Shown one piece after another: positions 1-64,000 of a stretch of DNA of 64,000 nucleotides (position 1 is the first letter of the stretch; every line of letters begins with the position of its first letter). The stretch comes from Felixounavirus LF82P5, in the sequence record OZ035800.1; one strand, given 5' to 3'. Both the position numbers and the translations under genes were made by a program. Below the pieces are notes generated by a model, which did not search any database, was not told where the DNA came from, and saw only the letters and a program-made list of their open reading frames with translations.

Positions 1-1024
1 GTCTAACTTAGATGCTAGATATTTTGTTAAAACTCAGTTATTAAACCAATCCTTAATGACTGTTTCTGTAGATAACCTTGAAAACCCTTCAGGTTTTAAT
101 CTTGGATATTCAGGTTTTGTCAGAAACAATCAGGTTGCTAGTGGACTGAGAGAATTGGCAATTCATGTTGCTCACTCTAATAAGACTGCTGCACATGCAA
201 GAGGAATCTCTTTTGTGTATGGCTCAAATGGACTGGCAACATTTACCTATGCCTATGACAAAAATGGTGACTATGCCGGAGAGGCACAGCTTTACACAAC
301 TGATTTTAAACCAACCCCTTCAGATATCGGTGCATACACTAAAGCTGAAACTGACCAGAAGATTGCACAGGCAGTAAGTGACTCTACAGACCTTAATAAA
401 ATCTACCCAGTTGGTATTGTAACGTGGTTTAACAGTAATGTTGACCCTAATACGGCACTTCCTGGTCTAACTTGGACGTACCTTAACAATGGTGTTGGTA
501 GAACTATCAGGATTGCAGCAGCAAACGGTTCAGATGTTGCTACAACAGGTGGTTCAGATTCTGTGACGCTAGCTGTTGGTAACTTACCATCACACACCCA
601 TAGTTTCTCTGCTACCACTTCATCTTTTGATTATGGTACGAAGAGCACTAATAGTACTGGTGGTCATACTCACTCTGTAAGTGGTACAACAAGTGCTGCT
701 GGTAACCACGCCCACCACTTAGGTCTGCTATTGGTTAATGGTGGTGATGCTCAGTATGGTTACACAACTGTTAGCAATAACAAGACGAGAACTCTTGACT
801 GGCTTGACAGAACTGATAACAAGTTCCCTAACACTAACACAACTGGTAACCATACACACACATGGTCTGGTACTACAAGTAACACTGGTGCTCACACCCA
901 CTCTGTAGGTATTGGTGCTCACACCCATACAGTTAGTGGTAACACTGGTGGTACAGGTTCTGGTTCAGCATTTAGTGTCACTAACCAGTTCTACAAGTTA
1001 ATGGCTTGGGTGAGAACTGCTTAA
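1..1024 (+). CDS. tail fibre protein, C-terminal part (5' end lies outside the window)
   Basis: Reading frame is open from window position 2 with no upstream stop; Gly/Ser/Thr-rich with seven or more HTHS/HTHT/HAHH (HxH) repeats, resembling metal-binding tips of T-even gp37/gp12 fibres. Confidence 0.5.
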   Translation, partial: SNLDARYFVKTQLLNQSLMTVSVDNLENPSGFNLGYSGFVRNNQVASGLRELAIHVAHSNKTAAHARGISFVYGSNGLATFTYAYDKNGDYAGEAQLYTTDFKPTPSDIGAYTKAETDQKIAQAVSDSTDLNKIYPVGIVTWFNSNVDPNTALPGLTWTYLNNGVGRTIRIAAANGSDVATTGGSDSVTLAVGNLPSHTHSFSATTSSFDYGTKSTNSTGGHTHSVSGTTSAAGNHAHHLGLLLVNGGDAQYGYTTVSNNKTRTLDWLDRTDNKFPNTNTTGNHTHTWSGTTSNTGAHTHSVGIGAHTHTVSGNTGGTGSGSAFSVTNQFYKLMAWVRTA

Positions 1025-1103
1025 TCCCTTGTTGACTGATTATTAAGATGGTGTTAATATTCTTTATGGGTATTCTCACCATCTTGGCTGATGAGGTGAT
1101 TAA

Positions 1104-1298
1104 ATGCCTACAATCCTAGCAATTCTTCTAAAAAATCTAGGTAGCTTCTTCTGGAAACTCATTTTATCCCTTCTAAGTGAATACATGATTGAGAAAGTGT
1201 TCTTTAAGCTTGCAAGATACCTTGCGAGTAAAACAGACACACCTATTGATGATGAGTTCGTAGATAACTTAGAAAAAGCTTTTAAGGGGGAGAAATAA
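1104..1298 (+). CDS. small membrane protein (holin-like?)
   Basis: ATG with GAGGTGA Shine-Dalgarno upstream; 64 aa with a hydrophobic N-terminal segment. Confidence 0.45.
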   Translation: MPTILAILLKNLGSFFWKLILSLLSEYMIEKVFFKLARYLASKTDTPIDDEFVDNLEKAFKGEK

Positions 1299-1670
1299 AT
1301 GAAGTGGCTAGAGGAAGCTTTTAAAAATAATATTGGTGCAATTGTAGTTGGTATTTTTAGTGTTATTGGGATGTATACCACTATGCAAGTTTCAAGTGGT
1401 AAGCAAGAAGTGTCTGTCACAACAAAGTTACAGCAGCTAGATAATTATTCCAAAAGTAACTATTCAGCTATTCGTGATTTACAGTCTGACATGAGACTGA
1501 TTCAGCTAGGGATGGAGAACCAGAAAGTTCAGTTAGAGAATGTTAAGGGTGAAAACGCAAAACTTACCAAAACTCTTGATAAATTCTCTGACAGTGTGAA
1601 TAATCTGGCTCAATCAGTATCAGCCCTCCAAGCTATTACTGAAAAGAACACAAAGAATACTGAAAAATAA
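1299..1670 (+). CDS. membrane-anchored coiled-coil protein
   Basis: GGGGAG Shine-Dalgarno; N-terminal TM helix (IGAIVVGIFSVIGMY) then heptad-like charged region; followed by a terminator. Confidence 0.5.
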   Translation: MKWLEEAFKNNIGAIVVGIFSVIGMYTTMQVSSGKQEVSVTTKLQQLDNYSKSNYSAIRDLQSDMRLIQLGMENQKVQLENVKGENAKLTKTLDKFSDSVNNLAQSVSALQAITEKNTKNTEK

Positions 1671-1675
1671 AGTTT

Positions 1676-1708
1676 AAGGCTCCTTTTTACGGGAGCCTTT
1701 TTTGTTTT
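1676..1708 (+). terminator. rho-independent terminator
   Basis: AAGGCTCC / GGAGCCTT stem with 8-nt loop followed by TTTTTTGTTTT. Confidence 0.7.
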
Positions 1709-2606
1709 ACTTACCTACTGACAGAGGTGCTTCAATCTTCCCTGCATGTTGGTAGTTGTTAATGCCACCAATAAAATCACTTGCAGTAAGATGTTTTAAG
1801 TCACTTAAAGTGTTAAGTGGTACACCAATCTCAAAAGTAGGTGCATGGAACTCTTCGTTGTTCATCAGTTCATAAACCTGCTTCATATGATTCTGATAAA
1901 TCTGAGTATCCCCAAAGACACCTATCAAGTATCGTGGAGTGTACCCAGTCATCTTACAAAGAACTTCCAGAATAAAACCATAAGACGCAATATTAAACGG
2001 AAGTCCTAAAAAGGTGTCTACAGAACGTTGATACCATTGTAAGTCAACTTCACCTTCGTTAGTGATATAAATCTGAAACAGAACATGACAAGGTGCTAAA
2101 GCCATCGAGTTGGCTGCAATATCTGCTGCATTCCAAGCATTAACAAGCATGTAACGGTCTGTGATATCACCTTTCATCTTCGTTACTAAGGTCTCTAACT
2201 GGTCTACAACACAACCATTATGACCTTCAAAGTTTCTCCACTGAACCCCGTAGATTCTCCCACCTGCATCCTCTAACCAGTCTTGCTCAGAAGAATAGTT
2301 AGAGCTTAACCAGCGTTTAAAGTCATCTGACCAGATAGTCCAGCGTTCTCCATCATTTTCACCCCAAGTGCGATAACGGAGTTCACCAAGTTTATTCTCA
2401 CCATTCAGGAACCATAAAGCTTCCCCAATAACTTGCCGTGTAAACACCTGTTTAGATGTTAAGAGTGGGAAACCAGTACGCATATCAAAACGAAACTGTG
2501 GTGGAGCAAATGCAGAGATAACATCTCCAGTTCGTGTAGTACGCAGTTCACCAACGGATAAAACATGGTTCAGGATATTTTTGTAACTTGAATCTGCTTG
2601 TGACAT
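1707..2606 (-). CDS. thyA: thymidylate synthase
   Basis: 299 aa; sequence resembles the ThyA family throughout; adjacent to DHFR as in the T4 td-frd pair. Confidence 0.85.
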   Translation of the reverse strand: MSQADSSYKNILNHVLSVGELRTTRTGDVISAFAPPQFRFDMRTGFPLLTSKQVFTRQVIGEALWFLNGENKLGELRYRTWGENDGERWTIWSDDFKRWLSSNYSSEQDWLEDAGGRIYGVQWRNFEGHNGCVVDQLETLVTKMKGDITDRYMLVNAWNAADIAANSMALAPCHVLFQIYITNEGEVDLQWYQRSVDTFLGLPFNIASYGFILEVLCKMTGYTPRYLIGVFGDTQIYQNHMKQVYELMNNEEFHAPTFEIGVPLNTLSDLKHLTASDFIGGINNYQHAGKIEAPLSVGK

Positions 2607-2607
2607 A

Positions 2608-3153
2608 TCAAAAGTGTCCTTTTACTTGTGGAACATAAATTTCAAAAGTTGCTTTACCATCCTCTGATGGTTTTGACTGTACCTTTGTAAATACACGGTT
2701 ATCATACAGCTTCTCAAAGAAGTTTTCAAAAGGTAAATGCACAGTAGCCTCTTCAGTAACTTTATGGAAGACTGTATGGAACACCACACCAGCATACGGT
2801 AAAGCATTGACAAGGACACCTGCACCACCAATTACAAAGACATCTTCATCAATAGAGCTATCAAGATACTTCAAAAATGCTCCAAAGGATTCTTTGCTGG
2901 CCTTAGCATACATTACACCATCTTTGCCAAAATCTATACCTAAGTATGGTACAGAATTTGTTAAGATTAGGTTTGCACGTTCTGGTAGAGGTTTACTACC
3001 CAGAGTCTTAAAAGTCTCATTACCCATGACTACTAAGTTATTTTTAGTGAGTCTCTTAAACTCTTGCATGTCCTGTTTATGTCGAGGCCACGGCATACCA
3101 GTCGGTGTACCAAATTCACCGTTTTCACCACTTGCAAATATTAGTTTAATCAT
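2608..3153 (-). CDS. folA: dihydrofolate reductase
   Basis: 181 aa; DHFR-like N-terminus (MIKLIFA...GxxGxMPW) and size; next to thyA. Confidence 0.8.
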   Translation of the reverse strand: MIKLIFASGENGEFGTPTGMPWPRHKQDMQEFKRLTKNNLVVMGNETFKTLGSKPLPERANLILTNSVPYLGIDFGKDGVMYAKASKESFGAFLKYLDSSIDEDVFVIGGAGVLVNALPYAGVVFHTVFHKVTEEATVHLPFENFFEKLYDNRVFTKVQSKPSEDGKATFEIYVPQVKGHF

Positions 3154-3410
3154 TTTGTAAACCCTTTCTTAATGAACCAGTTGATGACACTCTTCACAAC
3201 TTTACTACGATGGTAGATAAAATGTGGAGATGGTTGGTATGAACCATAAGCCCAGAAAGCGATAATTTCATTACACCCTGTGCATCGGGTACTTTCTTCA
3301 GCAATATGACCGTTGACTATTTCACTTACCTCACCTTGTAAGTCTGTACACCCGCAATGTGGACAACGGATAGGTGTTCCATCAGACTCATAGCAGTGTT
3401 CAATTTTCAT
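3150..3410 (-). CDS. zinc-ribbon protein
   Basis: 86 aa with CPHCGC...CTGC cysteine pairs; ATGA overlap with folA start. Confidence 0.45.
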   Translation of the reverse strand: MKIEHCYESDGTPIRCPHCGCTDLQGEVSEIVNGHIAEESTRCTGCNEIIAFWAYGSYQPSPHFIYHRSKVVKSVINWFIKKGFTK

Positions 3411-3926
3411 CTATTTAACCTCAAAAACTGGTTCAAGAACCAATATAAAGTCTACACAGTCATCTTCTTCATCCAGAATACCATCAAAGTTCTTAGGTAC
3501 AAAGTCGAAGAGGCTCATAGAATATCGGTCAGAAGTAACCCTGATAGTGTTCCCTATATTCTCTACAGTTAATATTGTACGGCTTTCTGTTACCTCACTT
3601 AGAAGATTACTCACAAAGTCATCTAAGAAGTGTTTCATCAGTGACTTGAAGCCTTTAGGGTAATCTGTACCAGAGTATGTTTCAATCTGAGGAACAAGCT
3701 TAACATTTATACTAGTCTTTGTTAAGAACGTTTTAGAGAACATGCTATCAGGTAGCTTACAAACAGTCTTTCCAGTACCTTCATGTTCAATCTCAACAAA
3801 ACCAGCTTCGTCGCCACATGTAACTATTTTAAAAGATGCTTCATTCTCATACTGTGAAGCCATAAACTTTTTAAGCATTTCTTTAAGGAAATCTGCATGA
3901 GCATCTTGTAAGTAGATATCAATCAT
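3411..3926 (-). CDS. hypothetical protein
   Basis: 171-aa ORF tightly packed in the minus-strand operon. Confidence 0.45.
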   Translation of the reverse strand: MIDIYLQDAHADFLKEMLKKFMASQYENEASFKIVTCGDEAGFVEIEHEGTGKTVCKLPDSMFSKTFLTKTSINVKLVPQIETYSGTDYPKGFKSLMKHFLDDFVSNLLSEVTESRTILTVENIGNTIRVTSDRYSMSLFDFVPKNFDGILDEEDDCVDFILVLEPVFEVK

Positions 3927-3939
3927 AGTTAATCACCTA

Positions 3940-4299
3940 TTATGGGAACAAGCACTTAATGTCATCGTTTTTGAAAACAAAACTTGTGTAGTTGTGGCCA
4001 TCAACATCCAACCAAACAGCCTGAACATCCACACCATCAAGATTGTGGTAAAGTTCTTTGATGAAGTGGTCTTTCACAATCTGGCTGCTAGTTGTTTCCA
4101 GCTTAATGTTCGAGATTGCTGAACCTACAGCCATATAGCCCATGACCCGTTTCTTCTCAGTATGCTTAATCTTACCATCTTTGTAAGCCATAATGAGATT
4201 GGAAAGAATTTTTACACCATAATACTTTTCAAGGTGAGTAGGTACACCATAAAAGCCTAATGCGAAGTTTTCAGAGTGGATAATGTTTTCACGTTTCAT
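3940..4299 (-). CDS. hypothetical protein
   Basis: 119-aa ORF, same orientation and packing as neighbours. Confidence 0.45.
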   Translation of the reverse strand: MKRENIIHSENFALGFYGVPTHLEKYYGVKILSNLIMAYKDGKIKHTEKKRVMGYMAVGSAISNIKLETTSSQIVKDHFIKELYHNLDGVDVQAVWLDVDGHNYTSFVFKNDDIKCLFP

Positions 4300-4300
4300 A

Positions 4301-4600
4301 TTAATCTGCCAACCTTAAATTGAAATTAACACCAAATTTTTCACATACTTCCAACATATACTCAAGGGAGACGTTACCAGTGAGATGGATTATGTTGGAT
4401 ACACGAGCCTGAGAGATACCACAAATTTTAGCAACTTGCTCTTGAGAAAGTCCTCTGGATTTAATCTCTCTCTTAAAACGATGTGCAACGAAGTCTCTCA
4501 TTTCGTCTACATCCATTGGACAAATATAACTCTCCATTTCAGCCTCTCTGTCAGCCTCCCAATCATCTTGTGGAGCATAAGGGTCAAAAACCTCATTCAT
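4301..4600 (-). CDS. helix-turn-helix DNA-binding protein (XRE-like)
   Basis: HTH signature LSQEQVAKICGISQARVSNI; start moved to internal ATG with GGAAG Shine-Dalgarno (track start 4630 is TTG). Confidence 0.5.
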   Translation of the reverse strand: MNEVFDPYAPQDDWEADREAEMESYICPMDVDEMRDFVAHRFKREIKSRGLSQEQVAKICGISQARVSNIIHLTGNVSLEYMLEVCEKFGVNFNLRLAD

Positions 4601-4805
4601 CTTTCTTCTTCCGTTTGCGTGAAGTGTCAATCAATGAATCTATGTTTGTAGCCCTAACCTTTTCACGTTCATCATTGAGATAATCATCAAGAGCCTTCTC
4701 AATCTGTGAATCATCTTGACAGATGACTGTAAAGACTGTAAAGCCATCTGTATCATCAATTATATTACCATAACCGCTTCTGGGATGTAACTTTTTAAGA
4801 GCCAT
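4593..4805 (-). CDS. hypothetical protein
   Basis: 70-aa ORF with ATG start and basic C-terminus. Confidence 0.4.
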   Translation of the reverse strand: MALKKLHPRSGYGNIIDDTDGFTVFTVICQDDSQIEKALDDYLNDEREKVRATNIDSLIDTSRKRKKKDE

Positions 4806-4806
4806 A

Positions 4807-5190
4807 TTAGATACCTGTACAGCTTCTGTTTTCTAAGAAATACTCAACACCATACATAGCTTTTTGCATCAAATCTTCTTTAAACTGAATACGATGATTG
4901 AGCATAGTTTGTACATCAATATCGTCATGGTGTTTCTCTTTAATATTTGCAGATTGTAGGAAATACTCTGCAAGAACACGATACTGATAGTCAGTTACCT
5001 TATCAGTCATCTCTGTCAAAGACTCTTCAGAGATTGGTTTAAGTAGCTCACCATTAGCCAGAGCAACACCTTTTACAATCTGGCAAGTGTCTTCTGGAAC
5101 ACCTGATAAGTCTACATTTGGAAGTTCTGTTGCATTGACTGGTAAATTCATTGCCATAACCATTGCAGCGGCTAATAAAATCTTTTTCAT
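4807..5190 (-). CDS. secreted protein of unknown function
   Basis: N-terminal signal peptide MKKILLAAAMVMAMNLPVNA; GAGGT Shine-Dalgarno. Confidence 0.55.
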   Translation of the reverse strand: MKKILLAAAMVMAMNLPVNATELPNVDLSGVPEDTCQIVKGVALANGELLKPISEESLTEMTDKVTDYQYRVLAEYFLQSANIKEKHHDDIDVQTMLNHRIQFKEDLMQKAMYGVEYFLENRSCTGI

Positions 5191-5389
5191 AATGACCTCA
5201 AAGTTATATTAAATTTTGTATTACATTGAGTATAAAAATAAGCTATAACACCTGACTTGTCAACAGATTTTATAGCTTATTTGGCAGATTTTTTATAAGG
5301 CTACTGCCATCCTTCCATACTTTACCGAACATCACCCTACTGAACCCGACCCTACCTCACCCGACCCAACCGAACCGTACCGAGCACAG

Positions 5390-5468
5390 CCTTATTAAAA
5401 GACCCTCTTTAAAGACCTTTTAAAAAGGTAAGTCTCATTTTAATGTAGCTGAGACTAACTACCCATAC
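5390..5468. repeat. repeated intergenic element, copy A
   Basis: About 79 bp: CCTTATTAAAAGACCCTCTTTAAAGACCTTTTAAAAAGG plus hairpin AGTCTCA-12 nt-TGAGACT; near-identical copy at 6788-6866. Confidence 0.6.
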
Positions 5469-5527
5469 CTCACCTTACCACGCCGAACAGCACCGGACTA
5501 TACCAGACCATGCCGAACATTGCCGAG

Positions 5528-5566
5528 CCTTATTAAAAGACCCTCTTTAAAGACCTTTTAAAAAGG
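5528..5566. repeat. repeated intergenic element, partial copy B
   Basis: 39-bp quasi-palindromic core identical to the start of copy A. Confidence 0.55.
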
Positions 5567-5585
5567 AGCCTCCGAAGAGGCTACC
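5555..5585 (-). terminator. rho-independent terminator (minus strand)
   Basis: On the minus strand AGCCTC-UUCG-GAGGCT hairpin followed by a U5 run, immediately downstream of the 5594..6034 stop. Confidence 0.55.
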
Positions 5586-5593
5586 TAGTCAAC

Positions 5594-6034
5594 TTAGAAA
5601 GGTTTTCTACGTTGCTTGTTAATGTTAGCTTTCATAGCAGCTAAATGGTTTTGCTGTTCAATTAGTCGTGAACGTTCTTGATGGCTAAGTACCATAGTGT
5701 TCACATTCTCAATCGCTTGAGTGGCTTGCTTTAAAGCACGACCAATCTTACCAGACATTTTACGTTTTGCAATAGTTGCTTGATGCTTAGGTTCAACCAC
5801 ACGATAACCAACACCCATTGAAGCAACCAGATAAATCTTCTCTTCTTTAAGAAGCTTCTCAATAAACTTCTCAAGTCGATTTAAGCGTGTAAGCGCATAA
5901 GCCTTCATTTCATCTTCGTACTTAACAATGTCACCTTGATAAGTTGGCTTCACAATACCTAAGAAGGTGTCCATCTCAGAATGTGATACAGTGTCACCGT
6001 AACTAAACTTTGCTGCTAATGCTTTTGTATTCAT
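5594..6034 (-). CDS. hypothetical protein
   Basis: 146-aa ORF with ATG start; flanked by repeat elements. Confidence 0.5.
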   Translation of the reverse strand: MNTKALAAKFSYGDTVSHSEMDTFLGIVKPTYQGDIVKYEDEMKAYALTRLNRLEKFIEKLLKEEKIYLVASMGVGYRVVEPKHQATIAKRKMSGKIGRALKQATQAIENVNTMVLSHQERSRLIEQQNHLAAMKANINKQRRKPF

Positions 6035-6036
6035 AA

Positions 6037-6642
<606 letters not shown>

Positions 6643-6787
6643 TTAGTTGATTGTTAAGTTGTTTGTAAAGAACCCTCAACAGAAGACTCTTTAGAAACTT
6701 GGTAGATTTTTAACGTGCATACTACCATCCACCCATACCGTGCCACACCACACCGGACCGTACCATTCCCAACCCTACTACACCAGA

Positions 6788-6866
6788 CCTTATTAAAAGA
6801 CCCTCTCCAAAGACCTTTTAAAAAGGTAAGTCTCATTTTAATGTAGCTGAGACTAACTACCCATAC
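6788..6866. repeat. repeated intergenic element, copy C
   Basis: Near-identical to 5390-5468 (one CC/TT difference); flanked by CA-rich tracts. Confidence 0.6.
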
Positions 6867-6994
6867 ATTACCGCACCATATTATACCCTACCCCACCATA
6901 CTTCACTGCACCGAGCCACGCATTACATCACTTAAAAACCCTTTTCAAAGACTCTTAAGTGATGCTGGTGAGTACCCGTTGGTTTATGATGCTC

Positions 6995-7022
6995 AGTATA
7001 CTCACCAAATTTCCTATGTCAA
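6995..7022 (-). promoter_or_regulatory. sigma70-like promoter (minus strand)
   Basis: Minus-strand TTGACA-16 nt-TATACT upstream of the 6037..6624 gene. Confidence 0.4.
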
Positions 7023-7178
7023 CAACTTTTATAAAAAAGTTCTGATAGCTATATGCGTCACGAAACAAAAGATTGTAAACAAGACACCCATTGCAAAAGA
7101 TGTGTCCAAAAGCTTACTTGCAACGTATGACAATACAAAGACAACCAGTATAAATAGAATGACTGTACTGAACATAGT

Positions 7179-8282
7179 TTACTCATAATCCCTAATAACT
7201 AGCCCTACAGGAAACTGTAAAGAACCTTTACGAGTCATCTTCTGGAACTGAACAGTTAAAGGTTTCCCGATAAACTCTTCAGGATGTTCAGCAAGATACT
7301 GTTTCTTCTCGTGTGTAGTTTTCCATGAAACATCTACAAAGACGTTAGGAAGAGTCTCTACAACGAACTTACCATGACCACGCTTATCGGTCTTTACACC
7401 AGTCACTTTAAACTCTTCAGTGTGCATCTTCTTGTGCTTAATCAAGAAGTATGAACGGTGACAACACTCATAGAAGGAGTCTTCAGAGATTGAACGGTAC
7501 ATTGCACCTTCAAACTTAGCTTCAACCCACTTATCATGAGCTTCATCAAACTCTTCCCAAGAATTTACACGACGAGATTTAACAGGAACAACTTTACAGC
7601 CGTCTCTAAAGTCATTCAATGGTGAAGTCTCAATAATATCTCTACGCTCAGGCCACGTTTTAGTACTGTCACAGATATCATACCAGTAGAACTTAAGTAA
7701 GTGTCTGTCAGGATTGTCTTCATTTTTAATCATAGAGACAATATCTTCTAAGTCCCACCCATGAGCATAAATCTCACCATCAAATTCATCAACATCTTTA
7801 TGGAGCCTCAACATTGCCATAATGTCAGGTATTAGCTCAGTAGGAATTTTATAAATAGTGTTCTCACGAGAATATGCTGTAAATACACTGCCAATGCTTA
7901 AGTGTCTTGAAATTCTACAACGTACACCATCAAGCTTCGGTTGGGCATCAGCAGGGAATTTCAAATACTTTGCATGGCTAACCTTTGCAGTATCATGAGC
8001 AAGCTGTACACCTACCTTCTCAGTATTCTGTGCAGACTCTTTTGTGTAAGCATAACCTTTGCGGTCAACTTGCTTTTTATACTTAGCAGCAACTTCAAAG
8101 AGGGCTTGCTGTTCAGCATTACGCTCATTCTTTTTACCGATGTTTTTAGGTTCTGCTGTATACTCTTCAAACATCATCTTGCCATTTTCTTTACCGTAGG
8201 TTGTAATAACTTTGTCACCTACAGCAACACATGACCAGACGTTAAAAGAGCCGTCTTTATTTTGTTTGTACAGAATTGTCAT
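7179..8282 (-). CDS. ATP-dependent DNA ligase
   Basis: 367 aa; adenylation motif I KLDGVRC; size like T7-type ligases. Confidence 0.75.
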   Translation of the reverse strand: MTILYKQNKDGSFNVWSCVAVGDKVITTYGKENGKMMFEEYTAEPKNIGKKNERNAEQQALFEVAAKYKKQVDRKGYAYTKESAQNTEKVGVQLAHDTAKVSHAKYLKFPADAQPKLDGVRCRISRHLSIGSVFTAYSRENTIYKIPTELIPDIMAMLRLHKDVDEFDGEIYAHGWDLEDIVSMIKNEDNPDRHLLKFYWYDICDSTKTWPERRDIIETSPLNDFRDGCKVVPVKSRRVNSWEEFDEAHDKWVEAKFEGAMYRSISEDSFYECCHRSYFLIKHKKMHTEEFKVTGVKTDKRGHGKFVVETLPNVFVDVSWKTTHEKKQYLAEHPEEFIGKPLTVQFQKMTRKGSLQFPVGLVIRDYE

Positions 8283-8485
8283 TTTCTCTTACCACCAATC
8301 TCTACGTCGATAACTTGAACATCGCCAGCAACATCAAACTTATGTATGATGCTTTCCACAGTATAAGTCCAACCATCAATGCGAACCATCTCACCTTCTC
8401 GTGGAACTATTGGATTACGTTGAGCTACAGTTGTAGTGGAGTGAACAACATCATAACGATAGATATAGTTTACTAGGACTTCCAT
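8279..8485 (-). CDS. hypothetical protein
   Basis: Start moved to internal ATG with GAGG Shine-Dalgarno; stop abuts the ligase start. Confidence 0.4.
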   Translation of the reverse strand: MEVLVNYIYRYDVVHSTTTVAQRNPIVPREGEMVRIDGWTYTVESIIHKFDVAGDVQVIDVEIGGKRK

Positions 8486-8495
8486 CGTGAAAACC

Positions 8496-8756
8496 TCACT
8501 CAATAACCGTAGTATGTGATTGTCCATTTTTGCCATAGCTGTAAGATGTTGTTGTTTGAGAGTTTGGACATCTGACAACAACAATATCTCTGCTTATAGC
8601 ATCACCATGTAACTTGTATACTCTGCAATCTTGCATCTCTGGTGGGAGGCTATAAGAAGCATTTTTATCTTCATAAGAAGGGTTGCAGCCAGATAGAAAA
8701 ATAACACCAAGCGCAATTACCACTTTCCACATAACACTACTCCTATTACTGTTCAC
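8496..8756 (-). CDS. putative lipoprotein
   Basis: Signal sequence with lipobox VIFLSGC. Confidence 0.45.
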   Translation of the reverse strand: MNSNRSSVMWKVVIALGVIFLSGCNPSYEDKNASYSLPPEMQDCRVYKLHGDAISRDIVVVRCPNSQTTTSYSYGKNGQSHTTVIE

Positions 8757-8901
8757 GATGTTCTACTTCTCTGTACGTTCGTCGATAGTATATAATAAGC
8801 TGTGCTAACTCGTTGCTTTTAACATCTGAACGTAGCAGTTGCCAATCAAAACCTTTACCGACTCTTCCATATAAACTAAACAGTTTTACTTTGCGTTTCA
8901 T
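8746..8901 (-). CDS. hypothetical small protein
   Basis: Track ORF trimmed to an internal Met to avoid overlap with the upstream gene. Confidence 0.3.
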   Translation of the reverse strand: MKRKVKLFSLYGRVGKGFDWQLLRSDVKSNELAQLIIYYRRTYREVEHREQ

Positions 8902-8917
8902 TTTGGTATACCAATAC

Positions 8918-9145
8918 TCAGAAGTCAATATTAATACGTTCGCCCTTAAGGACTCCAGTACGGTCTCTTGCAATCTTGCCGTCAACAATAAGGATATGTG
9001 CAGCCCTTAAAGAGTCACTATTAAAAGCTTTTACGAACTTACTAGGCATCACTACAATGGGCATCTCCTGAATCAACTCTGGAGTATAGCAATTGTCGTG
9101 AAGTTGCTGAATAACGTCTGCAAGTGTCATTTTTGATGTCTCCAA
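8918..9145 (-). CDS. hypothetical protein
   Basis: 75-aa ORF in operon context. Confidence 0.4.
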   Translation of the reverse strand: METSKMTLADVIQQLHDNCYTPELIQEMPIVVMPSKFVKAFNSDSLRAAHILIVDGKIARDRTGVLKGERINIDF

Positions 9146-9336
9146 TACTCAATGTCAATAAGTTCTTGTGCAATGCTTTTAAGGTTACCTTTCAAGAAAA
9201 CCTTCTCAGAACCTGAAAGAGATGAATTGTCAATTAACCTGTTCATTCTCTCAAACAACTTCTGCTTACGATTTTTGATAGTCTCCTTTGAAGCACCTTT
9301 CATCATTGCTGCATGGGTTCTTCCACGATGGCTCAT
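9127..9336 (-). CDS. hypothetical protein
   Basis: 69-aa basic ORF. Confidence 0.4.
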   Translation of the reverse strand: MSHRGRTHAAMMKGASKETIKNRKQKLFERMNRLIDNSSLSGSEKVFLKGNLKSIAQELIDIEYWRHQK

Positions 9337-9387
9337 AATCCCTCCTATACAAGATGTAGTATAAGGTACTCTTCCCTGAGCACCTTG

Positions 9388-9903
9388 TCAACTTAGTTTT
9401 GCAAACTCTCCGTGGAGTTTAATAGCAGCTTCACAGTAAGCTTTATGGGCTTCTTCTTCTGTTGTGTATGTTCCTATATGTATGGTCTTGCCATTATGGT
9501 TAATCTGGGCTATCCACTTACCAGACTTGCTTCTACTTGTGCCTTTTAAGTTTTTTGATGTTCTAGGTTGTCTCCTATTAGACATGTTCTGCTCTTTTGT
9601 GGCCTCTCTTAGATTGTCCCAAGCGTTATTCAAACCATCTCCATCTTTGTGGTCAATGTGTTTATCAGGCCACTTACCTGTCATCCAGAACCAAGCAATT
9701 CGGTGATTGCCTGTCCTGTATCCTAAAATCTGTGTGTGCATATACACACCAGACCTTGTGCGCTTAATTGCTCCGGCTTGGCTTCCAATAACCACCCTAC
9801 TACTATGTGGAGGTCTGCCAATCCATGTTAAGACCCCTGTTTCGGGGTCATAATCTAACCAAGACTTTAACTGTTCATGTGTGAATCCACAATCTCTCAT
9901 CAA
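9388..9903 (-). CDS. HNH homing endonuclease with AP2 DNA-binding domain
   Basis: HNH motif HIDHKDGDGLNNAWDNLREATKEQN; C-terminal AP2-like GKWIAQINHNGKTIHIGTYTTEEEA; 4-nt overlap with the polymerase gene. Confidence 0.8.
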   Translation of the reverse strand: MMRDCGFTHEQLKSWLDYDPETGVLTWIGRPPHSSRVVIGSQAGAIKRTRSGVYMHTQILGYRTGNHRIAWFWMTGKWPDKHIDHKDGDGLNNAWDNLREATKEQNMSNRRQPRTSKNLKGTSRSKSGKWIAQINHNGKTIHIGTYTTEEEAHKAYCEAAIKLHGEFAKLS

Positions 9904-12599
9904 TGCACCTCATACCAGCTCTTACCAACCTTACCTGTGCCAGTTACAAGCGTCTCACTCTTCAAACCTAAATTCTTAGATGCCTGACCATACATCCAGT
10001 CAGTTATGGCTTTAACTTCTTGAGTCATACTTTCTGGGCATTCCCAACTGTTTTCATCGTGGTATGCCAGCAAAAGCCTAGCACCGATTGCTGGTTTTCG
10101 TCCATTTAATTTTGTCAACCCTTCTTCACATGCTCTTCTACAAGCAAGGTTAATTGCCTCATTTTGAATCTGAGCCTCCGAACCCATAAGCAAATAATTC
10201 AATAACTTATGTGGAGATTTACACCACAACCAAGCTCCAGCAACCTTTACAAAACCCCCTTTAGAGATTGCAGCAGTCTTACCAAACACCTCTTCAAGTG
10301 CCTTTTTAGTTGCTTTGTAGTCAGCTTCCAAGTCATCTAGCAGCTTCTTAATTTTAGGCAAACGAATAAAGTAAGTCTGTTTAGTCAGCGCACCTTCCTG
10401 AGTAGTTGCAGCTTTAATCGTCTTAGCAAACTTCTCATCACCTGCACCGAACAGTAGTGCATAGATACCATTCTTAGCTTTCTTACGACCTTTGCTAATC
10501 TCATGAAGAAGATTCTCATCCTGAGTAGCTCGACAAGTCAAGATATCCTGCTCATCATTCAAGCTAAAGTAAATACTGTTCAGTGTATGTGCATCAGTCC
10601 CTGAATAGACAACGTACAGGTCATTCTCAGAGTCATAACGAAGGTACTTATCAATCTCTGGGTTGAGGTACTCATCAAAGTGTTTGCAGTAATAGCGTCC
10701 ATCTTCTTGACGAATAAACTCAATCTCTTCTTTACCTTGCGTTACCGCTTTGGTGAACTCTTTATCACCCATAAAGTTACAAAGAAGAACTAGCTGGGCT
10801 GAGTTCATATCTACAGAGACAACGTTAGTACCTTCCTCACAAATCCACACTGCCCTCATTGGTTCCCCATAGACAGCAGCACCAGACGGTACGTTTACAA
10901 TACCATATTGTGTCATACGTCCAGTTGAAGTACCAAATACCATTGCACCAGCACTAAGGCGACCATCTGGACGAATCTGGTTCAGCCAACCTTTCTCGTC
11001 ATCCTTTGAGTTCTCAATAGTTCTGCGTCGGTGCATCAAAGTATAGTACTTAGCAATCTTCTGTCCAAGCTCACCTTCAATCGTATCATAAGATGATTCA
11101 GTAAGTTTTGGTGAAGTACGGATTAAGCAAGGTTCAAGCAAATCTGTGTATTTCTTCACAGACCAGTTATGCTCGATGTACTGTACACCTTCATGTTCAA
11201 CATAACTCAAACCACACCGCTCAACCATTTCCTGCCACTTAGGATGCTTTGTAATCATCTTTTTATTGTCTTTGAAACGACAAACTTTGACAGGGCGACC
11301 ATCTGAGTCTTTCTTGTAGTTCCAGTCATCTGGAATCCAACCAACTGATTTCAAGTAGTCTTTAACAACTGCTACCTGAGTCATACGAGAAACTTCAAAC
11401 TCAATTGGTGTATATGGTGCATCAATCAAACCTGTGTAGCGACTTGACTCAAGTTCAAAGTGGTTAACAACATGACTGTTATAGTACTTCACAGTTTTGA
11501 CTGTTTTTACTGGCTTCCAGTCTTTGCATTTCTTACCAATCTTTGCGTTCAACTCATTGCAAATTGCACGAGCATCCTTCATTGCTACAAAACCTTCCTT
11601 GTACTCTTCACCAGTTACAGAGTTGGTTGGTGTATAGCAATTTCTCTTTTCAATGTTAAAAATCTTTGTAGTTGGTTTACCAAATGGCTTGATTTCGTAT
11701 GTCTGCATCTCACCGTTACGCACCTGCTGACGGTACTTTGTCTTAGGGTACTTGGTAATTCTCTTCAGTCCATCTGCATGACCAAATGTTTCAACATACT
11801 CATTCCAAGCTTTTGCAAACTCTTCTCCAGTCACTTTACCTTTGGTCTTAATAGTTGGTGGAAGGTGTGGTTCAACTTCTGAAGCAAGCTCATTAGTCAA
11901 CTTGTCAAGCTCCTTTACATGGAACTCCATAAGCTCCTTATCAGCTTTCCAACCATTGATAGCTTGTTGACTCATCCAGAAAGATGTTTCTTTAGCTCGC
12001 ATGTAGGTTTCATAAGTATCTACGCCACACTTCTTCAGCTTGAGATATTCATTATCCAGTGCACGTTTAGTTTTGGCGTTAATACGGATATCTTCTACAA
12101 CACGAGTGAAGATTTCTGCATTCCAAACACCCCAATGCTCAATCTCTGGCTTACGAACACCAACACGAGCACCCCATGCAGCCAAGCCATGAGCACCCTT
12201 ATAACCTTTTGGGGTTGGTCTATCCATCCACTGAACACGAGACTGGATAAGAGAATCCTGAAAGAAATTACTCCACGGTTTACACTTTGGATTATCAAAG
12301 TTCCACAAATCAGGTGCAATGTGATTGAAAACCCACCAGTCATAACCCAGACCATTATGGATGCAAAGTCGTTTTGCCTTTAACGCAAACTCAATACCTT
12401 CACGTAAACCGCCTTTGATGTACTTGGTGTATTTGTGACCGAGGATAGGCTCATCTGTAAAGACCCATACAGGTGGCTCTTCATCGTCAGATTTATAGTC
12501 TGCGAAAGCCATTACGTGCACTTTAGTGAACTCAAGGAGTAAACCATCAGTTTCTGTATCACCAACTAAATGTAAGTTTTTAAAATCTATGTTTTCCAT
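9900..12599 (-). CDS. DNA polymerase, family A, with 3'-5' exonuclease domain
   Basis: Exo I DTETDG; Pol A motif A DMNSAQLVLL, motif B RKKAKNGIYALLFGAG, motif C YHDE; start placed at ATG 12599 with GAGGGAG Shine-Dalgarno (track start 12629). Confidence 0.85.
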   Translation of the reverse strand: MENIDFKNLHLVGDTETDGLLLEFTKVHVMAFADYKSDDEEPPVWVFTDEPILGHKYTKYIKGGLREGIEFALKAKRLCIHNGLGYDWWVFNHIAPDLWNFDNPKCKPWSNFFQDSLIQSRVQWMDRPTPKGYKGAHGLAAWGARVGVRKPEIEHWGVWNAEIFTRVVEDIRINAKTKRALDNEYLKLKKCGVDTYETYMRAKETSFWMSQQAINGWKADKELMEFHVKELDKLTNELASEVEPHLPPTIKTKGKVTGEEFAKAWNEYVETFGHADGLKRITKYPKTKYRQQVRNGEMQTYEIKPFGKPTTKIFNIEKRNCYTPTNSVTGEEYKEGFVAMKDARAICNELNAKIGKKCKDWKPVKTVKTVKYYNSHVVNHFELESSRYTGLIDAPYTPIEFEVSRMTQVAVVKDYLKSVGWIPDDWNYKKDSDGRPVKVCRFKDNKKMITKHPKWQEMVERCGLSYVEHEGVQYIEHNWSVKKYTDLLEPCLIRTSPKLTESSYDTIEGELGQKIAKYYTLMHRRRTIENSKDDEKGWLNQIRPDGRLSAGAMVFGTSTGRMTQYGIVNVPSGAAVYGEPMRAVWICEEGTNVVSVDMNSAQLVLLCNFMGDKEFTKAVTQGKEEIEFIRQEDGRYYCKHFDEYLNPEIDKYLRYDSENDLYVVYSGTDAHTLNSIYFSLNDEQDILTCRATQDENLLHEISKGRKKAKNGIYALLFGAGDEKFAKTIKAATTQEGALTKQTYFIRLPKIKKLLDDLEADYKATKKALEEVFGKTAAISKGGFVKVAGAWLWCKSPHKLLNYLLMGSEAQIQNEAINLACRRACEEGLTKLNGRKPAIGARLLLAYHDENSWECPESMTQEVKAITDWMYGQASKNLGLKSETLVTGTGKVGKSWYEVH

Positions 12600-12658
12600 T
12601 TTTACTCCCTCTAAAATCATTAACCTCATACATTACTGCAAAAAATTATAAAAAGCAA

Positions 12659-12683
12659 GTTGACAATGTACTTGACAAGGTGT
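12659..12683 (+). promoter_or_regulatory. conserved tandem-TTGACA module (candidate early promoter or operator)
   Basis: GTTGACAATGTACTTGACAAGGTGT; 24 of 25 nt identical to 56049-56073; both sit in divergent intergenic regions. Confidence 0.45.
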
Positions 12684-12857
12684 TAATCTTTGCGAAGTGG
12701 GTTTTTACTTAAAAGGTTACTTAACAGTTTAACTATACAGATACTTTAAAACTCTTAAAAGATTATTTAATAGCTTTTTAAAAAGCTTTAAAGTATAACG
12801 TATAGAATACGTTAAGATAAAAGATTAAAACTTAATAGTTACTTAAAAGAGGCTTAC

Positions 12858-13280
12858 ATGCAGAAAATGTTTGTTCACCCAGACATAGCTGACTTTGTTA
12901 GAGCTTTGCAGAAGTTGGAAGAACTTGACATTGCTGCTCAACGGGAATATGCTCACCATCACAGGAGAATGGTTGATATACAACATGAAATAGAGTTGTC
13001 TGAAGACTATGAAGATGACTTAAAATGCTCTGTATTTGAGCATATGAAAGATGTTGCTACAGCGAGACGTAAAGCTAAAGACACAGTTGCTTTACTAGAT
13101 TCTCTTAAAAAGAGGTTGCAAAGTGGTACAGACCTGTGTAATCTAGCATCACTGATTAACGATGTTGAAACTTCTTGGGATAGGCACTATTATCCACGTT
13201 CTGAAAAGACACTTGACTTTTCTTCATCCGAAAACTTAAAATGTTCTAGAAAGAAACTTAACCAACTGAGAGAGAAATAA
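12858..13280 (+). CDS. hypothetical protein
   Basis: 140-aa ORF, first gene of the plus-strand block. Confidence 0.5.
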   Translation: MQKMFVHPDIADFVRALQKLEELDIAAQREYAHHHRRMVDIQHEIELSEDYEDDLKCSVFEHMKDVATARRKAKDTVALLDSLKKRLQSGTDLCNLASLINDVETSWDRHYYPRSEKTLDFSSSENLKCSRKKLNQLREK

Positions 13281-13281
13281 T

Positions 13282-14082
13282 ATGAATATCGATGTAGAAA
13301 AGATGCTTGAAGAGAAAGGTGTTGATGAAGCATTCTTAATCAATGCCGTAGAAAGCATGGCTATGATTCTTCGTGGTAATAACTACACAGAACAGTTTAT
13401 GCCTGCAAGCTATAACTTGCCTGAAGACAAGTCTGATAACGGTGCTTTTGCAGAACAGGTTAATATGATGTTGACAGACACTACACTTGCTCTGGCATCT
13501 ATTGCGGTTGGTGTTGATGCACTTGCTGAGTTCATTTTTTATGAAATGCAAAAGAATGACTATATCAGGATGTCAGACGAAGATAAGGAACTGTTGCTGA
13601 CTAAGGACACAGATTTCATTATTGATACGCTTATCTCATCAACGAGTGCTGTTATGGCTGCTCTTGAGAAGCGAATGGAAGAGAAGCTGTCACGATATGA
13701 AAAGCTTGATTGGGGTGTAGAGGAATTAAACCCACGAATCAAAGAGATTATCCAGCAAACCAAAGATTCTTTGGAAGAAGCTGTAAAAAATGATTCTGTA
13801 GCTGACATAGAACCACTTCAGGTGAAAGTTGCATTGATGATTCCAGCCATCTCTACGATGATGAATATCGTTGCACTAATCCAGCTTTCACAGATGATGG
13901 GCACAAGCATTGAGTTCATTGAGAGTATGACTGGTGGTGTTAGTATGCAAGCAATCAATGATGTTCTGGTGAGCATTGGTGCTTCAATCATTGAAGAGAA
14001 GCTTCGCATTAACTTTGGTGATGATTTTGTGAAGCAAATCTCAGCTATGGCTGAAAAAGAGTCTGCTGAGCAACTGCACTAA
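13282..14082 (+). CDS. hypothetical protein
   Basis: 266-aa acidic ORF, 1-nt spacing to the upstream gene. Confidence 0.5.
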   Translation: MNIDVEKMLEEKGVDEAFLINAVESMAMILRGNNYTEQFMPASYNLPEDKSDNGAFAEQVNMMLTDTTLALASIAVGVDALAEFIFYEMQKNDYIRMSDEDKELLLTKDTDFIIDTLISSTSAVMAALEKRMEEKLSRYEKLDWGVEELNPRIKEIIQQTKDSLEEAVKNDSVADIEPLQVKVALMIPAISTMMNIVALIQLSQMMGTSIEFIESMTGGVSMQAINDVLVSIGASIIEEKLRINFGDDFVKQISAMAEKESAEQLH

Positions 14083-14098
14083 GTCTTTATAAATCTTA

Positions 14099-14124
14099 CA
14101 AGCCTCCTTAGTTGGGGGCTTTTT
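14099..14124 (+). terminator. rho-independent terminator
   Basis: AGCCTCC-6 nt-GGGGGCT hairpin followed by TTTTT. Confidence 0.5.
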
Positions 14125-14143
14125 AGTAATTAAGGGAGATAAA

Positions 14144-14887
14144 ATGAGTAATATTATCGCATTTACTGGAAAGGCACGCTCTGGAAAAGACACCTCATGT
14201 TCTATTGTGAAGAACATCTTAGAGGATGAGTACGGCTACAATGTTGCTGTAATGGCCTTTGCAGACAACCTTAAACTGTCTGCATCAAAGATATTTGACC
14301 TGACTTGGAATGACCTGTATGGTGAAACTAAAGAGACTCCACAGGTATTTGACTTATCATATCCTGAACTGATGTTTAAAGTTACGGAAGCTATGGAGTT
14401 CACCTTCAGAGATGAACGTTACCATATGGACTTCAAGCTTATGTCAGAGTTAACCGGACGATTAATCATGGAGCTTAAGAAGGTTGCTAAACCTACCCTA
14501 TTAACACGTCTGGGATTTAGTAAAAAGTATAAATTCTCATCAAGACAAATTCAACAGATTTGGGGTACTGAAGTTGTCCGTAAAGTAATGGGCGACAAGT
14601 TCTGGTCTAAAGACCTTGAAAAAAGAATGGTTAGATTCCATGAAATGTGCTCACTTAGAAATCAATATGGTTTTGTCTTAATCAGTGATTTAAGATTTGA
14701 CTCTGAAGCTGAATGGCTGAGTAGATTTGCACACCAAACTATTGAAGTAAAAAGAGACAATGTGGACAAAGTTTCATCACATGTTTCAGAAAATGGGATT
14801 TCTACAAAATATGAGCGTGACATTATTCATAATAATGGTACTCTTGCAGACCTTGAGAACAAGCTAAGAGCCATCATTAAAGTTTAA
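14144..14887 (+). CDS. deoxynucleoside monophosphate kinase
   Basis: N-terminal P-loop FTGKARSGKDT, closely resembling the T4 gp1 dNMP kinase N-terminus (SGVKRSGKDT). Confidence 0.65.
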   Translation: MSNIIAFTGKARSGKDTSCSIVKNILEDEYGYNVAVMAFADNLKLSASKIFDLTWNDLYGETKETPQVFDLSYPELMFKVTEAMEFTFRDERYHMDFKLMSELTGRLIMELKKVAKPTLLTRLGFSKKYKFSSRQIQQIWGTEVVRKVMGDKFWSKDLEKRMVRFHEMCSLRNQYGFVLISDLRFDSEAEWLSRFAHQTIEVKRDNVDKVSSHVSENGISTKYERDIIHNNGTLADLENKLRAIIKV

Positions 14888-14895
14888 AAGAGAGA

Positions 14896-15096
14896 ATGAA
14901 GATGAGAGTAAAAGACAATTTTAAAGTTATTGACCACCGTTTAGTGGAACTCTCATCTCTTTCCAATGAGGTAATGATTGAACGTCTTAAGAGAGTTGAA
15001 TCACGAAGGAAAGAGATTGCAGATGAAATTCATGAACTGGACAAGATTGAAAATGGATTGAAGGCAGAACTACAACGAAGAGGTGCTAATGTCTAA
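14896..15096 (+). CDS. hypothetical coiled-coil protein
   Basis: 66-aa charged ORF. Confidence 0.4.
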   Translation: MKMRVKDNFKVIDHRLVELSSLSNEVMIERLKRVESRRKEIADEIHELDKIENGLKAELQRRGANV

Positions 15097-17074
15097 GGGT
15101 CGTAAATTGAAAGAGGCTGGTCAGTTTGTTGGTCATTGCGCATGTCCACGTTGTGGTTCATCAGATGCTGGTTCAATCTATCATCATGACGATGGTTCTT
15201 ATTCAATGACTTGCTTTAGTTGTAACAAAGGTTTCCCAGAGTGGGATTTTGATAAAGGACAAATCGTGAGCACTTATTCTACTGGTTCAGACAATAAAAA
15301 CCGTACTTTCCGTGGAATGGATTTAGACGATGTGAAAGAAAACCTTGAAGCAATGGACTTAAAGGACAGGAAGATTCCTGCAAAAGTTCTTGAGCGTTTG
15401 GGTATCAAGGTTGACATTGACAGTGATGGTGAAATTGACGCGCATTTCTACCCAACTTACAAACGCAATGAAGATGGCAAGCTAGAGCATGTTGGCTACC
15501 GTGTTCGTCACCGTTACCCAGAAGACCATCCAAAAGAGCACCTACGAGGTAAGTTAAAAGACTTTTCTGGTGGTGTTGGAGACATTAAAGGTGAACTGGC
15601 AATGTTCGGTTCATGGATTGCTCCAGAAGGTGGTAACCGTCTATTCATCTGGGAAGGTGAGATGGAATGTGCGACAGCAATCTATATGACTTCTCTTGCG
15701 ATTAAGGACAAATCTCGTCGTAAGAATTACTGTCACGTATCTGTTCCATCAGGTGCAAACATCAAGTCTATCAAGGATAACTATCAGTACATTACATCAT
15801 TTGATGAGATTTACTTGTGCTTTGATAACGATGAAGCAGGTGCTAAAGCCACTAAAGAGGCTGCTGGTATCCTACCTATTGAGAAGGTTCGTTTATTCCA
15901 GTATCCAGAAGGTGTAAAAGACCTTAACGAGTGGTGGACAAAGTTCTATAAAGAAAAAGATACAGTTCTGGAAGGATTTAAGCAGCGTATCTACAATGCA
16001 CCCCGTTACTGCCCTGCTGGTATCAAGAACTTCGCAGATGGTTTTGAGGCAATGAAGAATCGTGGTCAGATTCCATTGATTCCTTTCCCAGAATCTTTCG
16101 GAGATTTGAACAGACTGACTTATGGCGGTTATGGTTTAGGTGAGATTACAACTATTGCAGCACCATCTTCAGTAGGTAAGTCAGCTTACACTCGTGAGAT
16201 GATTTACTCAGCTTGGAAAGAAACTGATTATAATATCGGTGTAATTCCTGTAGAAGATACCTATGAAGAGTTGATGGAGATGCTCTGTGCAATCCACCTG
16301 AGCAAGCAGATTTCTGAGATTCCTTATGACGAACGTGATTGGGATGAATTGAAGAAGGCACACGCAGAACTGTCTAAAGGTCGTCGTATCCACATCGTTG
16401 ACCATCAAGGGGCAATTGACCAAGATAACTTGCTGGAGTTTGTTGACTATCTTGTTAACAGCTTAGACTGTAAGATTATTATTCTTGACCCTATCACGTT
16501 AGCCCTGTCACGTTCTGATACGGATGAAGAAGAAGTTTTGTCTGAGCTATTGCGTCGTTGCAAACGCTACCAGTATGCGCAGGTAAACGTATGTCACGTT
16601 CGTAAGAGTGCAGGCGGTCAGAAAGCTAACTCTGAAGGTGGAGATATCTCTGAAGAGGATATCAAAGGTTCTGGTGCGTATTTTCAGATTTCTATGAACA
16701 ACATTCTGTTAATGCGTAACAAGGTTGACCCAGACCCTGTTAAGAAAAACTTGACAAAAATCAAGTTAACTAAGTGTCGTCGTCATGGTAAGTCAACAGG
16801 TATTGCTGGTCATACTTGGTACAATCCAGATACAGGCCGTCTTATCAAAGCTTCTGGATGTGGTGTTGATATTGATGGTGCAGCAGAAAATATTCGCCAG
16901 CAGTTTGGTATTGGTGAAGCTGAAGACCATTACGATGACTCTTTGCCACATTATGAGGACGAAGTGTTTGACCGTGAGACTGGTGAAGTCTATACTGAAG
17001 AGCAGCGTCAAAGCTCAACGATTCCACCTGTATTAAGTGAGGATGCAGATGACTGCCCGTTCGAAACTGAGTGA
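15083..17074 (+). CDS. DNA primase/helicase (T7 gp4-like)
   Basis: N-terminal Cys4 zinc ribbon (CPRCGS...CFSCNKG), TOPRIM glutamate and DxD (CFDNDEAG), Walker A APSSVGKS. Confidence 0.85.
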   Translation: MLMSKGRKLKEAGQFVGHCACPRCGSSDAGSIYHHDDGSYSMTCFSCNKGFPEWDFDKGQIVSTYSTGSDNKNRTFRGMDLDDVKENLEAMDLKDRKIPAKVLERLGIKVDIDSDGEIDAHFYPTYKRNEDGKLEHVGYRVRHRYPEDHPKEHLRGKLKDFSGGVGDIKGELAMFGSWIAPEGGNRLFIWEGEMECATAIYMTSLAIKDKSRRKNYCHVSVPSGANIKSIKDNYQYITSFDEIYLCFDNDEAGAKATKEAAGILPIEKVRLFQYPEGVKDLNEWWTKFYKEKDTVLEGFKQRIYNAPRYCPAGIKNFADGFEAMKNRGQIPLIPFPESFGDLNRLTYGGYGLGEITTIAAPSSVGKSAYTREMIYSAWKETDYNIGVIPVEDTYEELMEMLCAIHLSKQISEIPYDERDWDELKKAHAELSKGRRIHIVDHQGAIDQDNLLEFVDYLVNSLDCKIIILDPITLALSRSDTDEEEVLSELLRRCKRYQYAQVNVCHVRKSAGGQKANSEGGDISEEDIKGSGAYFQISMNNILLMRNKVDPDPVKKNLTKIKLTKCRRHGKSTGIAGHTWYNPDTGRLIKASGCGVDIDGAAENIRQQFGIGEAEDHYDDSLPHYEDEVFDRETGEVYTEEQRQSSTIPPVLSEDADDCPFETE

Positions 17075-17330
17075 TAGCTATAAAAGAGAGGGGTTCACAC
17101 CCTTCTTTGAAGAAAAAAGTTTAAATAAATTTCATGAAGAGTGTTTGACAAAGATTGATAGGTTCTATAGAATGCTCCACATGAAATGCGATGGAGAAGT
17201 TGAAATAGAACAACAGTTCCATCAAAGTATGATTACAGTCATCATTACACTGCCTCAGCATAATATTGGTTGGCTGTTTATAATGAAAGAAAATGTGTTT
17301 GAATATCAAGTATATCGGAGAATATCATGA
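17037..17330 (+). CDS. hypothetical protein
   Basis: 97-aa ORF overlapping the primase-helicase 3' end; ATGA overlap with the next small ORF. Confidence 0.3.
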   Translation: MRMQMTARSKLSDSYKREGFTPFFEEKSLNKFHEECLTKIDRFYRMLHMKCDGEVEIEQQFHQSMITVIITLPQHNIGWLFIMKENVFEYQVYRRIS

Positions 17331-17476
17331 AACACTCTAAAGCATTTGAAAAAGTTTTTGGGGATTCCTTAAAAGCCACTGCTGGAAAACCAGCAAAATA
17401 CTATGAAGAAAAACGTGTAAGAACTGGAAAAACTGCACGTAAAGCAGCTTCTAAAGATAAGCACAACTTCCAGTAA
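17327..17476 (+). CDS. small basic protein
   Basis: 49-codon ORF (MKHSKAFEKVFGDSLK...) with GGAG Shine-Dalgarno; below the ORF-track size cutoff. Confidence 0.3.
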   Translation: MKHSKAFEKVFGDSLKATAGKPAKYYEEKRVRTGKTARKAASKDKHNFQ

Positions 17477-17548
17477 TTAGTATTTGACAATAGAGTATCA
17501 ACAAATTAGAATTGGTACTCTTCATAAATTGAGATAGAGGTTTAAATA

Positions 17549-18406
17549 ATGTCTAAAGTTGTTAAAATGAAAGCTCCGGTAGAGAAGTACAACGGTACTG
17601 AACGTCAAACTCTGCGTTACCTGCTGAAAGATGTCTGGTTTTATTACCTGAACACTTCACCACGTCCGGGTAAAGGTAAATCTATTGACAAGAAATTCCC
17701 AGGAAAAGATTGTAACTACAGCGTATCAATTCTGGCAGAAGACGGTAACAAACTCTTTAAAGAGTTTACTAAGTCTAAGAAGAACCCAGAAGGTTGGGAT
17801 AAAGTTACTACTGAAGCAGTTGATGCAGATGACTTCGAAGAGAAGTTTGGTTGCAAACCACCTTTTGAAGCAGACACTTACTACATCTTGAAAGTAAGTC
17901 GTGCAGCAGCTTATAAAGATGGTGCTGTATGGACAGCTAAACAGTCATTCCCTGTAATGCTGATTGAAGAAGTAAACGGTAAACGTGTAGCTGTTAAACA
18001 GCCGATGAAGAAAATCAAAGCTCAAGCATCTGATAAGCATGAAGATGATAAGAACTATGATGTAATTCATCCAGATATTGCAGTTGGTAACGGTTCTTTT
18101 GGTAGTGTGATTCTTTCTACTCACTTCTACACTTTTGAGAACAATGTTCTGACTAAACCTATTCAGGAACAGTTTATCATTGATACTCTTGTACCTTACA
18201 CTGGTGGTAACGGTGCTAATGGTGAACCTGAACTGGATGAAGATGAACTGGCTATGCTTGGTCTTGATGGTGTCGAAGATAACGGTGAAATCACTGAAGA
18301 AGACGCAACAGACCATAAATCTTCGAATGATTCTGATGATGGTGATGATGAAGATTTGCCAGACCCAGATGACGAAGAGGATGAAGACTTCGATACAGAA
18401 GACTAA
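17549..18406 (+). CDS. single-stranded DNA-binding protein (T7 gp2.5-like)
   Basis: 285 aa with a long acidic C-terminal tail (DDGDDEDLPDPDDEEDEDFDTED); sits between primase-helicase and exonuclease. Confidence 0.55.
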   Translation: MSKVVKMKAPVEKYNGTERQTLRYLLKDVWFYYLNTSPRPGKGKSIDKKFPGKDCNYSVSILAEDGNKLFKEFTKSKKNPEGWDKVTTEAVDADDFEEKFGCKPPFEADTYYILKVSRAAAYKDGAVWTAKQSFPVMLIEEVNGKRVAVKQPMKKIKAQASDKHEDDKNYDVIHPDIAVGNGSFGSVILSTHFYTFENNVLTKPIQEQFIIDTLVPYTGGNGANGEPELDEDELAMLGLDGVEDNGEITEEDATDHKSSNDSDDGDDEDLPDPDDEEDEDFDTED

Positions 18407-18421
18407 TCTCTAAAAGTTACT

Positions 18422-18452
18422 TTAAAGCCCTGTACTTAGTATGGGGCTTTTT
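18422..18452 (+). terminator. rho-independent terminator
   Basis: AAAGCCC-13 nt-GGGCTTT hairpin followed by a T run. Confidence 0.45.
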
Positions 18453-18468
18453 CATATGGAGAGCCATA

Positions 18469-19515
18469 ATGGAGAAGTACACATTAACAAAACTTCCCGA
18501 TTCAGTTACACATGTTTTTATTGACTCTGACAGCATTGCTTATAAAGGTGCTTGTGTAGTTGAGAAAGCAAAATATAAATACGTCAATAAACTCACAGCA
18601 GAAGAATCTGAACCATTTGACAATGCGAAAGATGCTGCAAGATGGTTAGCAGACCAGAGAATCCTTGTGGAAGAACTTGGCCTGACATTTGATGAAGATG
18701 AATGGGAAAGACAGACTTGGAAAGAAGCTAAGAGTGAAAAAGAAGCTATCATGGCTACTCAACAGGTGCTTCAGGAATGGCTTAAGATTGTTGGTAAAGA
18801 AAGAACTTGGGTAGGTTATTTAACAGAGAAAGGTGTGCATAAACATAAAGACATTAAAGGTCTTGAGCACCAATATCAAGGTAACCGTAAAGATGCTGTC
18901 ACACCAACACACTTAGTCGCTTGTCGTGAATACCTTCTGTCAAGACCAGAGTTCAAACTAATTCTTGATGGATTTGAAGCCGATTCTATCGTTATTGCTA
19001 AAGCTGAAAAGATGGGTAAAAAGGCTGCCTTGATGAGTATTGATAAAGACCTTCGCCAAGCTGAAGGGACTTACTGCATTGATATGACCTATGAAAAGTC
19101 GCCTTTGATTTTCATTGCTGACAACAACGTAGGTGAAATTTGGGATTGCCCAATAAAATCAACACCAAAAGCTAAGAAGACAGTTGGTGTAGGTTTTAAA
19201 TTCCTTTGTTATCAAGCTGTGGCTGGTGACAATGCTGATAATTATTTTGGTTTAAAGGGTGTTGGTAAGGCTACTGTAATGAAAGCCCTTGAAGGTAAAA
19301 ATACTTATAAAGAGTGTCTTGATGCTATCTATGAACTTTATGCTAAGAAAGAGTCATACACTTATGTATCATGGGATGGTCAAACAATTACCAGAACACC
19401 TTTAGAGTTAATGCAGCAACACTTTTTCTTAGCTTATCAGGAAAGAAACAAGAAAGACGATTTCACTTTTGATAAGTATGGGTGGACACCAAATGTTAAC
19501 TCAACAAACTCTTAA
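18469..19515 (+). CDS. 5'-3' exonuclease (T7 gp6 / FEN-like)
   Basis: Motifs SIDKDLRQ and QAVAGDNADNYFGLKGVG match the T7 gene 6 signatures (SCDKDFKT, KGDITDGYSGIAGWG). Confidence 0.7.
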   Translation: MEKYTLTKLPDSVTHVFIDSDSIAYKGACVVEKAKYKYVNKLTAEESEPFDNAKDAARWLADQRILVEELGLTFDEDEWERQTWKEAKSEKEAIMATQQVLQEWLKIVGKERTWVGYLTEKGVHKHKDIKGLEHQYQGNRKDAVTPTHLVACREYLLSRPEFKLILDGFEADSIVIAKAEKMGKKAALMSIDKDLRQAEGTYCIDMTYEKSPLIFIADNNVGEIWDCPIKSTPKAKKTVGVGFKFLCYQAVAGDNADNYFGLKGVGKATVMKALEGKNTYKECLDAIYELYAKKESYTYVSWDGQTITRTPLELMQQHFFLAYQERNKKDDFTFDKYGWTPNVNSTNS

Positions 19516-19993
19516 AGAATACCTGCACTATGACCCCGAAACAGGGGTCTTTACTTGGTTAGTTGGTAGAAGAGGTAAGGCCAAAGCTGGCTCAGTAGCA
19601 GGTCTTAAACACCATAGTGGTTATATCTATATAAAACTCTTCGGAAAAAGATATGCAGCACACAGACTGGCATTCTTGTATATGAAAGGCTACCTCCCAA
19701 AATTTGTTGACCACAAGAATGGTATCAGGCACGACAACTGGTTCGACAATTTGAGAGAGTGTAGCAGGTCAGACAACAACTGCAATGCAGTCAAAAGAAA
19801 AGATAATAAGTCTGGTGTGAAGGGTGTATATTACCACAAGCAAAGAGGTAGATGGGCTGCACAAGTCAAGCATAATAAAGTATGCTACCATCTAGGTTTA
19901 TTTGACTCTATCACTGAGGCTGAATCAGTTGTCAAAAAGAAAAGAGAAGAACTACATAAAGAGTTTTCAAATCACGGAGAAGCTTATGAATGA
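19469..19993 (+). CDS. HNH homing endonuclease with AP2 domain
   Basis: HNH motif VDHKNGIRHDNWFDNLRE...DNNCN; AP2-like GVKGVYYHKQRGRWAAQV; N-terminal YDPETGV motif shared with 9388..9903. Confidence 0.8.
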   Translation: MISMGGHQMLTQQTLKEYLHYDPETGVFTWLVGRRGKAKAGSVAGLKHHSGYIYIKLFGKRYAAHRLAFLYMKGYLPKFVDHKNGIRHDNWFDNLRECSRSDNNCNAVKRKDNKSGVKGVYYHKQRGRWAAQVKHNKVCYHLGLFDSITEAESVVKKKREELHKEFSNHGEAYE

Positions 19994-20487
19994 AGATTAA
20001 AGGATTTGGCAATTGCCCTACCTATGGTCATTGGGTGTCTTTATGTGGGGAAGTTGACCCCACTAAACATTTTGGCTTTGTCTATTTAGTGCACTGTAAG
20101 AAGACTGGACAATATTATATCGGAAAGAAACAGCTTAACAGTGTGACCAAAAGAAAAGTTGCTGGGAAGACTCGGAAGAAGGTAGTCACTAAGGAAAGTG
20201 ATTGGATGACTTATGAGACTTCTTCCGAGTATATTAAAAAAGATATTGAGAGCTTTGGAAAAGAATTTTTTGACTTTTACATTATTCAGACCTACTACAC
20301 AAAAGGTGGCCTAGTCTATGGTGAAGCAAACCTTCAACATAAATTCGATGTAATGACAAAAAGGATTGACTCGAAGCTCAGACTCTTCTACAATGCCAAT
20401 ATTGCAGCAATTAAGTTTATCACTAAAGAAACTTATGAAGATGCTGAAAAAAGAATCCATAAGGTAATGAAAGCAAATTGTGCTTGA
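19990..20487 (+). CDS. possible GIY-YIG-like nuclease
   Basis: FVYLVHCKKTGQYYIGKK fits the G-I-Y...Y-I-G spacing with an Arg about 10 aa later; weak. Confidence 0.35.
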   Translation: MKIKGFGNCPTYGHWVSLCGEVDPTKHFGFVYLVHCKKTGQYYIGKKQLNSVTKRKVAGKTRKKVVTKESDWMTYETSSEYIKKDIESFGKEFFDFYIIQTYYTKGGLVYGEANLQHKFDVMTKRIDSKLRLFYNANIAAIKFITKETYEDAEKRIHKVMKANCA

Positions 20488-20508
20488 TAACTATTGAGAG
20501 AGAATAAA

Positions 20509-20739
20509 ATGTTTAACAAAAGCAAAGCTGTGAGTCATGTAGCAAAAGTTGACAGCAAGATTGAAGAACTTGAGCGCATCCTTGCAAATGCTAGAGAGTC
20601 AATAATCAAAGAAGTTGAAGCTGTTGAATCTCAAATGCAGCACCTAATGCTTAAACGTCAAGAGCTACGTGAGCATCTAGAATATATTGAAACACGAGAG
20701 CTAAAAGTTAACAGATTTTTAAGGAGTCCAAATGTTTAA
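20509..20739 (+). CDS. hypothetical coiled-coil protein
   Basis: Track start 20494 is TTG; moved to ATG 20509 with GAGAG Shine-Dalgarno. Confidence 0.45.
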   Translation: MFNKSKAVSHVAKVDSKIEELERILANARESIIKEVEAVESQMQHLMLKRQELREHLEYIETRELKVNRFLRSPNV

Positions 20740-21487
20740 CTCAAGAGAAGCAGTAAAAAACTGGAATCTTCGTTGTGGAAACACTCAAAAGCAACCTTAC
20801 AGTTATGAGTATTGGGAATCTTTAAAATCCCAGTCTCTGTGTATGCTGGAAGAAGCAAAAGAGCTTGTAAAAGCAATTGAAGAGAAAGACCCCATTGAGA
20901 CACTGGATGCTCAGGCAGATTTGCAATATGTTCTTGATGGTCTGATTTATCTGTCACAACATGACCATAACGGTGCTATGAAAGCTGTTTGCCATAATAA
21001 TGACCTGAAGTACACAGATGACTATGAAGAAGCTTTAAAACGTCTTGCAGACATTGAAAAGCGTACTGGTCAAGAGTGTGTTATCAGAATGTCAGTAGTT
21101 GATGGTAAAGAGTGGTATGCGATTGTCCGTGCAGCCGATGGGAAGATTATGAAGCAATCAAATCTCCCTAAAGTACAGCTTGGTGAATACATTGTAGAAC
21201 TTGAAAGCCAAGAACTTTTTGTGGTAGTATCTGAGACATGCGTTATCTGCAAAGGTATTGTAGGTAGCTTAAAGGATTTGGGTGTAGATGGTTTTGTAGA
21301 AGTTAATCCAATTACCTCTAAAGCAGATAAAGATTTCTGTAAAGAGAATGGACTATGGATTGCAGATATTATCTACTATGATGGTGAGCAGTTCCATGTA
21401 ACCTCATACCCGAAACTGAATTATGATGCTAATAACCTGAAGTGTTGGTTAAAAGGGGTTGGTTATAATGGATTCACAGAACATTAA
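20732..21487 (+). CDS. MazG-like nucleotide pyrophosphohydrolase domain protein
   Basis: N-terminal EExxE...E.LD..ADL pattern (LEEAKELVKAIE...ETLDAQADLQYVLDGL). Confidence 0.35.
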   Translation: MFNSREAVKNWNLRCGNTQKQPYSYEYWESLKSQSLCMLEEAKELVKAIEEKDPIETLDAQADLQYVLDGLIYLSQHDHNGAMKAVCHNNDLKYTDDYEEALKRLADIEKRTGQECVIRMSVVDGKEWYAIVRAADGKIMKQSNLPKVQLGEYIVELESQELFVVVSETCVICKGIVGSLKDLGVDGFVEVNPITSKADKDFCKENGLWIADIIYYDGEQFHVTSYPKLNYDANNLKCWLKGVGYNGFTEH

Positions 21488-21791
21488 TAAAGAGGGTGTG
21501 GCTCAGAAGAGCCACTTCTCAAACTACAATATTTCTATGACGGTGTTTATGAATGACCCGTTACTAGAAAAATATGGTGAGACTCCAGATACACTTCTGG
21601 ACAATGAACAAGTTTTAAAAGCAGTCCTGTACAAATATGGGATTGATATTGAGAAAGAGTATTCTTTTGAAATCTGCCAACACAGAAATACTTTTGGGAA
21701 AGTTGTAATGGCTCCACTCTTCATGGGTGTAGAAAGGACTGACTATGGTTGGTTATATCTAAAAAGAAACTTGGAGAAATACCGTGTCTAA
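21459..21791 (+). CDS. hypothetical protein
   Basis: 110-aa ORF. Confidence 0.4.
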   Translation: MVIMDSQNINKEGVAQKSHFSNYNISMTVFMNDPLLEKYGETPDTLLDNEQVLKAVLYKYGIDIEKEYSFEICQHRNTFGKVVMAPLFMGVERTDYGWLYLKRNLEKYRV

Positions 21792-22119
21792 AACAAAAAA
21801 GCTATCTTATGATGACATTATCTCAGGTGCTAAGTTAGGTGTTGACAGTATCGGACAAGATATCAAGCACGGAGACACAGTCATGTACTGTGATGACCGA
21901 AGAGGAAGAAGTGCAATCTTGTTTGGAAGGATTGTTTGCAAGATGCGAGGTAATTACGTTGTTGCAGACATGGATGTGAACGTTACACAAAAACTTGAAA
22001 CAATTATGGATGATAATACATCATCATGGCTCCTGAATTGTATGCACACTTCTTCAGTCACAAAAGTAAGTGATAAGTTTTACGATATGTGGCAGAATGA
22101 GCAAATTTTCAAGATTTAA
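21784..22119 (+). CDS. hypothetical protein
   Basis: 111-aa ORF followed by a terminator. Confidence 0.45.
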   Translation: MSKTKKLSYDDIISGAKLGVDSIGQDIKHGDTVMYCDDRRGRSAILFGRIVCKMRGNYVVADMDVNVTQKLETIMDDNTSSWLLNCMHTSSVTKVSDKFYDMWQNEQIFKI

Positions 22120-22125
22120 ACTAGG

Positions 22126-22147
22126 GAGCCTCTTCGGAGGCTCTTTT
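22126..22147 (+). terminator. rho-independent terminator
   Basis: GAGCCTC-TTCG-GAGGCTC hairpin followed by TTTT. Confidence 0.65.
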
Positions 22148-22165
22148 CATCTGTAGGATTCGAAA

Positions 22166-24400
22166 ATGATTAAGACAATTAAAAAATCAAATGGTACAGT
22201 AGTAAGCTTTGACCCAGAAAGACTGAATAAGTGGGCATCATGGGCAGATAAACGTGGAATTATCTGGTCAGAAGTCACTATGGAAGCTATGAAACGTGTC
22301 TATGAAGGTTGCACTACAAAAGAGATGCACCAAGCCATGATTGATGTTTGTGTTGATAAACAAACTCAAGAGTACTCAGATATGGCTGGACGACTGCTTT
22401 TGGGTATTATCTACAAAGAAGCCTTTGGAGGCTTTACTAAGGTTCCTACGCTGATTACCTTCGTTAAAAATATGGAGAGAGCAGGACTTTGGGAGAAGAT
22501 GGATTATTCACAGGAAGAGCTTGAATACCTGCAAGGTTACATCGTGCACTCAAAAGATATCTCTTACGGTTATGCAGTCTTGAAACAGTTCAGAGACAAG
22601 TACGGCATCCGTGATATTAAAACGGGAAGACTGTTTGAGTCACCACAATTTATGTTTATGGGTATGGCTATGAAAGCCTTTGAGAAGCAACCAAAGCACC
22701 GTAGACTGCAAGATGTTATCAAGCTGTACACTTACCTATCTGACCTGAAGATTAACGCTCCTACGCCTTATTTAAACGGTTTAAGAGCCACCAAGTCAGG
22801 CTATGCGTCATGCTGTTTGATTAAGGCAAATGATACTGCTGAATCACTTGGTATTGCTGCAAAGGTTGCTTATGATATGACTACAAAGCAAGCTGGTATT
22901 GGTATGCTGATGGAGACTCGCACTATTGGTGATGGTATCCGTCAAAATACTATTGAGCACATGGGTAAACTACCTTATTACAAGCTTGTACGTTCATCTG
23001 TAGAGGCAAACAAACAGAAGAGTCGTGGTGGTTCAGCTAATAACTTCTACACTGCTCTAGACCCGCAGATTGAAGATTTACTGCGTTTGAAGCACCCTAC
23101 AACGGTTCCTTCTAAACGTATTAATGAGATGGACTACTCATTCGGCACAAACGATTATTTCTGGCAGTGTGTTCAGTATGATACAGATTGGTTGCTATTC
23201 TCTTACAAAGATGCACCAAAACTCTATGACATGTTCTACACAGCATCTGCTGATGAGTTTGCTATGGCAGTTGGTCATGCAGTACATTCAGGTGTTAAGC
23301 ACAGACGGGTAAAGGCTCGTGAAATTGCTAAGCTGTTTATTCAACAGCGTTATGCTACAGGTCGTGTGTATCCATTCTTCACTAACAATGCAAACACACA
23401 TACACCATTTAAAGAACCATTGAAGATGTCAAATCTTTGTATGGAAATTGTATTGCCAGTGTATGGTTTTGAGAAAGAGACAGACCTTTACAGATATGAT
23501 GCTGTGAAAGAGGATGGTGAGGTGGCTCTTTGCTTCCTAGCTAGTTTGGTTGCAGGGAGAATTTCAGAAGATGAATACGCTGACGTTGCTTATTATGCTC
23601 TTGCAATGGTTGACTCCGTTATTGACCTTATGGATTATCCGTATCCGTCGATGCGTAACCACGTTCAGAAGCGTCGTTCTGTTGGGATTGGCCTTACAAA
23701 TGTGGCTCATTACCTTGCGAAGAACTACGTGAACTACTCTTCACGAGCAGGTAAAACGAAACTTCATGAACTGGCAGAGATGCACTCTTACTATCTGCAT
23801 GAAGCCTCTCTGAGACTTGCTAAAGAGCGTGGCGTTCCAGAATACATGAAGTTCACTAAGTATCCTGAAGGCTGGGTTCCTCCAAAGACAGCTAACAAGA
23901 AGATTGATGAAAAGCATGATGCAAAACTACGATATGATTGGGATGACTTAGCACAACGTATCAAAGAAAATGGTGGAATCCGAAACTCTGTATTAGAAGC
24001 TTACATGCCTAATGAGAGTTCTTCACTGGCAACCAATACGACAAATGGCTTGTATCCAATTCGTGACTTTATTTTAACTAAAAAGTCTGCAACTGGTAAC
24101 GTACTGTTTATTGTTCCAGATTATGAAGAGTTGAAGTATGTATATGAAATTGCTTGGGGTATTGACACCTTTGATATGATTGATTGTTATGCAATTGTTC
24201 AAAAGTTCACTGGTCAAGCTATCTCTTCAGACTTCTATGTTGACTATGCAAAGTCTAAGAAGGTATCATTGGCTCAAGCTCTGAAGTACATGATTTATGC
24301 CAACTCGGTAGGTATGAAAACCATGTACTATCTGAACAGCCGTATCGGTGTAGGTAAATCTGCACTGCAAGATGCTTATTGCGAGGGTTGTGGTGTTTAG
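22166..24400 (+). CDS. nrdA: ribonucleoside-diphosphate reductase, large subunit
   Basis: 744 aa; class I RNR large-subunit-like sequence; followed by nrdB. Confidence 0.85.
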   Translation: MIKTIKKSNGTVVSFDPERLNKWASWADKRGIIWSEVTMEAMKRVYEGCTTKEMHQAMIDVCVDKQTQEYSDMAGRLLLGIIYKEAFGGFTKVPTLITFVKNMERAGLWEKMDYSQEELEYLQGYIVHSKDISYGYAVLKQFRDKYGIRDIKTGRLFESPQFMFMGMAMKAFEKQPKHRRLQDVIKLYTYLSDLKINAPTPYLNGLRATKSGYASCCLIKANDTAESLGIAAKVAYDMTTKQAGIGMLMETRTIGDGIRQNTIEHMGKLPYYKLVRSSVEANKQKSRGGSANNFYTALDPQIEDLLRLKHPTTVPSKRINEMDYSFGTNDYFWQCVQYDTDWLLFSYKDAPKLYDMFYTASADEFAMAVGHAVHSGVKHRRVKAREIAKLFIQQRYATGRVYPFFTNNANTHTPFKEPLKMSNLCMEIVLPVYGFEKETDLYRYDAVKEDGEVALCFLASLVAGRISEDEYADVAYYALAMVDSVIDLMDYPYPSMRNHVQKRRSVGIGLTNVAHYLAKNYVNYSSRAGKTKLHELAEMHSYYLHEASLRLAKERGVPEYMKFTKYPEGWVPPKTANKKIDEKHDAKLRYDWDDLAQRIKENGGIRNSVLEAYMPNESSSLATNTTNGLYPIRDFILTKKSATGNVLFIVPDYEELKYVYEIAWGIDTFDMIDCYAIVQKFTGQAISSDFYVDYAKSKKVSLAQALKYMIYANSVGMKTMYYLNSRIGVGKSALQDAYCEGCGV

Positions 24401-24455
24401 TTTTAACAACTATGAGGGTCGTAAAAGACCCTCTAAAAATAACTTTGGAGAGAGT

Positions 24456-24713
24456 ATGAAGGACTTAATAGCAAATCATGAGTGGCCAATTTATCTGCTC
24501 TACAAACCTCGGAAAACGTTGTACTATGTAAGTAGTACAGATATGATGATAAAACAAAATGATGACTCATGGGTCGATGGTGTGTCATACATCTCTACAG
24601 CAGATGGTAAAATCTATGCAAGACCATATGAGATGTTCAATGAAGAAAATTGGGAAGTTCTAGACCGAAAACAAGCCTTAGAAATGATAAAGAAAGGAGA
24701 AATCACACTATGA
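24456..24713 (+). CDS. hypothetical small protein between nrdA and nrdB
   Basis: Track ORF trimmed to ATG with GGAGAG Shine-Dalgarno; ATGA overlap with nrdB start. Confidence 0.4.
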   Translation: MKDLIANHEWPIYLLYKPRKTLYYVSSTDMMIKQNDDSWVDGVSYISTADGKIYARPYEMFNEENWEVLDRKQALEMIKKGEITL

Positions 24714-25783
24714 TTAACCAACACCCAATCTTTTTAGGTGGTGAGAGAAAGACATTTGACTCACTTAATAAACACTACCCAAAAATCTTTGAGCTTTATA
24801 AACAACAAAAAGCACAAGATTGGTCAGAAGATGAGTTCCCTTTTGAACAATCACGTCTTGATTTTGAGAGTGTCCCAGCATCAATGTCAGGTGTAATGCT
24901 TGAGATTCTTAAGTGGCAGTGGGAAGCAGATACCCAAGTTGCTAAGAGCTTGGCATTCGCCTTTGCACCATTCATCTCTGATGACATCTATGCAACTGCA
25001 ATTATGAAGCAGTCTGAGATTGAAAACCTACATGCTCTTACTTACTCAGAGATTGTAAGGCAATGTATTAAAAACCCTGAAACAATCTTAGATGAGATTA
25101 ACCAGAATGTTGCTGTGCAAGACCGATTAAAAACTGTGAATCGTGTTCTTGAAGAATTACTGGATGAAGGCATAAACTATCGTCTCAGTTATGTGCGTGA
25201 CTCACTTCTGGACAAAGACCCATTACACTTCCATAAAGTGATTCTAAAAGGTCTATTTGCAGTGACTGCACTTGAAGGTATTTCCTTCATGGCATCCTTT
25301 GCATGTACCTTTGCACTTGATGCTCAGGATAAATTTCAGGGTATTGCTCAAGCTGTCCAGAAAATTATGCTTGATGAAATCCTTCACACTAAAATTGATA
25401 TTGAAGTTTTAAAAGAAACTTTAAGAGATGATGAGTGGCAGAAAGCTTTTCAACAAATTCTTCCAGAGATTAAAGTAATCTTAGATGAAGTAGTTGAAAG
25501 TGAAGAGAAATGGTCGTATTATATCTTCTCCGAAGGACGTGCTGTAGTTGGCTTAAATACAAAGCTTCTTCATGAGTGGGTTTACTATAATGCTGCCCCA
25601 CTGTATGATATGTTTGGAATTCCCAGAGATTTTGTAGCTCCTAAAGAACCACCTTTGAAGTACATGATTAAGAAGATGGAAATTGATAAAGAGCAGAATG
25701 CTAATCAGGAGCAACAGAACGGTGCGTACCTGTTGAATACTGTTGTAGATGATTTGAATAGTGGATTTTTAGAGGTTCCTTAA
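24710..25783 (+). CDS. nrdB: ribonucleoside-diphosphate reductase, small subunit
   Basis: Start moved to ATG (MINQHPIF) with AGGAGA Shine-Dalgarno; class I R2-like sequence. Confidence 0.85.
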   Translation: MINQHPIFLGGERKTFDSLNKHYPKIFELYKQQKAQDWSEDEFPFEQSRLDFESVPASMSGVMLEILKWQWEADTQVAKSLAFAFAPFISDDIYATAIMKQSEIENLHALTYSEIVRQCIKNPETILDEINQNVAVQDRLKTVNRVLEELLDEGINYRLSYVRDSLLDKDPLHFHKVILKGLFAVTALEGISFMASFACTFALDAQDKFQGIAQAVQKIMLDEILHTKIDIEVLKETLRDDEWQKAFQQILPEIKVILDEVVESEEKWSYYIFSEGRAVVGLNTKLLHEWVYYNAAPLYDMFGIPRDFVAPKEPPLKYMIKKMEIDKEQNANQEQQNGAYLLNTVVDDLNSGFLEVP

Positions 25784-26025
25784 TGACTTATGTAATTTAC
25801 TCCAAAACTGGATGCCCTCAGTGTGAGACTGCAAAGAATTTTGCAAAAGCTCGTGGTATTGACCATGTTGTGAGAATGTTAGGGCAGGACTATGAACTAT
25901 CAGACCTGATGGATATTGCACAGATGCCAGTGCGTCAGATGCCATTCATCATGAAAACTGATGGGCAAAACCTAAAGCCTGTTGGAACGCTACAGAATTT
26001 TATGGCAGAGGTGAATAATGCTTAA
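25783..26025 (+). CDS. nrdH: glutaredoxin-like protein (NrdH/NrdC-like)
   Basis: 80 aa with CPQC redox motif near the N-terminus; sits between nrdB and nrdD. Confidence 0.7.
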   Translation: MTYVIYSKTGCPQCETAKNFAKARGIDHVVRMLGQDYELSDLMDIAQMPVRQMPFIMKTDGQNLKPVGTLQNFMAEVNNA

Positions 26026-26224
26026 ACGCCTTTGGGAAGGTTTGGTTGTTGATGCACCAGCTATTGTGATTGGTATGCTTATTGTTAACCTATTTACTGA
26101 CTTTGAACAAGGTTCATTGTTTGGAGCTATGTTACTATGGGTTATCTTCGAAATATTAGAGATACAGTTAGGTATCACTGAAAAACTAAGAGAACTCTTT
26201 TCGAAGTTTTCTAAAAAGATTTAA
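26018..26224 (+). CDS. small membrane protein
   Basis: 68 aa with two hydrophobic segments. Confidence 0.35.
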   Translation: MLKRLWEGLVVDAPAIVIGMLIVNLFTDFEQGSLFGAMLLWVIFEILEIQLGITEKLRELFSKFSKKI

Positions 26225-26231
26225 AATGAAA

Positions 26232-26253
26232 GGGTCTCTTCGGAGACCTTTTT
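26232..26253 (+). terminator. rho-independent terminator
   Basis: GGGTCTC-TTCG-GAGACC hairpin followed by TTTTT. Confidence 0.6.
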
Positions 26254-26272
26254 AGCATGTAAAGGGGCAATA

Positions 26273-28417
26273 ATGAACAAAGTACAGATTATTAAAAAGA
26301 ACGGCTCACTTGAAGAACCTGATATCAAAAAAGTTTTAGCAGCAGTCACAAAGTCAGCTAACAGAGTTGGTTATAAAGAGCTTCCACCAGATGTTACTCA
26401 AGCTCTTGAGTCAGCATTTATGAGGATTCTGGTAAAGTCCACTAAGCAGAATAATTTGCTAATTTCTGTAAATGATATTCACAGTATTGTTGAGGGTGCT
26501 TTGGCAGAAGTCAATCACGAGATTTATGAGTCTTACTCAACATATAGAAATTACCGTAAAGAAGTTGCTCAAAATTGGGATGAGCTTTACCAGAAGACCA
26601 AAGATACACTCTTCTTAGGTGACCGAGAAAACGCTAATTTTGACAGCAGTTTAATTTCTACAAAAGGTTCAATTATTCGTGGTTATCTGACTAAAGAAAT
26701 CTTTAAACAGTACCACTTAACACCAGAGGAACTTGAAGCCATTGAAAAAGGGTTTATCTATATCCATGATTTAAGAGACCTAATTTTTGGTGGTATCAAC
26801 TGTTGCCTGTTTGACATTGGTAAAGTCCTGAAAGGTGGCTTTGAAATGTCTGGCATCGAATATTGTGAACCGAAGTCTGTACTGTCAGCCTTACAGGTTA
26901 TTGGTGATGTAGTTCTTTCAGCAACTGCACAGCAATTTGGTGGCTTTACTTTAGCAGAGATTGATAAGGTACTCATACCGTATGCTAAGAAGTCTCTACG
27001 CTATCATGCTGAGAAAGCAGCATCTTATGGTATTCCTAAAGAACATTACCACAATTATGTCATGGAGCAGCTACAGATTGAACTGACTCAAGGTTTCCAG
27101 TCACTTGAAATGAAACTAAACACTGTACCTTGTAGTCGTGGGGATTTTGCATTTACAACTTTGACATTTGGTTTACTTGATTCAGATATGTCCAATGAAG
27201 ATAACCGACTGCAATATATGATTGCAAGTACTCTCCTAGATGTTCGTATTAATGGACAAGGTAAGAGCAAGAAACCTGTTGTATTCCCTAAACTGGTTTA
27301 TATTTATGACCAGAAGAGACATAATGAGAATATCTGTCAAGGCCACCTGTACAGTAAAGCTATTGAGTGTTGCTCTAAAGCAATGTACCCAGATTTCTTA
27401 AGTGTGTCTGGTCATGGTGCTGTAGCAGGGGCTTTTGAGCGTTCTGGCAAGGTAATTTCACCGATGGGTTGCAGAGCTTTCTTATCCCCATATCTTAACG
27501 AGAATGGAGAAGAGTTCTACGTTGGTCGTGCTAATATTGGTGCTGTATCTTTGAACTTACCAATGATTTACCAGTATTCTAAAGAGAATGGTTTAGATTT
27601 CTGGAAAGAGCTTGATAAGTACCTAGAGATGATTCGTAGTTTCCACAAGAAACGTTACGAAATGATTGCTAATATGCCAGCAAGTTCTAACCCTCTTGCA
27701 TTTACACAAGGTGGTCTGTACAAAGGAACTAAGAAGCCTACTGACAAGGTTGGTTGGGATATTGTGAAGTCCTTCACAGCTTCTTTTGGTGTTACTGCGC
27801 TTGATGAGCTATCTGTTCTTGCTGAAGGTAAACGACTTCATGAAGTTGGAAGCTGTAGTTTTGCATACGATGTTCTGGCATACATCAACATGAAAACTGA
27901 AGAGTTTAAAAATGAAGATGGCTTCTTATATGCCGTCTATGGTACTCCAGCAGAATCACTTTGCGGAACTCAGTTAAAACAGTTCAGAGATATGTTTGGC
28001 GTTATCAAAGGTGTTTCTGATAAGGAATACTTTACAAACAGTTTCCATATGAATGTTGCAGCAGACATCTCACCATTTAAGAAGCAGGACTTAGAAGAGC
28101 CATTCTTCCATATCTGTAGAGGTGGCAGAATCCAGTATGTCAGGGTAGCTAACCCAGAAAACTTACCAGCACTTAAAAGCTGTATTACCAGAGGGATGTT
28201 GAAAGGTTTCTATCAGGGACTTAACTTTGACTTAGCAATCTGTGAACATTGTGGTAACAGACCAAAATCAGATGTTGAAGAGTGTGAAGTTTGTCACTCA
28301 CATGATATCTCTGTGATTAACAGGGTGTGTGGTTATCTTGGATGGACTAAGATTAAAGGTGAATCACGAATGAATGATGCAAAAATCGCTGAGATTCGTG
28401 ACAGAGTTTCTATGTAA
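26273..28417 (+). CDS. nrdD: anaerobic ribonucleoside-triphosphate reductase
   Basis: 714 aa; C-terminal glycyl-radical motif RVCGYLG and zinc-ribbon cysteines CEHCGN...CEVCHSH. Confidence 0.85.
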   Translation: MNKVQIIKKNGSLEEPDIKKVLAAVTKSANRVGYKELPPDVTQALESAFMRILVKSTKQNNLLISVNDIHSIVEGALAEVNHEIYESYSTYRNYRKEVAQNWDELYQKTKDTLFLGDRENANFDSSLISTKGSIIRGYLTKEIFKQYHLTPEELEAIEKGFIYIHDLRDLIFGGINCCLFDIGKVLKGGFEMSGIEYCEPKSVLSALQVIGDVVLSATAQQFGGFTLAEIDKVLIPYAKKSLRYHAEKAASYGIPKEHYHNYVMEQLQIELTQGFQSLEMKLNTVPCSRGDFAFTTLTFGLLDSDMSNEDNRLQYMIASTLLDVRINGQGKSKKPVVFPKLVYIYDQKRHNENICQGHLYSKAIECCSKAMYPDFLSVSGHGAVAGAFERSGKVISPMGCRAFLSPYLNENGEEFYVGRANIGAVSLNLPMIYQYSKENGLDFWKELDKYLEMIRSFHKKRYEMIANMPASSNPLAFTQGGLYKGTKKPTDKVGWDIVKSFTASFGVTALDELSVLAEGKRLHEVGSCSFAYDVLAYINMKTEEFKNEDGFLYAVYGTPAESLCGTQLKQFRDMFGVIKGVSDKEYFTNSFHMNVAADISPFKKQDLEEPFFHICRGGRIQYVRVANPENLPALKSCITRGMLKGFYQGLNFDLAICEHCGNRPKSDVEECEVCHSHDISVINRVCGYLGWTKIKGESRMNDAKIAEIRDRVSM

Positions 28418-28571
28418 AACTTGACATGGTGGTGTGAGTCTTGATAGGCTTACATCACCTTTTTTATTGGATGTTAGATATGGCAGAGAGTATTATTGGG
28501 TTGTTCATAGGTTCTGTCTTACTAGGGTTCTTTTTAGGACTCTCTTATTGTGAATTAAGAGGCAAGTTAAA

Positions 28572-28772
28572 ATGTTTAAAATATCAAAAGCGTTGATATA
28601 CATTCTCCACATTCTAATCTTCTTATTTGGGGTTAGTGTTATGGTATGGGGTTTTTCAGACCCACAATGGAGTTTCGCATATCAGGGTCAGATGGATTTA
28701 TGGTCATGCTTCAAACCATTTTTAGGGTTAGTCATAGCATTCAGTGCATTGCCAACTAAGGTGAAATTATGA
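28572..28772 (+). CDS. small membrane protein
   Basis: 66 aa with two predicted TM helices. Confidence 0.4.
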   Translation: MFKISKALIYILHILIFLFGVSVMVWGFSDPQWSFAYQGQMDLWSCFKPFLGLVIAFSALPTKVKL

Positions 28773-29164
28773 TTAAGTTGAACAAAAAACAGTTAGAGTG
28801 GATTAAAGATTATGCCTCAGAGTGTGGCTCTTGCGAAAAGAATCACGTAAGATATTCAACATTCCATACGACCTTCACATTGTACCTCAGCGACAACGTT
28901 CTAAGTGATTCCGTAGAAGATGGTGTAGCGTTACCTAATGAATTGCTTGACAAATTAGCTGTAGTCTCTGGAACTTGGTCTGAAGAAGACGGTCATGAAT
29001 TATCTAACGATGTTGTCTTCTACACTCTTGAAAACATTATGAATCCAGAGTACATTATACTAATGACTTGTGCACAAGATTGTGTGCCATTACAAAACTT
29101 CATTAAAGAACACTGCGAAGAATTTATTACTAAACAGGTTCCTTGTCAGGTGGTGTTTGAATGA
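28769..29164 (+). CDS. hypothetical protein
   Basis: 131-aa Cys-rich ORF. Confidence 0.4.
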   Translation: MIKLNKKQLEWIKDYASECGSCEKNHVRYSTFHTTFTLYLSDNVLSDSVEDGVALPNELLDKLAVVSGTWSEEDGHELSNDVVFYTLENIMNPEYIILMTCAQDCVPLQNFIKEHCEEFITKQVPCQVVFE

Positions 29165-29460
29165 GTAAAACAATTCGAAGAAAAGGTTTAAAGAACGTTC
29201 ATGGACTCTATGAGTGGAGAAATGAGGTACGTAACAGAGAAAATGCTTCAGATGTCTACTTCCATTCTGATATGATGTCCAGAAAAGGTGGCTCTTACGA
29301 CTTCACAAGCCAGCCTTGTAGAGAGATTAAGAAGGCCACTAAACGTCTTACAAGAACACAAATAAGGCAGCTTTCTAAGACATCCTTCTTAGATGAAGAT
29401 TTTGATATTGATAGCAAGTCTCCAAAGAAAGCCGCTAAGAACACTTATATGTATTGGTGA
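29161..29460 (+). CDS. hypothetical protein
   Basis: 99-aa basic ORF. Confidence 0.4.
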   Translation: MSKTIRRKGLKNVHGLYEWRNEVRNRENASDVYFHSDMMSRKGGSYDFTSQPCREIKKATKRLTRTQIRQLSKTSFLDEDFDIDSKSPKKAAKNTYMYW

Positions 29461-29469
29461 GGTAACTAG

Positions 29470-29955
29470 ATGAATTACATGGAGATTCGACCATTTGACA
29501 CAGCTAATGGTGAAGGGGTTCGTGTAAGCCTCTTCGTAGCTGGTTGTAAGCATCACTGTGAAGGTTGCTTTAATAAGGAATCTTGGAAGTTTAATGCTGG
29601 TAAAGAGTTCACTTATGCAAACCTTTATGGCATCATTAAGTTAATGGATGATAATGCCATCAGTGGGCTGTCAATACTTGGTGGAGAACCTCTGGATGAT
29701 AGAAACATTCAAGAGGTTACCAACATATGCAAACGTATTAAAACCGTTTACCCAGAAAAATCTATCTGGCTCTGGACAGGTTTTCAGTTACATGAAAAAA
29801 TTCACCTTGATGTGATGAAATATGTTGACGTGGTGATTGATGGTAAGTATGATTCATCTAAACCAACAGTTAAACCGTATCGTGGTTCAGATAACCAAAA
29901 CCTCTGGAGAAAAGAGTACGGATGGCAAGGTGATTGTCAGTGGAGAGCAGAGTGA
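29470..29955 (+). CDS. nrdG: anaerobic ribonucleotide reductase activating protein (radical SAM)
   Basis: 161 aa; cysteine cluster CKHHCEGC near the N-terminus; downstream of nrdD. Confidence 0.8.
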   Translation: MNYMEIRPFDTANGEGVRVSLFVAGCKHHCEGCFNKESWKFNAGKEFTYANLYGIIKLMDDNAISGLSILGGEPLDDRNIQEVTNICKRIKTVYPEKSIWLWTGFQLHEKIHLDVMKYVDVVIDGKYDSSKPTVKPYRGSDNQNLWRKEYGWQGDCQWRAE

Positions 29956-30051
29956 TTATTCTGGCAAATGGACTAAGGTATAACTCCAATTGGTATCACT
30001 GAAGAAGAACTTCATAAGTTCTGTATTAAACTTTAATGAGAGAGACTAAAA

Positions 30052-30318
30052 ATGGGAATTTTAGGTAATATGAAAGCTGGATTCTTGAAGGCACTGGAAA
30101 AAGCAGCAGCAATTGTTTCTATGACTGGAAAGCAGGTCGGTGTAGATGCTTCAGCGGTTGCACAGGTTCTTGCAAGCCAAATTGAACAGCAGCCTTACAT
30201 CTACGTAGGACGTGGTAAAGGTGGTAAGAAACAAGCCCACCGCCAATCTGGTGCAGCAGCTATTAAACGAGCAGCTAAGAAAGCTCGTAACCGTAAACGT
30301 AACAAGAAGGTTAAATAA
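30052..30318 (+). CDS. hypothetical protein with basic C-terminus
   Basis: 88 aa ending in a Lys/Arg-rich tail. Confidence 0.4.
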   Translation: MGILGNMKAGFLKALEKAAAIVSMTGKQVGVDASAVAQVLASQIEQQPYIYVGRGKGGKKQAHRQSGAAAIKRAAKKARNRKRNKKVK

Positions 30319-30320
30319 CC

Positions 30321-30641
30321 ATGAGCAAAGTTTATAACACTCGTAAATTACAGATTTTCGTACTGTGCCAGTTTATGGCTAAAGAATACAACTTCTACTA
30401 TTGTGGTACAGGTTTTATTAGCGATGATGATGGCTCATACCTCCCATTCAAAGAAGCTGTAAAACTCTTTAATGAAGAGAAAAGCTCTAAGAAAGATATT
30501 GAAAAGGTTAAGCTAACCTACAGCAAGAAAGATAAGAAGATTATCTGCCTAGATAACTTTGTGAAAGTTACTAGAGAAGCAAAAGAGTTTATGGATGAGA
30601 GTGATATTTCATTCACAAGCATCTTGAAAGTAGCTCAGTAA
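30321..30641 (+). CDS. hypothetical protein
   Basis: 106-aa ORF. Confidence 0.4.
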   Translation: MSKVYNTRKLQIFVLCQFMAKEYNFYYCGTGFISDDDGSYLPFKEAVKLFNEEKSSKKDIEKVKLTYSKKDKKIICLDNFVKVTREAKEFMDESDISFTSILKVAQ

Positions 30642-30692
30642 ACAGATACTATAAGGGGACTGTAAAGGTTCCCTTTTTATTTTGGAGGTAAA

Positions 30693-31208
30693 ATGTATCT
30701 GTCAAACCTGAAACGTTCGGTTGCAATGTCAGTTCTAAGACTCAGCTTTGATGAGCGTCAAGAGTTTATAGACTCCCACAAATATGACCCTTCAAATTCT
30801 AATCACATGGTTCTTTGGAATCGTGATAACTTCCGTGAAAGAGCACTTGTCCGTTATTACCCACACTACACAATAGATAACCTGTATGAATGGTGTGTTG
30901 TGAAGAACACCATTGCAACACTGAACAATCTTTGCAGGTATACGGGTAAGCAAACATTTACATTAGGTCATCACAAACCTGTTACAAAAGGTGGTGAACA
31001 TCACTGTGCAAACTGGTTTATCCAAACTAAAACTGATAACCAGAAGCAAGGAGATAGCCTCCTAAGTATCCCTAAGATGACCTATGAAGAGCAAGAGAAA
31101 TATATCAAAAATAATATGCCAGATGTGCTTGACAACAACTATACAGATTTGGCAATATCTCTCCTGTTGAAGTTCGAGACAGTTTATAGGGCAACTTATA
31201 ATGGCTAA
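30693..31208 (+). CDS. HNH-like endonuclease
   Basis: TLGHHKPVTKGGEHHCANWFIQTKTDNQKQGD resembles HNH (His-His...Asn...Asn) nuclease motifs. Confidence 0.45.
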   Translation: MYLSNLKRSVAMSVLRLSFDERQEFIDSHKYDPSNSNHMVLWNRDNFRERALVRYYPHYTIDNLYEWCVVKNTIATLNNLCRYTGKQTFTLGHHKPVTKGGEHHCANWFIQTKTDNQKQGDSLLSIPKMTYEEQEKYIKNNMPDVLDNNYTDLAISLLLKFETVYRATYNG

Positions 31209-31479
31209 AGAAAAGTGGGAGATTTTACCATTAGTCAGTGAAGGAGGTAATGGTTGTGAAATGTACATGATACGTGGTCATGTTCCAGAGCCAATTGCAC
31301 TTGAGATGGTAAACAACTTTACAGATGGTTCTTACAAAGACTTAGGCGAACCAACTGTCAAGCAACAATGGGTTAAACCTGTACCAGACAGCACAGGTAA
31401 CTGTAGTGTACTTTATCACGTTGTAGACCCTGCAAAATGCAAATCTGCAATGGCAGTAACAAACGTAACTTTTGATTGA
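31201..31479 (+). CDS. hypothetical protein
   Basis: 92-aa ORF. Confidence 0.4.
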   Translation: MAKEKWEILPLVSEGGNGCEMYMIRGHVPEPIALEMVNNFTDGSYKDLGEPTVKQQWVKPVPDSTGNCSVLYHVVDPAKCKSAMAVTNVTFD

Positions 31480-31490
31480 GAGAGAAAACT

Positions 31491-32372
31491 ATGAAAACAT
31501 CTATCCGTGTTACAGTTCATTCACCAACTAAAGGAACTCATGAAGAAGAGTTTAACATCATCCAATTTCCTTCTGGTGAGATTGGTGGACACTTTTCTCC
31601 AGAGTTTGTTGATTTCACTGCTTATGCAGCATCATCCATCAACAATGTGATTATGATTGTAAAAGGTTATGATAAGGATACATTGTTTGCTGTGGCACTT
31701 GCTAAAGAAGCAATTGATGATTTAATTCCTCATGATTATGCTTTAAAGACTGTCATCTTTTACTACTTACCAAATGCACGTTATGACCGTCACATGTTTA
31801 AAGGCGACGCAGCAGCTTTAAAGGTTTTTGCTAAACAGGTAAATGCAATGGGATTTGGTGCAGTCTGTGCAGTTGACCCTCACAGTTACGTTCCAGATAA
31901 CCTGTTTAACTGCTTCCAGAGTATTCCTCAAAAGGAGATTGCAGTTCACTACGCAAATGACCCACTGATTGATTACTTAGTAGCCCCAGATGCAGGTGCT
32001 GCTAAGAAGATTGCAGAGACTGCTAAAGAGGTGGATAAACCATACATCACAATGTCTAAGGTGCGTAACCTTAAGACTGGTGAAATTACTGGTATGCGAA
32101 TCCTTGACGATGTTGATTTGACAGATAAAACTGTCATGATTCTGGATGATATTTGTGATGGAGGTCGAACCTTCATAGAAGCAGCCAAACATCTTCGTGA
32201 AGCAGGTGCAAAACGTGTGGAACTCTATGTAACTCATGGTATTTTCTCTAAAGATGTTGAAAACTTGCTTGACAATGGTATTGACCATATCTACACTACA
32301 AACTCTTTAGGGGAAGCTAAAGACCGTGGCTTAACACATTATAGCCAAGTTACTGTAGCAAACCTTGATTAA
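31491..32372 (+). CDS. prs: ribose-phosphate pyrophosphokinase (PRPP synthetase)
   Basis: PRTase-type motif MILDDICDGGRT and VDPHS-type element; start moved to ATG with GAGAGAG Shine-Dalgarno. Confidence 0.65.
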   Translation: MKTSIRVTVHSPTKGTHEEEFNIIQFPSGEIGGHFSPEFVDFTAYAASSINNVIMIVKGYDKDTLFAVALAKEAIDDLIPHDYALKTVIFYYLPNARYDRHMFKGDAAALKVFAKQVNAMGFGAVCAVDPHSYVPDNLFNCFQSIPQKEIAVHYANDPLIDYLVAPDAGAAKKIAETAKEVDKPYITMSKVRNLKTGEITGMRILDDVDLTDKTVMILDDICDGGRTFIEAAKHLREAGAKRVELYVTHGIFSKDVENLLDNGIDHIYTTNSLGEAKDRGLTHYSQVTVANLD

Positions 32373-32381
32373 AACTTTATA

Positions 32382-32402
32382 GGGGCTTCCAAGCCCCATT
32401 TT
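32382..32402 (+). terminator. hairpin (weak terminator)
   Basis: GGGGCTT-CC-AAGCCCC hairpin followed by ATTTTG. Confidence 0.35.
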
Positions 32403-32417
32403 GAGAGAGATTAAAAG

Positions 32418-34199
32418 ATGACTAAATCACTTTATGCAGTACCAGCAGGTTTAAATGCAGATGCTTACAAATCTGGTCATGTTTACCAGTATCCTAGCGC
32501 AACAGAGTACTTGATGTTCAATCTGACACCACGTAGCGACAAATGGTTTAACAGCCCCTTAGCAATTGACGGTGTAGTGGCTTTTGGTATTCAACGTTTT
32601 GTTAAAGATTACTTGATAGACCACTGGAATGCCACTTTCTTTGAACGTGATAAAAAAGAAGCAATTGACGAAATCTTAGAAGTCATGAATGGTGTTCTGG
32701 GCAAAGATGCTATCGGTCGAGAGCATTGGGAAGCACTCCACGATTTAGGTTATCTACCAGTTGAAGTATATGCTGTAGAAGAAGGTACAGTTGTCCCGAT
32801 GCGTGTCCCAATGATTGTCTTCCAGAACACTGTTTCAGGCTTCCATTGGGTAGCAGGTTATCTGGAAGATGCTTTCTCTGCTGAGATTTGGAAGGCTTGC
32901 ACCATTGCGACTATTGCATTGCACTACAAACGTATATGTAAGAAGTGGGCTGACCTTACTTGTGACAATGACCTACATTTACCTTATCAGTGTCACGACT
33001 TTGCTATGCGTGGTATGTCCGGCTTTACTGATGACGCATTTAACGCTGTAGGTCACTTAACCAGCTTTAAAGGAACCGATAGCTTCCCTGCTGTATACAC
33101 GGCTAAACGCATCTATGGACAGTCTTACCCAATCTCTGATATTGGTAGTTCTGTACCAGCCACTGAACACTCTGTAATGTGTGCAAACATTGCTTGGGAA
33201 GGTGGTAATGAGTTGATTGAAGAAGAAAGACGCTTTAAAGGTGAGTTACAAACCTTCCGTCGTTTCTTAACAGAAACTTACCCAACAGGTATTGCAAGCA
33301 TTGTTTCAGATACTTATAACTTCTGGAGAACTGTGTCAGAAATCTTACCAGCACTTCGTAAAGAAATTATGGAACGTGATGGCAAACTGGTAATTCGCCC
33401 TGACTCTGGAGACCCTGTACATATTGTCACAGGTTATAAAGCAATCCACTTAGAATGTGCTAAGAAGGCTTATTACGAGCACCTAAGCAAGCTGGAAGCC
33501 AGTGACACAATGTTGAATGCTGTTCTGAACATGAAGCTTGAGAACATCAACTATGGTATTGCTGGATGGCTACTGTCAGAAGGCTACGAGATGGTTGTTG
33601 ACAGAGAAGACTTTGAAGTTGCTGATACAGTGATGTTGAAAAATGCTTATATGGTTGGTTCTGCAAACGTTGTAACACGTCCTGTAGCTGAGATTGATGG
33701 AGCTATTAAGACACTGTACAACATCTTTGGGGGAACTATTAACTCTAAAGGCTTTAAAGTACTGGATGAGCATATTGGACTTATTTATGGCGACTCTATC
33801 ACGTTGGAACGTGCAAATGAAATACTGAAGCGTTTGTATGAAATGGGTTTTGCAAGCTCTAACGTAGTGTTTGGTGTAGGTTCTTACACTTACCAGTACA
33901 TGACTCGTGACACCTTTGCATTTGCTGTCAAAGCAACCCTTGCAAGCATTGGTGGTAAAGAGATTATGCTTGCAAAAGACCCTAAAACAGATAGTGGTGT
34001 TAAGAAGTCTGCTTTTGGTGGTGTAGCACCTATGTGGGATGGTGAAAATCTGAAAGCTGTAGATGGCTATGGGTTCCAGAGCTTTGCAGATGCACTTGAA
34101 CATCCAGCTTGTGCTTTACGTCTAGTCTTTAGTGACTCTGAGCAGTTCGGCTACACAACTCTTGGTGATATTCGAAATAATATTGACAAGCAGCTTTAA
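32418..34199 (+). CDS. nadV: nicotinamide/nicotinate phosphoribosyltransferase family protein (NadV-like)
   Basis: N-terminal DAYKSGH motif typical of the NAPRTase/NAMPT family; sits next to prs. Confidence 0.6.
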   Translation: MTKSLYAVPAGLNADAYKSGHVYQYPSATEYLMFNLTPRSDKWFNSPLAIDGVVAFGIQRFVKDYLIDHWNATFFERDKKEAIDEILEVMNGVLGKDAIGREHWEALHDLGYLPVEVYAVEEGTVVPMRVPMIVFQNTVSGFHWVAGYLEDAFSAEIWKACTIATIALHYKRICKKWADLTCDNDLHLPYQCHDFAMRGMSGFTDDAFNAVGHLTSFKGTDSFPAVYTAKRIYGQSYPISDIGSSVPATEHSVMCANIAWEGGNELIEEERRFKGELQTFRRFLTETYPTGIASIVSDTYNFWRTVSEILPALRKEIMERDGKLVIRPDSGDPVHIVTGYKAIHLECAKKAYYEHLSKLEASDTMLNAVLNMKLENINYGIAGWLLSEGYEMVVDREDFEVADTVMLKNAYMVGSANVVTRPVAEIDGAIKTLYNIFGGTINSKGFKVLDEHIGLIYGDSITLERANEILKRLYEMGFASSNVVFGVGSYTYQYMTRDTFAFAVKATLASIGGKEIMLAKDPKTDSGVKKSAFGGVAPMWDGENLKAVDGYGFQSFADALEHPACALRLVFSDSEQFGYTTLGDIRNNIDKQL

Positions 34200-34213
34200 A
34201 AGTATATGATAAG

Positions 34214-34235
34214 AGGCTCCTACGGGAGCCTTTTT
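34214..34235 (+). terminator. rho-independent terminator
   Basis: AGGCTCC-TACG-GGAGCCT hairpin followed by a T run. Confidence 0.6.
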
Positions 34236-34252
34236 AATTTCTGGAGAAAACT

Positions 34253-34588
34253 ATGAAAATCAAAGAGATGAACATCAACATTGTCTTAGAAGAACGTTGG
34301 GAGAACATCAAGAAGCCTGAAGATGGCCATAAGTTTCTTAACAAAATTTTAGTAGCAGCTAAAGAAGAACTGACTGGCAAGGTCGCAGCAGCAATTACAA
34401 TAAAGGTCTGTGTAAAAGGTCTTCCAGATAATCACCAATTTGCACTTGACGAGTTTAAAGAAAGCTTCTACAATCCAAACAAACAGATGCTTGAAAGTAA
34501 CTTTGCAGTATCTACAAGTATCGTCCATGACAGAAGCTTTATCCTTTACAAGAATATGAGAGGTGAGTCATGCAAGCATATTGGATAG
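34253..34588 (+). CDS. hypothetical protein
   Basis: 111-aa ORF. Confidence 0.45.
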   Translation: MKIKEMNINIVLEERWENIKKPEDGHKFLNKILVAAKEELTGKVAAAITIKVCVKGLPDNHQFALDEFKESFYNPNKQMLESNFAVSTSIVHDRSFILYKNMRGESCKHIG

Positions 34589-34746
34589 AAATTTTACTGT
34601 CACTTGGTGGCGTAGCAGTGTTTGTTTACCTTCTTTGTAAGTACTATGCAGAGCACAAAAAATGTGACTACTGTAATGGGGAAGGTTATACAAGAGCAGG
34701 TTGTTGCCCTATGTGTGGTGGTTCTGGTAAAATGTTTAACAAGTAA
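34570..34746 (+). CDS. small membrane-anchored zinc-ribbon protein
   Basis: 58-codon ORF (below track cutoff): hydrophobic helix then CDYCNGEGY...CPMCGGSG. Confidence 0.3.
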   Translation: MQAYWIEILLSLGGVAVFVYLLCKYYAEHKKCDYCNGEGYTRAGCCPMCGGSGKMFNK

Positions 34747-34774
34747 TTTAACAGTAAACTAAGAGGAAAGTATT

Positions 34775-37141
34775 ATGCGCATGGTAAACGACCACGCAGA
34801 AGTGATTAAGAGTTCAACTTCTTTAGAGACGTCTCAAGCACAGATTACAATGACACCTGAAATGTTCAGCCTTTTGAGTTCTGGTGTATATACCTTTAAA
34901 GAAAGGGCAGTGATTCGTGAACTGTCATGTAACGCAGTAGATGCTCAGAAAGAGGCTGGAAAAGAGAACATCCCGTTCCATGTGCATTTGCCTACTCGTT
35001 TTGAGCCTTACTTTGAAGTTCGTGATTTTGGAACTGGATTAACTCATGACAAAGTTATGAGCTTGTACCTAAACTACGGGGCTTCTACAAAGAATGACTC
35101 CAATGACTACATTGGTGCAATGGGTATCGGCTCAAAGTCACCATTTGCAATTGCTCAGTCATTCACAGTATCTAGCTATGTTGATGGTGTTGTTAATAAG
35201 TACTCTGTTTACCTTGAGAATGGTATCCCTCAAGTAACTAAGCTGACAACTAACCCAACAAAAGAACCTAATGGTTTAGCTGTACGTGTGGCAGTTGCTG
35301 ACCACCGTATCTCAAAGTTCTTTGAAGAGGCTGGTCACGTATACTCATACTTTGCTGTAAAACCAGAGAGTAATGTGGAGTATAATGATATATTAGCAGA
35401 TATGGATGTGATTGCTCGTGAAGAAGGTGTCTATGATGCCATGACTCATAAGCATAGCTGGCGTTCAAGCAGCAATAGAACAGAGTTTAACGTGGTTATG
35501 GGTAATATTGCCTACCCAGTTAATATGGAGGCATTACTTGGTGATGATTTCTTCAAAGTATTACCAGAATTTTTCCGCAGGAGCATAGACCTTGTAAACA
35601 TCTACATGCCTATTGGTTCAGTTGCTATTGCAGCTTCTCGTGAAGCATTGCAGATGAATGACACGACAAAAAATGTTATCATCGAGGCTACTAAAAAGAT
35701 AACTGAAGCAATTACAAAGGATGTTATCAAGAAAGTTAATAGTCAACCTACACTCATGGATGCTGCACAGGCTTATGCTGAGTTACGCTTAAACTCACGA
35801 GAGATGTTTAATGTTGTGTGTCCAAAGCTAGAGTGGGGAGGTGTTAAGCTTGATTCTCTGGAAGAAGAATTACTAAACATTCGTCGTGGAATTATCTACG
35901 CAGAAGACGGCTCAGTCATTTATGAACGTGACGGCAAAGGCAATATTAAGGTTGATAGGAACGGGAACAATATTCCTAAAGTAGATTATCTTTATGACCC
36001 AGTTGCTTATGTCAAATTCAACTCTTTAGAGAGTAAGATTCGTGCAACATCGCTTTCCTACACTCAAGAGGCAAGCATGTTCAATATCTTTGGCGCAATG
36101 CGTAAAAGCCAAATTGAACAGTTTTTGTTTGTTATAAATGACCGTCGCAATAAAAACGGTACTGAGAAGACTGTAGGACGCAATCAAATCTTGCGTGGTG
36201 CATGTCGAGACTATGCCAGTGAGTCTAGTCTGTTTCACAGATACAATGGTATTGTATTTGTATTCTCGACTGAAAAAGAGCTAGATGACTTAGTCAATCT
36301 ACACAAACTTGATAAAAGCTTGTTAAAGATTGTGAAGATGTCTGAGAAGGAACACCATTATCAGCGTAAAGAAGCTGTAAGAGGTGTTGTAAAACTCTGG
36401 AAAGCTGTTCCAGCAGAAGGTGTAGCTTCCTATAAAGAGGTTTCAGAGGACTTTGATACAATTGAAGAGCCTCAGCTTTACATTAAGGCAGTTGGTGATA
36501 CAGTTGATGGTAGATGTTTTTGCTCATCTCCAGAAGATGTAGCTAAGTCAGTTGCTAATGTTACAGGTAAGACAGTCTATGTTTTCCGAAAAGCAAATTG
36601 GAAAAAGATACCAGAAGATTGGATTGAAGTAGATGAGAAACTCTTGAACGACAGCTTAACTGATGTTCACTGGATTAACCATAACAGATATATGACGCGT
36701 ATCTATATGAATGGTGTCCTTGACCTTACAAGCAGTTGGATTATTGCCAGAAACTTTACGTTTAATAACAGGAAGATTTCTCGCGGGTATTGTTATTCAA
36801 GGGATACTATTAAGACAATCTTCTTAGAAGGGAATGAAGATGCTGTTGAGGCAATGTTTGGTAAGATTCAGTATGTGGCTGCACCGTTTGCATACACTTA
36901 CACTATCAGTGTTCTTCAGGATTTGAAGTCATGCCTTGATAATGACACAAAACTGTACAAAAAGATTAAGAAAGCAGGTGACCGCATGGTTATCAAGCTG
37001 ACAAACTATCTTTCAAAAAGAAAACAAGAAAACTTCTTGCTTTCACACTTAGATTGGAATAAAGTATCACCTATCGAAGTGAGTAAGTTTTTAGGCTTTG
37101 ATGTGAAGTGTGTTCCAGAAGGGACTACAATTTACGATTAA
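34775..37141 (+). CDS. rIIA: rIIA-like protein with GHKL-type ATPase domain
   Basis: 788 aa; Bergerat-fold motifs N-box ELSCNAVDA, G1 DFGTGL, G2 GAMGIGSKS at the N-terminus; followed by an rIIB-sized gene. Confidence 0.55.
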   Translation: MRMVNDHAEVIKSSTSLETSQAQITMTPEMFSLLSSGVYTFKERAVIRELSCNAVDAQKEAGKENIPFHVHLPTRFEPYFEVRDFGTGLTHDKVMSLYLNYGASTKNDSNDYIGAMGIGSKSPFAIAQSFTVSSYVDGVVNKYSVYLENGIPQVTKLTTNPTKEPNGLAVRVAVADHRISKFFEEAGHVYSYFAVKPESNVEYNDILADMDVIAREEGVYDAMTHKHSWRSSSNRTEFNVVMGNIAYPVNMEALLGDDFFKVLPEFFRRSIDLVNIYMPIGSVAIAASREALQMNDTTKNVIIEATKKITEAITKDVIKKVNSQPTLMDAAQAYAELRLNSREMFNVVCPKLEWGGVKLDSLEEELLNIRRGIIYAEDGSVIYERDGKGNIKVDRNGNNIPKVDYLYDPVAYVKFNSLESKIRATSLSYTQEASMFNIFGAMRKSQIEQFLFVINDRRNKNGTEKTVGRNQILRGACRDYASESSLFHRYNGIVFVFSTEKELDDLVNLHKLDKSLLKIVKMSEKEHHYQRKEAVRGVVKLWKAVPAEGVASYKEVSEDFDTIEEPQLYIKAVGDTVDGRCFCSSPEDVAKSVANVTGKTVYVFRKANWKKIPEDWIEVDEKLLNDSLTDVHWINHNRYMTRIYMNGVLDLTSSWIIARNFTFNNRKISRGYCYSRDTIKTIFLEGNEDAVEAMFGKIQYVAAPFAYTYTISVLQDLKSCLDNDTKLYKKIKKAGDRMVIKLTNYLSKRKQENFLLSHLDWNKVSPIEVSKFLGFDVKCVPEGTTIYD

Positions 37142-37220
37142 AGTGTTTGACAAGGGGCTTCAAAGCCCCTTAGAATAGCCTCACAAATTGATTGATTAAC
37201 TAACAAGAGAGAGTAATAAG

Positions 37221-38330
37221 ATGACTACTAAAACTAAAGCACAGATTGACGCAGAAATTTACAAACTGGTTAAAGAAGGTAAGCTGACCAAAACAGCTAT
37301 TGCACAGAAATTTAACACTTCAACCCGTTCAGTTGGTCGTGCTGTAGAGCGTCATGAAGCAACCTTAAAAGGGAAGAAGAAGGTGACTTCTACACCAGCT
37401 ACGAAGACTTTGAAGCAAGTTGCTAAGACTTTTAAAAAGAAAGCTGGCAAACCAGTTGAAAAGGTCGTTAAAGACGCTGTACAGAAAGCTCCAGTAAATA
37501 AACTGCACGAAGCTATGCAGAAAGATGACAAGATTGAGTACATGATTACTGGTGATTCTGTAATTATGACTTATGGTTCAGAATCTGAAATTGTTGAGTC
37601 TACTCATCCGAACTATCAAGAGATTGTAGTTCATGTTGTGAAAGGTGAGTTCAAGAAAGCATTTGAACTGATGAACATTCGTAAGTCTATCGAAAACTTC
37701 ACTCAGGGTGCTATCACAATCAAAGGCGACAAGCTATTCTACGGTGCTGTTGAGATGCGTTCTACTCTGGTTGACCGTATTCTTCACATGATGAAAACTG
37801 GCGATAAAGGTTTTGAACGACTTGTAATGTTCTTCGAAAAACTGATGGAAAACCCATCTAAAGATTCTGTAGAACAACTTTGGGGATTTGTATCTCACCT
37901 TGATGTTGAAATTGATGAAGAAGGCTACATCATTGGTTGGAAGAAAGTCTCTACTCGTGAAGGCAAGCTGGTTGACTCTCACACCTACAAAGTGCCTAAT
38001 GATTTGGGTAACATTGTAGAAATGCCACGTTGGATGGTTGATAATAACCGTAACGTAACTTGCTCTCAAGGTCTTCATGTTGGTGCTTGGGATTATGTTC
38101 GTTGCTTCTCAGGTGATACAATCCTGAAGGTTCGCGTACATCCACGAGATGTTGTATCTGTTCCAACTGATTACAACGATATGAAGATGCGTTCCTCTCG
38201 TTATGAAGTTGCAGCAATCGTTGATAATCAACGTAAAGTGCTGGAAGCATGGGACGGTAAGACTGAAGCTTTGCATGTCATCGTTGGCACTGCTGGTGAA
38301 CTCATCTCTCAACGTAAACGTGAAATCTAA
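37221..38330 (+). CDS. rIIB: rIIB-like protein
   Basis: 369 aa directly downstream of the rIIA-like gene; N-terminal HTH-like segment and Lys-rich linker; assignment by context. Confidence 0.45.
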   Translation: MTTKTKAQIDAEIYKLVKEGKLTKTAIAQKFNTSTRSVGRAVERHEATLKGKKKVTSTPATKTLKQVAKTFKKKAGKPVEKVVKDAVQKAPVNKLHEAMQKDDKIEYMITGDSVIMTYGSESEIVESTHPNYQEIVVHVVKGEFKKAFELMNIRKSIENFTQGAITIKGDKLFYGAVEMRSTLVDRILHMMKTGDKGFERLVMFFEKLMENPSKDSVEQLWGFVSHLDVEIDEEGYIIGWKKVSTREGKLVDSHTYKVPNDLGNIVEMPRWMVDNNRNVTCSQGLHVGAWDYVRCFSGDTILKVRVHPRDVVSVPTDYNDMKMRSSRYEVAAIVDNQRKVLEAWDGKTEALHVIVGTAGELISQRKREI

Positions 38331-38345
38331 TAAGTAATTTCTTAA

Positions 38346-38368
38346 AAGGCTGCTTCGGCGGCCTTTTT
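38346..38368 (+). terminator. rho-independent terminator
   Basis: GGCTGC-TTCG-GCGGCC hairpin followed by TTTTTT. Confidence 0.55.
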
Positions 38369-38370
38369 TA

Positions 38371-38398
38371 TTTGTATTTTGTGCAGAGTGCTGTATAA
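38371..38398 (+). promoter_or_regulatory. sigma70-like promoter
   Basis: Perfect -10 TATAAT with a weak -35; the spacer contains the TTGTGCAG motif also found in the 42540-42719 repeats. Confidence 0.4.
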
Positions 38399-38430
38399 TT
38401 GTTGTCACGATAAACTAAACAGGAGAACCA

Positions 38431-38979
38431 ATGAAGAAATTGATTCTAGGTTTGTGCTTAATGTTTACAGCACACTTATCTTATGCAGTTGACTGCCCAG
38501 AGCTATCAATTAGCCAAAAAGTGAACATGTTAAAAGCTTACCAGTATGGTGAGAATAACATGGGTAAAGGTTGGGGTATCACTCTAGCAGCTATAGCCTT
38601 ACAAGAGTCAGAGTTAGGTCTGAAGGTAGAAAATAAAAAGACCCATGACTATGGTATCTTCCAGAATCACTTGAAGACTGTTGTAAAGCGTAACAAAATT
38701 AGTCCTAATGTTGCTAAAAAGAAACTCTTAAAAGACTTTGACTATGCTGCGAAGGAAACTCACAAAGAGCTTGAGTTTTGGACAAAGGTGCATGGTCAGC
38801 CAAAGTCAAAGAAGACTTTACAAAAAGTTTTAGCATCATATAATGCTGGGTATTCGTACAGAATCCCTAAAGCTAAGAAATATTCTCAAGATGTCTATAA
38901 CAACATGAAAGTTATTGCTCAATGTGAATTTGCAACAAACATTTCTAAGGTAAACCATGAAAAAATTAAAAAAGTCTGA
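38431..38979 (+). CDS. secreted lytic transglycosylase-like protein
   Basis: Signal peptide MKKLILGLCLMFTAHLSYA; SLT-like catalytic segment ALQESELG...YGIFQN. Confidence 0.5.
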   Translation: MKKLILGLCLMFTAHLSYAVDCPELSISQKVNMLKAYQYGENNMGKGWGITLAAIALQESELGLKVENKKTHDYGIFQNHLKTVVKRNKISPNVAKKKLLKDFDYAAKETHKELEFWTKVHGQPKSKKTLQKVLASYNAGYSYRIPKAKKYSQDVYNNMKVIAQCEFATNISKVNHEKIKKV

Positions 38980-39652
38980 TGAAGTACTGTGTCATGCTTA
39001 CGACTTACATCCTCATGAGTTAGGTCTTGATTCCTGTGTATGGACTCCAGAACAGTGTAGGGATTTTGAAGACACTGCAAGAGAAGTTGTATGTTCACTC
39101 GAAGAGTTCCACACATCAGAACCAATTGTGAATGTTGTAGATAAAGAGACTGGACAAACTATAGGTGTAAGTCGTGATAGCTTAGTCATAGTCAATAAAG
39201 ACCTTGTAGAAAAAGGGAATCTCATCTTAGCAGATATTGATGGTGTTCTTACAAATTTTAATCACGAAGATTGTTCAACGGAATTGACTGACGGTTCATT
39301 CTCGCAGTACACTAATCTTCTTGACTCTGTAAGAGCAAAACCAACGTATGTTTTCAATATCATTGATGCAATTGCTAATCATGCTGCTGTTGGACTCTTG
39401 ACAGCGAGAGGTGAATCTCAGAGAATACCTACTGAGATGTTTTTAAGGCATAACACAGAGCATGACTACATGCTTTTTATGCGTGGTTTTGGGACTAACT
39501 CTATAAGCGCAGAAAGTTTGAAAGTGAGGATGATTCAGTCTTGCATTCTGCCTTACTTTAATATAGTATGTTTTATAGAAGACACAGAGAAGAATGTGCA
39601 GAAGGTGAACAGAATCCTTCCACACATTAAAACCATGTTAGTTAAACATTGA
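38957..39652 (+). CDS. HAD-superfamily phosphatase (5'-nucleotidase-like)
   Basis: HAD motif I LILADIDGVLTNF (DxDGxL). Confidence 0.4.
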   Translation: MKKLKKSDEVLCHAYDLHPHELGLDSCVWTPEQCRDFEDTAREVVCSLEEFHTSEPIVNVVDKETGQTIGVSRDSLVIVNKDLVEKGNLILADIDGVLTNFNHEDCSTELTDGSFSQYTNLLDSVRAKPTYVFNIIDAIANHAAVGLLTARGESQRIPTEMFLRHNTEHDYMLFMRGFGTNSISAESLKVRMIQSCILPYFNIVCFIEDTEKNVQKVNRILPHIKTMLVKH

Positions 39653-39662
39653 GAGAAAACTT

Positions 39663-40127
39663 ATGAACAATATCATTACGGTAGCACTGGACGATACGGT
39701 AAACAAATCTGCAATAGTTCGTAAAATGATTCAAGGTAACTTTGAAGGTAAAATTTTTCGTGCTGTTAATGTAAAAGCTGATGGCAGCATTCGTGAATAT
39801 CGTGCATTATTGAATGTTAAAAAACACGTAAAAGGTGCTGGTTCAACTACTGCACACAAAGAAAACCTGATGACTATCTATGATATGGGCAAGGCTTCAG
39901 AGTTAGGTGCTGAAGGTATCGTTAAAGAAGGTGCTCCGTATCGCTCTTTCAATCTGGAAACTACTCTTATGCTTTCCTTTACAAGTGGTTCTAAAACAAT
40001 CACTTATCTCTTTACTGATGCTGCAACGGTATCTGCTATTAAGGATAGCACTGTCAAAGCTGGCGTAGTTGCTGCTGCAAAAGCTTCTTCGATGGCTGCG
40101 AATATCCTTGCTAAAGTCCTCGGTTAA
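39663..40127 (+). CDS. hypothetical protein
   Basis: 154-aa Ala/Lys-rich ORF followed by a terminator. Confidence 0.45.
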   Translation: MNNIITVALDDTVNKSAIVRKMIQGNFEGKIFRAVNVKADGSIREYRALLNVKKHVKGAGSTTAHKENLMTIYDMGKASELGAEGIVKEGAPYRSFNLETTLMLSFTSGSKTITYLFTDAATVSAIKDSTVKAGVVAAAKASSMAANILAKVLG

Positions 40128-40138
40128 GGTTAAGATAC

Positions 40139-40160
40139 AGGCTCCTTCGGGAGCCTTTTT
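40139..40160 (+). terminator. rho-independent terminator
   Basis: AGGCTCC-TTCG-GGAGCCT hairpin followed by TTTTT. Confidence 0.65.
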
Positions 40161-40179
40161 CATTTTAGGAGATTGTTAA

Positions 40180-40527
40180 ATGACATTTAAAGAGTTCTGT
40201 CAAGCTACTTTCATAATTGTTTTCTTAGTTGGTGCAGGTGTCTGGGGAGGATACTCTTACAGAGACTATCAAGTTGCTGAAACTGAGCTAAATAATGAGA
40301 AACTAATAAGTGTTGCTAAAGATGCTTATCAGGAAGGTTTAGCCACACTCAGCACCAATTACAAAAATGATTTGAAAGATGTGCTTGCTAAGAATAAGCA
40401 TACAAAAGAGGTACTAACATATGAAAAAACTAAGCCAGAGTTTTATAATGTTTGTGTTACTGATAACTATGTCAGGGTGTTCAACGAACAAAGTGAGCAG
40501 TACATTCAAAAACTCCCAAGTAAGTGA
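40180..40527 (+). CDS. i-spanin-like protein
   Basis: 115 aa: N-terminal TM helix then charged periplasmic-type region; a lipoprotein ORF overlaps its 3' end in another frame. Confidence 0.35.
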   Translation: MTFKEFCQATFIIVFLVGAGVWGGYSYRDYQVAETELNNEKLISVAKDAYQEGLATLSTNYKNDLKDVLAKNKHTKEVLTYEKTKPEFYNVCVTDNYVRVFNEQSEQYIQKLPSK

Positions 40528-40690
40528 GGGTGATAAGTACACCCAAGAAGAATCACGGTATATCATCAAAGGCAACACAGGCAGCGATGTAGCAGCAGCC
40601 CTTGAGTTCTATCGTGACGGCTTTTACCAGTGCACAATCAAAGCTAACAACCTTATTGACATGATTTTATTAGGGAATAAGCAGCAATGA
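40421..40690 (+). CDS. o-spanin-like lipoprotein
   Basis: Signal plus lipobox LLITMSGC; ATG with AGAGG Shine-Dalgarno; overlaps 40180..40527 by about 107 nt. Confidence 0.35.
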   Translation: MKKLSQSFIMFVLLITMSGCSTNKVSSTFKNSQVSEGDKYTQEESRYIIKGNTGSDVAAALEFYRDGFYQCTIKANNLIDMILLGNKQQ

Positions 40691-40956
40691 CAGAGAATCA
40701 AGATACTTTTTACGTAGAAGGGTACTTACTGTTACCACGACCAAAAGAGACTTATATGCGAATTGATTTCTCACCAACCATTATGGATAATGTGATGTGC
40801 CATATCTTTATGCAAGGTGTCACAGCACAGCTTAAACATGTTGGTAAAGAGTGCAAAATAAAGGTTGACACTCATCCAGAAATCAAAGAGAATCACTACA
40901 CATGGTTCTTACCAGATTCTAAAGAAATCTTAGCAGTTCTTAAAACGAGGAAGTAA
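40687..40956 (+). CDS. hypothetical protein
   Basis: 89-aa ORF. Confidence 0.4.
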   Translation: MTENQDTFYVEGYLLLPRPKETYMRIDFSPTIMDNVMCHIFMQGVTAQLKHVGKECKIKVDTHPEIKENHYTWFLPDSKEILAVLKTRK

Positions 40957-40958
40957 CT

Positions 40959-41285
40959 ATGCAGATTAATGGAAGAGACTTTGTAGCCGTTTACTATGAG
41001 AAAGGTAAAGAAGTTGGCGTAGCACAAGTATCTTACGGCAATGGTAAGTGGCTATATGGAACAATCGCAGTAGTAGGAACAAGAAGTGATACAAAAACCT
41101 TTAAAGATTGTGTTGACCTTCTTGAAGAATCCATCCAGAATCATTGGTGTCTGATATGGATGACTGATAACGAAGTGATGGAGCGTTTCAAAAAGATTGA
41201 TATCAACATTGACAGTATTGAGCATGTTGATTTATATGAACTAACTGAGAAGGTAAACTATGAAAGTAATACTAGCCAGAGATAA
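40959..41285 (+). CDS. hypothetical protein
   Basis: 108-aa ORF. Confidence 0.4.
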   Translation: MQINGRDFVAVYYEKGKEVGVAQVSYGNGKWLYGTIAVVGTRSDTKTFKDCVDLLEESIQNHWCLIWMTDNEVMERFKKIDINIDSIEHVDLYELTEKVNYESNTSQR

Positions 41286-41487
41286 AAAGACACGAAAACT
41301 TATAAGGTCAGCAGTATTCATTGGACGAAATGAGGTCATCCCATTTACAGCAAATGATGTGATAGCTTACAGGAAGAACTTAGTATTCACTGACTGCTTA
41401 CGTGGCTTCATCTCTGAACCATTGGAAGACTTTAAAAGTCGTTGTGGTAAAGGTATCATCATTCAAGAGGCAATTATTCATGGCTGA
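41260..41487 (+). CDS. hypothetical protein
   Basis: 75-aa ORF. Confidence 0.35.
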   Translation: MKVILARDKKTRKLIRSAVFIGRNEVIPFTANDVIAYRKNLVFTDCLRGFISEPLEDFKSRCGKGIIIQEAIIHG

Positions 41488-41680
41488 CTTCTGTAAAGAC
41501 TGTTCTATCGAAATGTTCGGACGTGATACAGGTGACTTAAAAGGTCTTATCACTGAAGATGATTTTAAAGCTGGTTATGCAATGCCAGTAATCTGTGAAG
41601 GTTGTGGGTGCATCTGGGTAGACCATGAGGGGCAACGTGTAAAACCTTCAGAAGATAAAGAATCTTGGGAGAGATGCTAA
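41480..41680 (+). CDS. small zinc-binding protein
   Basis: Track ORF trimmed to internal ATG; cysteine pairs CKDC...CEGCGC. Confidence 0.35.
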   Translation: MADFCKDCSIEMFGRDTGDLKGLITEDDFKAGYAMPVICEGCGCIWVDHEGQRVKPSEDKESWERC

Positions 41681-42466
41681 ATGGGTATTGTAAAAATCAT
41701 CAATGGTGATATCTTTGCTGCATTTGATAAAGGTAAGTTTGACATCATTGGTCATGGTTGTAACTGCATGAACCTAATGGGCGCAGGTATCGCTGACAAG
41801 ATTTCTAAACTTTACCCAAAAGCATATGAGACCGATACAGAAGTTTATCTCTATGCAGGTGGTATAGGTCACAAACCCTGTGAGAATTTACTAGGTAATT
41901 TCTCTGTAGCACGCTTAAAACAAGGTCGTATAGCTAACCTTTACACTCAGCTTAAGACTGGTAAAGATGCCCGATACAGTGCTTTAGAGTCATCTTTGAA
42001 ACAGCTTAACAGATACTGTGAAGTTAATCAGTTGAAGAAAGTTGGTTTACCTATGATTGGTGCAGGTATCGGTGGACTTGACCCTCAAGCCATCACAGTT
42101 ATCATCAATCAGGTGATGAAGAGTGTAGATGTTTATCTGTATGTCTATGAAGGCGAGATGTACCACAAGTTACGCTCAGGTTGGAAGAACTACTGTGAAC
42201 CAGAATACTTTGCAGGTGTAGCAGTGTTCACAGATAACGCAGTTACCCTCTTCAGACGAAGAAAAGGTAAGATACATCAAAGTAACCCTCCGGTTGAAAA
42301 GATGTCTCTAAGTAACGCTCTAGTTACCCACCTGTCAAAGAGCAATCACAGAATTGCTGTAACATTTGGTAGTGATGCAGAAGCTTATATCTATGCAAGA
42401 ACTGATGAGGATATCGAGGCAATCTTCTCTTCACCAGAAGTTACCTTCTTAGACGCAAAGAACTAA
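41681..42466 (+). CDS. macro-domain protein (putative ADP-ribose-binding/hydrolase)
   Basis: N-terminal GDI...DII.HGCNCMNLMGAGIA and GLPMIGAGIGGL resemble macro-domain signatures (GDIT...VNAAN.LLGGGGV; FPAISTGVYG). Confidence 0.45.
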   Translation: MGIVKIINGDIFAAFDKGKFDIIGHGCNCMNLMGAGIADKISKLYPKAYETDTEVYLYAGGIGHKPCENLLGNFSVARLKQGRIANLYTQLKTGKDARYSALESSLKQLNRYCEVNQLKKVGLPMIGAGIGGLDPQAITVIINQVMKSVDVYLYVYEGEMYHKLRSGWKNYCEPEYFAGVAVFTDNAVTLFRRRKGKIHQSNPPVEKMSLSNALVTHLSKSNHRIAVTFGSDAEAYIYARTDEDIEAIFSSPEVTFLDAKN

Positions 42467-42539
42467 GAAACTCTGTAGGATATTCACAATAGCCTAAGCC
42501 TTTCTTATCTGGTAAATTTTTCAGGTAAGGAGGGCTTTT

Positions 42540-42561
42540 TCATTTTAGAATTGTGCAGGTA
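42540..42561 (+). repeat. iteron-like direct repeat R1
   Basis: TCATTTTAGAATTGTGCAGGTA; identical to R4. Confidence 0.6.
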
Positions 42562-42612
42562 GAGTTCTGTAGAGAAATCTGTAGAGAGAATTTTGAACTC
42601 CAAAGAGAAAAT

Positions 42613-42634
42613 TCATTTTCAAACTGTGCAGGTA
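42613..42634 (+). repeat. iteron-like direct repeat R2
   Basis: TCATTTTCAAACTGTGCAGGTA. Confidence 0.6.
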
Positions 42635-42651
42635 ATCTCCAAAGAGCTTTT

Positions 42652-42673
42652 TCATTTTCAAAACGTGCAGACC
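42652..42673 (+). repeat. iteron-like direct repeat R3
   Basis: TCATTTTCAAAACGTGCAGACC. Confidence 0.55.
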
Positions 42674-42696
42674 CCGCTCAGGTCGGGCAAGAAAAA

Positions 42697-42718
42697 TCAT
42701 TTTAGAATTGTGCAGGTA
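42697..42718 (+). repeat. iteron-like direct repeat R4
   Basis: TCATTTTAGAATTGTGCAGGTA. Confidence 0.6.
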
Positions 42719-42733
42719 GGTTTTTATAGACAG

Positions 42734-42772
42734 CCAGCCCAACCCCTCTCCCCCTCTTACTCCCCCTCTCCC
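42734..42772 (+). other. polypyrimidine (C-rich) tract
   Basis: CCAGCCCAACCCCTCTCCCCCTCTTACTCCCCCTCTCCCC, strongly out of character for a roughly 39% GC genome. Confidence 0.6.
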
Positions 42773-42894
42773 CAAAAGTCAAGAGAAAAATTTGTAGCGG
42801 ATTGAAAAATAATTCTTGATTTGCGTTCTGTTTTGTGGTAGTCGTGCGCACCCGTTTCATTACAGTTTTGCCAAAAATATTTTTAAAATTTTTA

Positions 42895-42986
42895 TTGACT
42901 CTTTGAACGTGGTTATCTAATATTTACATCAACGGGGAGGGAATGACCTTCCCCACTAAATAAAATCCTAAACTGGAGATTCAAAA
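42895..42986 (+). promoter_or_regulatory. promoter-hairpin-RBS cassette, copy 1
   Basis: TTGACT-17 nt-TAATAT, then GGGGAGGGAATGACCTTCCCC hairpin, then ...CCTAAACTGGAGATTCAAAA-ATG. Confidence 0.6.
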
Positions 42987-43175
42987 ATGGCATCAAGAAA
43001 AATTAAAGTTGGCGATGAGGTTAACATTAAGCACGAATACTCTTACAAAATGCTAACTATACGCTCTTATAAGGTTTATCAGGTGGAAGCTATCCACAAA
43101 GATAATACTTTTTCCTTAAAAGGGTATAGCGAACGTTTCCCTGCTGAACTCTTTGAGAAATGGAGCGCGAAATAA
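42987..43175 (+). CDS. hypothetical small protein
   Basis: 62-aa ORF driven by cassette copy 1. Confidence 0.5.
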   Translation: MASRKIKVGDEVNIKHEYSYKMLTIRSYKVYQVEAIHKDNTFSLKGYSERFPAELFEKWSAK

Positions 43176-43381
43176 TGCTTTACAGTCGCGAATTGATGGT
43201 TACAACTAACGTTAACACAAAGGCAAAACGTTTTTACATGCAAATCTGTGGCGTATGGTCCAGAATATCAGAAGCTGACTATTGCAACTATGTAGAAACA
43301 GCTATAAACTCTAATTGCTACCTTACAAGAAATACTAAAAAATTTACGAGACAGACAGCAATTTACTACTACGATAAATAA
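43175..43381 (+). CDS. hypothetical small protein
   Basis: Start at ATG overlapping the upstream stop (TAATG); 68 aa. Confidence 0.4.
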   Translation: MLYSRELMVTTNVNTKAKRFYMQICGVWSRISEADYCNYVETAINSNCYLTRNTKKFTRQTAIYYYDK

Positions 43382-43395
43382 AAAGTACTTTACAA

Positions 43396-43424
43396 GGGGC
43401 TTATAGTTCGATAAAGTAAGCCCC
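43396..43424 (+). other. intergenic hairpin upstream of conserved leader
   Basis: GGGGCTTA-13 nt-TAAGCCCC then the conserved leader ...CCTTAAACTAGGAGATTCAAAA-ATG; no T run. Confidence 0.4.
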
Positions 43425-43467
43425 AGATAAAGAGCTTTACACAATCCTTAAACTAGGAGATTCAAAA

Positions 43468-44010
43468 ATGAAATGCTATCACGGAACTACTCAAGAAAAT
43501 TTCCTCAACCTGATTAATAACGGTGATAAACCATCAGGCGCATGGAATTGTTCGGATATGGACGGCAATTTTTACGTGTATCCAGAAAATAAAATCTATG
43601 GCGACGATGAGGAAGAAATAGCATCAGAGGGCATTCAGCAAGCTCTAGGCAATGCCACTATCACCGCAGCTTTTCAGATGAAGACTCAAAATATTGTTAT
43701 CTTAGAACTCGATATTCCAGAGGATGAGCTAAATGATGATTATTCTTGTGATAATATGTCGAGTGTAGCAAGTTTTACAGAGTACTTTGATGTAAATTGG
43801 ATTAAAAAGGTCTATACAACAGAGTTTAACGCTATGTATTCACCTTTTTGTCTTCCTTCATTGGATAACCCAAATTTAAACTATCTTGATGAGTCTCTGG
43901 AGCTTCTTGCTAAAAGTGTTCAACAGTCGGACAGTATTCAGGTTTATTGTGACATCATGGATACACTGACAGGAAACATTGCAGAAGAGGATTTAAAGAG
44001 CTTTTTCTAA
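43468..44010 (+). CDS. hypothetical protein
   Basis: 180-aa acidic ORF with conserved leader and RBS. Confidence 0.5.
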   Translation: MKCYHGTTQENFLNLINNGDKPSGAWNCSDMDGNFYVYPENKIYGDDEEEIASEGIQQALGNATITAAFQMKTQNIVILELDIPEDELNDDYSCDNMSSVASFTEYFDVNWIKKVYTTEFNAMYSPFCLPSLDNPNLNYLDESLELLAKSVQQSDSIQVYCDIMDTLTGNIAEEDLKSFF

Positions 44011-44041
44011 AAACCTATGCAATCACCTTATAAACACTAAT

Positions 44042-44062
44042 CAGCCCCTTGTAGGGGCTTTT
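44042..44062 (+). terminator. hairpin (weak terminator)
   Basis: AGCCCC-TTGTA-GGGGCT followed by TTT. Confidence 0.35.
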
Positions 44063-44076
44063 AGAGGGCTTAAATC

Positions 44077-44310
44077 ATGCTTACAACCATTTACCTCATC
44101 CTTTCCATCTGTAATGGTCATTCATGTGATTTTAAAGGGCTTGAAGAGTTTACAGGAAGTAAAGAAAATGCTATTCAAGTTTGCCAGATAGCAAGACAAG
44201 ACTATCCCGCTAGTGATGATATACAATGTTACTTTAAGACAGAAGATGAAGACGGTATCTATTTTGACAGCGTAGATGGTCAGTATGAAATTATCATTGA
44301 AAAAGACTAG
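44077..44310 (+). CDS. hypothetical small protein
   Basis: 77-aa ORF. Confidence 0.45.
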   Translation: MLTTIYLILSICNGHSCDFKGLEEFTGSKENAIQVCQIARQDYPASDDIQCYFKTEDEDGIYFDSVDGQYEIIIEKD

Positions 44311-44401
44311 ACAAGCCTGATAAAAATCTGTAAATTGTCAATCAACGGGGAGGGAATGACCTTCCCCACTAAGTACAATCCTTAAACTAGGAGATTCAAA
44401 A
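44308..44401 (+). promoter_or_regulatory. promoter-hairpin-RBS cassette, copy 2
   Basis: TAGACA-17 nt-TAAATT, the same GGGGAGGGAATGACCTTCCCC hairpin, AGGAG RBS; -35 overlaps the upstream stop codon. Confidence 0.55.
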
Positions 44402-44743
44402 ATGGCTTATGTAACCGTAATTACCGATAAAGAAAATTCATCTTGGTCAACTCAAGTAAGTGATAAGATGTCACCTATGCAGTGCCTAAAATACTTTGAA
44501 CAGTGGAACAAAGGCGAGGACACAAGCCCCTTTCAAGTGATGCAGATTATCCATGTAGATAACGAAGGGAATAAAACGGTTTTAAATAGTGAGTACTACG
44601 CAAGCCGTTTTGAAACGAGAAGTAAAACAATGAAGCTTTTACGTGAATCCGGTTATGCCCATATCGCCGCGTTAATCTGGGATGACCTGCTAAAAAACCA
44701 ACGTATCAGCTATGTAAAACCTGAAAAAATATTCATCAGTTAA
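44402..44743 (+). CDS. hypothetical protein
   Basis: 113-aa ORF driven by cassette copy 2. Confidence 0.5.
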   Translation: MAYVTVITDKENSSWSTQVSDKMSPMQCLKYFEQWNKGEDTSPFQVMQIIHVDNEGNKTVLNSEYYASRFETRSKTMKLLRESGYAHIAALIWDDLLKNQRISYVKPEKIFIS

Positions 44744-44774
44744 TCAATAACTTACAAAAAACTTTTAAAAAAAT

Positions 44775-44796
44775 GTTGACAATACCCCTTGACATT
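44775..44796 (+). promoter_or_regulatory. tandem TTGACA module (third copy, divergent)
   Basis: GTTGACAATACCCCTTGACATT; same tandem -35-like architecture as 12659 and 56049. Confidence 0.35.
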
Positions 44797-44872
44797 GGTA
44801 ACTTTGTTCGAGGGGGTTTATCTAAAAGGGATTCACTTAAAAGATTCTTTATAGATAAGCTCAAAAAATTAC

Positions 44873-44966
44873 TTGCAATCAGCTATCAAAACAAGTAAAT
44901 TACTAATCAACGGGGAGGGAATGAACTTCCCCACTAAACAAAGCCCTTAAACTAGGAGATTCTAAA
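44873..44966 (+). promoter_or_regulatory. promoter-hairpin-RBS cassette, copy 3
   Basis: TTGCAA-17 nt-TAAATT, hairpin GGGGAGGGAATGAACTTCCCC, AGGAG RBS. Confidence 0.55.
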
Positions 44967-45497
44967 ATGAACAAGTTCAAAGCTATCAACTACATCCGTT
45001 CAAATGCTGTAATGTCTAAGCCTGTAAAAGATACATACGAATTTCGTTGTAATGGGGTACACTTTGCAACCATCACTAAGTCAGAAAACGGGGCTTATTA
45101 TGTACATCGTCGTAATGTTGCAACCGTTGTAGTCTCTCACTTTATGCAAGCTGTAGCGGAATTATTACCGTTATTCTTAGAGATTTACTTAAATGAGTGT
45201 AAAAACGTTCACAACCACGTTAAAAACCTTTTAAACGGTTATAAAATGGCTTATGAACGCTCTATCAAGTCACTAAACAAGTTTTACAATGCACCTGCAA
45301 ATACTGTTTCAATGGCTTATGATGTAAACGGTGAGTTAGTTAGTCTCTTTAAAGTGGAAGAGATTAAACTGTATAATTTACGTCCTAGTGGTTACTCTAA
45401 GACTCTTGGTGAAGGTTTAACGTTCAATATCAAGAACTTAGAAAAAACTTTAAAAGATATTGAAAAAGATATTGACGAGACACTTAAAAGTCTGTAA
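44967..45497 (+). CDS. hypothetical protein
   Basis: 176-aa ORF driven by cassette copy 3. Confidence 0.5.
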   Translation: MNKFKAINYIRSNAVMSKPVKDTYEFRCNGVHFATITKSENGAYYVHRRNVATVVVSHFMQAVAELLPLFLEIYLNECKNVHNHVKNLLNGYKMAYERSIKSLNKFYNAPANTVSMAYDVNGELVSLFKVEEIKLYNLRPSGYSKTLGEGLTFNIKNLEKTLKDIEKDIDETLKSL

Positions 45498-45563
45498 ATT
45501 GTCAATCAACGGGGAGGGAATGACCTTCCCCACTAAATAAAGTCCTAAACTGGAGTTATCAAG
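45472..45563 (+). promoter_or_regulatory. promoter-hairpin-RBS cassette, copy 4
   Basis: TTGACG-17 nt-TAAATT where TAA is the stop codon of the upstream gene; same hairpin; GGAG RBS. Confidence 0.6.
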
Positions 45564-45827
45564 ATGGAAAACGTAGAATTAACCACACTTTTACAAATTG
45601 CAACCGACAAAGAAAACGTAGCTTTATTTCACCGCATCGAAAGTGATTTGTTCAATGGTGAAATCATCAAAGAGTCTTACGAGGTTGTTGGATTCAAAGA
45701 TGGTAAAACATTTGGATTCTTTGACCTCGAAAAAGGCAACGCTGTTACAAAATATGATGTTTTATCTTGTGAGATTCTTACAAAATACAACGAAAAAAGG
45801 CTTGCAACATACGCTAATATGCAGTAA
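45564..45827 (+). CDS. hypothetical small protein
   Basis: 87-aa ORF driven by cassette copy 4. Confidence 0.5.
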   Translation: MENVELTTLLQIATDKENVALFHRIESDLFNGEIIKESYEVVGFKDGKTFGFFDLEKGNAVTKYDVLSCEILTKYNEKRLATYANMQ

Positions 45828-45893
45828 ATTACTAATCAACGGGAGGCGATAACCTCCCCACTAAATAAAACCCTTAAACTAGGAGATTCAAAA
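45802..45893 (+). promoter_or_regulatory. promoter-hairpin-RBS cassette, copy 5
   Basis: TTGCAA-17 nt-TAAATT (TAA is the upstream stop), variant hairpin GGGAGGCGATAACCTCCCC, AGGAG RBS. Confidence 0.55.
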
Positions 45894-46142
45894 ATGGCAA
45901 CTATCCGCGCTACTGTTAACGAGTTCGGTTTTTCCTCTCTGGATGTTAAATTTGACATTGCAGGCACTGATAACGCCTTTGAAATGGTGAAAGGTCTTAT
46001 CAGTCAGACCATCAAAGACTATAATCCTTCTGATGAGTTCTGGAAAGAAACAAAACAGGAAGTTCTCAAAGAGGGTTATTCTTATCACTATTGGGGTGAA
46101 AAAATTGTCTCTCTGTACTACGACAAAGAAGGCACTAACTAA
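45894..46142 (+). CDS. hypothetical small protein
   Basis: 82-aa ORF driven by cassette copy 5. Confidence 0.5.
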   Translation: MATIRATVNEFGFSSLDVKFDIAGTDNAFEMVKGLISQTIKDYNPSDEFWKETKQEVLKEGYSYHYWGEKIVSLYYDKEGTN

Positions 46143-46182
46143 ACGCCGCAGCGGGGCTAAATAGCCCCAGATACCTTTATAC

Positions 46183-46204
46183 AGCCCCTCATAGGGGCTT
46201 TTTT
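46183..46204 (+). terminator. rho-independent terminator
   Basis: AGCCCC-TCAT-AGGGGCT followed by TTTTTT; preceded by a second hairpin GGGGCT-AAAT-AGCCCC. Confidence 0.7.
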
Positions 46205-46205
46205 A

Positions 46206-47801
46206 CGTCTATCCAATCCTTATACAATCCCTTTCCCTTTCCTTTCCAGAATCTTATCAGACCTTAAAAACAATAACTCTATAGTCTACTCTATAACCCT
46301 TTATCAAATCAACTTAAATATAAGCCCATAACCCGAAAGGGAAGGGCAACCATTAAAACGCTCTATAAAGCTCTATAACAGCCTTATCAACCTAACTTAA
46401 GGGATTGCATTAACCTATCTTAAAAAGCTCTTTACAGGGCTTTATAGAGCCTTAAAAGAATCTTATAAGGGTGTAAGCTTTATCATCTCGTTAGCTATCT
46501 TGTGAATAACTAAAAAGGGCTATGAGATAGGAATCTATCGAATCCTATTGATAGTGTCTAAAAAGTATGTTATAGGGGCTATAAAGTTACTTTGAAGTAG
46601 CTTAAAAGTTACGTAAATGCTAGCCCCCTTAACATTCTCTTAACAAATTCTTAACAATCCCTACATAGTTATGCTTGTTAGCAACTTGTTAGCCCCTTGT
46701 TAAATCTCTGTTAAGACCACGTAAAAGCCTTGTAAGAGCCTTTGACATAGCCTTAAAAGCTCCTGTAAAGCCCTATAAAGAGCTTTCTTCATAGTTGGGG
46801 TGTAATTACTAGGAAGAGCCTTAAAAGAGCTTACAAGGAGCTATAGAGAGCTTTTAAGAGGTATGTTTAAAGAGTCACTAAGAGGGAAAGGGAACGATAA
46901 GAAAAGAGATAGTGACCATGTTAATAGCTTGTTAAAAAGATTAAATACTTGTTAGAAACTTGTTAATTATCTTAACAAAATAACTCTTTAAAATTAACTT
47001 GTTAGCTCTTGTTAGTCATCTGTTAAGCCTCTGTAAAGACTATTCAGCAACTGTTAAGAAACTGTTACAGCCTTGTTAGTTCTGTTAAGAATCTGTTAAG
47101 ACCTTTGAAGAGCTGTTAAGAAGATGTGAGAACTGTTAAGAGATTGTTAAGGATATTTTAAAATTTTGCAAAGTACTTGTAAGGGAGCTGTTAAGGGCTA
47201 CCAAGCAGATATACATCTTCTACAGATATTTTTGAGTTCCTTCAAAGACCCTAAAAAATGACTTGACAGTCCTATTTTATAAAAATTTTAAGATTCTGAA
47301 TAATTACCTATACAGTCTTTTAAAAATACAGGTAGAAACAGGTTTATAAGATACCTTGTTAGTACCGTGTTAGACCTTGTGAGATAAGGTCTGTAAAGAT
47401 ATTCCTGTTAAGTTTGTTAAAACAGTCTATATAGAGGCTTAGTAATACCTAGTGAACACCTATAGAGAGTGTCATAGCTTACATAGAGATTAAGAGGTGT
47501 ATAGGAGCTTCTAAGAGTGTGTAGAGAGATGGTTAAGATGATTGTATAGGTTGTTTAGAAGGCTTGTTAGAAGAGTGTTTAGATGGCTATTTAGAAGGGC
47601 TATACAGAGGGCTATTAAGACCACTAGATAGTTGCTAAGATACTATATAGTACTATATAACTATATAGAGAGTAAGATTAAGAAGGTTGTTAAGAAGGGT
47701 AGATATTTTGTTCACATATGATGGTGACCCAGAGGTTGGGACAACCGATAAAATTTTATAAAAATTAAAAAGCCCCCAATTAAGGAGGCTCTTAAGATAT
47801 T
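46206..47801. other. 1.6-kb repeat-dense region with no ORF of 60 codons or more
   Basis: No track ORF on either strand; dense short direct and inverted repeats (CTGTTAAG, CTTGTTAG, AGCCTTAAAAG, CTATAAAGAGC, TTTAGAAGG, ACTATATA). Confidence 0.6.
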
Positions 47802-48425
47802 TTAAATCAGTGTTTCCAGAACTGTCTTCAGTGATGACTTGGTTGTCTGATAAAAATGAGTAAATCCATTGTTGTTATCGAATATCTGCATCATGATATC
47901 ATCTCCCTTGATTGGGTACACTCGGATATCATAGTGAAAACCATTAAAGACACAAGAACCACTACAGAATGCACTAAAGTCAGCCACTGAGATGTACTCT
48001 TCATGACCTGTGATTTTTATACAGACACCCTTACTTGGTCTCTTAGGGTTGATATCTTCCATCACAGACATACTCTGTCCACCAAGAGATACCATAGTGA
48101 CCACTTTACGGTTCTTCTGTCTAAAGTACATCTTAACTTTCTGTAAAGTGTCTTCATAGAACGGATAAGACCTTTCTACAAAGATTCCTTCAAGTGGCTC
48201 TTTACCATTTTCAACTTCTCGGTTATGCCGTACTGCAAAGATAATTTGTTCGAACCAGTCAAGATTTTCTTCGGAGAGTGCTTCTCGAACATCACTCCAG
48301 TCAAGTACTAGGTAGTTACCTTCAACTTCTTTTAAGTTATCTTTTTCCATAGATATCACACCATTATCGTAAAACTTGATATTCTGGTACTGCGAATTTA
48401 TTACTATTGTTCTTGATGAGGTCAT
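47802..48425 (-). CDS. hypothetical protein
   Basis: 207-aa ORF, last gene of a compact minus-strand block. Confidence 0.45.
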   Translation of the reverse strand: MTSSRTIVINSQYQNIKFYDNGVISMEKDNLKEVEGNYLVLDWSDVREALSEENLDWFEQIIFAVRHNREVENGKEPLEGIFVERSYPFYEDTLQKVKMYFRQKNRKVVTMVSLGGQSMSVMEDINPKRPSKGVCIKITGHEEYISVADFSAFCSGSCVFNGFHYDIRVYPIKGDDIMMQIFDNNNGFTHFYQTTKSSLKTVLETLI

Positions 48426-48828
48426 CCTCTGAAACTAAAAATGTAATACCACATAAGTGTCTGTAACGACTATCATACTCGAATATCTTAAACAGATATT
48501 TACCATCATGATAAACCTGTTGCACTTCACCTTCTGCAACAATCTCGCCTGTAATAAAATTTTTTAGTTTATACACATTACCAACTTTAGGTACTGTTTT
48601 CATCTCAGGCTCTTTTAGTGCTACACCTATTTTTGCATCACCGAGTAAATGAGAACTCTCAAAAGCTACGTGTTTCATATAAGCTTCTGAACATTCCCAA
48701 ATAAAACAATGTACAAGAATCTTAGCAGCATGTCTTGAACAGTTCAACTTATCACAAATTTCTGTGTACATCTCATCTTTAGTGGAATTGTCAAGCATTG
48801 CTCTTTGCACTACTTCTTTAATTTTCAT
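48364..48828 (-). CDS. hypothetical protein
   Basis: 154-aa ORF. Confidence 0.45.
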   Translation of the reverse strand: MKIKEVVQRAMLDNSTKDEMYTEICDKLNCSRHAAKILVHCFIWECSEAYMKHVAFESSHLLGDAKIGVALKEPEMKTVPKVGNVYKLKNFITGEIVAEGEVQQVYHDGKYLFKIFEYDSRYRHLCGITFLVSEDDLIKNNSNKFAVPEYQVLR

Positions 48829-49246
48829 AAGCTCTCCGAATAACCCTATTAAGCATCTCTAAAGTCAGCTTTCCAGATTCTAAATGCGGCATAACAAGCT
48901 TTAAAGCTTTTTCAACATCATGCACAACATCTATTATACCTTCTGCATAGGCTTCCACAAGGATATCTTTTACGTTTTGTGGATTACCTTTTTGTGGTAT
49001 CACTAGGCACATATCAAACTCATTTGCTTGAGGATGGTTCTTACCACGCCAGTAACCATCTTTGTTAAAGCTGATGTAGTCACCGTGGTAAAAGTGTACA
49101 CCATTAGCTTTAAACTTCTCCAGCACAAGGCATTGAATTGGGTATTCAGTATTCCACTCCCTGACTCCTATAACCTTCACTGTTGCGATGTACTCCTGTG
49201 TTTTTGCATCTATGATGTCAAGTTCTTGACCAGCAATGATTTGCAT
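48818..49246 (-). CDS. hypothetical protein
   Basis: 142-aa ORF. Confidence 0.45.
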   Translation of the reverse strand: MQIIAGQELDIIDAKTQEYIATVKVIGVREWNTEYPIQCLVLEKFKANGVHFYHGDYISFNKDGYWRGKNHPQANEFDMCLVIPQKGNPQNVKDILVEAYAEGIIDVVHDVEKALKLVMPHLESGKLTLEMLNRVIRRAYEN

Positions 49247-49299
49247 ATTCGCTACCTTCTAAGTTTCTACAAAGGGGCTATCAAGTAACCCCTAAGTTA

Positions 49300-49524
49300 T
49301 TACTCAGACTTTTCAGTCTTCTTATCGGATTTCTTACTAGTCTTCTTCTCAGCCTTCTGCTCAGGTTCCTTCTCAGAAGTTGCCTTGATAACCATATCAA
49401 GAAGCTCTGATAAGTCACTCTTCAGCAAAGTAACAGGCTGCTCGTTGTAGAAGTTTTTGTCAAGATAAACTTTGAACTCTTCTATAGAAGGAAATCCAAA
49501 AATTGGTACAGGTGTCTTAATCAT
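49300..49524 (-). CDS. hypothetical protein
   Basis: 74 aa with Lys/Ser-rich C-terminus. Confidence 0.4.
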   Translation of the reverse strand: MIKTPVPIFGFPSIEEFKVYLDKNFYNEQPVTLLKSDLSELLDMVIKATSEKEPEQKAEKKTSKKSDKKTEKSE

Positions 49525-49600
49525 TACTTAGTCTCTCCATAGGCATCTTTTAAGATTGCCTTGTTAATCATTTCAGCGATTGCAAAACGAACACATACAG

Positions 49601-50134
49601 CTATAATTGTAGGTTGCATTCTTTACTTACCTCTTCAAGTTTAACCTCAGAATCCTTAAGTCGTTTCTTATAAACTCTGAACCTCATTAGTGAGATGATG
49701 ATACCAGCTAAAGGAACAACATACAAGTACCAGACATCATGCAACTTTGCAGTAATCTGTGTAATGGTCAAGTCTTGAGCTATACAACTGATTGCTGATA
49801 CTACCAGTAACATTGCTAAGAAGAACGCCAATACCATAACAATACTTAGGCATCCTCTGGCATGGTGTTCATGCTTAATACACTTGTTCTTTTCATCAAC
49901 AACCATGTTGTAGTCGTTTGTAAAGTCTCTGTAGAAAGCTTTCAAGTATTCTTGACTGTAGCCCTCAAAGCAACCTGTACCGTACCAATAATCACCACCA
50001 AAATGTGCTATGATACCGGTATCTCCATTCGGTTTGGTTACTCTAAGAGAAGTATGATGACCAGTCTTCTGGTAATCTATTTTGTATCTTTCTTCGTAAA
50101 TCATTTCCCAACCCCTCTCAATCGTTTGTTCCAC
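49601..50134 (-). CDS. membrane protein of unknown function
   Basis: 177 aa with two hydrophobic helices in the C-terminal half. Confidence 0.45.
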   Translation of the reverse strand: MEQTIERGWEMIYEERYKIDYQKTGHHTSLRVTKPNGDTGIIAHFGGDYWYGTGCFEGYSQEYLKAFYRDFTNDYNMVVDEKNKCIKHEHHARGCLSIVMVLAFFLAMLLVVSAISCIAQDLTITQITAKLHDVWYLYVVPLAGIIISLMRFRVYKKRLKDSEVKLEEVSKECNLQL

Positions 50135-50319
50135 TCAAGGTCAACAAGCCTTTGCAGGACTTTCCCTCTAGGTGTTACACCCTTTAAATCTGCATCGTAG
50201 CAACGGTAAAAGTCACCTTCAGCGTGTTTACCATAGCATTTTCTGATATTCTGGCTCCTACGATACTGCTCTAACAGGGACAGTTTGTAGTAGTTTTCAA
50301 CTGTAGTTAGTTTTTTCAT
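50101..50319 (-). CDS. hypothetical protein
   Basis: 72-aa ORF. Confidence 0.35.
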   Translation of the reverse strand: MKKLTTVENYYKLSLLEQYRRSQNIRKCYGKHAEGDFYRCYDADLKGVTPRGKVLQRLVDLEWNKRLRGVGK

Positions 50320-50861
50320 TCTTTCACCATAGCATTTCTGAACTGGCGTTGAGTCTCTCTTGTAATTTCGTTTGGAGTAAACCCTGCTTTTAGCATATCT
50401 CTGAAAAGAACTTCTAAATGGTTCCTCTCAATGATGTAAATGGCATTCTGAATAGCTGTTTTGCGCTCCTTCAGGTCACTACTAATCTCTTCGCACTTAC
50501 TGGTAAGTTCTGTGTCAACTTTCTTATAGACTGGCATAACATGTGCGTAGCAACCTTTATTAGTCTCCATGAAAAATTTAAAAGATTCTTCAGAGTCCTT
50601 TAGAGCAATCCCTATAAAGTTTTTGTAAGCACCTGTGAAAGATAAGGAATCAATCTCAGCAGTTGAGTATACAGTCCCTGCACACAGTCTTGCAGAAGTA
50701 CTGAATGTGTGGTTTGGTGTTGTGTCAAAGTCTAAGTTCTTCAGTGGTCGGAAATAAACTGTACCATTGTGTGAGATGTGTGTTACAACAGCCTCAACAC
50801 TCTTTGAAGGATTCTGTTTAACATACAAAATAATTTTATCGTGTTCTTTCACTTTAGCCAT
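50316..50861 (-). CDS. hypothetical protein
   Basis: 181-aa ORF. Confidence 0.45.
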   Translation of the reverse strand: MAKVKEHDKIILYVKQNPSKSVEAVVTHISHNGTVYFRPLKNLDFDTTPNHTFSTSARLCAGTVYSTAEIDSLSFTGAYKNFIGIALKDSEESFKFFMETNKGCYAHVMPVYKKVDTELTSKCEEISSDLKERKTAIQNAIYIIERNHLEVLFRDMLKAGFTPNEITRETQRQFRNAMVKE

Positions 50862-50933
50862 ATCTATTCTCCAGAAACTAAAAAGGGAACTACCTCTCGA
50901 TAGCTCCCATCATAATCAATATTGTATACTCGG

Positions 50934-51515
50934 TCAAGAGTATTTTTTAGGCAGCAATGCACTGCGCTTGTTGCTCTCTTCACTCAATAGTGCAATGAAA
51001 TCATCACTTTTACCTTTCCACGGGCTGAATGAAGGGATATGTTCACGGATAGCCTCGATAACCGTCTTAAGTGCCGTGTTCTTCATCCACCAATCAGAAT
51101 CTGCTGATGCCACCACGTAGTATCCACCGTCATCAGTTAAAATTGGCTCTGAAATACATGGTGAAATCAAAGTGGTGATAATTGAACCATTGTTCATGTA
51201 GTATGTGCGTTTCATAACCTTTTCAAGAAGCTTGTGAAGGTCGCCAAACAATGTTACAAGTTCTTTGTGGTCAATATCTTTTTCGAGGTTTGCTCGATAC
51301 TTCAATAGTGCAGCATCAACCTCTCTGTCATTGAACTTGAAATATTGAACCTCTTCAACAAGGCAAACACTGATATTGTTGACATTCATAGTCAACTTGC
51401 AAACTTTTACAGGAGAGTTGATATTTGGTTGAAAAAGTGCAATACAACCTTCAATATTTCCAAAATGTTGTACCAGTGTTACTTGTGGAGTAATATTCTG
51501 TTGCTCTTCGGACAT
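50934..51515 (-). CDS. hypothetical protein
   Basis: 193-aa ORF. Confidence 0.45.
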   Translation of the reverse strand: MSEEQQNITPQVTLVQHFGNIEGCIALFQPNINSPVKVCKLTMNVNNISVCLVEEVQYFKFNDREVDAALLKYRANLEKDIDHKELVTLFGDLHKLLEKVMKRTYYMNNGSIITTLISPCISEPILTDDGGYYVVASADSDWWMKNTALKTVIEAIREHIPSFSPWKGKSDDFIALLSEESNKRSALLPKKYS

Positions 51516-51859
51516 TACAGTTTCCTCATTAAATACTTTTTAAGTTGTGTGTTAGGTTTCTCAAAAACTTCTATAGAAGATATCTTGACAGATTCACCTC
51601 GCATACCAGTATGTTTGAATATGTAATACTCTAACATCCCTATGTACTTTGCTGGTAAGTCATGCTTGACATACACCGTTACAGAATCTTCAAATTCGAC
51701 AACCTTCGTACCATCTTTGTAGTTAAACTCTTTAGGATGGTTGTAGTTATCTATGTCGTACATTAAAAATAGTCTTTTACGTTGTAAGTCAAGCTTATTT
51801 GTTAAAGACTCTTTGATATCTGAGAAGTTTTTGTAAACTGTGACATGGAGCTTACTCAT
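51515..51859 (-). CDS. hypothetical protein
   Basis: 114-aa ORF; 1-nt overlap with neighbour. Confidence 0.45.
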   Translation of the reverse strand: MSKLHVTVYKNFSDIKESLTNKLDLQRKRLFLMYDIDNYNHPKEFNYKDGTKVVEFEDSVTVYVKHDLPAKYIGMLEYYIFKHTGMRGESVKISSIEVFEKPNTQLKKYLMRKL

Positions 51860-52145
51860 CGTTAAACTCTCTGACGAAGAAATAGTTGACTTTATTATTA
51901 CCTACCATAAGGTCAAAGCAGGTATTCTCAAAAGGTTTGTTGTAGGCATCATATGAAACGTATGGGTCAGATACTTGCTTAGTACTTAACTTCTTACTTG
52001 ATGGGTTTAAGAGGCCACCATACAGCTTCTTGATAGCCTCTTCTACAACAGACCAGATAATTTCGTCAGTAATTTCTTCGTACAGGTCAAGTTCACGCTC
52101 TAGTGAGAAGTCACAAATAGGGAAAACAACCTGTACTTTACTCAT
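51852..52145 (-). CDS. hypothetical protein
   Basis: 97-aa ORF. Confidence 0.45.
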   Translation of the reverse strand: MSKVQVVFPICDFSLERELDLYEEITDEIIWSVVEEAIKKLYGGLLNPSSKKLSTKQVSDPYVSYDAYNKPFENTCFDLMVGNNKVNYFFVREFNDE

Positions 52146-52534
52146 TAACGAATCACCTGTGAGACTTGAATTGCTTCAGTTACTGACAAGTCACCTACTT
52201 TCTCTTCTTTGATAAAAGTGAAGGTGAGTTCAACAGGCTCTTGCTCTTCTTGCTCAACTGGAATGCCATTAAGCTCATCGCGGATTGATTGAGTTGTCCA
52301 GTCTTCTCCACCATCTGGATAATGGATGGCGTAACGAGGAAACTCCATATCATACCAGCCAAATACAGGACAACCATCTTCATCATCTCGCATTCTGCGA
52401 AGGGTGCTACCTGAGCCTGTAAAGCGAAGACTAATATTCCCATTACACTCAAAAATCACTGCGTCGGCAAGTCCAGCATCTTCTCGACCATCATGTCCAA
52501 AAGTGTCAACTTTTACTTGAATCTCTTTATTCAT
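52145..52534 (-). CDS. hypothetical protein
   Basis: 129-aa acidic ORF. Confidence 0.45.
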   Translation of the reverse strand: MNKEIQVKVDTFGHDGREDAGLADAVIFECNGNISLRFTGSGSTLRRMRDDEDGCPVFGWYDMEFPRYAIHYPDGGEDWTTQSIRDELNGIPVEQEEQEPVELTFTFIKEEKVGDLSVTEAIQVSQVIR

Positions 52535-52925
52535 AAAAACCTCTCTCTGCTTGTTCGATTTTTGCTCTTAAAACTTCACAACGTTCTATGTGATATCTGG
52601 CCTCATGCTCATGTGTTGCCAAAGTCCTTTCAAGAACTGTTTTATAGTAACTCGCAAGCTGCTCTCTTGTCAAGGGGTGTTCTGAAATAATATCAAGGCC
52701 ACTTTCCCCTAGAGTATTAAACTGCCCGTGTTCATTTACATGGTAAGTCTCAAACTTGAACAGGCCGTTGTTAGCAGATTCAATAGGTGATAGTTCAGCC
52801 AACTCAACAGTGAACATTGTGTGTACCCTATCACCAATTGTAACAATGTTACTCCCAATGATTCTCACCATTGAGCCATTGCGAGTGTACTTAAAAGCCC
52901 CAACATCATCAGCCCAAAGTTTCAT
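52527..52925 (-). CDS. hypothetical protein
   Basis: 132-aa ORF. Confidence 0.45.
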   Translation of the reverse strand: MKLWADDVGAFKYTRNGSMVRIIGSNIVTIGDRVHTMFTVELAELSPIESANNGLFKFETYHVNEHGQFNTLGESGLDIISEHPLTREQLASYYKTVLERTLATHEHEARYHIERCEVLRAKIEQAERGFYE

Positions 52926-52943
52926 AGTTTTCTCCTTAGAAAA

Positions 52944-52967
52944 TAAAAAAGGCTCCCGAAGGAGCCT
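52944..52967 (-). terminator. rho-independent terminator (minus strand)
   Basis: On the minus strand AGGCTCC-UUCG-GGAGCCU hairpin followed by a U6 run, downstream of the endolysin stop. Confidence 0.6.
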
Positions 52968-52976
52968 ATGAAGATA

Positions 52977-53441
52977 TTACTTTGGGTATACACTGTCAAG
53001 ATAAATGTCAGCTTCCATTCTACGTCTGTTTTTCAGGCCGTTTGAAGTGACCTTCTTACCTTTGACTGTAACCTTGTTCCACCACTGCATAGCTTCTGCA
53101 CAACCGACCTTATTACCAGCATTGTGGCGCTTGATAAATGTGGAATCCTGCATAGCTGTGATACCGATGTTGTATGTTTCACTTACAAGTGCATCAAACT
53201 CGTTCTGAGAAGTTGGAACCTTGATGGCTTTATTCACTGCTGCAACGAATTTTTCAACATCTGCAAGAAGATACTGTTCAGCTTGTTCAGCAGTAATTTT
53301 CATACCCATCTTAACAGGTTTTCCGTCAATACGGATTGTTCCATAACCGATTGTTGGGATTCCGGCAGAGTCTTCGTAAGCCTCTAACTTCAGACCTTCA
53401 AAGAACTTAATAGCCTCTAAACCTTTTCTTGAGAGTTGCAT
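52977..53441 (-). CDS. endolysin, T4-lysozyme-like (GH24)
   Basis: 154 aa; GLKLEAYEDSAGIPTIGYG contains the Glu-8 aa-Asp-5 aa-Thr catalytic arrangement of T4 lysozyme. Confidence 0.7.
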   Translation of the reverse strand: MQLSRKGLEAIKFFEGLKLEAYEDSAGIPTIGYGTIRIDGKPVKMGMKITAEQAEQYLLADVEKFVAAVNKAIKVPTSQNEFDALVSETYNIGITAMQDSTFIKRHNAGNKVGCAEAMQWWNKVTVKGKKVTSNGLKNRRRMEADIYLDSVYPK

Positions 53442-54574
53442 TATGCCTCCCCTGCTGGATTAACTGTAACTGTTGCTGCGTTAGATGTTACAGAGCCACC
53501 TGCACCAGTAACTACACAGGTGTAGCTTCCTGAATCAGCAGCGGTTGCACCTTCTTTGGTGTAAGTTGCAGTAGTTGCATCGAGGATGTCTTCCTCACCT
53601 TTCTTCCACTGGTAACTTGTTGCACCTGTTGCCACAACATTCAGCGTTAAGGTATCACCTTCAGTGATTCCTTGATTGGTTGGCTGTTGAGTGATTACTG
53701 GAAGTGCGTTCACAGTTACTACAGCAGCATTAGATTCCACTGCACCACCTGCACCTGTTACAACGCAAGTGTATGAACCTGCATCTGCTGGCAGAGCACC
53801 AGACTTGCTATAGGTGGCATCTGTAGCCGAAGGAATGTCAGAGCCATCTTTCTTCCACTGATAACCTGTTGCACCTGTTGCAGTCACTTCCAAGTTGATG
53901 TTTCCACCCTCATTGATAGTCTGGCTAGAAGGTTGTTGTGTAATCACAGGTAGTGCGTTCACAGTCACTGTTGCTGCATCTGAGGTAACACTTGTTCCAC
54001 CCTCTCCAGATACAACACAAGTATAAGAACCAGCATCAGAAGGTGCTACAGACTGTTTTGTGTAGGTTGCAGATGTGGCGCTAGTGATATCCTCACCATC
54101 CTTTTTCCATTGATATCCAGTGGCATTAGTTGCAATAATGCTTAGGGTAAGTGTACCACCTTCATTTACTGTTTGATTGGTTGGTTGCTGAGTAATTGAT
54201 GGTGGCTTGATAGCGTCCTTCAACTTAGCATTCAACATTGAGAATGGTTTAACTCTTGCCAGCCATTCACAATAAACTGTATCAACGTCTTTACCATTGA
54301 TAATTGCATATTGTAAGTCCATGAAGAAGTCAGAAGTTCTCATTTGAGCACCAACGCTATAAAGCAACTCATCACTAAATGGAACTTTGTAGTCTGGTTT
54401 GTAGTCAAACTTCTCAACTTCTGCGATATCAGCTTCAGGCCAATATGAGCTATAGGTGAGTGGTAAAATAGCCTCTTGATATGTTCTAAAATCATATCTC
54501 TTACCAGCCTTTACATTTGCAATGAAGCCCTTCACAAACTCTTTGAAGTCTGGGTAAGTCTTTGCTTTAATCAT
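53441..54574 (-). CDS. protein with three tandem Ig-like domains
   Basis: N-terminal roughly 130-aa domain plus three repeats of about 80 aa (ITQQP...YQWKKDG...AGSYTCVV...VTVN). Confidence 0.55.
   Translation of the reverse strand: MIKAKTYPDFKEFVKGFIANVKAGKRYDFRTYQEAILPLTYSSYWPEADIAEVEKFDYKPDYKVPFSDELLYSVGAQMRTSDFFMDLQYAIINGKDVDTVYCEWLARVKPFSMLNAKLKDAIKPPSITQQPTNQTVNEGGTLTLSIIATNATGYQWKKDGEDITSATSATYTKQSVAPSDAGSYTCVVSGEGGTSVTSDAATVTVNALPVITQQPSSQTINEGGNINLEVTATGATGYQWKKDGSDIPSATDATYSKSGALPADAGSYTCVVTGAGGAVESNAAVVTVNALPVITQQPTNQGITEGDTLTLNVVATGATSYQWKKGEEDILDATTATYTKEGATAADSGSYTCVVTGAGGSVTSNAATVTVNPAGEA
53460..54200. repeat. tandem DNA repeats (three units of about 250 bp) encoding the Ig-like domains
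   Basis: Repeated blocks on the plus strand such as CACCTGCACCAGTAACTACACAGGTGTAGCTTCCTG / CACCTGCACCTGTTACAACGCAAGTGTATGAACCTG. Confidence 0.5.
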
Positions 54575-54942
54575 TTCTTTTTAGCCTCTAAATGTGCGTT
54601 TAGTCTAAAATAACCTTTGTGATGCGGAGATACATCACCAACAACAATACCTTTAACCTTATAACCTTTACCAATTACATACTGGATATCCATAAGGAAT
54701 CTTCCAAGACCAACAATATGGAACATTGGATATAATAGATTCTCAGAATCTGGAATATTGATTTCAGGTTTGTAGGTACGCTGTTCGCTTGTTGGTGTAA
54801 TATCTTCTTCAGGCCACTTACTGAGTCTCCATGTCAAAGGTGTTGGGATAACATCATTAAGGTTGTACCTTTCACCATTTTGCACGGAATTGATATAGGA
54901 TTGTAGGAAGCAATAAAAGTCTTTTGCACTCTTAGCTTTCAT
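54571..54942 (-). CDS. paralogue of the N-terminal domain of 53441..54574
   Basis: MKAKSAKDFYCFLQSYINSVQNGERY... aligns with MIKAKTYPDFKEFVKGFIANVKAGKRY...; shared ...FLMDIQYVI motif. Confidence 0.45.
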   Translation of the reverse strand: MKAKSAKDFYCFLQSYINSVQNGERYNLNDVIPTPLTWRLSKWPEEDITPTSEQRTYKPEINIPDSENLLYPMFHIVGLGRFLMDIQYVIGKGYKVKGIVVGDVSPHHKGYFRLNAHLEAKKK

Positions 54943-54989
54943 TAAATATCCTTATAAATAGTTAAAGGGGCATCAGCCCCTATTCACAC

Positions 54990-55580
54990 TTAAGCTTTGG
55001 TCTTAAGTAGGTTCTTAAGTTTTTTAAGATTCATACTCTCATCAAACTTAAAACCAAATCCATTGACATAATCAATGAACTCGGATTTCTTACTAAGTGA
55101 CAATGCGTAACTCATATCAAAGTTCTTACTTGTTTCTGCGTCTGGACTAGAGTTCACATCAAATGAAATTTCTGTAGGCTCTTGCTTACTTTTTCTCATA
55201 TTATCAACCAACAAACATGTATAGTTTGCTGGATAGAAGTTTACACTACCATCAACGTAGCTGTACTTATTATTATGGATAAGGTTGGAAAATACCTTAA
55301 GAAATGTTTCTGAGTCGTGGCAAACAAGTTTGAATTGGCTGCTCTCTCCAAGCGCAACTAATGAGTACGGACTTTCACTATCAAAGTCATAATTTGGATT
55401 CGATGCCGTCACTGTTACACGCATCAAGTTATTAGCAATAGTCTTCTGTTTAAAAGAATTTTGAACATAGTGAAGACCTCTATCACACTGATTGACTAGC
55501 TCTTTAAGTAGGTCATTTGCATATGGTGAATTAATTGATACAGAGCCATCACTATTGTAATTAAAACTTACTGTTAACAT
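54990..55580 (-). CDS. hypothetical protein
   Basis: 196-aa ORF. Confidence 0.45.
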   Translation of the reverse strand: MLTVSFNYNSDGSVSINSPYANDLLKELVNQCDRGLHYVQNSFKQKTIANNLMRVTVTASNPNYDFDSESPYSLVALGESSQFKLVCHDSETFLKVFSNLIHNNKYSYVDGSVNFYPANYTCLLVDNMRKSKQEPTEISFDVNSSPDAETSKNFDMSYALSLSKKSEFIDYVNGFGFKFDESMNLKKLKNLLKTKA

Positions 55581-55807
55581 TTTTCAGTTCTCCTGCGATT
55601 TATAATTTTGCTGCAATAGAGAAACGAAGTAAACTCACTGGAAGAAACCATCAAGTGTTGTTCACTAGATTGAGCCATTGCCCTGAAATACATTCCAGTC
55701 AAAGCATCATAGTGACTATTCTTTCCAATTGAGGTTATATAGCCATGACTCTTTGCAGTTTGATATAAATCTATAATATCTGCGATTTCTAATTGGGAAC
55801 TACACAT
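55574..55807 (-). CDS. hypothetical protein
   Basis: 77-aa ORF. Confidence 0.35.
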   Translation of the reverse strand: MCSSQLEIADIIDLYQTAKSHGYITSIGKNSHYDALTGMYFRAMAQSSEQHLMVSSSEFTSFLYCSKIINRRRTEKC

Positions 55808-55971
55808 AGATAATCCTCTTGTCTTCTGTAATTTTGAAAGAACAGGTACAGACCAATTTCAGAGGATGAATAGTAGATTAACTCTACCCTTTTTGATTCC
55901 TTACAGTGATTGGTATTCTTACCTTTCTTCGGTTTATTTGATTTTCTCATTAAGTCTCCTTTGTAGAACAA
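55789..55971 (-). CDS. hypothetical small basic protein
   Basis: 60-aa ORF, first gene of the minus-strand block. Confidence 0.3.
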   Translation of the reverse strand: MFYKGDLMRKSNKPKKGKNTNHCKESKRVELIYYSSSEIGLYLFFQNYRRQEDYLCVVPN

Positions 55972-56048
55972 GGCAGACCTACAGCTTTAAGTAAGATGGT
56001 ACAGTAATCCATACAACAAGTCAAGAACTATTGCAAGTTAAAAAAGTT

Positions 56049-56073
56049 GTTGACAAAGTACTTGACAAGGTGT
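56049..56073 (+). promoter_or_regulatory. conserved tandem-TTGACA module (second copy)
   Basis: GTTGACAAAGTACTTGACAAGGTGT; downstream shares ACTTAAAAGGTT with the 12659 copy; TATAAATA at about 56079. Confidence 0.45.
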
Positions 56074-56199
56074 AGGCTTATAAATACTTAGAAGATAACT
56101 TAAAAGGTTCCTCTAAAAAGGCTATTTAAACAGATATCTTTCTGGATATCTATCTTTTATCTTAAAAGCCTTTTAAGAGGTCTTATAAGAGGCATACCA

Positions 56200-56571
56200 A
56201 TGAAAAACAGAACAAACAAAGGCCAGTTTAAAAAAGGCCAGTCTGGAAACCCATCTGGAAGACCGAAAGGCTCTCGTAACAAAAGCTCACTCGTAAAAGC
56301 TCAACTGACCATTGATAATTCTGCTGAGTTTGCTGCAAAGTTGTTTGAGGCAATTGTTACAAGGGACGCTGCTAAGCTTGCAGAGTTCGGTTTAAACACA
56401 GATGACGTAACCATCAAGAGCATGATTGAGGTCGGTAAAACTATCTTTACTCACTCAGCAGGTGAGATGAAGGCACTTGCAGCAGACACTAAGAAGACTC
56501 CTGATAATGGTGGTCAACAACAGACAGATAACAAACCAACGTTCTCTGCTGTAGCGACTCTCAAAAAATAA
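56200..56571 (+). CDS. hypothetical protein with GNPSGRPKG motif
   Basis: 123 aa; N-terminal basic KGQFKKGQSGNPSGRPKGSRNK. Confidence 0.45.
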   Translation: MKNRTNKGQFKKGQSGNPSGRPKGSRNKSSLVKAQLTIDNSAEFAAKLFEAIVTRDAAKLAEFGLNTDDVTIKSMIEVGKTIFTHSAGEMKALAADTKKTPDNGGQQQTDNKPTFSAVATLKK

Positions 56572-56652
56572 TTTTAAAAGGTGTTGACAGACTCTACAAA
56601 GTTGCTCTAAAGTCTGTCACATCAAACAACAGATGAGAGAAGAGAGTAAAAT

Positions 56653-58068
56653 ATGAGCGAGTTATTTAAACATGCGCACCTTCATGCAGGTCGAACTGAA
56701 AATGGTGCTGTAAACCATACTTCATCAATGTCTGCTCTGGTAGACTTCTACAAAGCCGCTGGCTCAAGCCGTAGCAATGTAGAAATCTTACCAGACCTGT
56801 TCTACAAAGCTTTGCGTGAGGATGTTGATGTTGCAGTTCGTATTTTACTGCATATGCGAGATGTACGAGAAGGTATGGGTGAGCGTAAAGCTTTCCGAAC
56901 TGTTTTACTTCAAGCGATTGAAGATAAAGTTTTAGAGCCTACACAGGTTCTTCGCATTATGGACAAGATTGCAGAACTTGGTCGTTTTGATGACTTCAAA
57001 ATCTTCGTAGGTACTCGTTTCGAGACAGATGCCTTCAAACATTTAGAAGCAGCATTACTAGACCCTGCAACAGCAGGTTTAGCAGCTAAGTGGTTGCCAC
57101 GAGTAAAACCACGCCACAAACAGTTTGTAAAACGTTTCTGTAAGTTTGCAAACTTAAGTGAGAAGGAGTATCGCACACTGTTATCTGCACTGTCTGATAC
57201 GGTTGAGCAAAAAATCTCTGCGAATGAGTTTGGTAAGATTGACTACAGCAAGATTCCTTCACTCGCTGCTGCACGTTACCAAAAACTCTTTAACCGTAAA
57301 GATGGGGAACGTTACAAAGCTTACATCGAGTCACTCTCAAAAGGTGAGTCTAAGATTAACGCTGGTGCTGTTTACCCATACGATGTGATTAAATCTATTA
57401 AGTATGGTAATGCAGATGTTGCTAATGAGCAGTGGAAAGCACTTCCAAACTGGATGGCAGAAGGTGAAAACATCTTGTGTATGACTGATGTTTCAAGCTC
57501 AATGTCTTGGGTGAATCTTGGCTCAATTACTGCCCTTGATATTGGTGTATCACTTGCCTTATATGTAGCAGAACGCAATACAGGTTGCTTTAAAGATGAG
57601 TTAATGGTCTATTCAACAAACCCTCATTTCATTGAACTGAGTGGTGATTTACGAAACCGTCATCGTCAGGTAATGCGTCATGTTGAATATGGTTCAACTA
57701 ACTTACAAGCAGCTTTTGACCGTATTCTTGAGATAGGTAAGAGAAACAACTTGACTCAGAAAGATATGCCAAGTAAGCTTATCATCTTCTCCGATATGGA
57801 GTTCAATCAGGTTGATGGAGCTAACGGTCGTACAAACTTTGAAGCAATTCAGAGTAAGTACAAAAAAGCTGGATATGAGATGCCACAACTAGTATTCTGG
57901 TACTTAGCAAACCGTAATGGTACTTGCGAAGTGTCTGTTAAGGATAATGGTGTAGCAATGGTATCAGGGTTCTCTCCAGCCACTTTAAAAGCTCTGCTTG
58001 GTGGTGAGAAGTTTGACCCAATCAGCGTAATGCTCAAAGCAGTAATGATTGACCGTTACATCTGGTAA
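56653..58068 (+). CDS. vWA-domain protein with N-terminal helical domain (possibly Ro60/TROVE-like)
   Basis: 471 aa; MIDAS-type DxSxS (MTDVSSSMS) with downstream Thr and LIIFSDMEF; helical N-terminal half; directly upstream of the tRNA array. Confidence 0.45.
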   Translation: MSELFKHAHLHAGRTENGAVNHTSSMSALVDFYKAAGSSRSNVEILPDLFYKALREDVDVAVRILLHMRDVREGMGERKAFRTVLLQAIEDKVLEPTQVLRIMDKIAELGRFDDFKIFVGTRFETDAFKHLEAALLDPATAGLAAKWLPRVKPRHKQFVKRFCKFANLSEKEYRTLLSALSDTVEQKISANEFGKIDYSKIPSLAAARYQKLFNRKDGERYKAYIESLSKGESKINAGAVYPYDVIKSIKYGNADVANEQWKALPNWMAEGENILCMTDVSSSMSWVNLGSITALDIGVSLALYVAERNTGCFKDELMVYSTNPHFIELSGDLRNRHRQVMRHVEYGSTNLQAAFDRILEIGKRNNLTQKDMPSKLIIFSDMEFNQVDGANGRTNFEAIQSKYKKAGYEMPQLVFWYLANRNGTCEVSVKDNGVAMVSGFSPATLKALLGGEKFDPISVMLKAVMIDRYIW

Positions 58069-58086
58069 AAAGTTTTAAAAAGGGTA

Positions 58087-58115
58087 TTGACAATGTGTTT
58101 GATACCCTTTAATAT
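58087..58115 (+). promoter_or_regulatory. sigma70-like promoter for the tRNA array
   Basis: TTGACA-17 nt-TAATAT; the -35 is embedded in the inverted repeat AGGGTAT...ATACCCT. Confidence 0.55.
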
Positions 58116-58233
58116 GTTCTACATAGAAACGAAATGAGAGCTTTTCTAAGATACTGAAAAATATTTTAAAAAAGTTCTTGACAACCACTAAAAAATAATG
58201 TTAAAGTGGTTACATAGAGTTTGAAAAGTTTAT

Positions 58234-58310
58234 CTCTGTTTAGCTCAGCTTGGTAGAGCGTTCCGTTTGGGGCGGTAAGGCCGGAGGTTCAAGTCCTCCA
58301 ACAGAGACCA
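58234..58310 (+). tRNA. tRNA-Pro (anticodon TGG)
   Basis: Hand-folded cloverleaf: acceptor CTCTGTT/AACAGAG, D-stem GCTC/GAGC, anticodon loop TTTGGGG, T-arm GGAGG-TTCAAGT-CCTCC, encoded CCA. Confidence 0.6.
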
Positions 58311-58317
58311 AATTAAT

Positions 58318-58395
58318 GTTCCAGTAGACAAAATGGTAAAGTCACCACTCTTTCAAAGTGGATATTTGAGGGTTCAAATCCCTTCTGGAACGCCA
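58318..58395 (+). tRNA. tRNA-Glu (anticodon TTC)
   Basis: Acceptor GTTCCAG/CTGGAAC, anticodon stem CCACT/AGTGG, loop CTTTCAA, T-loop TTCAAAT, CCA. Confidence 0.65.
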
Positions 58396-58402
58396 GTTTT
58401 GA

Positions 58403-58475
58403 CAGAAGACCAATTGCAGCAAACTTAATCTTATTCATCTGACACGAAATCGGACAAAGAAGAGATTTGGTCTGG
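58403..58475 (+). ncRNA. stem-closed structured element E1 (candidate small RNA)
   Basis: 5' CAGAAGACCAATTGCAGCAA ... 3' TTTGGTCTGG; 7-bp closing stem AGACCAA/TTGGTCT. Confidence 0.35.
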
Positions 58476-58486
58476 TCATTAAGAAT

Positions 58487-58563
58487 TGCGGGTATAGAGA
58501 AAGGGCGTCTCACATGTCTCATTAGCATGGTATCGGCAGGTTCGACTCCTGCACCCGCCTCCA
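58487..58563 (+). tRNA. tRNA-Met (anticodon CAT)
   Basis: Anticodon stem CATGT/GCATG, loop CTCATTA, T-arm GCAGG-TTCGACT-CCTGC; U1-C72 mismatch in the acceptor stem. Confidence 0.55.
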
Positions 58564-58569
58564 ATTTTG

Positions 58570-58629
58570 CAGAAGACCGTATTCAGCAACAAAATACTTT
58601 TTGCGGATAAAAGAAAAAACACGGTCTGG
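58570..58629 (+). ncRNA. stem-closed structured element E2
   Basis: 5' CAGAAGACCGTATTCAGCAA ... 3' CACGGTCTGG; closing stem AGACCG/CGGTCT. Confidence 0.35.
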
Positions 58630-58640
58630 CAATGTATTAA

Positions 58641-58717
58641 GGTTAGGAAGCACATAAGGTATGTGCGGTCGCCTGTTAAGCGAATGGCACAGGGTTCGAA
58701 TCCCTGACTAACCGCCA
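58641..58717 (+). tRNA. tRNA-Asn (anticodon GTT)
   Basis: Acceptor GGTTAGG/ACTAACC, D-stem GCAC/GTGC, loop CTGTTAA, T-arm CAGGG-TTCGAAT-CCCTG, CCA. Confidence 0.6.
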
Positions 58718-58726
58718 AATTTAAAT

Positions 58727-58814
58727 GTGTCGTTATCCCGTAGATGGTAGCGGTGGGGACTGTAAATCCCTTGTCATTGAGACTCGGTAGGTTCGACTCC
58801 TACACGGCACACCA
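58727..58814 (+). tRNA. tRNA-Tyr (anticodon GTA), long variable arm
   Basis: Anticodon stem GGGGA/TCCCT, loop CTGTAAA, 14-nt variable arm, T-arm GTAGG-TTCGACT-CCTAC, CCA. Confidence 0.6.
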
Positions 58815-58820
58815 AATAAA

Positions 58821-58898
58821 GGTTATGTAGTTTAATCTGGTTAAAATACTCCCCTGTCACGGGAGATGATGAGGGTTCAAATCCCTTCGTAACCGCCA
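58821..58898 (+). tRNA. tRNA-Asp (anticodon GTC)
   Basis: Anticodon stem CTCCC/GGGAG, loop CTGTCAC, T-arm GAGGG-TTCAAAT-CCCTT, CCA. Confidence 0.65.
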
Positions 58899-58985
58899 AA
58901 TTATAATAAGTATTTCAAGATGATGTTTTGAGATGGCTATTTAGCCCCTCCCTTAAAGAGTTCTTACGAGTATTCTTTAAAGGAG

Positions 58986-59062
58986 CAGAAGACCAAATTC
59001 AGCAAGTACGTATGATATTTTCAAGCCAATTTAATTTTGAAAAAATTTAAAACTTGGTCTGG
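58986..59062 (+). ncRNA. stem-closed structured element E3
   Basis: 5' CAGAAGACCAAATTCAGCAA ... 3' ACTTGGTCTGG; 7-bp closing stem. Confidence 0.35.
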
Positions 59063-59075
59063 CTCAACAAATTTA

Positions 59076-59207
59076 CAGAAGACCGTTTACAGCAAAACTT
59101 AAACAATCTATTTCTCCGGTAAAGAAAAGGCGAAGGTTCGATTCCTTCACTCGGCAGATGTCGAGTTGGTGTAATGGTAGCACTTAAGATGATAAACAAC
59201 GGTCTGG
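59076..59207 (+). ncRNA. stem-closed element E4 with embedded permuted tRNA-like module (candidate Y-RNA-like RNA)
   Basis: 8-bp closing stem AGACCGTT/AACGGTCT; inner helix CTTAA/TTAAG; T-arm GAAGG-TTCGATT-CCTTC; acceptor-like helix ACTCGGC-AGAT-GTCGAGT capped by a 4-nt loop; D-arm GTGT-AATGGTA-GCAC. Confidence 0.4.
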
Positions 59208-59356
59208 TAATTATCTTTGTAGATAAGTTATTAAGCTTACCTGTGAGTATGCGACCACAAAGGGTGAAAGGGTAAATTCTAGATTTAAACCCAACAAGGC
59301 ACATCGCTACAGACCTTAAGCAAGTCTGGGTAGCTTATCTACAAAGATAATTTAAT

Positions 59357-59432
59357 GGAAGTGTAGCAGAATGGTGATGCGGCAGACTTTTAATCTGACA
59401 GGCGATGGGTTCGAATCCCTCCACTTCTACCA
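59357..59432 (+). tRNA. tRNA-Lys (anticodon TTT)
   Basis: Acceptor GGAAGTG/CACTTCT, anticodon stem CAGA/TCTG, loop CTTTTAA, weak T-stem, CCA. Confidence 0.5.
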
Positions 59433-59436
59433 ATAT

Positions 59437-59513
59437 GGTTCAGTCGCAGATAAGGTAATGCAGGGGTCTCATAAGCCCTATGAATGTGGGTTCGATTCCC
59501 ATCTGAACCTCCA
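59437..59513 (+). tRNA. tRNA-Met or tRNA-Ile2 (anticodon CAT)
   Basis: Acceptor GGTTCAG/CTGAACC, loop CTCATAA, T-arm GTGGG-TTCGATT-CCCAT, CCA. Confidence 0.55.
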
Positions 59514-59514
59514 A

Positions 59515-59590
59515 GCTGGTATAGTTAAGAAGGTTATAACACTCCCCTGATAAGGGAACATCGGTGGTTCGATTCCACCTACCAGTACCA
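59515..59590 (+). tRNA. tRNA-Ile (anticodon GAT)
   Basis: D-stem GTTA/TAAC, loop CTGATAA, T-arm GGTGG-TTCGATT-CCACC, CCA. Confidence 0.6.
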
Positions 59591-59605
59591 ATTTCAATAA
59601 AGTTG

Positions 59606-59634
59606 TTGACATTGAGATGTGACCACTTTATAGT
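59606..59634 (+). promoter_or_regulatory. internal sigma70-like promoter within the tRNA array
   Basis: TTGACA-17 nt-TATAGT. Confidence 0.5.
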
Positions 59635-59837
59635 AACCTTAGTTTTCGTTGCGTAGCGTCTATTTTGCAAATTTAAAATAAATGCAAACGACAATGTTTT
59701 TCTGGCAGTAGCTTGATAGGCTAAACACCAGTGAGGTCTTCCAATCCCTCATCAAAGAATTTGGCGTACTCGCCCACGGTATGATTAATAAGGTGGGCAT
59801 CTTTAAGGGCTTTCTAAGAGAGTCTTTAAAGATTAAT

Positions 59838-59914
59838 GCACCCTTAGTTCAATTGGATAGAGCAACGGTCTTCTAAATCGTTAGTTACAGGTTCGAATCC
59901 TGTAGGGTGTGCCA
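59838..59914 (+). tRNA. tRNA-Arg (anticodon TCT)
   Basis: Acceptor GCACCCT/AGGGTGT, D-stem GTTC/GAGC, loop CTTCTAA, T-arm ACAGG-TTCGAAT-CCTGT, CCA. Confidence 0.65.
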
Positions 59915-60062
59915 AATAGTTAGCAGATTGCTTAGACGACCTTATCGGGTCTCCGTGTAAGGAGGTGGTCTGTATCTCATGTTTTCCAGAACATGTAAAT
60001 AATCTGAGAAGGGGCTTTACAGTGTTGCGAAAATACGGTAAGCTTCGAATTATAGTTTTAAT

Positions 60063-60133
60063 AGGGGTGAGCTATGGCAGCAATAGAGTCTCCAAAATTC
60101 TTGATTAGAGTTCGAATCTCTACACCCCTGCCA
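60063..60133 (+). tRNA. tRNA-like sequence with degenerate anticodon arm (possible pseudogene)
   Basis: Good acceptor AGGGGTG/CACCCCT, D-stem CTAT/ATAG and T-arm TAGAG-TTCGAAT-CTCTA, but no pairable anticodon stem and only about 68 nt. Confidence 0.3.
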
Positions 60134-60147
60134 GAACAGGTGCTTGT

Positions 60148-60552
60148 ATGAAACTTTGTAGAAAATGTTCTCAAGAAAAGCCTTTAAGCTGCTTTCATAA
60201 AAGAGGTAATGGCTATCAGTCTGCTTGCAAAGATTGTAAAGCTAAGTACTCAGCAAAGAGATACAAAGAAGACCCTACTTATAAAGCAAAAAGAAAAGTT
60301 AGGGCGAAATATGACAAAAAGAGGAACAGAGAGTTCCTTAGTAGATATAAAAAGTTTTGCAAATGCAGAATATGTGGCGAATCTGAGCCAGTAGCTTTGG
60401 ATTTTCATCACTTAGACCCTAAAGAGAAAGATTTTGCTCCAAGCAATCTTAAGACTTACTCTAGAGGCACTATTAAGCGTGAAGTCCGTAAGTGTGTTGT
60501 GCTTTGTTCAAACTGTCATAGGAAAGTTCATGCAGGACTGTTAAGTATTTAA
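60148..60552 (+). CDS. HNH endonuclease embedded in the tRNA array
   Basis: 134 aa; Cys-rich zinc-binding N-terminus and HNH core DFHHLDPKEKDF...CSNCHRKVH. Confidence 0.7.
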   Translation: MKLCRKCSQEKPLSCFHKRGNGYQSACKDCKAKYSAKRYKEDPTYKAKRKVRAKYDKKRNREFLSRYKKFCKCRICGESEPVALDFHHLDPKEKDFAPSNLKTYSRGTIKREVRKCVVLCSNCHRKVHAGLLSI

Positions 60553-60565
60553 CAGTCTTATTAGG

Positions 60566-60655
60566 GGTAGGTAGCGGCTAATGGCAGCCAAACAGTCTTG
60601 AAAACTGTTGCCACTGTAGAGATACGGTGAGGGTTCGACTCCTTTACTTACCGCC
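60566..60655 (+). tRNA. tRNA-Ser (anticodon TGA), long variable arm
   Basis: Anticodon stem ACAGT/ACTGT, loop CTTGAAA, roughly 20-nt variable arm, T-arm GAGGG-TTCGACT-CCTTT. Confidence 0.6.
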
Positions 60656-60811
60656 TAATAAGATTTAAAGCCAAGCTTCATTCGGATGTTGCTTTGGTAT
60701 CCCTCGTGTATTGTCGTACACGCACAGTAAAGCACCTAGTAGGTGTCACGGAGAAGAGATAATATCAAGCTCTCCAAAGGTTCTAGTCACCGGATTAAAC
60801 AAGACTATGCA

Positions 60812-60832
60812 AAGACCAAATTAGGTCTTTTT
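60812..60832 (+). terminator. hairpin plus T run inside the tRNA array
   Basis: AGACC-AAATTA-GGTCT followed by TTTTT. Confidence 0.4.
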
Positions 60833-60911
60833 AGAGGGCTTCTAAGGTTATTACAGCTTGTTGTGGAACCTTGTTGCTTAGGTTCTTAGAAGTTCTCTAA
60901 AAAGATTTAAT

Positions 60912-60988
60912 GCACCTATAGCCCAATTGGTAGAGGCAGCAGACTTAGAATCTGCTCAGTGTGAGTTCGAATCTCTCTAGGTGTACCA
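60912..60988 (+). tRNA. tRNA with Leu-type anticodon TAG, short variable arm
   Basis: Acceptor GCACCTA/TAGGTGT, Leu-like D-arm GCC-CAATTGGTAGA-GGC, 6-bp anticodon stem AGCAGA/TCTGCT, loop CTTAGAA, 5-nt variable region. Confidence 0.45.
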
Positions 60989-60995
60989 AATTAAT

Positions 60996-61071
60996 GCAGG
61001 TGTAGCAAAATGGTTATGCGGCTGACTCTTAATCAGTAAGACGATGGGTTCAATTCCCTCCACCTGTACCA
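60996..61071 (+). tRNA. tRNA-Lys (anticodon CTT)
   Basis: Acceptor GCAGGTG/CACCTGT, loop CTCTTAA, same weak T-arm as the other Lys tRNA, CCA. Confidence 0.5.
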
Positions 61072-61077
61072 AACATT

Positions 61078-61153
61078 GGGGTCATAGTTTATATGGTTAA
61101 AATTCGAGTTTTGCAAACTTGGGAACTGAGTTCAATTCTCAGTGACTCCACCA
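61078..61153 (+). tRNA. tRNA-Ala (anticodon TGC)
   Basis: Anticodon stem CGAGT/ACTTG, loop TTTGCAA, T-arm CTGAG-TTCAATT-CTCAG, CCA. Confidence 0.55.
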
Positions 61154-61159
61154 ATTAGT

Positions 61160-61234
61160 GCATCCATAGTTTAAACGGGAAAATTACAGTCTTCCAAACT
61201 GAGGTTGAGGGTTCGATTCCCTCTGGATGCTCCA
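61160..61234 (+). tRNA. tRNA-Gly (anticodon TCC)
   Basis: Acceptor GCATCCA/TGGATGC, loop CTTCCAA, T-arm GAGGG-TTCGATT-CCCTC, CCA. Confidence 0.6.
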
Positions 61235-61241
61235 AATTAAT

Positions 61242-61317
61242 GCTCCTATCGTATAATTGGCTATTACGGTTGCCTTGTAAGCAACTTATCAGGGTTCGAA
61301 TCCTTGTGGGAGCACCA
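61242..61317 (+). tRNA. tRNA-Thr (anticodon TGT)
   Basis: Anticodon stem GTTGC/GCAAC, loop CTTGTAA, T-arm CAGGG-TTCGAAT-CCTTG, CCA. Confidence 0.65.
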
Positions 61318-61321
61318 ATTC

Positions 61322-61408
61322 AGAGGTCAAGTGAAAGACCGCTTTGAGTCAACTGAAGACCGTAACAAATCCCACGGAGTTGAGTTAGCGGCACAACTTC
61401 AGACCTCT
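61322..61408 (+). ncRNA. stem-closed structured element E5
   Basis: Perfect 7-bp closing stem AGAGGTC/GACCTCT enclosing about 73 nt with two AGACCG motifs and internal hairpins; no T-loop. Confidence 0.3.
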
Positions 61409-61413
61409 TTCAT

Positions 61414-61488
61414 ACTCGCTTAGTTTATATGGTAAAACATCACCCTTACAAGATGAAGAAAAAGGTTCAAGTCCTTTAGTGAGTACCA
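61414..61488 (+). tRNA. tRNA-Val (anticodon TAC)
   Basis: D-stem GTTT/AAAC, loop CTTACAA, T-arm AAAGG-TTCAAGT-CCTTT, CCA. Confidence 0.55.
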
Positions 61489-61489
61489 T

Positions 61490-61567
61490 GTTCCAGTATC
61501 CCAATTGGCAGAGGATGCAAGCTCAAACCTTGTACTAGTGACGGTTCGAATCCGTCTTGGAACACCA
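61490..61567 (+). tRNA. tRNA with Leu-type anticodon CAA, short variable arm
   Basis: Leu-like D-arm TCC-CAATTGGCAGA-GGA, anticodon stem GCAAG/CTTGT, loop CTCAAAC, T-arm GACGG-TTCGAAT-CCGTC, CCA. Confidence 0.45.
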
Positions 61568-61572
61568 ATTTT

Positions 61573-61648
61573 GCAGGATTAGTTCAAATGGATAGAGCAA
61601 CAGTCTACGAAGCTGTTAATAGGGGTTCGAATCCCTTATCCTGCGCCA
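61573..61648 (+). tRNA. tRNA-Arg (anticodon ACG)
   Basis: Acceptor GCAGGAT/ATCCTGC, loop CTACGAA, T-arm AGGGG-TTCGAAT-CCCTT, CCA. Confidence 0.6.
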
Positions 61649-61667
61649 ATTTAAAGAGGCTATTTAG

Positions 61668-62225
61668 ATGAGATATTTGAAGTATGCTTCATGGATTTTC
61701 TTAGCTTTGTTAGAGCCATTTGCAGCAATCTTAGCAGTTATCTTAGCACCTTTCGTAGTTCCATTCTACAGTGAGAAGAAAGGACATCTCCCTTTTGGAT
61801 TCAGATGGATGGAGACATATGACAACCAAATTGATGGTGATAAAGGTCATGTCGAACGATGGGCTAAGATTAGAAAGATTGGTAAGCTTGGTGTCTATAT
61901 GCAGAGAGTTGGTTGGCTCTGGAGAAACAAAGCTTATAACTTCTCTTACCATGTGTTAGGAAGAGATGTAAAAGATGTTACTAAGTGGAAAGGCAATATC
62001 AATGTAAGTTCTAACCCTGAAGATAATCAGACAGGTTATCTCCTAATGTGGAACAGTAATGCTTGGGGATTATTCGCTTTTGTACCATCAATTAAAATCT
62101 TTGGTAAACAATTCTACTGGAGAATTTATGTTGGGTGGAAACTTAAAAGTGTTGTCCCAGAAGAAAGGGCATTCTCAAGGGAAAGAGTTATGTTGGCATT
62201 CTTTATTCATCCACTAAGAAAATAA
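61668..62225 (+). CDS. membrane protein of unknown function embedded in the tRNA array
   Basis: 185 aa with AGAGG Shine-Dalgarno; hydrophobic N-terminus (WIFLALLEPFAAILAVILAPFVVPF). Confidence 0.5.
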   Translation: MRYLKYASWIFLALLEPFAAILAVILAPFVVPFYSEKKGHLPFGFRWMETYDNQIDGDKGHVERWAKIRKIGKLGVYMQRVGWLWRNKAYNFSYHVLGRDVKDVTKWKGNINVSSNPEDNQTGYLLMWNSNAWGLFAFVPSIKIFGKQFYWRIYVGWKLKSVVPEERAFSRERVMLAFFIHPLRK

Positions 62226-62233
62226 AGATTTAA

Positions 62234-62309
62234 AGGGGATTAGTTTACAAGGTTAAAACCTCGGTCTTTGAAATCGAAGAAGTTGGTTCAATTCCAACAT
62301 CCCCCGCCA
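62234..62309 (+). tRNA. tRNA-Gln (anticodon TTG)
   Basis: D-stem GTTT/AAAC, anticodon stem TCGGT/ATCGA, loop CTTTGAA, T-arm GTTGG-TTCAATT-CCAAC, CCA. Confidence 0.55.
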
Positions 62310-62311
62310 AT

Positions 62312-62390
62312 GCTCCATTACTCCAATTGGCAGAGAGGCCAGACTTAAAATCTGTGTTATGTATCGGTTCGAATCCGATATGGAGTACCA
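62312..62390 (+). tRNA. tRNA with Leu-type anticodon TAA, short variable arm
   Basis: Leu-like D-arm CTC-CAATTGGCAGA-GAG, anticodon stem CAGA/TCTG, loop CTTAAAA, T-arm ATCGG-TTCGAAT-CCGAT, CCA. Confidence 0.45.
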
Positions 62391-62395
62391 AATTT

Positions 62396-62471
62396 AGCGG
62401 TATAGCATAACTGGCAATGCAACAGTCTCTGAAGCTGTCTTATTAAGGTTCAAATCCTTATGCCGCTGCCA
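62396..62471 (+). tRNA. tRNA-Gln (anticodon CTG)
   Basis: D-stem GCAT/ATGC, anticodon stem ACAGT/GCTGT, loop CTCTGAA, T-arm TAAGG-TTCAAAT-CCTTA, CCA. Confidence 0.55.
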
Positions 62472-62502
62472 CTTCTAAGGGTTCTTACGAGAGTCCTTAA
62501 AT

Positions 62503-62578
62503 GTGGCCTTATCATAAATGGTAATGACCCATGCTGTGAACATGGTCTATACGGGTTCAAATCCCGTAGGTCACCCCA
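62503..62578 (+). tRNA. tRNA-His (anticodon GTG)
   Basis: Anticodon stem CCATG/CATGG, loop CTGTGAA, T-arm ACGGG-TTCAAAT-CCCGT, CCA. Confidence 0.6.
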
Positions 62579-62583
62579 ATTTA

Positions 62584-62658
62584 TAGTCCAAGTAGCTTAT
62601 ATGGTTAAAGCGCGTGTCTGAAAAACATGAGAAGAGGGTTCAAATCCCACTGGACTAC
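62584..62658 (+). tRNA. tRNA-Phe (anticodon GAA)
   Basis: Perfect acceptor TAGTCCA/TGGACTA, loop CTGAAAA, T-loop TTCAAAT; D-arm register uncertain. Confidence 0.45.
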
Positions 62659-62676
62659 CAATTTCAAAGGTGCTTA

Positions 62677-63411
62677 ATGAAAGAGATGACAGAACAAGGT
62701 AAGGAGATTTTTAATCTCTTAAAAACCGGTAGAGGGTTTTCTAATCCCCTTATTACTGGTGCAGCAGTTCTCGGTGGAACCGTAGCTGCCTCTACATCAC
62801 TTGTAAGCTCTATTAGCTCTGTATCAGACCCTACAGTAAAGGATAAGCTTGTTGCTGCTGGACTTACAACAGTTCTGCTTAACAGCTTTACCACGAGTCT
62901 GACAAGCACTACATCAACTACCAAAACACTAACAGATTACGGTCAAAAGTCCATTGATGAGTTTTCATCACGTATGCAGGTAGCAAAAGGTTACTCTAAT
63001 GTTATGGGTGCAGCAGGTGAACAAGTTGGCTGTACACCATTTAGTGGTATTATGGGTGTTGCTACAGAGTATGGTCAAAAAGCTATTGACACGATTAACA
63101 GTACACTAGATAGTGTTAACGATGTGTTAAGTGACTTACAAGATGCTATTGATAAGGGTCTTGATACTGTTTCTGATTTAGCTAACCAAGCTGTTAGTAA
63201 GATTAATGAAGGTATCTCAAAGATTACAGCTTATGCAGATGAAGTTGTGCAGATGATTGAAGAAGAAGCTGCCCTTATTGCAGAGTACCTTAAAACGAAT
63301 ATCAATGGGTTCTTAGCAGGTATCTTACCAGACTGGTTTGATGATGCCTGTAAAACTGGTGTAATTGACACTATTGCAACACCAGAAATGAAGAGCGCAT
63401 TACAGAAATAA
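62677..63411 (+). CDS. Ser/Thr-rich protein of unknown function
   Basis: Track ORF begins with GTG inside tRNA-Phe; start moved to ATG 62677 with AAAGG Shine-Dalgarno. Confidence 0.45.
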   Translation: MKEMTEQGKEIFNLLKTGRGFSNPLITGAAVLGGTVAASTSLVSSISSVSDPTVKDKLVAAGLTTVLLNSFTTSLTSTTSTTKTLTDYGQKSIDEFSSRMQVAKGYSNVMGAAGEQVGCTPFSGIMGVATEYGQKAIDTINSTLDSVNDVLSDLQDAIDKGLDTVSDLANQAVSKINEGISKITAYADEVVQMIEEEAALIAEYLKTNINGFLAGILPDWFDDACKTGVIDTIATPEMKSALQK

Positions 63412-63412
63412 T

Positions 63413-63505
63413 GGAAGATTAACCCTAAAAGGTAAGGGAGCAGTTTGCTAAACTGCCAGTAGCTGAGAAATCGGTGTACCAGTTCAAGTCTGGTATCTTC
63501 CTCCA
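63413..63505 (+). tRNA. tRNA-Ser (anticodon GCT), long variable arm
   Basis: Perfect acceptor GGAAGAT/ATCTTCC, anticodon stem GCAGT/ACTGC, loop TTGCTAA, 20-nt variable arm, T-arm ACCAG-TTCAAGT-CTGGT, CCA. Confidence 0.65.
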
Positions 63506-63509
63506 ATTT

Positions 63510-63585
63510 GAATCCGTGACAGAAATGGATATGTACCTGTCTGCAAAACAGGTTTATAAGGGTTCGAGTCCCTTCGGATTCTCCA
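63510..63585 (+). tRNA. tRNA-Cys (anticodon GCA)
   Basis: Perfect acceptor GAATCCG/CGGATTC, anticodon stem CCTGT/ACAGG, loop CTGCAAA, T-arm AAGGG-TTCGAGT-CCCTT, CCA. Confidence 0.65.
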
Positions 63586-63621
63586 AGTTATTTTACTCTC
63601 TCTCAATTAAAATAATAATAA

Positions 63622-63681
63622 TGCCCTGCTATAAGTATTCTTCCTTTCGCTACCGAAGAGTATTTTTAGACAGGGCTTTTT
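63622..63681 (+). terminator. large hairpin terminator closing the tRNA array
   Basis: GCCCTG...CAGGGC stem enclosing an imperfect inner hairpin, followed by TTTTTT. Confidence 0.5.
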
Positions 63682-63807
63682 TACAGAGTTATACTTTATA
63701 GGAAGACTTATACAGTATGTCTCTGACGTACATTGTGGTTTCTCCTTGACGGTCTCTGTGCCGTCTTTTTTAAGGGGAAACATGGTTAATTATTTGGAGA
63801 AAACATA

Positions 63808-64000
63808 ATGAGCGAGACCGTTTACAAAGAACTTTATGAAGCTAATAAAAAGCTAGAATTTATGCAGAACACTATCATGGCAATTGCAGATAGATTATCT
63901 GTAGCAACAGGTATTGATATTAAAGAAGCATCTATGGATGCACTTCTTGATGCTGTTGATGAAAAGTTCGAAGTTAAGAAAGAAGAGACTGCTACAGACT
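63808..64000 (+). CDS. hypothetical protein (3' end outside the window)
   Basis: ATG with GGAGA Shine-Dalgarno; frame open to the window end (MSETVYKELYEANKK...). Confidence 0.4.
   Translation, partial: MSETVYKELYEANKKLEFMQNTIMAIADRLSVATGIDIKEASMDALLDAVDEKFEVKKEETATD

What the first reader, a model, noticed from the sequence alone, without database searches (positions are those of the whole stretch)
40180..40690. Overlapping spanin-like gene pair located far from the endolysin
40180..40527 encodes a protein with an N-terminal TM helix and a charged coiled-coil-like region; 40421..40690 starts inside it in another frame and encodes a lipoprotein (lipobox LITMSGC). This is the classic overlapped i-spanin/o-spanin layout, but the endolysin is about 12 kb away on the other strand and the lipoprotein is not proline-rich.
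Basis: partly seen in the sequence, partly recalled or inferred. Interest (0 to 1): 0.4.

Follow-up and report, generated by a model that had tools for sequence, protein, structure and literature searches.

The report
Known Felix O1 overlapping spanin genes
These two overlapping genes are the already catalogued spanin pair of Felix O1-like phages, the proteins thought to break the host outer membrane at the end of infection, and their position far from the cell-wall-degrading enzyme is normal for this phage group.

Summary
ORF 40180..40527 (115 aa, N-terminal membrane helix) and ORF 40421..40690 (89 aa, lipobox TMSG|C) overlap by 107 nt, with the second in the +1 frame. The window is a Felixounavirus genome. 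The two proteins each differ by 2 residues from Felix O1 p014 and p015. Kongari et al. 2018 (SpaninDB) list those as an overlapped i-spanin/o-spanin pair with the same 107-nt overlap. Several GenBank records carry the same annotation. Genome announcements state that Felix O1-like lysis genes are scattered, not grouped in a cassette.

My own tests support a real gene pair:
- All 30 related loci keep both ORFs at identical lengths.
- The o-spanin frame shows a clear coding signature.
- Distant homologues of both proteins travel together in four other phage groups.
- In three siphophage genera the pair sits directly after the endolysin; holin genes are annotated beside it in two (9NA, Solent).

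A lipobox alone is no more frequent here than in shuffled sequence. The mature o-spanin contains no proline at all, and the i-spanin has no predicted coiled coil. The function is inferred; I found no test of it for this family. Verdict: already known, low interest.

The parts
40139..40156 (+). Terminator-like GC hairpin (AGGCTCCTTCGGGAGCCT) followed by a T-run. It ends the upstream block (SLT-like protein, polynucleotide kinase, hypothetical protein) 24 nt before the i-spanin ATG.
   Evidence: Pattern scan. A terminator is annotated at the same place in phage Michonne and in ASO1A/B.
40167..40171 (+). Shine-Dalgarno AGGAG, 8 nt upstream of the i-spanin ATG.
   Evidence: Sequence. SpaninDB lists the same SD for Felix O1 p014.
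40180..40527 (+). i-spanin gene, 115 aa. Residues 1-27 hold the short cytoplasmic end and the transmembrane helix (40180..40260). Residues 28-115 form the periplasmic, mostly helical domain (40261..40524). The invariant periplasmic Cys92 codon is at 40453..40455.
   Evidence: ORF. phrog_1152 Rz-like spanin 8e-42. TM segment. Two residues differ from Felix O1 p014. Intact at 115 aa in 30/30 relatives. The conserved motif EK..F.N.C....Y....NE is shared with Kolesnikvirus, Kuravirus and 9NA.
40408..40412 (+). Shine-Dalgarno GAGGT, 8 nt upstream of the o-spanin ATG, inside the i-spanin coding sequence.
   Evidence: Sequence. Same SD in SpaninDB for Felix O1 p015. An RBS is annotated at the equivalent place in Michonne.
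40421..40690 (+). o-spanin gene, 89 aa. The lipoprotein signal peptide is residues 1-19 (40421..40477). The lipobox is TMSG|C, with the acylated Cys20 codon at 40478..40480 and Ser at +2. The mature protein is 70 aa, has no proline, and carries the invariant Cys71 (40631..40633).
   Evidence: ORF. phrog_4180 1e-49, phrog_2425 3.9e-9, and a weak hit to phrog_456 Rz-like spanin at 2e-3. Lipobox rule. Two residues differ from Felix O1 p015. Third-codon-position variation and synonymous:nonsynonymous 401:149 in frame, against 44:481 and 51:474 off frame. Invariant C20, T22, G54, D66, C71, N76, L78 across four phage groups.
40421..40527 (+). Dual-coding overlap of 107 nt. It encodes the conserved C-terminal motif of the i-spanin (residues 81-115) in one frame. 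In the +1 frame it encodes the signal peptide, lipobox and linker of the o-spanin (residues 1-36).
   Evidence: Fewer variable columns than in the flanks (26/104, against 95/241 and 69/160), spread evenly over codon positions. SpaninDB gives the same 107-nt overlap for Felix O1 and wV8.
40687..40690 (+). ATGA junction. The o-spanin stop overlaps the start of the next gene, 40687..40956 (phrog_4391, unknown function).
52977..53441 (-). Endolysin of the T4-lysozyme type, 154 aa. This is the distant functional partner that must degrade the peptidoglycan before the spanins can act.
   Evidence: Pfam PF00959 6.6e-41. phrog_7 endolysin 4.4e-58.

Best explanation
The region is the two-component spanin locus of a Felix O1-like myophage (genus Felixounavirus), orthologous to Felix O1 p014 and p015.

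Shown here:
- Two real, co-conserved, overlapping genes.
- The first encodes a protein with an N-terminal membrane anchor and a helical, charged C-terminal domain.
- The second encodes a lipoprotein precursor with a signal-peptidase-II site and Ser at +2.

Inferred from the lambda Rz/Rz1 and T4 PseT.3/PseT.2 paradigms:
- The first protein sits in the inner membrane as a type II protein, N-in and C-out.
- The second is acylated at Cys20 and sorted by Lol to the inner leaflet of the outer membrane.
- Their C-terminal regions bind each other through the peptidoglycan mesh, forming a bridge across the periplasm.
- The one invariant periplasmic cysteine in each (Cys92, Cys71) probably makes homodimer disulfide bonds.
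- The complexes stay inactive while the wall is intact. Once the endolysin (52977..53441, minus strand) has destroyed the peptidoglycan, they are free to move and fuse the inner and outer membranes, which completes lysis.

Because the wall itself restrains the complex, the spanin genes need not be linked to or co-regulated with the endolysin. This is consistent with their place in a separate block next to rIIA/rIIB and polynucleotide kinase.
For: Identity:
- The window is 100% identical to Felixounavirus LF82P5 over 39600..41300, and 257 phage records match.
- The proteins differ from the SpaninDB entries Felix01 p014 and p015 at 2 positions each. SD sequences, lipobox (TMSG), class 'ovl' and the 107-nt overlap are the same.
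- The pair is annotated i-spanin/o-spanin in ekra, VSe102, allfine, Michonne, JohannRWettstein and others.

Both are real genes:
- 30/30 related loci, down to 76% DNA identity, keep 115-aa and 89-aa ORFs.
- In the o-only part, 46/54 third positions vary, against 15/53 and 8/53 for first and second positions. Synonymous:nonsynonymous is 401:149 in frame and 44:481 or 51:474 off frame.
- Both have strong SD sequences.

Defining features: a TM helix, a lipobox with Ser at +2, and one invariant periplasmic Cys in each protein.

Family and context:
- phrog_1152 'Rz-like spanin' 8e-42.
- Homologues of both proteins occur together, overlapped, in Kolesnikvirus, Kuravirus, Nonanavirus, Sashavirus and Gorganvirus.
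- In 9NA and Solent the pair directly follows annotated holin and endolysin genes. In Proteus phage 2207-N35 it directly follows the annotated endolysin.

Scattered lysis genes are reported for Felix O1-like phages (PMC4319497; PMC6486253).
Against: - I found no experiment on any member of this sequence family: no complementation, localisation or deletion. The function therefore rests on architecture and context.
- No Pfam or NCBIfam spanin model matches. There is no detectable sequence similarity to T4 PseT.3/PseT.2.
- Pepcoil predicts no coiled coil in the Felix O1 i-spanin.
- The mature o-spanin has no proline. Both features are prominent in the lambda model of membrane fusion.
- A terminator-like hairpin lies 24 nt upstream, and the 24 nt between it and the ATG leave no room for a sigma-70 promoter (the promoter-like sites nearest upstream begin at 39649 and 39700). 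How and when the pair is transcribed is unknown.
- The lipobox pattern alone is at the chance level for this window.
Confidence: 0.88

Rival explanations
1. The pair does disrupt the outer membrane, but by a mechanism that differs from the lambda Rz/Rz1 coiled-coil and proline-rich fusion model. One example would be a small folded o-spanin domain and a short helical i-spanin that destabilise the outer membrane without hairpin-type fusion.
For: There are zero prolines in the mature o-spanin of all 31 sequences (window plus 30 loci). Pepcoil predicts no coiled coil for the Felix O1 i-spanin, while Jpred gives 66% helix for the i-spanin and 20% helix plus 16% strand for the o-spanin. There is no sequence relation to the lambda or T4 families. 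Both proteins have conserved C-terminal motifs, each with a single invariant Cys.
Against: The total periplasmic length of 158 residues (SpaninDB) is in the range of other two-component spanins. T4-type o-spanins also lack a proline-rich region and still complement lambda (Kongari 2018). Failure of one coiled-coil predictor is weak evidence.
Confidence: 0.08
2. The membrane protein and the lipoprotein are not lysis proteins. They would be an envelope-modifying pair, for example for superinfection exclusion or receptor masking, as with the T5 Llp lipoprotein. That would be consistent with their place among early-type genes (rII, polynucleotide kinase, macro-domain protein).
For: The neighbours are not lysis genes, and a terminator separates the pair from the upstream block. 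No experiment ties the pair to lysis. Phage lipoproteins with exclusion roles exist (own knowledge).
Against: Homologous pairs lie immediately after the endolysin gene in three other phage genera, with annotated holins in two of them. The overlapped layout of a type II membrane protein with an outer-membrane lipoprotein is the signature used to define spanins (Kongari 2018). The T4 spanins also sit next to pseT, outside any cassette. No other spanin candidate turned up in the window. The only other lipobox ORF, 8496..8732 (-), has no adjacent ORF with an N-terminal transmembrane segment.
Confidence: 0.03
3. The second ORF (40421..40690) is a chance open frame with a fortuitous lipobox, and only the first ORF is a gene.
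For: Lipobox-rule ORFs arise as often in shuffled sequence (2.3 +/- 1.4) as in the window (2). Many GenBank records call it hypothetical or omit it.
Against: It is intact at 89 aa in 30/30 loci. It has a strong in-frame coding signature and its own SD. tblastn finds homologues in 399 phage records, down to 28% identity, with the lipobox Cys and a second Cys invariant.
Confidence: 0.01

Closest known systems
Felix O1 p014/p015 (SpaninDB family 'JH2'; Kongari et al. 2018, PMC6139136)
   Same: Orthologues. Lengths are 115 aa and 89 aa, with 2 substitutions each. SD sequences, lipobox TMSG|C, the 107-nt overlap, the +1 frame, and one periplasmic Cys in each protein are all the same.
   Different: Nothing of substance. 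The window comes from an E. coli-infecting relative (LF82P5-like) and not from Felix O1 itself.
Lambda Rz/Rz1 (prototype two-component spanin)
   Same: A type II inner-membrane protein plus an outer-membrane lipoprotein, encoded in different frames of shared DNA. Both have periplasmic cysteines, and the presumed role is the last step of lysis.
   Different: The architecture is overlapped here, whereas Rz1 is fully embedded in Rz. There is no sequence similarity (no Pfam hit). The o-spanin is 70 aa with no proline, against 40 aa with a penta-proline stretch. No coiled coil is predicted. The pair is not in a holin-endolysin cassette.
T4 PseT.3/PseT.2
   Same: The sizes are similar (117 and 99 aa). 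The o-spanin has no proline-rich region. The pair lies outside a lysis cassette; that T4 e and t also lie far from it is my own knowledge. It lies next to a polynucleotide kinase gene (compared with 38957..39652 here).
   Different: There is no detectable homology: BLASTP E=0.04 confined to the signal peptide, E=18 for the i-spanins, and different PHROGs. The T4 genes are classed as separated in SpaninDB, although the RefSeq coordinates show a 4-nt junction overlap. T4 has 0 + 2 periplasmic Cys, against 1 + 1 here. The gene order relative to the kinase differs.
Spanin pairs of 9NA / Solent / Proteus phage 2207-N35 and of Kuravirus (phiEco32, Paul) and Kolesnikvirus (Fifi318)
   Same: These are distant homologues of both proteins (22-36% identity; phrog_1152 plus phrog_2425/4180). 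They have the same overlapped layout, the same invariant Cys residues and the same C-terminal motifs.
   Different: In the three siphophages the pair directly follows the endolysin, with annotated holins in 9NA and Solent. These relatives have 2-4 prolines in the linker, against none here.
Bcep781-like phages
   Same: [quoted passage not shown]
   Different: The phages, hosts and sequences are unrelated. This is a parallel in layout only.

Membership tests
Two-component spanin (functional class as defined by Summer 2007 / Kongari 2018) | The i-spanin is a small protein with a single N-terminal transmembrane domain (type II, N-in/C-out) and a periplasmic C-terminal domain. | tested here: met
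   One hydrophobic segment at about residues 6-24, and no other. SpaninDB/TMHMM places the periplasmic domain from R28 in the Felix O1 orthologue. The topology itself is predicted, not measured.
Two-component spanin (functional class as defined by Summer 2007 / Kongari 2018) | The periplasmic domain of the i-spanin is predominantly alpha-helical, usually with coiled-coil propensity. | tested here: inconclusive
   For the near-identical Felix O1 protein, Jpred gives 58/88 residues helical, but Pepcoil predicts 0 coiled coils (Kongari Tables S2 and S3). I ran no coiled-coil predictor myself.
Two-component spanin (functional class as defined by Summer 2007 / Kongari 2018) | The o-spanin is a lipoprotein precursor with a lipobox and SPII site, and no Asp at +2, so it sorts to the outer membrane. 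| tested here: met
   MKKLSQSFIMFVLLITMSG|CST fits the PS51257-like rule, with Ser at +2. SGC is invariant in 30 relatives, and the Cys is invariant in distant homologues. Lipidation and localisation are not testable here.
Two-component spanin (functional class as defined by Summer 2007 / Kongari 2018) | The o-spanin gene is embedded in, overlapping, or immediately following the i-spanin gene on the same strand. | tested here: met
   107-nt overlap in the +1 frame, conserved in 30/30 loci and in the distant homologues.
Two-component spanin (functional class as defined by Summer 2007 / Kongari 2018) | At least one periplasmic cysteine in the complex, for intermolecular disulfide bonds (507 of 528 systems). 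| tested here: met
   i-spanin Cys92 and o-spanin Cys71 are invariant across five phage groups. Disulfide formation itself was not tested.
Two-component spanin (functional class as defined by Summer 2007 / Kongari 2018) | Required for outer-membrane disruption; complements lambda Rz/Rz1 defects; the two subunits bind through their C-termini. | not testable with these tools
   I found no experiment for this family in the literature searches.
Felix O1 p014/p015 spanin family (SpaninDB 'JH2'; PHROG 1152 + 4180) | Sequence membership over the full length. | tested here: met
   113/115 and 87/89 residues identical to the SpaninDB entries. phrog_1152 8e-42 over residues 1-115, and phrog_4180 1e-49 over residues 1-88.
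Lambda Rz / Rz1 sequence families (Pfam Phage_lysis, Rz1) | Sequence homology to Rz and Rz1, and a proline-rich region in the o-spanin. | tested here: not met
   No Pfam family at E<=0.01 for either protein. 0 Pro in the mature o-spanin.
T4 PseT.3 / PseT.2 family (PHROG 739 / 812) | Sequence homology; two conserved C-terminal Cys in the o-spanin and none in the i-spanin. | tested here: not met
   BLASTP E=18 for the i-spanins. For the o-spanins E=0.04, confined to the signal peptide. The PHROGs differ. The Cys pattern is 1 + 1.

The most novel reading that the evidence does not exclude
The Felix O1-type spanin family has a proline-free, partly folded o-spanin, an i-spanin with no predicted coiled coil, and a 1 + 1 pattern of invariant cysteines. 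It might disrupt the outer membrane by a mechanism that does not need the coiled-coil and proline-rich elements thought central to lambda Rz/Rz1 fusion. That would make it a natural minimal model for what a spanin really requires.
Probability: 0.08. Interest if true: 0.4.

Novelty: already known. Interest (0 to 1): 0.08.

Why it matters
It matters little as a discovery. The pair has been in the curated spanin database since 2018 and is annotated in many Felixounavirus genomes. The scattered layout of lysis genes is a published trait of the group.

The practical value is for annotation:
- Both genes are present and intact in every relative examined. Published statements that some Felixounavirus phages have only an i-spanin or only an o-spanin (PMC8300805; PMC9951933) are therefore more likely gene-calling artefacts than biology. 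I did not inspect those two genomes.
- Several GenBank o-spanin entries start at an internal ATG, which removes the signal peptide.

A smaller scientific point is that this family is untested experimentally. Its o-spanin has no proline, so it could serve as a contrast case for spanin mechanism studies.

Tried and rejected
1. I tested whether a lipobox is statistically unusual in this window. It is not: 2 observed against 2.3 +/- 1.4 in shuffles. I dropped it as stand-alone evidence.
2. I tested homology to T4 PseT.3/PseT.2, because both pairs lie next to a polynucleotide kinase gene. I found none, so the shared neighbourhood stays an unexplained parallel.
3. Pfam and NCBIfam gave no spanin model hits. 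The NCBIfam hits are far below cut-off and cover only the lipoprotein signal peptide.
4. I looked for a promoter in front of the pair. The 24 nt between the terminator-like hairpin and the ATG leave no room for one.
5. I looked for a holin next to the spanins or the endolysin. None of the neighbouring ORFs has a transmembrane segment. The small membrane ORFs elsewhere in the window fall in PHROGs of unknown function or 'membrane protein'. This agrees with reports that the Felix O1 holin is unidentified.
6. I tried to confirm the upstream SLT-like protein by structure. The single-sequence AlphaFold model had pLDDT 52, too poor for a fold search, so I ran none. A sequence search of PDB chains found nothing.
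7. I did not run the large protein-database searches or a deep-alignment structure prediction of the spanins. The identity of the genes was already settled, and the cost was not justified.
8. The literature search for 'LysO1' returned only unrelated papers.

Full report
**What is in the sequence.**
- 40180..40527 (+) encodes a 115-aa protein.
- 40421..40690 (+) encodes an 89-aa protein.
- The second starts inside the first in the +1 frame. They share 107 nt.
- Each has a good Shine-Dalgarno sequence 8 nt before its ATG: AGGAG at 40167..40171 and GAGGT at 40408..40412 (sequence).
- The first protein has a single hydrophobic segment near residues 6-24, followed by an 88-residue tail that is 31% charged.
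- The second begins MKKLSQSFIMFVLLITMSG|CST. That is a lipoprotein signal peptide fitting a PROSITE-like lipobox rule, with Ser after the Cys.
- The T4-lysozyme-type endolysin is at 52977..53441 on the minus strand (Pfam PF00959, E=6.6e-41; phrog_7). It lies 12,287 nt away.

**Is it more than chance?** The lipobox alone is not. Scanning every start codon in all six frames finds two lipobox ORFs in the window. Dinucleotide-preserving shuffles give 2.3 +/- 1.4. The evidence that the second ORF is a gene comes from comparison.

I collected 30 related loci, 29 from IMG/VR plus Citrobacter phage Michonne, reaching down to 76% DNA identity.
- All 30 keep ATG-initiated ORFs of exactly 115 and 89 codons.
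- In the part read only in the o-spanin frame, 46 of 54 third codon positions vary, against 15/53 first and 8/53 second positions.
- Substitutions relative to the window are 401 synonymous to 149 non-synonymous in frame. Off frame they are 44:481 and 51:474.
- The i-only part behaves the same way in its own frame (362:175).
- In the 107-nt overlap, fewer columns vary (26/104, against 95/241 and 69/160), and the variation is spread evenly over codon positions. This is what selection on two frames at once predicts.

**What it is.** The window is a Felixounavirus genome. It is 100% identical to Felixounavirus LF82P5 over 39600..41300, and 257 phage records match.

The curated spanin database of Kongari et al. 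2018 (PMC6139136, Table S1) lists Felix O1 p014 as an overlapped i-spanin of 115 aa and p015 as an overlapped o-spanin of 89 aa. It gives the same SD sequences, lipobox TMSG, one periplasmic cysteine each, and family 'JH2'. Table S4 gives a 107-nt overlap for Felix O1 and wV8. The window proteins differ from those entries at two positions each: E40Q and A55V in the i-spanin, S26N and G37S in the o-spanin.

The same genes are annotated i-spanin/o-spanin in phages ekra, VSe102, allfine, JohannRWettstein, Michonne and others. PHROGs puts the first protein in phrog_1152 'Rz-like spanin' (8e-42). It puts the second in phrog_4180 (1e-49), with weaker matches to phrog_2425 and to phrog_456 'Rz-like spanin'.

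**Distance from the endolysin.** This is a published property of the group. [quoted passage not shown] The Meda announcement says the same and adds that no holin could be identified (PMC6486253). The UAB_Phi87 paper makes the same point about the holin (PMC4837284). [quoted passage not shown] In T4 the spanins pseT.3 and pseT.2 sit next to pseT. By my own knowledge of the T4 map, that is far from e and t.

**Context evidence for the function.** tblastn with the o-spanin finds homologues in 399 phage records, 142 of them below 60% identity. In every distant case I opened, the homologue overlaps the 3' end of a phrog_1152 i-spanin homologue. These were Kolesnikvirus Fifi318, Kuravirus Paul, Nonanavirus 9NA, Sashavirus Solent and Gorganvirus 2207-N35. 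The two proteins are thus inherited as a module across myo-, podo- and siphophages.

In 9NA and Solent the module lies directly after annotated holin, endolysin and a small membrane protein (second holin or antiholin). In 2207-N35 it lies directly after the annotated endolysin and two unannotated small genes. This ties the family to lysis by position.

Alignments show the following invariant residues.
- o-spanin: Cys20 (the lipid-attachment site), T22, G54, D66, Cys71, N76 and L78.
- i-spanin: E82, K83, F88, N90, Cys92, Y97, N102 and E103.

Each subunit therefore has a conserved C-terminal motif with one invariant periplasmic cysteine. The overlap region encodes the most conserved part of the i-spanin in one frame. 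In the other frame it encodes the sequence-tolerant signal peptide and linker of the o-spanin.

**How it most likely works.** This part is inferred from the lambda and T4 paradigms, as summarised in Kongari 2018 and from my own knowledge of the work of Berry, Rajaure and Young.
1. The i-spanin is anchored in the inner membrane.
2. The o-spanin is lipidated and sent to the outer membrane, because it lacks Asp at +2.
3. The two bind by their C-terminal regions and form disulfide-linked dimers threaded through the peptidoglycan.
4. The intact wall restrains the complex until the endolysin removes it. The membranes are then fused.

Because the wall restrains the complex, spanins can be made at any time and from any place in the genome. 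This is consistent with the unlinked position. None of these steps has been tested for this family. My searches found no experiment.

**Departures from the textbook pair.**
- No Pfam or NCBIfam spanin model matches.
- There is no detectable similarity to T4 PseT.3/PseT.2.
- Pepcoil predicts no coiled coil in the Felix O1 i-spanin, although Jpred% of its periplasmic domain helical.
- The mature o-spanin has no proline in any of the 31 sequences (window plus 30 loci).
- O-spanins without a proline-rich region are already described for the T4 family. This is therefore a variation within the known range, though an extreme one.
- A terminator-like hairpin at 40139..40156 sits 24 nt before the i-spanin ATG, leaving no room for a promoter in between. 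Transcription timing is unknown.

**Rivals.**
- A chance ORF is excluded.
- A non-lysis envelope role, such as exclusion, cannot be formally excluded without experiments. It is disfavoured by the cassette context of the homologues.
- A mechanistically divergent spanin is the most novel reading left open. I give it about 8%.

**Verdict.** The feature is already known and catalogued, so interest is low. The only added value is for annotation. Both genes are always present in this lineage, so reports of phages with only one of them are more likely gene-calling artefacts, although I did not inspect those two genomes. Several database entries truncate the o-spanin signal peptide.

Noticed in passing
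window 38431..38979 (+): A 182-aa protein lies 1.2 kb upstream of the spanins on the same strand. It has a Sec-type signal peptide (MKKLILGLCLMFTAHLSYA|VD). It also has lytic-transglycosylase motifs visible by eye (QES, YGIFQ, SYNAGYSY). The Pfam SLT hit is just below cut-off (E=9e-4, 19.2 bits against 21.3 bits). The protein falls in phrog_600 (unknown function). It is called 'putative lysin' in ekra and 'lysozyme-like domain' in Michonne. A secreted muralytic candidate therefore lies close to the spanins, although the recognised endolysin is 12 kb away. The single-sequence AlphaFold model was too poor to use (pLDDT 52), and no PDB sequence matched.
   Followed up: partly
window 8496..8732 (-): This is the only other lipobox ORF in the window: MWKVVIALGVIFLSG|CNPS, 78 aa from the ATG at 8732, in phrog_902 (unknown function, 1.3e-16). 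It lies beside the 367-aa gene at 7179..8282. It overlaps the upstream extension of ORF 8279..8584, whose PHROG match starts only at residue 34. It is possibly an exclusion-type or other envelope lipoprotein. I saw no partner ORF with an N-terminal transmembrane segment next to it.
   Followed up: partly
window 38957..39652 and 41681..42466; L037 (T4) 2503..4282; L004 (Paul) 2266..3201: There are two neighbourhood parallels. The spanin pair lies two genes after a polynucleotide kinase here, and in T4 pseT.3/pseT.2 also lie next to pseT, yet the spanins are not homologous. Here the pair is followed within 1 kb by a macro-domain 'phosphatase'. In Kuravirus Paul the homologous pair is directly followed by an Appr-1-p (macro) protein, and in Fifi318 by the same 'phosphatase'. 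Whether these linkages mean anything is unknown.
   Followed up: partly
L001 (ekra) 3870..4091; L005 (Fifi318) 2603..2776; L003 (9NA) 2501..2746; L038 (2207-N35) 2501..2725: Public annotation of the o-spanin is inconsistent. In ekra and Fifi318 the CDS starts at an internal ATG, which removes the signal peptide (ekra begins MSGCS...). In 9NA and Proteus phage 2207-N35 the o-spanin ORF is not annotated at all. Many Felixounavirus records call it hypothetical. Two papers report phages with only one of the two spanins (PMC8300805, PMC9951933). That is unlikely to be real, given that 30/30 loci keep both ORFs intact.
   Followed up: yes
window 26018..26224, 28441..28596, 28572..28772, 34570..34746 (+); 49601..50134 (-); 61668..62225 (+): These are small or medium ORFs with strong transmembrane segments. 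Their PHROGs are of unknown function or 'membrane protein'. None is annotated as a holin, and none lies next to the endolysin or the spanins. The holin of Felix O1-like phages is reported as unidentified, so these are the candidates in this window.
   Followed up: partly
window 53441..54574 (-) and 54571..54942 (-): The gene next to the endolysin encodes a 377-aa protein with three Ig-like domains (Pfam Ig_3 1.3e-33; PHROG 'tail protein' and Hoc-like). Its first ~120 residues are homologous to the whole 123-aa product of the neighbouring gene: both match phrog_4463 and the N-terminus of phrog_3995. That suggests a local duplication of that domain, with a 4-nt start/stop overlap between the two genes.
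   Followed up: no
window 38344..38367, 40139..40156, 42496..42537 (+): Three terminator-like hairpins cut the plus-strand region after rIIB into two short blocks. The first holds the SLT-like protein, the kinase and a hypothetical protein. The second holds the spanins and six small genes ending with the macro-domain protein. The scan found 4 sites in the region, against 1.8 +/- 1.4 expected.
   Followed up: no

Follow-up and report, generated by a model that had tools for sequence, protein, structure and literature searches.

A gene directly upstream of a set of direct repeats in a Felix O1-like myovirus encodes a protein of two domains, the first of them a macrodomain. The locus raises the question of whether this product counters a host defense, which defense that would be, and what the second domain contributes. 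An earlier note, made from the DNA letters, had put the protein forward as a candidate anti-defense factor. Homology supports that proposal, as two relatives, T4 Tk.4 (AdfM) and the Adpp of Vibrio phage Gary, have experimental counter-defense roles. The gene was analyzed within a 64,000-nucleotide stretch of phage DNA (the window). Its region 41000-43500 has an exact counterpart in Felixounavirus LF82P5 (100% identity), and numerous Felixounavirus genomes of Escherichia, Salmonella, and Shigella match the region at 91 to 99% identity. The macro protein itself is 100% identical to the LF82P5 copy, and copies of 95 to 99% identity were found in more than 100 Felixounavirus genomes. Features of the locus are collected in Table 1.

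Table 1. Positions in the window of the macro gene, its domains, the surrounding signals, and the NARP1 genes
Feature	Position	Strand	Basis or remark
Two-domain macro protein CDS	41681..42466	+	ATG start, complete, 261 aa; ORF list
N-terminal macrodomain, residues 1-157, Poa1p/TARG1/DarG class	41681..42151	+	Pfam, DarG models, Foldseek, alignment
C-terminal orphan domain, residues 158-261	42152..42463	+	Predicted: one helix, six beta strands, C-terminal helix
Shine-Dalgarno-like GGGAGAG	41667..41673	+	7 nt before ATG; read from sequence
Intrinsic-terminator-like hairpin	42496..42537	+	17 pairs plus T run; terminator scan
Direct repeats, 4 copies of ~22-34 nt, core TCATTTTnnAAnTGTGCAGGTA	42540-42730		Directly after terminator
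C/T-rich tract CCCCTCTCCCCCTCTTACTCCCCCTCTCCCC	~42743-42773		3' of repeats
Promoter-like TTGACT-17-TAATAT	42895-42923		Precedes next gene
Adps-like (Pribosyltran/Pribosyl_synth)	31476..32372	+	NARP1 gene; Pfam
Namat-like (NAPRTase/NAMPT_N)	32418..34199	+	NARP1 gene; Pfam

The domain assignment is already known rather than new, because the gene goes by "putative phosphatase," "macro domain-containing protein," "Poa1p_like family," or "ymdB" in public records of relatives. A match to PHROG 335 ("phosphatase") extends over residues 1-260 (E = 5.5e-113). Both macro-domain-like signatures named in the earlier note can be read in the translated sequence, GDIF...DIIGHGCNCMNLMGAGIA spanning residues 9-38 and GLPMIGAGIGGL spanning residues 122-133. 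The match to Pfam Macro PF01661 covers residues 25-138 (E = 3.9e-7) and, at 30.5 bits, exceeds the curated cut-off of 22 bits. The same Pfam family has a precomputed match on all two-domain homologues. When the PDB was searched with the single sequence, TARG1/OARD1, SARS-CoV-2 Mac1, DarG macrodomains, and Poa1p were recovered; with a family profile, the matches were to TARG1 (1.7e-11), Mycobacterium tuberculosis (Mtb) DarG (3.2e-9), Thermus DarG (2.2e-7), and Poa1p (6.9e-5). The PADLOC and NCBIfam models of DarG gave E-values of 9.8e-13 and 2.4e-12, respectively, and both cover the macro part only. The macro fold on which the earlier note had staked its reading was thus found by Pfam, the PDB family profile, PHROG, and the DarG models alike.

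An AlphaFold2 model of the whole protein, computed from an alignment of 15 family members, reached a pLDDT of 84.6 and a pTM of 0.84. In a Foldseek search with this predicted structure, the best matches were TARG1 (TM 0.80-0.83 on target), Thermus DarG, alphavirus and coronavirus macrodomains, and Poa1p, with a probability of 1.00 against TARG1, DarG, Poa1p, and viral macrodomains. As modeled, the protein contains the three-layer alpha/beta/alpha macro fold.

With regard to genomic setting, the TAA of an upstream 66-aa ORF (41678-41680) abuts the ATG of the macro gene (TAAATG), an arrangement that suggests translational coupling of the two. Downstream, the macro gene is followed by a strong terminator-like hairpin, by repeats, and then by a promoter-like site before the next gene; it therefore reads as the last gene of a rightward early block that begins upstream of rIIA/rIIB, with the hairpin closing the unit. 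A terminator is annotated at the position equivalent to this hairpin in phage ASO1A, and the annotation of a curated relative agrees with this reading. The earlier note had likewise described the gene as the last before an "iteron region," its name for the repeats. The four repeat copies begin at 42540, 42613, 42652, and 42697, with spacings of 73, 39, and 45 nt. A megablast query containing the repeat region matched 3 to 6 places per related genome, and repeat-like sequence may recur elsewhere in these genomes.

Other ORFs of this part of the window were also surveyed. The 66-aa ORF (41480-41680) is Cys-rich and zinc-ribbon-like (CKDC...CEGCGC), and it is 100% conserved in the metagenomic relative L007 despite the divergent macro allele there. 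In relative L004, its position is taken by a different CxxC...CxxC protein, and in relative L006 by an unrelated protein. Given this lack of conservation in L004 and L006, a conserved small upstream partner gene was rejected. The stretch from rIIB to the macro gene contains an SLT-like "lysin" ORF (38431..38979) and a PNK/HAD-like ORF (38957..39652), and the overlapping ORFs 40180..40527 and 40421..40690 are annotated as i-spanin and o-spanin in phage ekra; lysis-type genes (38431-40690) are thus found inside the early-looking block. A 175-aa ORF on the minus strand within the Namat-like gene (33576-34103) is probably a chance ORF.

The Gly-rich ADP-ribose-binding loops of the macrodomain, MGAGIA (33-38) and IGAGIGG (126-132), vary little or not at all among the 15 family members. 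Family-invariant positions in the macrodomain comprise H25, N28, the MGAGIA loop, NLYTQ (86-90), and a P-x-IGAGIxGLD loop (124-134) in which G131 is variable. Invariant down to two-domain homologues of 33% identity are H25, N28, M33-G34-A35-G36, N86-L87-Y88-T89-Q90, P124, and I126-G127-A128-G129-I130. In the profile alignment with TARG1, Q90 lies opposite the catalytic K84 and G131 opposite D125; in a BLAST alignment with PhiKZ AdfM, N28 lies opposite N23 and Q90 opposite K78, the lysine of FPTK. No conserved Lys was found near Q90 in the family alignment. Because Q90 and G131 occupy the positions of TARG1 K84 and D125, the macro protein lacks the TARG1/DarG Lys/Asp pair and has instead the His/Asn/Gln set (H25, N28, Q90) of the phage Poa1p-like radiation, which includes T4 Tk.4. 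Neither outcome that the earlier note had named as a refutation, a missing macro fold or lost catalytic residues, was observed: the phage-family set is conserved, although the Lys and Asp of the TARG1/DarG type are absent.

That note had also divided the protein into an N-terminal macrodomain and a C-terminal extension, a split that holds at about 157 aa and about 105 aa. No Pfam, PADLOC, or PDB sequence match was obtained for the C-terminal domain, and relatives in sequence or fold outside the fusion family were not found. Its pLDDT is mostly 75 to 90 in the full-length model and 77.6 when it is modeled alone; the pTM of the whole-protein model suggests a fixed packing against the macrodomain. 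Only P174, G179, and Y236 are invariant or nearly so in this domain, which argues against a second active site. The C-terminal domain evolves at two to three times the rate of the macrodomain, with identities (C-terminal versus macro) of 54% versus 81% in homologue P0002 and 19% versus 53% in homologue P0009.

Several candidate origins or roles of the C-terminal domain were considered and rejected. An HMM search of 1.84 billion cluster representatives for stand-alone or differently fused copies returned the fusion family only; one apparent stand-alone copy (P0032, 114 aa) is a fragment that starts inside the macrodomain, and long multi-stretch matches to the C-terminal HMM are repeat proteins, e.g., beta-propellers. 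Comparison with T4 Tk.1-3, Vs, and Vs.1 and with the other ORFs of the window gave nothing better than E = 0.89. A generic nucleic-acid binder was dismissed on charge, as the pI of the domain ranges from 4.6 to 9.5 across the family with no consistent basic charge.

The window also carries NARP1. Its Adps-like and Namat-like genes, located immediately before rIIA, correspond to Bas63 genes 79-80; the Bas63 genes have been shown experimentally to constitute NARP1 NAD+ reconstitution, and they are the prototype in which NARP1 was first recognized. From the end of NARP1 at 34199 to the start of the macro gene at 41681, on the same strand, is a distance of 7.5 kb with about 14 genes in between (rIIA, rIIB, and about 12 more ORFs), and the macro gene is not within two genes of NARP1 in the window. 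The order Adps-Namat-rIIA-rIIB-...-macro is kept in the distant metagenomic relatives L006 and L007, whose macro proteins are 33 to 41% identical. In Vibrio phage Gary, the Poa1p-like macro protein Adpp is encoded within the NARP1 operon (bioRxiv 10.64898/2026.01.28.702374). The NAD+ phosphorylase aRES yields ADPR-1''-phosphate, which purified Gary Adpp turns into ADPR, so that NARP1 rebuilds NAD+, and the three-gene operon (NARP1-AP) overrides aRES; H24 is the residue of Gary Adpp mutated for inactivation (10.64898/2026.01.28.702374). The survey for Adpp in that work covered two genes on either side of NARP1, and its Table S1 holds no Escherichia or Salmonella phage (10.64898/2026.01.28.702374). 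Because only these neighbors were scanned, the macro gene would have been missed. The macro protein is an end-to-end homologue of Gary Adpp at 27% identity (E = 2e-13), and its H25 aligns with H24. With the NARP1-linked macro proteins of Pseudomonas Pakpunaviruses, identity is 34 to 35%, equal to that with T4 Tk.4.

In T4 and phiD1, tk.4 adjoins vs. T4 tk.4 was the single significant hit in a transposon-library screen on a DarTG2 host (HIDEN-SEQ preprint, 10.1101/2025.11.20.689424). A clean tk.4 knockout made T4 sensitive to DarTG2, and the authors, whose evidence is genetic only, named the product AdfM (anti-DarT factor Macrodomain) and proposed that it removes ADP-ribose from DNA (10.1101/2025.11.20.689424). 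The alignment of the macro protein with T4 Tk.4 takes in the full macrodomain (residues 3-157 versus 2-152; 35% identity, E = 2e-24). Its motifs are of the Tk.4 type (HGCNC, NLYTQ, no insertion after Gln), whereas most NARP1-linked Adpp proteins have HQ(C/A)NC, NxYGQ, and an insertion of 5 to 8 residues after Gln. The protein scored 148 bits with a Tk.4-like HMM and 107 bits with an Adpp HMM, although the Tk.4-like set was picked by similarity to the query and is hence biased. In a neighbor-joining (NJ) tree with 200 bootstraps, the two-domain family was monophyletic in 160 of 200 replicates; monophyly of this family with the Tk.4 group was recovered in 17 of 200, and Tk.4-like and Adpp sequences interleave. 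Motifs and loop length thus favor the Tk.4 type, while the NJ tree is compatible with more than one place for the family relative to the Tk.4 and Adpp groups.

Comparison within the genus uncovered a second form of the gene. Upstream of the gene, L007 DNA matches the window at 96% identity for 9.5 kb (31702-41266), and downstream it does so at 97% (42652-42906). In the L007 macro gene, nucleotide similarity to the window is absent from roughly codon 48 through the last codon, and the protein is 41% identical. A 75-aa ORF (41260..41487) also falls in the stretch of no nucleotide similarity, which spans L007 9567-10900 against window 41267-42518. The L007-type macro allele is present at at least 95% identity in 13 sequenced Felixounavirus genomes (BPS17L1, Si3, finno, ECML-1, phiWec172, and others); beyond these, the next-best matches are at 42%, with none between 42% and 95%. 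By this comparison, the genus has two deeply divergent macro alleles at one locus on a near-identical backbone. Such a pattern would fit replacement by horizontal transfer with diversifying selection at work, which is often seen at counter-defense loci. Two records titled as VpaE1 derivatives differ as well: LR597658.1 (VpaE1_ev108) has the main allele (98% nucleotide identity), and LR699048.1 (VpaE1_ev035) the BPS17L1 type (95.7% amino acid identity), which suggests recombination at the macro locus between co-cultured phages.

Taking these data together, we consider it probable that the macro protein is an ADP-ribose C1''-hydrolase used against host immunity. It would be an early-expressed enzyme whose N-terminal macrodomain binds ADP-ribose and cleaves the C1'' substituent of the distal ribose; beyond the observations themselves, we infer its substrate, which defense system it counters, and what the C-terminal domain does, if anything. 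The more specific reading that we prefer, an AdfM-like enzyme directed at DarTG2, is put forward tentatively, as a call that falls slightly short of even. Host DarT2 places ADP-ribose on thymidines of single-stranded phage DNA, and the macro protein, like T4 Tk.4, would strip this ADP-ribose so that replication continues in DarTG2 hosts. On this reading, the C-terminal domain would serve as an accessory module, quick to evolve, for binding a partner or substrate, rather than as a second catalytic center. Homology to Tk.4, the motifs, the matches to DarG models and to TARG1 and DarG structures, the equivalence of N28 with PhiKZ N23, the occurrence of DarTG2 in E. coli (e.g., EPEC), and the allelic replacement, which an arms race would be expected to produce, all argue for an anti-DarTG2 role. 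Arguing against it would be Q90 and G131, the tree placement, an identity to the Pakpunavirus proteins equal to that with Tk.4, the biased HMM set, and the phage's own NARP1; given the Lys-to-Gln (Q90) and Asp-to-Gly (G131) changes, DNA de-ADP-ribosylation would need a different chemistry. In the literature, no paper was found that tests DarTG or aRES against a Felixounavirus.

The presence of NARP1 directs attention to another substrate. If the macro protein were an Adpp encoded away from its operon, that is, an ADPR-1''-phosphate phosphatase, then the ADPR that it makes from the aRES product would feed the phage's own NARP1 and extend it to NARP1-AP. The domain is Poa1p-like and so annotated in relatives, Gary Adpp is an end-to-end homologue whose catalytic His is the invariant H25, and the Gary enzyme performs this conversion in an operon that beats aRES, which occurs in E. 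coli, Klebsiella, and Enterobacter. NARP1, functional in the congener Bas63, shares strand and early block with the macro gene in relatives down to 33% identity, and the range of the published survey was too narrow to catch a gene so placed. We nevertheless regard this, the main rival, as rather unlikely: the gene sits far outside the operon, beyond rIIA/rIIB, its conserved order may come from common descent of the whole lineage rather than from functional linkage, and its motifs and loop length are those of Tk.4. T4 keeps a macro protein of this type and is not known to carry NARP1; if it carries none, the subtype does not need NARP1. Where the earlier note had proposed reversal of host ADP-ribosylation, that mechanism stands as one well-supported possibility, but dephosphorylation of a small molecule, ADPR-1''-phosphate, is a second. 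A single enzyme of broad specificity might also cleave both phosphate and thymine-N3 from C1'' and so counter aRES and DarTG2 alike. Both leaving groups sit on one carbon, and AdfM-type and Adpp-type proteins intermingle in one radiation with an equal invariant His/Asn/Gln set. TARG1, the best PDB match, acts on several ADP-ribose conjugates. Motif differences and one divergent loop separate the AdfM group from the Adpp group, however, which suggests specialization, and dual function seems to us improbable. The chance is small that the protein has some other ADP-ribose role with no specific link to DarTG2 or aRES, whether degrading or sequestering ADPR-derived immune signals, removing ADP-ribosylation from protein or RNA, or clearing by-products of RNA repair or NARP1 (ADPR-cyclic-phosphate/ADPR-1P). 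One survey, of viral NAD+/ADPr systems, made the case that most macro domains of phages target small derivatives of ADPr, ADPR-cyclic phosphate is a breakdown product of ADPR-PP in Bas63 infections, and a PNK-like gene lies 2 kb upstream; against such a role, the two nearest characterized relatives act against DarTG2 and aRES. Finally, the missing TARG1-type Lys/Asp and the modest single-sequence Pfam E-value would be expected if the macro match were spurious or the domain catalytically dead and a binding module only. This we consider very improbable, since profile, four independent libraries, and structure model agree, H25, N28, Q90, and the two Gly-rich loops stay unchanged even in members of just 33% identity, and functional relatives keep these residues (all of them in T4 Tk.4; His, Asn, and Gln in Gary Adpp).

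The C-terminal domain invites a bolder proposal, which we offer as a long shot: it would be a second, non-catalytic counter-defense module that binds and blocks DarT2 or a RES NADase, or that docks the enzyme on modified ssDNA. Such a module would amount to a convergent, DarG-like "erase and sequester" arrangement with an unrelated fold, and the two alleles would be specificity variants for host effector variants.

What is new at this locus is the orphan C-terminal domain, its faster evolution, and two 41%-identical alleles on 96%-identical backbones. Counter-defense by phage macrodomains was shown experimentally only in 2025-2026, for AdfM and Adpp. Felix O1-like phages are widely used in therapy and biocontrol against E. 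coli and Salmonella, and the ADP-ribose defenses that they can neutralize bear on host range. The macro protein is a convenient test case, as its sequence falls between the AdfM and Adpp groups and it co-occurs with NARP1 without linkage; the extra domain and the two divergent natural alleles could reveal what sets specificity. Should it prove to be an Adpp unlinked to NARP1, surveys limited to NARP1 neighbors would be undercounting NARP1-AP. The overall picture of macrodomain function is unchanged by this protein.

Among known systems, T4 Tk.4 shares with the macro protein HGCNC, MGxG(I/V)A, NLYTQ, an equal loop length, the P-x-IGAGIG loop, and the Q90/G131-type lack of Lys and Asp, and both are early non-structural genes of virulent enterobacterial myoviruses; Tk.4 differs in that it consists of one 155-aa domain and lacks the C-terminal one. 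Gary Adpp belongs to the same phage Poa1p-like macro radiation and has in common the catalytic His, the Asn, Gln at the Lys position, the Gly-rich loops, and NARP1 in the genome. It differs in its HQCNC and NVYGQ motifs, in a longer loop after Gln, in its position inside the NARP1 operon, and in being a single domain of 158 aa. PhiKZ gp104 (AdfM) strips DarT2-made ADP-ribose from an oligonucleotide in vitro and neutralizes DarT2 toxicity, and mutation of its N23 lowers ADP-ribose removal from DNA (Cell Rep 2026, PMC13309987). It is a more distant, DarG-type macro protein, only 22% identical to the one described here, in which N23 corresponds to N28; DarG2 and PhiKZ AdfM both carry the catalytic Lys of FPTK where Q90 stands here. 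With DarG, the macro protein shares the macro fold, and DarG HMMs match its macro part at E of about 1e-12, but the full-length NCBIfam equivalog NF048014 scores 46.8 bits against a cut-off of 250 and aligns over profile positions 4-154 of 338 only. The PADLOC and NCBIfam models gave no match to the DarT-binding domain of DarG in the C-terminal domain, and no DarT toxin gene is adjacent, the flanks being the Cys-rich ORF and the terminator with its repeats, in the genome of a virulent phage. TARG1/OARD1 is the best PDB match by sequence profile and by fold and differs at K84 and D125, and Poa1p matches in sequence and fold, the sequence match being confined to the first 60 profile residues. 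By these comparisons, the macro protein belongs to a known class, the phage macrodomain counter-defense enzymes, with a variant architecture.

Follow-up and report, generated by a model that had tools for sequence, protein, structure and literature searches.

What is a cluster of short direct repeats doing in a gene-free part of a Felix O1-type phage genome, where one gene module ends and another begins? Felix O1 is a classical phage for the typing of Salmonella, and therapy and biocontrol are widely proposed uses of its relatives. The paper on its genome stated that the temporal regulation of transcription and the replication origin were unknown; repeats were listed there only if they were at least 24 bp long, and those of the present array are not mentioned (PMC3185647). 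No description of these repeats in Felix O1-type phages was found in the literature searched. A short, unique and deeply conserved array with an additional copy embedded in a promoter offers a concrete handle on regulation or replication.

We analysed a stretch of 64 kb, hereafter called the window. Positions 41000–45000 were 100% identical to Felixounavirus LF82P5 and 90–99% identical to many Escherichia and Salmonella phages of the Felix O1 type (BLAST); the window is a Felixounavirus genome.

Results

Four direct repeats at a module boundary

The initial annotation had reported four 22-bp direct repeats in a 520-bp gene-free region. All four sites were present at 42540, 42613, 42652 and 42697 with the start-to-start spacings given there (73, 39 and 45), and the gap does measure 520 bp (42467–42986). 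It lies between a gene for a 261-aa macro-domain protein, which is annotated as ‘Tk.4’ or ‘phosphatase’, on the left and a 62-aa gene on the right, and all genes around it are on the + strand. The sites have the form TCATTTT-N6-GTGCAG and are likewise all on the + strand (Table 1). R1 and R4, which had been called identical, agree over 24 nt (42540–42563 and 42697–42720), and the duplicated CTGTAGAGA noticed between R1 and R2 was found in the long spacer. The repeats themselves therefore stood, whereas the unit length of 22 bp did not: a 5-nt run of A or T precedes every array site and CTCCAAAGAG also precedes R2 and R3, which makes the unit longer.

The array marks the boundary between the conserved rIIA-rIIB-vs.1-pseT-Tk.4 operon and a fast-evolving right-terminal module of small early genes. 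The operon ends in an intrinsic terminator, the T tail of which extends into R1 and the equivalent of which is annotated as a terminator in records of relatives. The array sites lie 176–355 bp upstream of the first sigma-70 promoter of the early module.

Table 1. Positions of the repeat sites and of the elements around them in the window.
Feature	Position	Strand	Sequence or structure	Remarks
Fifth, hybrid site	38368–38385 (element to 38399)	+	TTATTTG-TATTTT-GTGCAG, AGTGC, TGTATAAT	
Intrinsic terminator hairpin	42496–42537	+	17-pair stem, then TTTCATTTT	Ends upstream operon (rIIB ... Tk.4-like macro-domain gene)
R1	42540–42561	+	TCATTTTAGAATTGTGCAG; TCATTTT-AGAATT-GTGCAG-GTA	TTTTT before site (42535–42539)
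CTGTAGAGA, two copies	42567–42575 and 42579–42587	+		In long R1–R2 spacer; moderate conservation only
R2	42613–42634	+	TCATTTTCAAACTGTGCAG; TCATTTT-CAAACT-GTGCAG-GTA	CTCCAAAGAG and AAAAT before site
R3	42652–42673	+	TCATTTTCAAAACGTGCAG; TCATTTT-CAAAAC-GTGCAG-ACC	CTCCAAAGAG and CTTTT before site
R4	42697–42718	+	TCATTTTAGAATTGTGCAG; TCATTTT-AGAATT-GTGCAG-GTA	GGCAAG and AAAAA before site
C-rich tract (allele A)	42738–42773		36 nt, G-free: 25 C, 8 T, 3 A	
Second conserved non-coding block	42778–42823	+	GTCAAGAGAAAAATTTGTAGCGGATTGAAAAATAATTCTTGATTTG	
Sigma-70-type promoter	42895–42923	+	TTGACT-17-TAATAT	First of five early promoter/leader cassettes
5′ leader	42928–42986	+	Hairpin GGGGAGGGAATGACCTTCCCC and ribosome-binding site	

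Half-site conservation, coding and RNA signals, and uniqueness

From 22 aligned sequences of Felixounavirus, Mooglevirus and Suspvirus we computed column entropies across the region. The mean values were 0.19 for TCATTTT and 0.12 for GTGCAG (0.16 for the two half-sites combined) against 0.55 for N6 and 0.52 for the spacers (permutation p < 5e-5), so that the half-sites were 3–4 times less variable than the sequence between and around them. The repeats form a bipartite phylogenetic footprint with a free 6-nt centre.

A coding sequence was ruled out on either strand, because the substitutions showed no codon periodicity and no reading frame is conserved across the repeats, the stop-free frames not being kept in relatives. 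Descent from a degraded coding sequence, which the initial annotation had named as a possible refutation, is disfavoured on the same grounds. Some database records annotate small ORFs (‘hypothetical proteins’) over the region; with neither a three-base periodicity nor conserved frames these are unsupported, and since such proteins are often called here, annotators should be warned. Structured RNAs and known RNA families were ruled out as well. Consensus RNA folding gave no conserved fold over the repeat region (z = -2.0 on the + strand and -0.4 on the - strand), and matches to Rfam were at chance level. The terminator hairpin is the sole significant conserved RNA helix of the region, and z = -4.4 was obtained only with this hairpin included.

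Allowing up to three mismatches, the motif matched 7 times in the 64-kb window, against 0.33 matches expected by chance, and the matches with at most one mismatch were the four clustered sites only. No further site of that quality was found in the window, nor in the first 21 kb of LF82P5, which we used to represent the genome beyond the window (the offset between window and record is approximate). The sole occurrence of the motif in the genome outside the array is the hybrid site at 38368–38385. In the complete genome of phiEa21-4 only its four array sites match exactly. No copies were found in E. coli genomes, plasmids, satellites or Enterobacterales genomes, and matches in other taxa and in metagenomes outside the subfamily proved to be unrelated regular tandem repeats.

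Several known kinds of element were also rejected. The repeats are not a CRISPR array: they are not identical, they are spaced by 39–73 bp, their orthologous ‘spacers’ are conserved between phages, and there are no cas genes. Nor are they sigma-70 promoters. On the + strand GTGCAG is not followed by a -10 element at the distance seen in the fifth site; on the - strand nAAAAT fails as a -10 element, the fifth site having C at -11, and TGCAC at -22 to -18 is not in the position of a -35 element. In an informal comparison with known host-factor consensus sequences, the motif had no convincing fit to the sites of IHF, Fis, DnaA, CRP, Fur, MarA/SoxS or NtrC, nor to those of sigma-54, sigma-E, ArgR, MetR or Type I restriction enzymes (such as EcoKI, AAC-N6-GTGC). 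The view of the initial annotation that the repeats are iterons or operator sites rather than a CRISPR array was thus borne out in a general sense, namely by the bipartite footprint, the deep conservation, the unique array and the absence of a coding or RNA-structure signal.

Conservation among relatives

The gap was matched in 288 phage records by BLAST, and the R2–R4 stretch was the only part of it to align with the Erwinia Kolesnikviruses (gap query 146–248 against phiEa21-4, 73%); the GGCAAG/AAAAA flank and R4 are within the aligned stretch. A pattern scan of IMG/VR yielded 30 Ounavirinae-type loci and one unrelated locus, L016, which was rejected as a relative since it belongs to an unrelated phage with a two-copy repeat by chance.

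All the relatives examined retain the array: 3–5 sites occupy the same syntenic place in Felixounavirus, in Mooglevirus/Suspvirus-type contigs, in Kolesnikvirus and in one uncultured distant relative. The site offsets are 0/73/112/157 in Felixounavirus, 0/75/116/161 in the Mooglevirus/Suspvirus-type contigs and 0/37/74/113 in Kolesnikvirus; they are fixed within a genus and differ between genera. A few Felixounaviruses have three sites at 0/75/120, and in these variants (L014 and L037) it is R2 that is absent. An orthologue of R1 was found in all Felixounavirus/Mooglevirus-type loci, and R3 is among the best conserved sites, with near-invariant columns. The uncultured relative (88 kb, L024) has five sites; its proteins share only about 45–60% identity with those of the window in tblastx matches, and its DNA cannot be aligned except for short Tk.4 matches to T4-type phages. 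In every lineage the array is directly 3′ of the terminator of the Tk.4-like gene and 5′ of the first promoter of the variable early module, and Felix O1 itself has both the array and the C-rich tract. The repeats are a real, undescribed, subfamily-wide cis-element.

A fifth site in the promoter after rIIB

The initial annotation had remarked in passing that the core TTGTGCAG recurs in a promoter at 38371–38398. The core was found at 38379–38386, inside a promoter, and the remark is more significant than claimed, because a complete fifth site is present there with flanks that are conserved between genera and with variable N6 and N5 segments. This site is a two-mismatch match and directly follows the rIIB terminator (38344–38367). 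It spans about -38 to -20, the -35/spacer region, of the promoter that follows rIIB, and this promoter takes the TTG of its -35 element from the last three bases of the motif. TTATTTG, GTGCAG and TGTATAAT are conserved in Felixounavirus, in the Mooglevirus-type loci and in a further locus (L039), and the geometry GTGCAG-N5-TGTATAAT is conserved between genera, whereas N6 is TATTTT, AAAAAT or TGATTT and N5 is AGTGC, GTTAG, GATGA or AATAG. The fifth site is not a chance match. Its overlap with a promoter links the motif to transcription initiation in at least one place. The layout recurs in no other promoter of the window, and no solitary promoter site was found in Kolesnikvirus (phiEa21-4), though the array is present there.

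The downstream block and the early promoter

In 30 of 39 distinct relatives the second conserved block begins exactly 81 nt from the start of R4, irrespective of which of two alleles (A or B, described below) lies between them, and the -35 element of the early promoter is 198–199 nt from the start of R4 in nearly all Felixounaviruses. The spacing is kept while the sequence varies, which argues for an architectural unit consisting of array, block and promoter. An AT-rich stretch follows the block. The record of phage ASO1A annotates a promoter equivalent to that at 42895–42923, and the leader with its own promoter recurs at 44341, 44906, 45505 and 45835.

The C-rich tract

A C-rich tract follows the repeats, as had been described, but not as a pure pyrimidine run of 39 nt: it has 36 nt including 3 A, and its pure pyrimidine runs are 16 and 14 nt long. 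It contains a perfect mirror repeat, CCCCTCTCCCCC-TCTTACT-CCCCCTCTCCCC (42743–42773), with homopyrimidine arms of 12+12 nt. On the - strand it reads as a canonical G-quadruplex motif, of which the 64 kb contain only one other, with five G runs (four of 4–5 G and one of 3) and loops of 2–7 nt. On these grounds the tract might form H-DNA or a G-quadruplex.

The structure-forming potential is not conserved among relatives. In 12 of 31 IMG/VR relatives (about 40%) a different, partly G-rich sequence, allele B, stands between R4 and the conserved block; the exchanged segment is roughly 50 nt and of the same length in both alleles. Allele B is not an inverted C tract, as it has no significant similarity to the latter in either orientation. 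Kolesnikvirus has only a short C-rich piece with three C runs. The replacement of the tract by an unrelated allele in so many relatives indicates that it is dispensable, and since it is no constant partner of the repeats, H-DNA or a G-quadruplex is not essential to the array. A leftward promoter giving a G-rich RNA across the tract, as in an R-loop origin, was sought by a promoter scan and by eye, and none was found.

Two metagenomic contigs break off within the tract, and one of these continues into a Nextera adapter; the Andreotti record ends beside the tract. The three assembly breaks at or next to the tract are explained most simply by poor sequencing of such DNA, and assemblers should be aware that contigs break here. 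The end of the Andreotti record was also considered as a terminus and was rejected because it is an inverted-duplication artefact.

Discussion

A probable array of protein-binding sites

The repeats are most likely an array of protein-binding sites. Their bipartite footprint, deep conservation and uniqueness and the lack of a coding or RNA signal are the behaviour of sequence-specific binding sites; we infer protein binding, the identity of the binder and the direction of regulation from these features. Our preferred explanation, in which we place somewhat less than even confidence, is that the array is an operator-like platform that controls and insulates the early terminal module and also acts through the fifth site at the promoter after rIIB. 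One sequence-specific DNA-binding factor, either phage-encoded or a host protein conserved in Enterobacterales, would bind all four repeats. The half-sites, T(C/T)ATTT(T/C) and GTGCA(G/T), are about one helical turn apart, a layout that would fit a protein or a protein pair contacting two successive major grooves. The factor would assemble cooperatively on the array and, together with the block at its fixed distance (42778–42823), may build a nucleoprotein complex there; this complex would regulate the early promoter at 42895, the first of the module, and shield it from transcription that arrives from upstream. At the promoter after rIIB, most of whose -35/spacer region is replaced by the fifth site, this factor would act directly, either by repression or by activation in the manner of MotA at about -30.

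Some observations run against the operator reading. No array site overlaps a promoter or has a -10 element at the corresponding distance, the 176–355 bp to the nearest promoter are far for a classical operator, and Kolesnikvirus has the array and lacks a solitary promoter site.

No cognate regulator was found among the neighbours or the annotated proteins. The only annotated HTH protein is encoded at 4301–4630 of the window and has no annotated counterpart in phiEa21-4. The products of the genes beside the array (the macro-domain protein, the vs.1-like protein, a 154-aa protein and the small downstream proteins) were rejected as binders, as they have neither a DNA-binding domain nor a PDB relative. 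The invariance of the half-sites across deeply diverged phages makes a conserved host protein a serious candidate for the binder.

A more specific proposal, possible but on balance unlikely, is that the missing temporal regulator recognises this motif. Such a factor would redirect host RNA polymerase at the promoter after rIIB in a MotA-like manner at about -30, and from the array it would shut down or insulate the terminal module for host takeover, or prime replication. The half-sites are unchanged where proteins share only about 45–60% identity (tblastx), and the factor could therefore even be a hijacked host protein. The replication so primed would be that of a T7-like replisome without its own RNA polymerase.

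A replication origin as the main rival

The main rival to the operator-like platform is a replication origin, for which we see a limited chance. The repeats would be iterons, and the initiator or host factor bound to them would open the AT-rich DNA by the promoter at 42895; a T7-like primase-helicase would load there, and the fifth site would mark the autoregulated promoter of the initiator operon. As in iteron arrays, three or more direct repeats of 17–22 bp stand in one unique array (3–5 asymmetric, bipartite sites of 18–22 bp), but their spacings of 37–75 bp differ between genera and are not helically phased: the series 73/39/45, 75/41/45 and 37/37/39 all lack the periodicity of about 11 or 22 bp. 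The easily melted stretch at 42855–42930, which adjoins the promoter, ranks among the 0.3% least stable 60-bp windows, yet it is not unique, about eight places in the window being less stable. The least stable DNA of all is at about 12.6–12.7 kb, in a divergent region beside the DNA polymerase gene, and the minimum of the cumulative GC skew is in the same place. GC skew does drop at 42–43 kb without a change of gene orientation, which can equally be due to the different composition of the terminal early genes.

In iteron plasmids Rep autoregulates its synthesis through a site at its promoter, and the extra site at a promoter here resembles this arrangement. Against this, PHROG-annotated relatives have no annotated initiator of the Rep, O or DnaA type; a Rep/O-type initiator is missing from the annotated products of the two relatives inspected, and the neighbouring genes have no Rep domain, although the initiator could be of a novel kind. 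The replication genes are T7-like (family A polymerase, gp4-like primase-helicase), and to our knowledge T7 needs no origin-binding initiator. The array is also absent from the plasmids, satellites and E. coli genomes searched.

RNA-level signals, genome ends and remnants

We consider it unlikely that the repeats act at the RNA level. In this reading, transcripts running past the terminator at 42496–42537 would carry them as U-rich signals for pausing, termination or processing, and Rho would load at the C-rich tract to halt read-through ahead of the early promoter. All sites are oriented as the genes are, R1 and the fifth site begin in the U tails of intrinsic terminators, and another terminator in the window ends in the same TTTTTCATTTT; R2–R4, however, have no hairpin, no RNA structure is conserved over the repeats, and the motif of the fifth site belongs to promoter DNA, 5′ of the start point. 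Rho loading sites are C-rich and G-free, and so is the tract, but a G-rich allele takes its place in about 40% of relatives.

Less probable still is a signal for DNA entry or packaging. Felixounavirus terminal repeats have been shown experimentally: a direct terminal repeat of 608 bp in UAB_Phi87 by Bal31 digestion and run-off sequencing (PMC4837284) and one of 581 bp in Pr103Blw by PhageTerm (PMC8303462). The repeat of Pr103Blw aligns to 46623–47202 of the window, several independent records begin or stop exactly there, and the terminal repeat of the window maps to 46623–47205. The array would then mark where the terminal early module begins on its inner side, some 4.5 kb from the right physical end, and serve as an injection stop, as in the first-step-transfer DNA of T5, or as an accessory site for end processing. 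It does stand exactly at the start of the terminal small-gene module, about 3.9 kb to the left of the terminal repeat (the corresponding distance in Kolesnikvirus is estimated at about 7.5 kb); at that distance the repeats are not the termini, and a genome terminus, pac site or cos site was rejected because the physical ends are at 46623–47205. The array is neither inside nor adjoining the terminal repeat, the terminal genes point outward, and the promoter-embedded fifth site would be left unexplained.

Functionless remnants of a tandem-duplicated terminator-promoter cassette or of a decayed gene are disfavoured and the least credible explanation, for although the layout ‘terminator tail, N6, GTGCAG’ is common to R1 and the fifth site and small ORFs are annotated across the region in some records, the half-sites are selectively conserved while N6 and the spacers drift, the array persists in lineages without other DNA similarity, and there is neither codon periodicity nor ORF conservation.

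Comparison with known systems

The C-rich tract is like H-DNA mirror repeats and G-quadruplex motifs in its mirror of 12+12 nt and in the five G runs on the - strand. It differs from such elements in being absent from allele B and from Kolesnikvirus, and its structure is predicted from the sequence. The injection-stop region of T5 resembles the gap studied here in being non-coding, rich in repeats and placed at the inner edge of a terminal early-gene module, in a genome with direct terminal repeats; that of T5 lies within a 10-kb terminal repeat, the motifs are unrelated, and no two-step injection of the T5 kind is known for Felix O1-type phages.

The iterons of F RepE, R6K pi, pPS10 RepA and P1 RepA and those of lambda O share with the array direct asymmetric sites of about 19–22 bp with two halves, in a unique array beside AT-rich DNA and a promoter, and with an extra site at a promoter. 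In those systems the spacing is regular at about two helical turns, whereas it is irregular here at 37–75 bp, and they have a Rep/O-type initiator and DnaA boxes, neither of which was found here, where the replisome genes are T7-like.

The fifth site resembles the middle promoters of T4, in which a MotA box at about -30 is combined with an extended -10 element: it is centred at about -29, with a weak -35 element and with TG directly before TATAAT. The annotations of the relatives examined name no MotA or AsiA homologue. The MotA box has 9 bp, whereas the present motif is an 18-bp bipartite one and its array sites have no -10 elements. In T4, oriF and oriG contain middle promoters; here, the motif is also found in a promoter-less array that could be an origin.

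The control regions of phi29 (the p4/p6 switch), Mu (O1–O3) and lambda (OR/OL) differ from the array in that their sites are inverted repeats overlapping promoters, whereas those described here are direct and bipartite and lie 176–355 bp upstream. Common to both are the grouping of four A/T-tract-rich sites within a single intergenic control region of a lytic phage and a fixed geometry, suggestive of a higher-order nucleoprotein complex by which early promoters are governed.

Two alternative alleles downstream of R4

The 50 nt that separate R4, the last of the four TCATTTT-N6-GTGCAG sites, from the conserved non-coding block (within 42717-42777) exist as two unrelated alleles of exactly equal length. 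One allele is the C-rich mirror repeat (C tract) and the other begins GGTGGGTGCAGGTGGGGATGTCGCC. The distance from R4 to the conserved block was 81 nt in 30 of the 39 distinct relatives. As regards the sites themselves, a further intrinsic terminator of the window carries a tail identical to that of R1 and lacks GTGCA; in its first half, the motif is similar to the tail with which terminators of this phage usually end.

Features of the window and of related loci
Feature	Position	Details
Same place in other loci (two alleles)	equivalent to window 42717-42777	L009, L011, L012, L017, L019, L021, L022, L025, L029, L032, L034, L035
Intrinsic terminator	40139-40166	tail TTTTTCATTTT, identical to that of R1; no GTGCA
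G-quadruplex-type pattern	5335-5362	C runs on + strand; within minus-strand gene block
Assembly breaks, L013 and L020	contig ends	IMG/VR, sample 3300045988
Assembly break, L002	3267-3289 of L002	end of Andreotti record MN850610
Direct terminal repeat of virion DNA	46623-47205	physical genome ends
Early promoter and 5'-leader cassettes (five, near-identical)	42895-42986, 44308-44401, 44873-44966, 45472-45555, 45802-45893

Assembly breaks at the C tract

Assemblies broke in or beside the C tract in three independent cases (L013, L020, and L002). A Nextera adapter was joined straight onto the L020 sequence at its break, and the terminus of the Andreotti record was an inverted copy of sequence lying 60 nt upstream. 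The three breaks probably reflect sequencing drop-out at a tract that is prone to form G4 or i-motif structures; only one other G-quadruplex-type pattern was found in the window. Alternatively, a physical discontinuity of the DNA at the C tract may have caused the breaks. Another relative, L026, runs on beyond its third site (R3) into GC-rich DNA unrelated to the phage and is likely a chimeric assembly.

Base composition and early cassettes

Between 42000 and 47000, the GC skew drops from approximately +0.10 to approximately 0 and the G+C content falls to 0.36, even though all of the genes remain on the + strand. The least stable DNA of the window is the divergent intergenic region adjoining the DNA polymerase gene (12630-12860), which coincides with the cumulative GC-skew minimum and is therefore an alternative origin candidate. 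In the right-terminal module, each of the five cassettes heads one small gene, and all five follow the order TTGAC/TTGCAA-N17-TAAATT, ATCAACGGGGAGGGAATGACCTTCCCC hairpin, GGAG, and ATG.

Terminal repeat and TTAACA units

At least 20 CTTGTTA(G/A) and CTGTTAAG units crowd the terminal repeat, whose left edge additionally contains three copies of TTAACA. These short repeats probably serve as sites recognised during end processing or packaging. In L024, an uncultured distant relative of 88 kb, five sites on the reverse strand are followed by a TTAACA array of approximately 12 units over 150 bp (5349-5760 for sites and array), which occupies the place of the C tract and the conserved block in Felix O1-type phages. 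In Felixounavirus, the terminal repeat is filled with TTAACA-type units.
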